A DNA stretch of 13,895 bases from an uncultured bacterium (lineage in GTDB: Bacteria > Hydrothermota > UBA3073 > NMUJ01): assembly GCA_965612795.1 (NCBI GenBank), contig CBFDTI010000032.1:1-13895 (forward strand), read 5' to 3'. The number at the start of each line of letters is the position of its first letter. The stretch's first letter is position 1. The translations under genes and the position numbers were made by a program. Shown piece after piece: positions 1-13,895 of the stretch. The notes under the pieces were generated by a model. The model saw nothing but the letters and a program-made list of their open reading frames with translations. It did not search any database and was not told where the DNA came from.

Positions 1-246
1 GCATATGGAAAGCCAAAGAAGGGGAGTGACTTGGACATAATGGTTGTGGTAGATAAAATCGAAAACACAAGAAGAGAAATAGTCCTGAGGATAAGGGAGG
101 CTCTAAGTGATTTTCTGATAGGGAAAGACATCATTGTGGTAACAACTCAGGAAGTGGAGGACTGGAAGGAGGTACCACAAGCTTTTGTTACCTATGTTGT
201 AAAAAGGGGTAGGCTTCTTTATGAAAAAAAGAATAGATCTGGTTAA
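1..246 (+). CDS. MNT-family minimal nucleotidyltransferase (antitoxin of MNT-HEPN pair), 5'-truncated by the window edge
   Basis: Frame 1 is open from base 1: AYGKPKKGSDLDIMVVVD. This is the second half of the GSxAxGxxxxxSDxD Pol-beta motif, followed by DIIVVT and the typical GRLLYE end. The ORF-track start at 31 is internal. Confidence 0.9.
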   Translation, partial: AYGKPKKGSDLDIMVVVDKIENTRREIVLRIREALSDFLIGKDIIVVTTQEVEDWKEVPQAFVTYVVKRGRLLYEKKNRSG

Positions 247-631
247 ATTGTGGATTAGGAAAGCGGAAAATGATCTTGTAGCTGCAGAGCACCTATTAAC
301 CGTAAGACCTCATACTCCTTATGATACTATTTGTTTTCATGCGCAACAATGTGCGGAAAAGTATTTGAAGGCTTTCCTTGTCTTCCACGGGATTGAGTTT
401 GGGAAAACCCATGACTTAGAAGAGCTCATAGGGCTCGCTTCAGAAATAGATGAAAGTTTTTTGGAGTTGAAGGATGAAAGCAGATGGCTTACTGACTATG
501 CTGTAGAGGTGAGGTATCCAATGCTTATGGAAGAGCCTAAAGAGGAAGAGGCAAGATCAGCTATCAGGATCGCTATTAAAATCAAGGAGCTTGTTTTGAA
601 TAAACTGCACTTGGGTGAAAAGGATGATTGA
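221..631 (+). CDS. HEPN domain protein (COG2250/PF05168 type), MNT partner
   Basis: Motifs KAENDL..AE, CFHAQQCAEKYLKAFL, KTHDL..L and VRYP. Overlaps the MNT gene by 26 nt. Confidence 0.92.
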   Translation: MKKRIDLVKLWIRKAENDLVAAEHLLTVRPHTPYDTICFHAQQCAEKYLKAFLVFHGIEFGKTHDLEELIGLASEIDESFLELKDESRWLTDYAVEVRYPMLMEEPKEEEARSAIRIAIKIKELVLNKLHLGEKDD

Positions 632-788
632 AAAAAATTTACAAGACGGCTGGCAAAAGTATTTGGCGTATCGGTTAAACCTCCTTTTGATGAAATTACA
701 AGAAAAGTTAGAAACCGTTCCCGAAAGTAGCTTGGACATTGAATTTGAAGAGCCCAAAATTTTAGGAGGCTGTCTATATGTTAGCTGA
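624..788 (+). pseudogene. 54-codon ORF, possible internally deleted type I R-M specificity subunit (HsdS) remnant
   Basis: Hand translation MIEKNLQDGWQKYLAYRLNLLLMKLQEKLETVPESSLDIEFEEPKILGGCLYVS*. The ATG overlaps the HEPN stop (ATGATTGA). The start resembles HsdS 'LPxGW' and the later part resembles the HsdS C-terminal 'LKKLQ..ELE.L..SILDKAF' helix. Confidence 0.4.
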
Positions 789-819
789 ATATTTGATAAT
801 TAAGGATTTGGAATAAAAC

Positions 820-1165
820 ATGATGAGGTATATCACAACAGTTAAATTAAAAAAAGGAGCACGATATCTACACAAATGGTGAGAATTTCATACTGAAAAG
901 CCCGATTGGAAAAAGTGGAGAAATATCTGAAAGAATAGTAGAAATTGAGAAAGTGAAAATTTTCCTCGATCTATTTCGAGGCAAAAGGATAACTATTGAA
1001 GAAGCTATAGATATAATTAAATCCTATGAATATGAAAAATATTTGAATACGTATGGCTGGAAGCAACAGTTTGAAGTCCGGGATATACTATTATGCATTG
1101 TCGTCCAAGGATATGGACGATTTGAAAAATGTGGTAGGAGATACATCTTTGAAATTTATGGATAA
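820..1165 (+). pseudogene. Frameshifted ~114-aa hypothetical protein, possibly with a C-terminal winged helix
   Basis: The ATG820 frame (MMRYITTVKLKK) stops at TGA 880-882. The +1 frame is open 851-1165 (KKEHDIYTNGENFILKSP...GRRYIFEIYG). Removing one A from the A7 run at 849-855 joins them. Confidence 0.55.
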
Positions 1166-1251
1166 CGAATTTGAAACCCCAAATTATAAATAGTTAAGGA
1201 CCATATTTGATTAAAAAATCTTAAAGCTATAATAACCAACGATAAACTAGC

Positions 1252-1288
1252 TTGACCAATATTAAAGCTCTACTATTTATTAACGATG
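1252..1288 (+). promoter_or_regulatory. Candidate sigma70-like promoter upstream of the EVE nuclease gene
   Basis: TTGACC at 1252-1257, 16 nt, TATTTA, 6 nt, ATG1286. The geometry is similar to three other intergenic elements in the window, but the -10 match is weak. Confidence 0.35.
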
Positions 1289-1389
1289 GAAAAAGCCGAT
1301 ATATCAGGATGTTTGTATGCTGTTTTGAATAACCTCCAATTGGCAGATTTTGAACATTTAAACCAAAGCGCTAGAAAACGAGGCAACAA

Positions 1390-2226
1390 ATGCAACAATA
1401 TTGGTTGGTGGTTGGGAGTGTAAGAAATTGGCAAATCGCTTTCGAACATGGTAATATTTGGGGACTTAAAGAAACCCAACGACATCTATGGAATCAACTA
1501 AAAGAAGATGATATATTGCTATTTTATGCCACCAGTCCAGTGAAGGGAATTATCGGTTATGGCGTTGTGCGCACCAAGTTTCGCCAAGATCAACCTCTCT
1601 GGCCTCAAGAATTACAGAAAAATAGAGTCATTTGGCCCTTACGGTTTGAATTCGATGTCATTTATTGCTTACCTCCGGATAAATGGGAAAGCCAAAAATT
1701 AACTTCAAAGGAGCTGTTCCCCCGAGCGGGCTTTCAACCCCTACGAGAAAACACAGCGAAGCAGTTAATTGCCCTCTTTGAGGAACCTCAGTATCCGGCT
1801 CGAGCCGATAAACTCTCTAGAGTAGCAGAGCCTGCCCTTTCTCACGAGGAACTTAAAAAGGCCTTGGTTGAGATAGGAAAATTACAAAATTTCATAGCGG
1901 AATCGGAGTACCAGTTTGACGGAGGTAGACTGGATGTTGTTTGGAGAAGAGTTGAACGATCCGTTCCAACCTATGTTTTTGAAATTCAATTAGGAGGAAA
2001 TATTTATCAGGCTTTAGCGAAGTTAAAACATGCCTATGATCTTTGGAATAGCCACATTTTTCTTATCGTATCTCCAAATGAACTTAACAAAATTACTGAA
2101 TTACTCTCTGGTACATTTCACGAAATTCGTGACAAATTAAAAGTTATCGACTGCTCTAAAGTGCAAGAACTTCTTAGACGCAAAAAGAGCTATAAGAATT
2201 TAGAGAAAGAATTGGGAATTTCATAA
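1390..2226 (+). CDS. EVE-domain + PD-(D/E)XK-like nuclease fusion (candidate modification-dependent restriction endonuclease)
   Basis: N-terminal EVE/PUA-like signature YWL...NW.IA....IWG......W.QLKEDDILLFYA..PVKGIIGYGVV......PLWP.E......WPLRF. After a linker, the C-terminal domain reads HEELK..L.EIG......AESEY......LDVVW......PTYVFEIQ.GGNIYQAL.KL. Confidence 0.85.
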   Translation: MQQYWLVVGSVRNWQIAFEHGNIWGLKETQRHLWNQLKEDDILLFYATSPVKGIIGYGVVRTKFRQDQPLWPQELQKNRVIWPLRFEFDVIYCLPPDKWESQKLTSKELFPRAGFQPLRENTAKQLIALFEEPQYPARADKLSRVAEPALSHEELKKALVEIGKLQNFIAESEYQFDGGRLDVVWRRVERSVPTYVFEIQLGGNIYQALAKLKHAYDLWNSHIFLIVSPNELNKITELLSGTFHEIRDKLKVIDCSKVQELLRRKKSYKNLEKELGIS

Positions 2227-2297
2227 AAGCAGAGGTGTAAAGATATGTTATGATTTTCGGTGTAACCGAGAGTACCGGTTTTGACAGAAGGGATAAA

Positions 2298-3134
2298 ATG
2301 CACAAGGTGCTGGTTATGATTGGGTTAATGATAGCCGTGACCTCAATATCAGGGATGAAGATACATGGGGGGAGGCAAATTATGGGTGATACATCCAAGG
2401 TAGCGGTGAGGGATTTAACCATTACTGTGGTTTATGACAATTATCCGTACAGGGAAGGGTTAAGAACTGGCTGGGGGTTTGCGTGTGTGGTTAAAGGTGC
2501 GGAGAAGACGATTCTGTTTGATACAGGTGGTGATGCATCGACCCTGTTATCAAACATGGATAAGCTGGGTATCGACCCCGGAGATATGGACATTATCGTG
2601 TTATCACATATACATGGTGACCATGTAGGTGGGCTACATGGGTTTCTGGAAAGTAATCCCCATGTTACGGTATATTTGCCGAAATCGTTCACTGAGAGTT
2701 TCAAAGATGGTGTGAAGGCATACGGTGCGGAGGTGGTTGAGGTACATGAACCCACAAGGATCTGTACAGCTGTGTATTCAACCGGTGAGCTGGGTACATG
2801 GATAAAAGAGCAATCGCTGATCATACGTACGGATAAGGGGTTGGTTGTGATCACAGGGTGTGCACACCCGGGTATCGTCAACATTGTAACCAAAGCGAGG
2901 GAGCTACTCGATGATAACATACTGTTGGTGATGGGTGGCTTCCATCTGCTGGATAAGTCAAGGGCTGAGATCGAGAAAATCATCAACAGCTTCAAGCAAT
3001 TAGGTGTACAATATGTAGGTGCCTGCCACTGTTCGGGGGATACCGCAAGACGTATGTTCGTTTCCAAATACAAAGAGCGTTCCATAAACATAGGCGTAGG
3101 AAAAGCAATAACTGCTGAGGATTTAGCATTTTGA
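2298..3134 (+). CDS. MBL-fold metallo-hydrolase (COG1237-like family)
   Basis: Motifs TVVYDN, WGF, ILFDTG, SHIHGDHVGGL, EQSL, TGCAHPG, MGGFHL and CHCSG. Start is uncertain: ATG2298 gives a hydrophobic leader, while ATG2382 has a GGAGG RBS. Confidence 0.9.
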   Translation: MHKVLVMIGLMIAVTSISGMKIHGGRQIMGDTSKVAVRDLTITVVYDNYPYREGLRTGWGFACVVKGAEKTILFDTGGDASTLLSNMDKLGIDPGDMDIIVLSHIHGDHVGGLHGFLESNPHVTVYLPKSFTESFKDGVKAYGAEVVEVHEPTRICTAVYSTGELGTWIKEQSLIIRTDKGLVVITGCAHPGIVNIVTKARELLDDNILLVMGGFHLLDKSRAEIEKIINSFKQLGVQYVGACHCSGDTARRMFVSKYKERSINIGVGKAITAEDLAF

Positions 3135-3136
3135 AA

Positions 3137-3162
3137 TTTGTGTTAACTGTAGGTGACACAAA
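3137..3162. repeat. Inverted repeat TTTGTGTTA-N8-TGACACAAA just after the MBL stop (hairpin or binding site)
   Basis: 9-bp arms at 3137-3145 and 3154-3162 with one G:U pair. There is no U-tract on the + strand. Confidence 0.45.
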
Positions 3163-3239
3163 ATGGAAAGTAGGTTAGCCAGAGATGATATCTACTTCCG
3201 GCTTATAATTCCAAAAATGCTCATTTATGCCGAGATTGC

Positions 3240-3269
3240 TTGACAATGTTGGATCTCTCCTATTATAAA
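3240..3269 (+). promoter_or_regulatory. sigma70-type promoter of the 498-aa secreted protein gene
   Basis: Consensus TTGACA at 3240-3245. TATTAT at 3261-3266 (15-nt spacer) or TATAAA at 3264-3269 (18-nt spacer). AGGAGG RBS at 3344-3349. Confidence 0.65.
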
Positions 3270-3293
3270 ACGATTTTGAGCACAATTTAATGT

Positions 3294-3311
3294 AAATTTG
3301 GGGCCAAATTT
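3294..3311. promoter_or_regulatory. Palindrome AAATTTGG-gg-CCAAATTT, candidate operator
   Basis: Perfect 8-bp inverted arms with a 2-nt spacer, lying between the promoter and the RBS. Confidence 0.4.
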
Positions 3312-3354
3312 TATATGCAAGCCACTACAAAAGATAGATGTGTAGGAGGTTATT

Positions 3355-4851
3355 ATGTTTAAGAAGGTAGCTCTTATTCTTGTTGTTATCCCTGTCATTG
3401 CAGTTGCTCAGGGTATCTTTCACGTTACGACGATAGACTCGTTTGTTGCTACACAGAGACATCTACCATTTTATGGTGTAGGCGATATGGATGCTGTGTA
3501 TTATAATGGTGAAATACATTTTGTGCTGACTTACCAACCTGATGATGGGACACCAGAATTAAGATATTATGTAAGGTCACCGTCGGGATATTATTTTGAG
3601 ACAATCGATACAATAACTGCACACCCGTATATCTATACGGCTATACATATGGATAGCGATGGCTTACCATGGATATTCATCACCTATGGTGGACAGCTCG
3701 TATGTTACCATCTTGATGGCGACAGCTGGCACCATTCTATTGTTGATACTACGGTTGAGGGATGGATGATCGCTACGGTTAAGAACGAACCCAACGAAAT
3801 AGGCGTATTTTACTGGAGACAATACCCCAACTGGGTAGAGAAGCTACATTATGCCTATTGGGATGGTGTATCGTGGAGCATAGAGACAGCTTTCGACGAT
3901 CTAACCGGAAGGGCTCACGATTATTCAGCCCCCAGTGCAGTGAAAGTGGAGAATGAGTTATATGTTGCGTTCACACATCTCGCTACTTATGATAGTGCAT
4001 ACGCGGATAGTACGGTTCTACATGTATGTCGTAGGTCGAACGGCACGTGGATGGACGATTTCTATTATTTCCTGTACTATACTCCGGATTACAATTACTG
4101 GAATGAGGCTGGGCCTGCGCTGTTGGGGTTATCATATACGGGTGAGCTACATCTATGGCAGACAGGGGCGGGTTGGGGCACAGCCGGTGGTGTTAACAGC
4201 TATCTGATAAAAACAGGTGAAGGTTGGACATTCCAACCCCCTGACACCATGCATTATGGGATATTCATCCGCAGCAGGGATAACCTGCAATTCTCCAGCA
4301 ACAACACCGCATTTTATGTATCAGAGGATAATGGGTTTGACCCATACATCGTATGGAGGAACTCAGACGGTACTTATGGAGTGAATACCGATATGCCATA
4401 TTACAGTGCTTATCCCTATGAAGTATGGTTATTCGAACCTGTGATAACCCCAGACGATACCCTACATATATTCTTCTGGAACGGATACGGTGATTCCAGT
4501 TATTTCATAACTTTCAAAGAAGCCACAGTTTATACAGGTGATTTACTTGGTATTGGTGAGCACCACACAACAGCTGCTAAGTTGAAGCTATGGAATTATC
4601 CCAACCCCTTCCAGCGGGTCACCACTATTCAATACTCTATCCCACACAGCGGGCATGTGAAGCTCACAATTTATGATCTACAGGGGAGGGTGGTCAAACC
4701 CCTTGTAGACACAAGGAGCCAACCCGGTACCTACGTGATAACCTGGTATGGTGATGATGTTTATGGTAAGCCAGTACCTGCGGGTGTATATTTTTGTAAA
4801 TTGGTGACATCCACAGGTGAGCTATTTCATAAGCTGATACTCTGTAGATGA
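3355..4851 (+). CDS. Secreted protein with signal peptide, aromatic-rich beta-propeller-like region and C-terminal T9SS type A / FlgD Ig-like sorting domain
   Basis: Signal MFKKVALILVVIPVIAVA-Q. Repeats like LHYAYWDGVSWSIETA and YHLDGDSWHHSIVD. Tail NYPNPF...TTIQYSIP..GHVKLTIYDLQGRVVK.LV......G.Y...W.G.D..G..VPAGVYF..L.......KLIL.R. Confidence 0.85.
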   Translation: MFKKVALILVVIPVIAVAQGIFHVTTIDSFVATQRHLPFYGVGDMDAVYYNGEIHFVLTYQPDDGTPELRYYVRSPSGYYFETIDTITAHPYIYTAIHMDSDGLPWIFITYGGQLVCYHLDGDSWHHSIVDTTVEGWMIATVKNEPNEIGVFYWRQYPNWVEKLHYAYWDGVSWSIETAFDDLTGRAHDYSAPSAVKVENELYVAFTHLATYDSAYADSTVLHVCRRSNGTWMDDFYYFLYYTPDYNYWNEAGPALLGLSYTGELHLWQTGAGWGTAGGVNSYLIKTGEGWTFQPPDTMHYGIFIRSRDNLQFSSNNTAFYVSEDNGFDPYIVWRNSDGTYGVNTDMPYYSAYPYEVWLFEPVITPDDTLHIFFWNGYGDSSYFITFKEATVYTGDLLGIGEHHTTAAKLKLWNYPNPFQRVTTIQYSIPHSGHVKLTIYDLQGRVVKPLVDTRSQPGTYVITWYGDDVYGKPVPAGVYFCKLVTSTGELFHKLILCR

Positions 4852-4863
4852 CGATGTTCGGGA

Positions 4864-5589
4864 TTACAGAATTCTCTCGATACAGTTAGATAGCTGGGTT
4901 GCAAACCTCGTTCCCAGCAACTTGTGTGGGTCGCCGAGCGCATCCTCTACGGATGGATCGAACTCTATCCTACCAAGGTATGGGAGGTTGAACCCCTCAA
5001 CTGCGGATTGTACGAAGGATGGTCCATCGAACGCCAAATTCTCTATCACCCCAATAATTGGTAGGTTAAGACTTTTAATAAACTGCACAACCTTTTGTGT
5101 TGTCACCCATGCCAACCGCGAGCTGGTTGTCACCACCAGATATTCAGCGTTCGGTATGAAACGTACCAGGTCGAGTGCGGGATCACTCAACCCCGGCGGC
5201 ATATCGATCACCAGCACATCGAGGTTACCCCATCTCGTGATCGCCAGCAACTCAATAATCGCATTCGATATATTCGTACCACGTAGTGGCGTAGGTTTAT
5301 CCTGTGAGAAAAACACCACCGACAGGTATTTCACACCACACACCTGTGGTGGTACGATACCTCTCTCCTCATGAGGTTCTGCTCCCTCCACACCCAACAC
5401 TATATGGGTTGTGGGGCCACAAAAGTCGAGATCACATAACCCACACGTGAACCCATCCCCCTTCAGTATAAGTGCGGTGGTGGTTGCAATCACGGTCTTA
5501 CCGATACCACCCTTACCACCAGTGACTGCGATTATGCGGTTAATATCGGCTAACCGCTCACCCAACACAGCAAGCCTGGGATCGGTCAT
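4864..5589 (-). CDS. hypB: Mrp/MinD-family P-loop ATPase, probable ATPase-type HypB (Thermococcales mmHypB-like)
   Basis: Deviant Walker A GGKGGIGKT, DLDF, PTPLRG..IS.AIIELL.ITRW..LD.LVIDMPPG and GVIEN. It lacks the post-ENM CxxC of ApbC/Nbp35, has an N-terminal DPRL, and overlaps the hypA stop (ATGA). Confidence 0.8.
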   Translation of the reverse strand: MTDPRLAVLGERLADINRIIAVTGGKGGIGKTVIATTTALILKGDGFTCGLCDLDFCGPTTHIVLGVEGAEPHEERGIVPPQVCGVKYLSVVFFSQDKPTPLRGTNISNAIIELLAITRWGNLDVLVIDMPPGLSDPALDLVRFIPNAEYLVVTTSSRLAWVTTQKVVQFIKSLNLPIIGVIENLAFDGPSFVQSAVEGFNLPYLGRIEFDPSVEDALGDPHKLLGTRFATQLSNCIERIL

Positions 5590-5999
5590 TTCAACCCCTC
5601 TATGGTCTGTATTGTCACACCACGACCGGTTTTGAGCTCAAAGTCTGGGCTACCGCAGTTGGGACACTTCACAAACGTATGTGCAAGTTCAGGCAAAAAA
5701 TGTATCGATTCACGTTCGGCCTCGTCCAGCTCATCCAACGCTGTATCGAACCCCCACTCATACCCACATCTACGACAACGTAGGATGGCCTTCTCAACGT
5801 TGAAATCCAGCTTCGCATCACCCAACAGCTGTGGGTTGGTTTTCTTCAGCTCCTCCATCGCATACTTGAATATATCACTATCTATCTGCTGTAGTTCACC
5901 CAACATTATCGTGATTTTGGTCACCTTCTTGAGCCCCTCATCTAAAGCGAGCTTCTCCACGGTACGGATGACGGATTCAGCTAACGCCCATTCATGCAT
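5586..5999 (-). CDS. hypA: Hydrogenase nickel incorporation protein HypA (long, Thermococcales-like form)
   Basis: N-terminal MHEWALA, LGELQ, and two Zn CxxC pairs (CRRC, CPNC) separated by an insertion containing IHFLPE. Ends GSPDFE...GRGV. AGGAGG RBS upstream. Confidence 0.95.
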   Translation of the reverse strand: MHEWALAESVIRTVEKLALDEGLKKVTKITIMLGELQQIDSDIFKYAMEELKKTNPQLLGDAKLDFNVEKAILRCRRCGYEWGFDTALDELDEAERESIHFLPELAHTFVKCPNCGSPDFELKTGRGVTIQTIEGLK

Positions 6000-6014
6000 A
6001 CCACCTCCTAAACT

Positions 6015-7037
6015 TCAACATATCCTCGGTAGTTGCACACCCGTCAGCATATCGATGATACGGTGGCCACCTATCTCAGTACGTAAGATGACCTTACCTT
6101 TGGGTTCGTCCACCACCTCACCGATAATCTCGCTATCCTTACCGAGTGGATGTTCACGCATCACCTGTAACACGGGTTCGGCTGCTTCCTGTGCTACAAC
6201 GATGACAACTTTACCTTCGTTGGCAAGATACAGCGGATCGTACCCCAGTATCTCACAGATAGCCCTAACCTCATCCCTTACAGGTATACGGGTTTCGTGG
6301 ATTAAGATACCAAACCCCATACCTGATACAAGTTCATTAAGCGTAGTAGCTAACCCACCACGTGTGGGGTCACGCATAAACTTAACCTTATCCGTAACCT
6401 TGAGCACATCCTGTATCAACCCAGTCAACGCAGCGCAATCGGTTTGAATCCGAGCTTCAAATTCGAACTCCCCACGTGCAAGTAATATTGCAAGCTCATG
6501 CTCCCCTATCGTGCCGTTGATGATAACCTTATCACCCGGTCGTACGTACTGGGTGCCAAGCTGCAGCTGCTTAGGTTTCAAACCAATACCTGAGGTGTTG
6601 ATGAACAGCTTATCCGCGCTACGTTTTTCGACCACCTTCGTATCACCGGTGACAATCTTTATACCCTCACGTTTGGCAACCTCTGCCATCGATTCAACTA
6701 TCTTCGCAAGTGTATCATAATCGAGCCCCTCCTCGATGATGAACCCACACGATATATACAATGGTTGTGCACCCACCACAGCAAGATCGTTAACTGTACC
6801 ACAGACTGCAAGCTTACCTATGTCACCACCGGGGAAGAACAATGGGTTAACAACATACGAATCAGTCGTAAAACAGATATCGTAATCACCATCGGGTAGC
6901 TTCGATATCACCGCAGAATCGGTCAACTCATCCAGTATGTCGTTGCTGAAATGATGTTGAAACAACTCATGTATAAGGTCATGCATCAATCTACCACCGC
7001 TACCATGTGCCAACAGGATTTGTGATGGTTGAGCCAT
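6015..7037 (-). CDS. hypE: Carbamoyl dehydratase HypE
   Basis: ILLAHGSGG, FTTDSYVV.PLFFPGGDIGKLAVCGTVNDLA, TGDTKVV, MRDPTRGG, ANEGK and C-terminal LPRIC. Start reassigned from TTG7100 to ATG7037 because the homology begins there. Confidence 0.97.
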   Translation of the reverse strand: MAQPSQILLAHGSGGRLMHDLIHELFQHHFSNDILDELTDSAVISKLPDGDYDICFTTDSYVVNPLFFPGGDIGKLAVCGTVNDLAVVGAQPLYISCGFIIEEGLDYDTLAKIVESMAEVAKREGIKIVTGDTKVVEKRSADKLFINTSGIGLKPKQLQLGTQYVRPGDKVIINGTIGEHELAILLARGEFEFEARIQTDCAALTGLIQDVLKVTDKVKFMRDPTRGGLATTLNELVSGMGFGILIHETRIPVRDEVRAICEILGYDPLYLANEGKVVIVVAQEAAEPVLQVMREHPLGKDSEIIGEVVDEPKGKVILRTEIGGHRIIDMLTGVQLPRIC

Positions 7038-7097
7038 CACATAAATGTAAGTGATTTTTACAGGTATCAAGTAAACTATCGTTTTTGGAGGTATCAA
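7038..7097 (-). promoter_or_regulatory. Candidate internal hypE promoter with a tandem 16-bp direct repeat
   Basis: Minus strand: TTGATA (7070-7065), 15 nt, TACATT (7049-7044), 6 nt, ATG7037, with no SD. Direct repeat at 7055-7070 and 7082-7097 is 14/16 identical. Confidence 0.5.
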
Positions 7098-7217
7098 CAA
7101 AGATTGTGGTTAATTGGAAATGCTCGCTACTTTAATTTTACAACCCATCCACATACCACATGTGAACGTAACAGCCATCTTCTGATTCTGACATATGTTA
7201 GCCCCTATCCCACACTG

Positions 7218-8309
7218 TCAACCACCATACTTATAATAAGCGGCACAGGTACCTTCGGATGATACCATGCATGGCCCGATGGGGTTTGATGGCTTACACA
7301 CGGTTCTGAACAACTTACAATCGAGTGGTGTCTTCACCCCACGCAATATTGCTCCACATATGCAGCCAGGATGTTCTTTTGGTGGTGGTACCTCCACAGG
7401 CATGGAGGATTCGGCATCAAGCTCTGCAAATCTATCGCTGAGCTTCAACCCACTCTTTGGTATGACACCCAAGCCACGCCATTCAGTATCCGTGATATCG
7501 AACACCTCACGCATAAGCTGTAAAGCTTTCTGGTTACCCATGGGTTTGACTGCACGCTTGTACTGTATCTCTACTGTTGGTGCGTTATCTACAAGCTGTT
7601 TCACCAACATGTATATGGATTGCAGGATATCGAGTGGCTCAAACCCCGCAATCACACATGGTATACCGTATTTGTTGGCAATAAACTCATACGGTTGGCT
7701 ACCTATTATTGTGCTGACATGTCCGGGACATATGAACCCATTTATACGTAGGTCCGGATCCTGTATCAACACCTCCATAGCGGGTGGTATCAACTTATGT
7801 CCACAATATACAAAGAAATTCTTAACCCCCTGCTCATAAGCTAACTTGATCGTCACCCCCACGGTAGGTGCGGTGGTCTCAAACCCTATCCCAAGGAATA
7901 CCACCTTCTTGTCAGGCACCTGTTGTGCAAGCTTCAACGCATCCATGGCTGAATATACTACCACCACATTTGCACCCTGTGACCGCACTTTCTCCAAACT
8001 GTAGTACGAACCCGGTACCTTAACCATATCGCCAAACGTCGCAACTATAACATCCTGTAGCCTCGAATACGCTATCGCACGGTCAAGGTAGTGGTTAGGG
8101 GTAACGCAAACCGGGCAACCCGGCCCCGACAGCAACCTTATATTCTCTGGCAACACCTTACGTAACCCCGTACGTGCGATAGCCATCGTATGTGTACCAC
8201 ATACCTCCATGAGCACAATCTCGTCATCGTAACTGGTGGCCAACTCATGTATACGGGTGAGCAATCTCTGTGCTAACTCAGCATCACGATATTCCTGGAT
8301 GTATCTCAT
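7218..8309 (-). CDS. hypD: Hydrogenase maturation Fe-S scaffold HypD
   Basis: MEVCGTHT, GPGCPVC, GFETT, PGHVS and C-terminal CICG...DC.LF...C.P.NPIGPCMVSSEGTCAAYY. Confidence 0.98.
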   Translation of the reverse strand: MRYIQEYRDAELAQRLLTRIHELATSYDDEIVLMEVCGTHTMAIARTGLRKVLPENIRLLSGPGCPVCVTPNHYLDRAIAYSRLQDVIVATFGDMVKVPGSYYSLEKVRSQGANVVVVYSAMDALKLAQQVPDKKVVFLGIGFETTAPTVGVTIKLAYEQGVKNFFVYCGHKLIPPAMEVLIQDPDLRINGFICPGHVSTIIGSQPYEFIANKYGIPCVIAGFEPLDILQSIYMLVKQLVDNAPTVEIQYKRAVKPMGNQKALQLMREVFDITDTEWRGLGVIPKSGLKLSDRFAELDAESSMPVEVPPPKEHPGCICGAILRGVKTPLDCKLFRTVCKPSNPIGPCMVSSEGTCAAYYKYGG

Positions 8310-8524
8310 TGAAGTTTCGCTATCTGACGCAAAATCGATAGCGTCTCTTCAGCCTCCTTCTCGTCCAGCTTCTGTATAGCGAACCCCGCATGTACGATTA
8401 CGTAGTCACCAACTTTGACATCATCCACCAACTGTAAGCTTATGTGACGTTTGATACCTGATAGCTCGACGATTGCTTCATCGCCATGGATTTCGACCAC
8501 CCTCATCGGTATACCGAGACACAT
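8306..8524 (-). CDS. hypC: Hydrogenase assembly chaperone HypC
   Basis: MCLGIP, VGDYVIVHAGFAI..LDE.EAEETL. TAATG coupling to hypF and ATGA coupling to hypD. Confidence 0.98.
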   Translation of the reverse strand: MCLGIPMRVVEIHGDEAIVELSGIKRHISLQLVDDVKVGDYVIVHAGFAIQKLDEKEAEETLSILRQIAKLQ

Positions 8525-10899
8525 TATACCTCCTTTTTCTGAAAGTTAGCCACCATCACCTGACCCAACGCTATACCACCATCATTCGTAGGTACACGGC
8601 TATGTACGTAGACACGGAAGCCCGCATCGGTTAACAACTTGAACACCTGCCCCAACAGCAACATGTTCTGGAACACACCACCACTGAGTGCAACCTCGTT
8701 CACCCCATACCTGGTACGGATCTTTTCACATACATGAAGTATGATTTTAGCAACCGTACTGTGGAACTTACCTGCGATCACATCCACAGGCACCTTACGT
8801 TGTAGGTCGGTCACCACACCTGTGATGATAGGTGACGAATCTATCACCCACACATCGGTTCTATCGTCAACCCCATACTCATAGCTCATAACCCGTATAT
8901 TATCGGCCTCACTTGCTATCATCTCAAGCTCGATAGCTGCTTGCCCCTCGTAGTTGATCGTATCCCTCACCCCAATAAGTGAAGCAACCGCATCGAACAA
9001 CCGTCCCACACTCGAAGATAGTGGTGAATTAATCCCCTTATCGATCATGTTCTTGAGCACTTTATATTTGGAACGTTCCATCCGCTGCACGAAATCGATC
9101 TCAAGTGCCAGCATATCATCACCATATATCTGATACAGATAAGCCATAGCTATACGCCAGGGCTGTTTGATGGCTTGTTCACCACCCACCAGCGGTACGT
9201 ACCTGAAATGTGCCACCCGCTTGAACCCACCGTAGTCAGCGAGCAGGAACTCACCCCCCCACAGCGTACCATCTGTACCTAACCCGGTACCATCAAACGC
9301 CACACCGATAACCTTGTGGTTATCCAACATATTATCCGCCATACAGCTGGCGATATGTGCATGATGGTGTTGCACAGGTACCAACCGATACGCTTGTGGT
9401 GCCTTATTGTATAGCTCATACGCGTATTTGGTGGATAGATAATCCGGATGCAGATCATACGCTATGAGTTGTGGCTCGATATCGAACAGCTTCTTGAAAT
9501 GCTCAACCCCTGTCGTAAATGCGGTAAGTGTTTCGAGGTTCTCAAGGTCACCAATGTGATGGCTCATTATAACCTCAGCTTCATGTGCTAACGCAAACGT
9601 GTTCTTCAACTCTGCACCACATGCAAGTATCGTATGGGTGAACTCAACCGGTACACTTATCGGTGCAGGTACGTAGCCACGCGACCGCCGTATGATGAAC
9701 TCCTTACCAGTGGGTGCAAATATTCGGGTGACAGAATCGTCACACCTAACATGTATATCACGATCATGTATCAGAAAATACTCAGCAACCCCACGTAACC
9801 GTGTGATCGCATCATCATTCTCATATGCGATGGGCTCGTCAGAGATATTACCAGACGTCATCACCAGTACAGTCAACGGACTATTGTGGAACAACAGATG
9901 ATGCAACGGTGTGTAGGGTAACATAAACCCCAGGTATCGGTTGTTGGGTGCTACACTATCTGCGATCTTCGGTACTACAGGGTCGCTACGTCTACGTAGG
10001 AGTACGATTGGTGCTTTGGGTGATCTAAGTAGCTGCTCCTCCTCGGGTGATACCTCACAATACTTTCTTATCGTTGATAGATCTTTTGCCATCAACGCAA
10101 ACGGCTTATCCTCACGATACTTGCGGCCACGAAGCACCTTAACCGCAAGCTCGTTGGTGGCATCACAAGCTAAGTGGAACCCTCCCAACCCCTTAATTGC
10201 AACAATCTTACCCGCCTTCAGCAGCTGTATGGTTTGTTTGATGGCTTCAACCCCTCTGACACATAGGTTGGGGTTCGACGGCTGTATAAGTGTAACCTGT
10301 GGCCCACACACCGGGCATGCGTTCGGCTGTGCATGGAACCGCCGTGTTAATGGATCATCGTATTCGGATTGACAGGCGTGACACATCTTGAACTTAGCCA
10401 TCGTCGTATTGTGTCGATCATACGGTATATCCTTAACGATGGTGAAACGTGGCCCACAGTTGGTGCAGTTGATGAACGGATACAGATAACGGCGGTCGTT
10501 GGGGTCGAACAGCTCCCTGAGGCAATCACCACATGTGGCGATATCAGGTGACACCTGCGTCTTTACATGTGCTTGTGTGATACTGGGTAGGATTTTGAAC
10601 TCACGTTCATGCTTCAGAGGTAACGAAGTGATATCTATATTGGTGATCTCTGCCTGTGGTGGTGGTTCTGTCTTGAGCAGGGTTATGAACCTCTCTATCT
10701 TGGGGGGATCACCCTCCACCTCGATTATCACACCAGTTGATGTATTAGCTACCCAACCCACAAGCCCCAATCGTGTCGCGTACCGATATACGAGTGGACG
10801 AAATCCCACCCCCTGCACACGCCCGGTAACTGTTACCCTGATACGTTTAAGTGTGAACCCCTCGTCACACTTTCTATGTCGTACGGGGTTGAGCTCCAT
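8524..10899 (-). CDS. hypF: Carbamoyltransferase HypF
   Basis: Acylphosphatase GRVQGVGFRP, Zn fingers (CGDC..CTNCGPR; CHAC..RRFHAQPNACPVCGP), YrdC-like KGLGGFHLAC, Kae1-like QHHHAH, DGTGLG and PTNDGGIALGQ. Start probably ATG10899 rather than TTG10932. Confidence 0.97.
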   Translation of the reverse strand: MELNPVRHRKCDEGFTLKRIRVTVTGRVQGVGFRPLVYRYATRLGLVGWVANTSTGVIIEVEGDPPKIERFITLLKTEPPPQAEITNIDITSLPLKHEREFKILPSITQAHVKTQVSPDIATCGDCLRELFDPNDRRYLYPFINCTNCGPRFTIVKDIPYDRHNTTMAKFKMCHACQSEYDDPLTRRFHAQPNACPVCGPQVTLIQPSNPNLCVRGVEAIKQTIQLLKAGKIVAIKGLGGFHLACDATNELAVKVLRGRKYREDKPFALMAKDLSTIRKYCEVSPEEEQLLRSPKAPIVLLRRRSDPVVPKIADSVAPNNRYLGFMLPYTPLHHLLFHNSPLTVLVMTSGNISDEPIAYENDDAITRLRGVAEYFLIHDRDIHVRCDDSVTRIFAPTGKEFIIRRSRGYVPAPISVPVEFTHTILACGAELKNTFALAHEAEVIMSHHIGDLENLETLTAFTTGVEHFKKLFDIEPQLIAYDLHPDYLSTKYAYELYNKAPQAYRLVPVQHHHAHIASCMADNMLDNHKVIGVAFDGTGLGTDGTLWGGEFLLADYGGFKRVAHFRYVPLVGGEQAIKQPWRIAMAYLYQIYGDDMLALEIDFVQRMERSKYKVLKNMIDKGINSPLSSSVGRLFDAVASLIGVRDTINYEGQAAIELEMIASEADNIRVMSYEYGVDDRTDVWVIDSSPIITGVVTDLQRKVPVDVIAGKFHSTVAKIILHVCEKIRTRYGVNEVALSGGVFQNMLLLGQVFKLLTDAGFRVYVHSRVPTNDGGIALGQVMVANFQKKEV

Positions 10900-10932
10900 C
10901 GATATAAAATACGAGAATATCAAGATAGGCAA
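10900..10932 (-). promoter_or_regulatory. Candidate leaderless promoter of the hyp operon
   Basis: Minus strand: TTGCCT (10932-10927), 15 nt, TATTTT (10911-10906), 6 nt, ATG10899. No SD. Confidence 0.45.
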
Positions 10933-10973
10933 CGTATATTAGTCGTTTGTAGTGATGACAAGTATGCTACAGC

Positions 10974-13715
10974 TTACCTCAAATAGACGAGCTTTTTACA
11001 GTGGTTACACCAGGTAATAAAATAGACACCAGTTGCCGGTAGTGTACCAACCTCTATCGACTTCGTACCTGCAGGTACCGTGACTTGCTTCACTAACCTA
11101 CCGATCATATCATAGATTTTAACCCTACAGCTGGGTAATGGAGCGGTAAATTCTAACCTCAGCTCACCCATTTGTGGGTTCGATAATATAAGGTTACGGG
11201 CTACCCTGTGGCTATGTCGGCTATCACCAGTGGCTTCATTAACCAATGCATACATTACTGGCATACCCGAACGCATGGATATAACTGCTATTTTTGTACT
11301 CCAGTAGTATAATGTGTTGGGATGCCCGTATGGATCCATACCCGCGGGGTAGTTGACACCCAACAAGAAGCTATCACGTGCTCGCATCCAATGTACTGGA
11401 TTACCTGAGTAATGATATGCGTAGGTGAGCCCATCAGCGATAACTGTCATCCAGTTGTATAGAAATATGTCGTTCGAAGAGCCATCCAACCGCCACCTAT
11501 ATGGGAAGCCGGGCATCTTCGGTAATGAAGCGTTACCATGCGGGTAACCGGAATCGATCCATGCGTGGTTGACAAGGAAGTCTGCATACTTGATGAGCGA
11601 ACTTATCGCATGTGTGTCGGGAGCACACATCTCATCACGTAGTTTACAGTAGCGGCCGAGTGAGTTCATGAGCAACCCCACCATCCATGGCATCACGTAA
11701 AGCTCATGCTCCCCAGTAGGGCCATTGATATAGCGTTGACGTGCTGCATGTGCATCATCGACCACCAGTTCAGCACTTTCTAAGTATCCTACATCCCCGG
11801 TCATTATATAAGCTTGGGTGAGCACCTCCAGCAACATAGCTGGCGGCCGTGGCTCCATCACACGTGCACTGTCACCCCAGATCCATGCATAGGCGTAACC
11901 ATCGTTGGTACCGCGACCCATGGTGTTATCAACCCGATACTTGGCATTGTTTGCATGCTCAACCGCTACATCATAGAACCTGCGGTTACCAGTTATAAAG
12001 TATCCATAAACGTAACCATCGATCGAATAATCATACGTCTGTGGCCAATGGTAACGATGTGGCCGCTGATAGTCGGTAGCACCATGATCAGGTTCGGGGA
12101 AACGTCCACCATTACGCCAGTTCATATCACCAGTTGTGTGGTAGATATCGATATCGGTACTGTGGAAAAGTGCAGGTTCGATCAGATCGTACCATTCTAT
12201 TTCATGTCTACGTAGCATCTGCAAGATAGCGGCATAGATGTGATCATACTGTAGGTTATAACATGCATCACCATAGGCTTCAAAGTCAACCGGTAGCTCA
12301 CCGAAATCCATCCACCCAAAAAGGTGCGCTGAATCCCTTGCAGCTAATAGACCCTCTGCATGATAGCCGGGCCCATGTAGTGCGGTTTCCACCATCTGTT
12401 CGTACTTGACAAAATTCGTATCCGTAGCCAGTGGATTACTTGCGGGTACGAGCTCAAACAGCGCATACGTCTGTGCGTACCATTCGGGTGATGCCAACCC
12501 CACCAGCGGCGTATTGAGTGCAAGTACGACAGGTTTGGGGTCACTCAACTCATTTGCGAAATAAAATAGCAGTTCGTGCGTCTTCTCCTCGCCACCTCGT
12601 AGCTCAAACTCGTGCGCAAATTCCGATGGAAACAGTGCAACCTCTATCCTACCAGTGGGGTCAACCCGTATCGCCTTGGGAAAGTTCTGCCAGAAGTACC
12701 GTACCCAGCAGGTGATGCTATGTTCACCATCTGTGAGCATAGCAAACCCATCCGCTTGGTAACCAGAATCGACCGGTACATCACCCTCGTAGATACGCCA
12801 ACCACGGAATGTTACATAATGCTGTGGCTTGAGGTTGGGATCATTATGGTTACCGTAGTCTTTTAACTTCCAGTAATCCCACTCAGGTGTACCGTCGGAA
12901 TCCTGATATAAAGTGACCGGTTGTGTCAGATAACCTGTCTGTACGTGACCTTTTGCATCACCAATCTCATAGCTAAGCATACTACCGAGACAGGGTTGTA
13001 GAACCACACTGAGGTCGGAAAATATTGCAGCATTTAGACCACCACCTAAGTTAAGATCGCCCGGCATAGGATTCTGTAAGGTATAGAATACCCTAAGCCA
13101 GGGTTGGTCACGATATGCTTCAACCCTTACTGTGAATCTACAGAATTGTGCACCAGATTCCGAACGATGGTCACCCGTAAGCTTTATAACACAGCGTATG
13201 GGGCCGTTTGATTCGATTTGAGCATAATCGATCTGTCCATAACGTGATAAATAAGCTACATTATCGGCTGTGATCACAATCCCACCATCAGCTGGACGTA
13301 CCAGTGTATCGCCATCTAAGACAATAAGATCGAATAGGTTGAAACTATCCTTACGAATATGTACAAGCAACCTACCAGTGTTGATCTCGAAGAAATCACC
13401 ACTATCAGCAGCAAGGTCAGGCCATGAAGTGCCACCACCTGCATCGGTAAGCGTAAATTCTGCAGTATCACCCGCCGCTACACTTGCAAGAAACGTGACC
13501 AGCGCCCATTTGATGCTACCATCATGCCAATAGGCGAGCGGTTCAGCTTGGGTTGGACACCCCTCAACCGTAAGTACATCAGATGACCAGACTGTGCTCC
13601 TTGGGAACGGTATCCCTATCACCACAGGTTCGTATGCACGAGCTACACCGGTACGCTCGAACACGGAGATAGAAACCGTCACACAATGCAGTATCAAGCT
13701 CAACAGAGGGGTCAT
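10974..13715 (-). CDS. Secreted PcRGLX/YetA-like (exo-rhamnogalacturonan lyase-like fold) protein with a short T9SS-type C-terminal domain
   Basis: EPV..GIPFP, Q.EPLAYW.DGSIKW, INTG.L, E.NGPIR..IKL.G, VRYFWQNFPKAI, GEEKTHE, ASPEWYA, FGWMDFGE, N.QYD and H..DIDI.H match the family pattern as I recall it. Tail VKIYDMIGRLV...ATGVYFI......KKLVYLR. Confidence 0.7.
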   Translation of the reverse strand: MTPLLSLILHCVTVSISVFERTGVARAYEPVVIGIPFPRSTVWSSDVLTVEGCPTQAEPLAYWHDGSIKWALVTFLASVAAGDTAEFTLTDAGGGTSWPDLAADSGDFFEINTGRLLVHIRKDSFNLFDLIVLDGDTLVRPADGGIVITADNVAYLSRYGQIDYAQIESNGPIRCVIKLTGDHRSESGAQFCRFTVRVEAYRDQPWLRVFYTLQNPMPGDLNLGGGLNAAIFSDLSVVLQPCLGSMLSYEIGDAKGHVQTGYLTQPVTLYQDSDGTPEWDYWKLKDYGNHNDPNLKPQHYVTFRGWRIYEGDVPVDSGYQADGFAMLTDGEHSITCWVRYFWQNFPKAIRVDPTGRIEVALFPSEFAHEFELRGGEEKTHELLFYFANELSDPKPVVLALNTPLVGLASPEWYAQTYALFELVPASNPLATDTNFVKYEQMVETALHGPGYHAEGLLAARDSAHLFGWMDFGELPVDFEAYGDACYNLQYDHIYAAILQMLRRHEIEWYDLIEPALFHSTDIDIYHTTGDMNWRNGGRFPEPDHGATDYQRPHRYHWPQTYDYSIDGYVYGYFITGNRRFYDVAVEHANNAKYRVDNTMGRGTNDGYAYAWIWGDSARVMEPRPPAMLLEVLTQAYIMTGDVGYLESAELVVDDAHAARQRYINGPTGEHELYVMPWMVGLLMNSLGRYCKLRDEMCAPDTHAISSLIKYADFLVNHAWIDSGYPHGNASLPKMPGFPYRWRLDGSSNDIFLYNWMTVIADGLTYAYHYSGNPVHWMRARDSFLLGVNYPAGMDPYGHPNTLYYWSTKIAVISMRSGMPVMYALVNEATGDSRHSHRVARNLILSNPQMGELRLEFTAPLPSCRVKIYDMIGRLVKQVTVPAGTKSIEVGTLPATGVYFITWCNHCKKLVYLR

Positions 13716-13746
13716 GACCGAATTTCACTTCTTATCTTATAAGCGG

Positions 13747-13895
13747 TTATCTGATGTGTATCAGCTTACTTGTACAACGTGTATGTAATCCACGAGCTTG
13801 TAGCTTTAGCTCACATAGGTATATACCCTGGGCAACTCTTTGCCCAACATCGTTATCAGCATGCCACTCAACCGAATAGTAGCCAGCTGATAGCT
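13747..13895 (-). CDS. C-terminal end of another T9SS/FlgD-CTD secreted protein (5' part outside the window)
   Basis: Hand translation from 13893: LSAGYYSVEWHADNDVGQRVAQGIYLCELKLQARGLHTRCTSKLIHIR*, with TAA at 13749-13747. Matches the G.Y...W...D..G..V..G.Y...L CTD pattern. Not in the ORF track. Confidence 0.85.
   Translation of the reverse strand, partial: LSAGYYSVEWHADNDVGQRVAQGIYLCELKLQARGLHTRCTSKLIHIR

Follow-up and report, generated by a model that had tools for sequence, protein, structure and literature searches.

A long-insert HypA and an ATPase-type HypB at the end of a bacterial hyp cluster, and their alternation with GTPase HypB in WOR-3 genomes

An uncultured bacterium of the phylum named WOR-3 in our genome sample closes its hyp cluster with two overlapping genes, one for a long-insert HypA and one for an ATPase of the Mrp/MinD family. 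From their likeness to the pair of Thermococcus kodakarensis, we put the probability at about 90% that these proteins provide the nickel-insertion step for two [NiFe]-hydrogenases, instead of a GTPase HypB. An ATP-dependent route had been proposed in a preliminary description of this DNA; orthology to the T. kodakarensis pair, the lack of GTPase HypB and the either/or distribution of the two HypB types support it, the activity itself being presumed. Related bacteria, and archaea too, commonly carry the pair; the copy described here is an ordinary member of a known system that is routinely mislabelled.

The hyp cluster and its host

The window, meaning the whole stretch of DNA analysed, comprises 13,895 nt and is the entire contig C32 of a 1.42-Mb genome that is 99.48% complete and 0.08% contaminated. 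In the cluster, hypF, hypC, hypD and hypE lie upstream of hypA, and hypA and the ATPase gene come last.

5586..5999, minus strand: hypA of the long-insert (PRK03824) type, a nickel chaperone of 137 aa (NF003008, 174.4 bits; cut-off 125)
4864..5589, minus strand: ATPase-type HypB of the Mrp/MinD family, 241 aa (PDB matches, tree, 14 of 16 family-specific columns)
5586..5589, minus strand: ATGA, stop-start overlap of hypA and the ATPase gene (junction sequence)
6015..7100, minus strand: hypE, longest open reading frame, with an ATG near 7037 as the probable true start (TIGR02124, 462.7 bits; cut-off 251.6)
7218..8309, minus strand: hypD (TIGR00075, 489 bits; cut-off 192.8)
8306..8524, minus strand: hypC (TIGR00074, 96.6 bits; cut-off 48)
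8524..10932, minus strand: hypF, longest open reading frame, whose true start may lie a few codons inside (TIGR00143, 830 bits; cut-off 466)

HypF, HypC, HypD and HypE each scored above their own NCBIfam cut-off; hypA and the ATPase gene, both on the minus strand, fill exactly the coordinates first given. The cluster had also been described as complete apart from a G3E GTPase HypB, and the genome-wide search bears this out: TIGR00073 had no match in the whole genome, where the sole cobW-family match above cut-off is Era. The G3E HypB signature (TIGR00073, cobW-HypB-UreG domain) likewise had no match in the ATPase protein. The stop and start codons of hypA and the ATPase gene overlap in ATGA, and the translational coupling of the two genes stated in the preliminary description is likely on this basis. 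No Rfam family was detected in the window, and promoter and terminator scans gave a signal no higher than in shuffled sequence.

An archaeal contig, which by the preliminary description would have spoken against the proposal, and a mis-binned one can both be rejected: the genome has a bacterial rpoB above cut-off and a tmRNA, genes with T9SS/FlgD tails lie on both sides of the cluster, and the order hypE-hypA-ATPase is common to eight loci of same-class genomes. Proteins from three genomes of the phylum, among ten queried, bear the name WOR-3 or Ca. Stahlbacteria in their source records. The tetranucleotide correlation of C32 (0.917, against a median of 0.953) is the seventh lowest among 47 contigs and no outlier. 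The flanking proteins, both secreted and ending in T9SS/FlgD-like C-terminal tails, are encoded at 3355-4851 and 10974-13715, and the one of 913 aa carries PcRGLX-like lyase domains. At positions 1-631, a nucleotidyltransferase-like reading frame is truncated by the contig start and followed by a HEPN gene, presumably an MNT-HEPN toxin-antitoxin arrangement; the protein encoded at positions 1390-2226 combines an EVE domain with a tail that resembles restriction endonucleases.

The HypA-ATPase pair, Mrp proteins and GTPase HypB

The following motifs were located in the two proteins.

5991..5999, minus strand: MHE, nickel-binding motif at the N-terminus of HypA (sequence; invariant in a 49-row alignment)
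5655..5777, minus strand: HypA zinc finger with long insert, CRRC-x33-CPNC (sequence)
5688..5705, minus strand: IHFLPE, in the HypA insert (alignment to 3a43)
5494..5517, minus strand: GKGGIGKT, deviant Walker A of the ATPase with its signature lysine (sequence, conservation)
5575..5583, minus strand: DPR, N-terminal motif of the ATPase, present in 98% of 65 family rows and less than 10% of 91 Mrp rows and part of the predicted HypA interface
5023..5043, minus strand: ENLAFDG, the site where ApbC/Nbp35 usually have an Fe-S-binding CxxC (sequence; EN..CPHC in the canonical Mrp of the same genome)

HypA belongs to the PRK03824 type by its NF003008 score, its MHE and a spacer between the CxxC pairs within 31-33 aa; it falls below the TIGR00100 cut-off (66 bits vs 88). 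The long insert with IHFLPE between the zinc-binding pairs, noted from the outset, amounts to a spacer of 33 residues from CRRC to CPNC, and its histidine was rightly singled out, His100 aligning with His98 of T. kodakarensis HypA (alignment to 3a43). H100, F101 and P103 are invariant across 49 homologues. The best PDB match of HypA was T. kodakarensis HypA (3a43/5aun, E 1.5e-36), followed by H. pylori-type chains (E 2e-5).

The ATPase carries GKGGIGKT, DLDF, DMPPG and ENLAFDG, and its P-loop motifs, switch and Walker B included, are intact and conserved. Its best PDB matches were 3vx3, which we take to be T. kodakarensis HypB, and 5aun-5auq (E 6.5e-65), against only E 3.7e-27 for the ApbC chain 8zkc. 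No NCBIfam model names the protein, a member of PF10609: the best were MrpORP with 135 bits (cut-off 450) and ApbC with 111 (cut-off 348). It is a divergent member of its family, with the nearest protein beyond its own 90% cluster only 64% identical. According to the accessible text of a review, 3A43 and 5AUN are T. kodakarensis HypA and the HypA-HypB complex. The archaeal system has the orthologous ATPase and HypA (3vx3 and 3a43, with complexes 5aun-5auq), the same MHE and insert histidine, a deviant Walker A, adjacent genes and no GTPase HypB in the genome. Here, by contrast, the host is a WOR-3 bacterium and the pair forms the tail of a hypFCDE cluster.

The ATPase shares its fold and P-loop motifs with Mrp/ApbC/Nbp35 carriers (PF10609; 8zkc, 3kb1, 6g2g) but differs from them in its N-terminal DPR, its lack of CxxC, the tie of its family to long-insert HypA and its place in a separate clade. 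The tree was built from 81 rows, left after 24 of 105 had been taken out as near-duplicates or outgroup members. In it, 71 ATPase-type rows including Thermococcales stood apart from 10 Mrp rows with support of 100/100, and quick trees agreed. A position within ordinary ApbC/Mrp clades, named beforehand as the outcome that would speak against the proposal, was therefore not found; the protein is closest to the T. kodakarensis HypB structure and sits in the Thermococcales-containing clade. Profile scores separate the groups in the same way (229.6-423 bits for the family, at most 175 for canonical Mrp), and 16 columns are family-specific in a comparison of 65 family and 91 Mrp rows, of which the window ATPase retains 14. 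HypA adjoined canonical Mrp in none of 93 loci; one contig search gave 80 loci, of which just 2 belonged to the family, and the other 78 were canonical Mrp and served as controls.

The missing Fe-S-binding CxxC had been offered as a hallmark of the protein. The absence itself was confirmed (ENLAFDG) and extends to all 78 family rows, duplicates counted, but its diagnostic value did not hold up. By the same pattern 61 of 93 canonical Mrp loci were positive and 32 negative, which makes the absence of CxxC a poor family marker, and it was dropped as such.

We predicted the complex of HypA and the ATPase with ESMFold2, supplying both alignments at 1:1 and no nucleotide. The pair scored 0.69 and the best of three controls 0.01; among pairs of known status, 116 of 157 solved ones cleared the mark for a complex, as did 2 of 215 mismatched ones. 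Complex runs shared at least 97% of contacts, with partner pLDDT of at least 89. In the model, the N-terminal helix of HypA and its residues 101-109, right after His100, contact ATPase residues 1-11, 74-78, 94-102 and 106-119, and the predicted interface on the ATPase includes the DPR, EERG and SNAIIELL motifs. Five of the 16 family-specific columns fall within the 31-residue predicted interface, a weak enrichment (p=0.04). A complex with HypA, on which the original proposal depended, is predicted; because 5AUN is a solved complex of this kind, the score may come from the model's memory of it and is to be read as likeness, not binding.

The two HypB types were counted in 201 WOR-3 genomes at least 85% complete, the host included, with a 31-row family profile (E<=1e-60) for the ATPase type and TIGR00073 for the GTPase. 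The ATPase type was called in 29 genomes, GTPase HypB in 127 and both in none, where about 18 overlaps would be expected under independence; since the sampled genomes are related, these counts overstate independence, and no p-value is attached. HypA was above its cut-off in 155 genomes; HypD was found in 145, and the latter divide into 27 with the ATPase type and 118 with the GTPase, with no genome having neither or both. HypD thus accompanies the ATPase type in 27 of 29 genomes. The ATPase type is spread over eight WOR-3 families, among which f15 is mixed (11 ATPase and 4 GTPase in 15). No confirmation of the locus comes from G001, a genome of the same genus (87% complete): both hydrogenases are there, but HypA, HypD and either type of HypB are missing.

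In a sample centred on a Bathyarchaeia genome (n=151), whose phylum we assume to be Thermoproteota, 42 genomes had the ATPase type, 41 the GTPase and one both. This genome (G301; L202, with the GTPase at C1:648024-648641) is the sole one with both types among 352 in the two paired samples; one type may be in the course of displacing the other, or the genome may have two nickel pathways. The phylum sample including Methanophagales had the ATPase type in 4 of 81 genomes, and the Methanobacterium-centred one in 0 of 81. At the protein level, 1105 ATPase-like sequences matched at E<=1e-40 and 887 HypAs at E<=1e-15. Those with a named source among the best 120 include KSB1, Pelotomaculum, Desulfotomaculaceae, Dehalococcoidia, Bathyarchaeia, Asgard and Methanophagales. 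As had been foreseen, automated annotation treats them as generic: databases call them P-loop NTPase, Mrp/NBP35 or partitioning ATPase and nothing more specific.

HypA is encoded directly upstream of the ATPase in 24 of 29 WOR-3 loci, one of them truncated at a contig end. Among the five exceptions, two loci begin at a contig edge and three (L138, L142 and L143, all in family f33, the WOR-3 lineage nearest Thermococcales) have the ATPase away from hypA, with a long HypA elsewhere. In archaea, where loci were drawn for 30 of the 42 Thermoproteota matches, HypA lies beside the ATPase in 33 of 34 loci. In families f15 and f4 (L127-L135, L125, L126), a gap of 130-350 bases of repeat-like non-coding DNA replaces the overlap; several f15 gaps contain one shared element, and no conserved gene was found in the gaps of those relatives that have them. 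Two f4 genomes (L014:2680-3110, L015:360-780) carry between hypE and hypA a gene of about 135 aa with FHGHEGP...C, presumably FmdE-like and a candidate extra metal chaperone.

The type of HypA follows the type of HypB. The spacer is 31-33 residues long with HF-x-P in all 29 ATPase-side HypAs examined (18 PE, 11 PD), and 12 residues in all 30 HypAs from GTPase genomes, which were the top Pfam scorers of those genomes, a choice biased toward short spacers. Long-insert HypA is a simple marker for ATPase-type HypB. In E. coli and H. pylori a short HypA (TIGR00100) partners the G3E GTPase HypB (TIGR00073). This GTPase presumably serves the same step, in which nickel reaches the hydrogenase large subunit through HypA, and its gene has the same position in hyp clusters, but it is of a different NTPase family, its partner HypA has the 12-residue zinc spacer, and it co-occurs with the ATPase type in none of the 201 WOR-3 genomes. 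A review, in the portion available, states that GTPase HypB binds nickel itself and passes it to HypA.

These comparisons bear on a different reading, in which the ATPase is an Mrp/ApbC-type Fe-S carrier for hydrogenase subunits or HypD, nickel being delivered by HypA alone or by another factor. PF10609 membership, MrpORP and ApbC as best models and the Mrp proteins without CxxC are all compatible with a carrier, and HypD and hydrogenase small subunits do require Fe-S clusters. We nevertheless regard this reading as very unlikely. The scores lie far under the cut-offs of those models, no family row has the CxxC, and the family is a separate clade that includes Thermococcales HypB, accompanies HypA of the long-insert type and excludes the GTPase type of HypB. 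In addition, a canonical Mrp with EN..CPHC is encoded by a separate gene on contig C6 (39% identical to the ATPase over 180 residues), so that the genome already has a protein for carrying Fe-S clusters.

Phylogeny and exchange

Six Thermococcales proteins represent T. kodakarensis in the tree, its own sequence being absent; they were taken from the protein search, as the Methanobacterium-centred sample yielded none. The window ATPase falls in a clade of 25 rows (98/92) made up of 14 WOR-3, 2 KSB1, 1 Pelotomaculum, 3 Asgard, 4 Methanophagales-side and 1 other. WOR-3 rows are found elsewhere as well, those of f33 beside Thermococcales and Aciduliprofundum (100/96) and those of f34 within Thermoproteota (99/98). 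The WOR-3 rows require eight changes on the tree, seven of them forced by starred branches, and a single clade of all 21 was rejected by the AU test (p=3e-7), a grouping chosen after inspection of the tree. In view of this polyphyly, repeated exchange of the pair between lineages is likely; the backbone of the tree gives neither donors nor direction. Family f33 is the best candidate for a direct transfer between Thermococcales and bacteria.

In another reading the biochemistry is the same, but the window copy came from Thermococcales in a rare horizontal transfer not long ago. Among solved structures it is closest to T. kodakarensis proteins, GTPase HypB is found in G003, the nearest genome of the same order, the tetranucleotide correlation of C32 is lowish, and f33 does group with Thermococcales. 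Such an origin is nonetheless improbable for this copy: it is 52-53% identical to proteins of KSB1, Bathyarchaeota, Methanophagales and Pelotomaculum and 40-46% to those of Thermococcales, which form a different subclade; a clade of window ATPase and Thermococcales was rejected by the AU test (p=0.022); and the hypE-hypA-ATPase order recurs in the eight same-class loci. The label 'Thermococcales-type' used in the preliminary description consequently stands for the kind of system and fails for the donor, given the AU test and the bacteria-rich clade. Its suggestion of movement between domains survives as repeated exchange, not as a rare import, the pair being common in bacteria.

A broader scenario can be put forward tentatively, at slightly under even odds. 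Instead of being peculiar to archaea, the pair may be a cross-domain two-gene cassette that has repeatedly displaced the GTPase system, WOR-3 having gained it several times from different sources (f33 next to Thermococcales, f34 within Thermoproteota, others in the bacteria-rich clade); Asgard and Methanophagales may have taken theirs back from bacteria, and HypA spacer length alone would predict the nucleotide system.

Client enzymes, proposed mechanism and implications

Two [NiFe] large subunits, each keeping both CxxC pairs and the C-terminal extension, are encoded on contig C9. They belong to a 20-kb energy cluster (G000:C9:7227-27251) in which genes of a group-4-like membrane hydrogenase with antiporter-like subunits precede those of Hdr-like and Mvh-like proteins. 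The group-4-like large subunit lies in the membrane cluster and the Mvh-like one adjoins the Hdr-like genes; these group names, and two putative maturation proteases, come from motif reading, below or without model cut-offs. The genome also encodes a LarA-family nickel-pincer racemase homologue on G000:C7 (L214:1328-2623), for which LarAH6 is the best model but stays under its cut-off. A prismane-family match on G000:C73 (L213:231-1541) is a hybrid cluster protein, not Ni-CODH.

That the pair mainly serves some other nickel enzyme, such as the LarA-like protein, is the most remote of the readings considered, as hypA and the ATPase gene are the last two genes of a hypFCDE cluster, HypD accompanies nearly every ATPase-type HypB, LarA relies on its own pincer-cofactor pathway and the prismane-family match is no Ni-CODH. 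In its favour, besides the LarA-family gene, is a passage of a preprint (bioRxiv 10.64898/2026.02.25.708027) according to which HypAB without hydrogenase has been tied to other enzymes in Acetobacterium.

A separate observation concerns WOR-3 families f14 and f23, which have HypA and GTPase HypB. HypD (E<=1) and HypF were each found in 0 of 5 tested; in f14, HypE was above cut-off in 0 of 6 and [NiFe] large subunits were present in 5 of 6. [FeFe] hydrogenase was absent from both families (0 of 5 and 0 of 3). In all five tested, a HypC domain is fused to a HydE-like radical SAM enzyme beside an intact HydG.

L235:12-2585 (G029:C34), L236, L237, L238 and L239:1046-3690: loci of the HypC-HydE-like fusion
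L216:3863-5296 and L217:3895-5073: f14/f23 large subunits

The fusion and HydG point to a radical-SAM route that may supply the Fe(CN)(CO) unit of [NiFe] hydrogenases. A literature search found no relevant account of the fusion. The host genome has neither the fusion nor a HydG gene.

For the hyp cluster described here, we return to nickel insertion by HypA and ATPase-type HypB. Reviews, in the parts accessible, describe T. kodakarensis HypB as having no nickel site and, when bound to ATP, forming a 2:2 complex with HypA. His98 then moves to the MHE and creates a nanomolar nickel site; HypA, which raises ATPase activity threefold, leaves the complex and brings the nickel to the large subunit. 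Every sequence feature needed for this mechanism is present in the window pair. By analogy, an ATP-bound HypB dimer would bind two HypA, whose insert would shift so that His100 joins the N-terminal MHE in a high-affinity nickel site. This site would be loaded directly from the cytosol, HypB itself binding no nickel. ATP hydrolysis would then free Ni-HypA, which would hand its nickel to large subunits already carrying the Fe(CN)2CO from HypCDEF; the group-4-like and Mvh-like large subunits on C9 are the likely clients. The pair would be an exchangeable two-gene module, probably gained several times by WOR-3 lineages.

Passages of reviews still call the ATP-hydrolysing HypB archaeal and discuss T. 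kodakarensis as the only case. We found no description of a bacterial ATPase-type HypB in the literature searched, which covered few subscription journals; the parts seen of a Pelotomaculum preprint, a CODH paper and an Mbh paper contain nothing on it beyond a citation. The present analysis adds a strict either/or relation between the two HypB types, a link of each type to the length of the HypA spacer, and evidence for several exchanges. The finding widens a solved system and brings no new mechanism. Genomes like that of the host are read as 'hypB missing', the gene being labelled a generic Mrp or partitioning ATPase, and recognition of the family closes this gap in hydrogenase maturation in about one-fifth of HypD-bearing WOR-3 genomes (27 of 145). 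The bacterial copies also provide material with which the generality of the nickel-affinity-switch mechanism can be tested.
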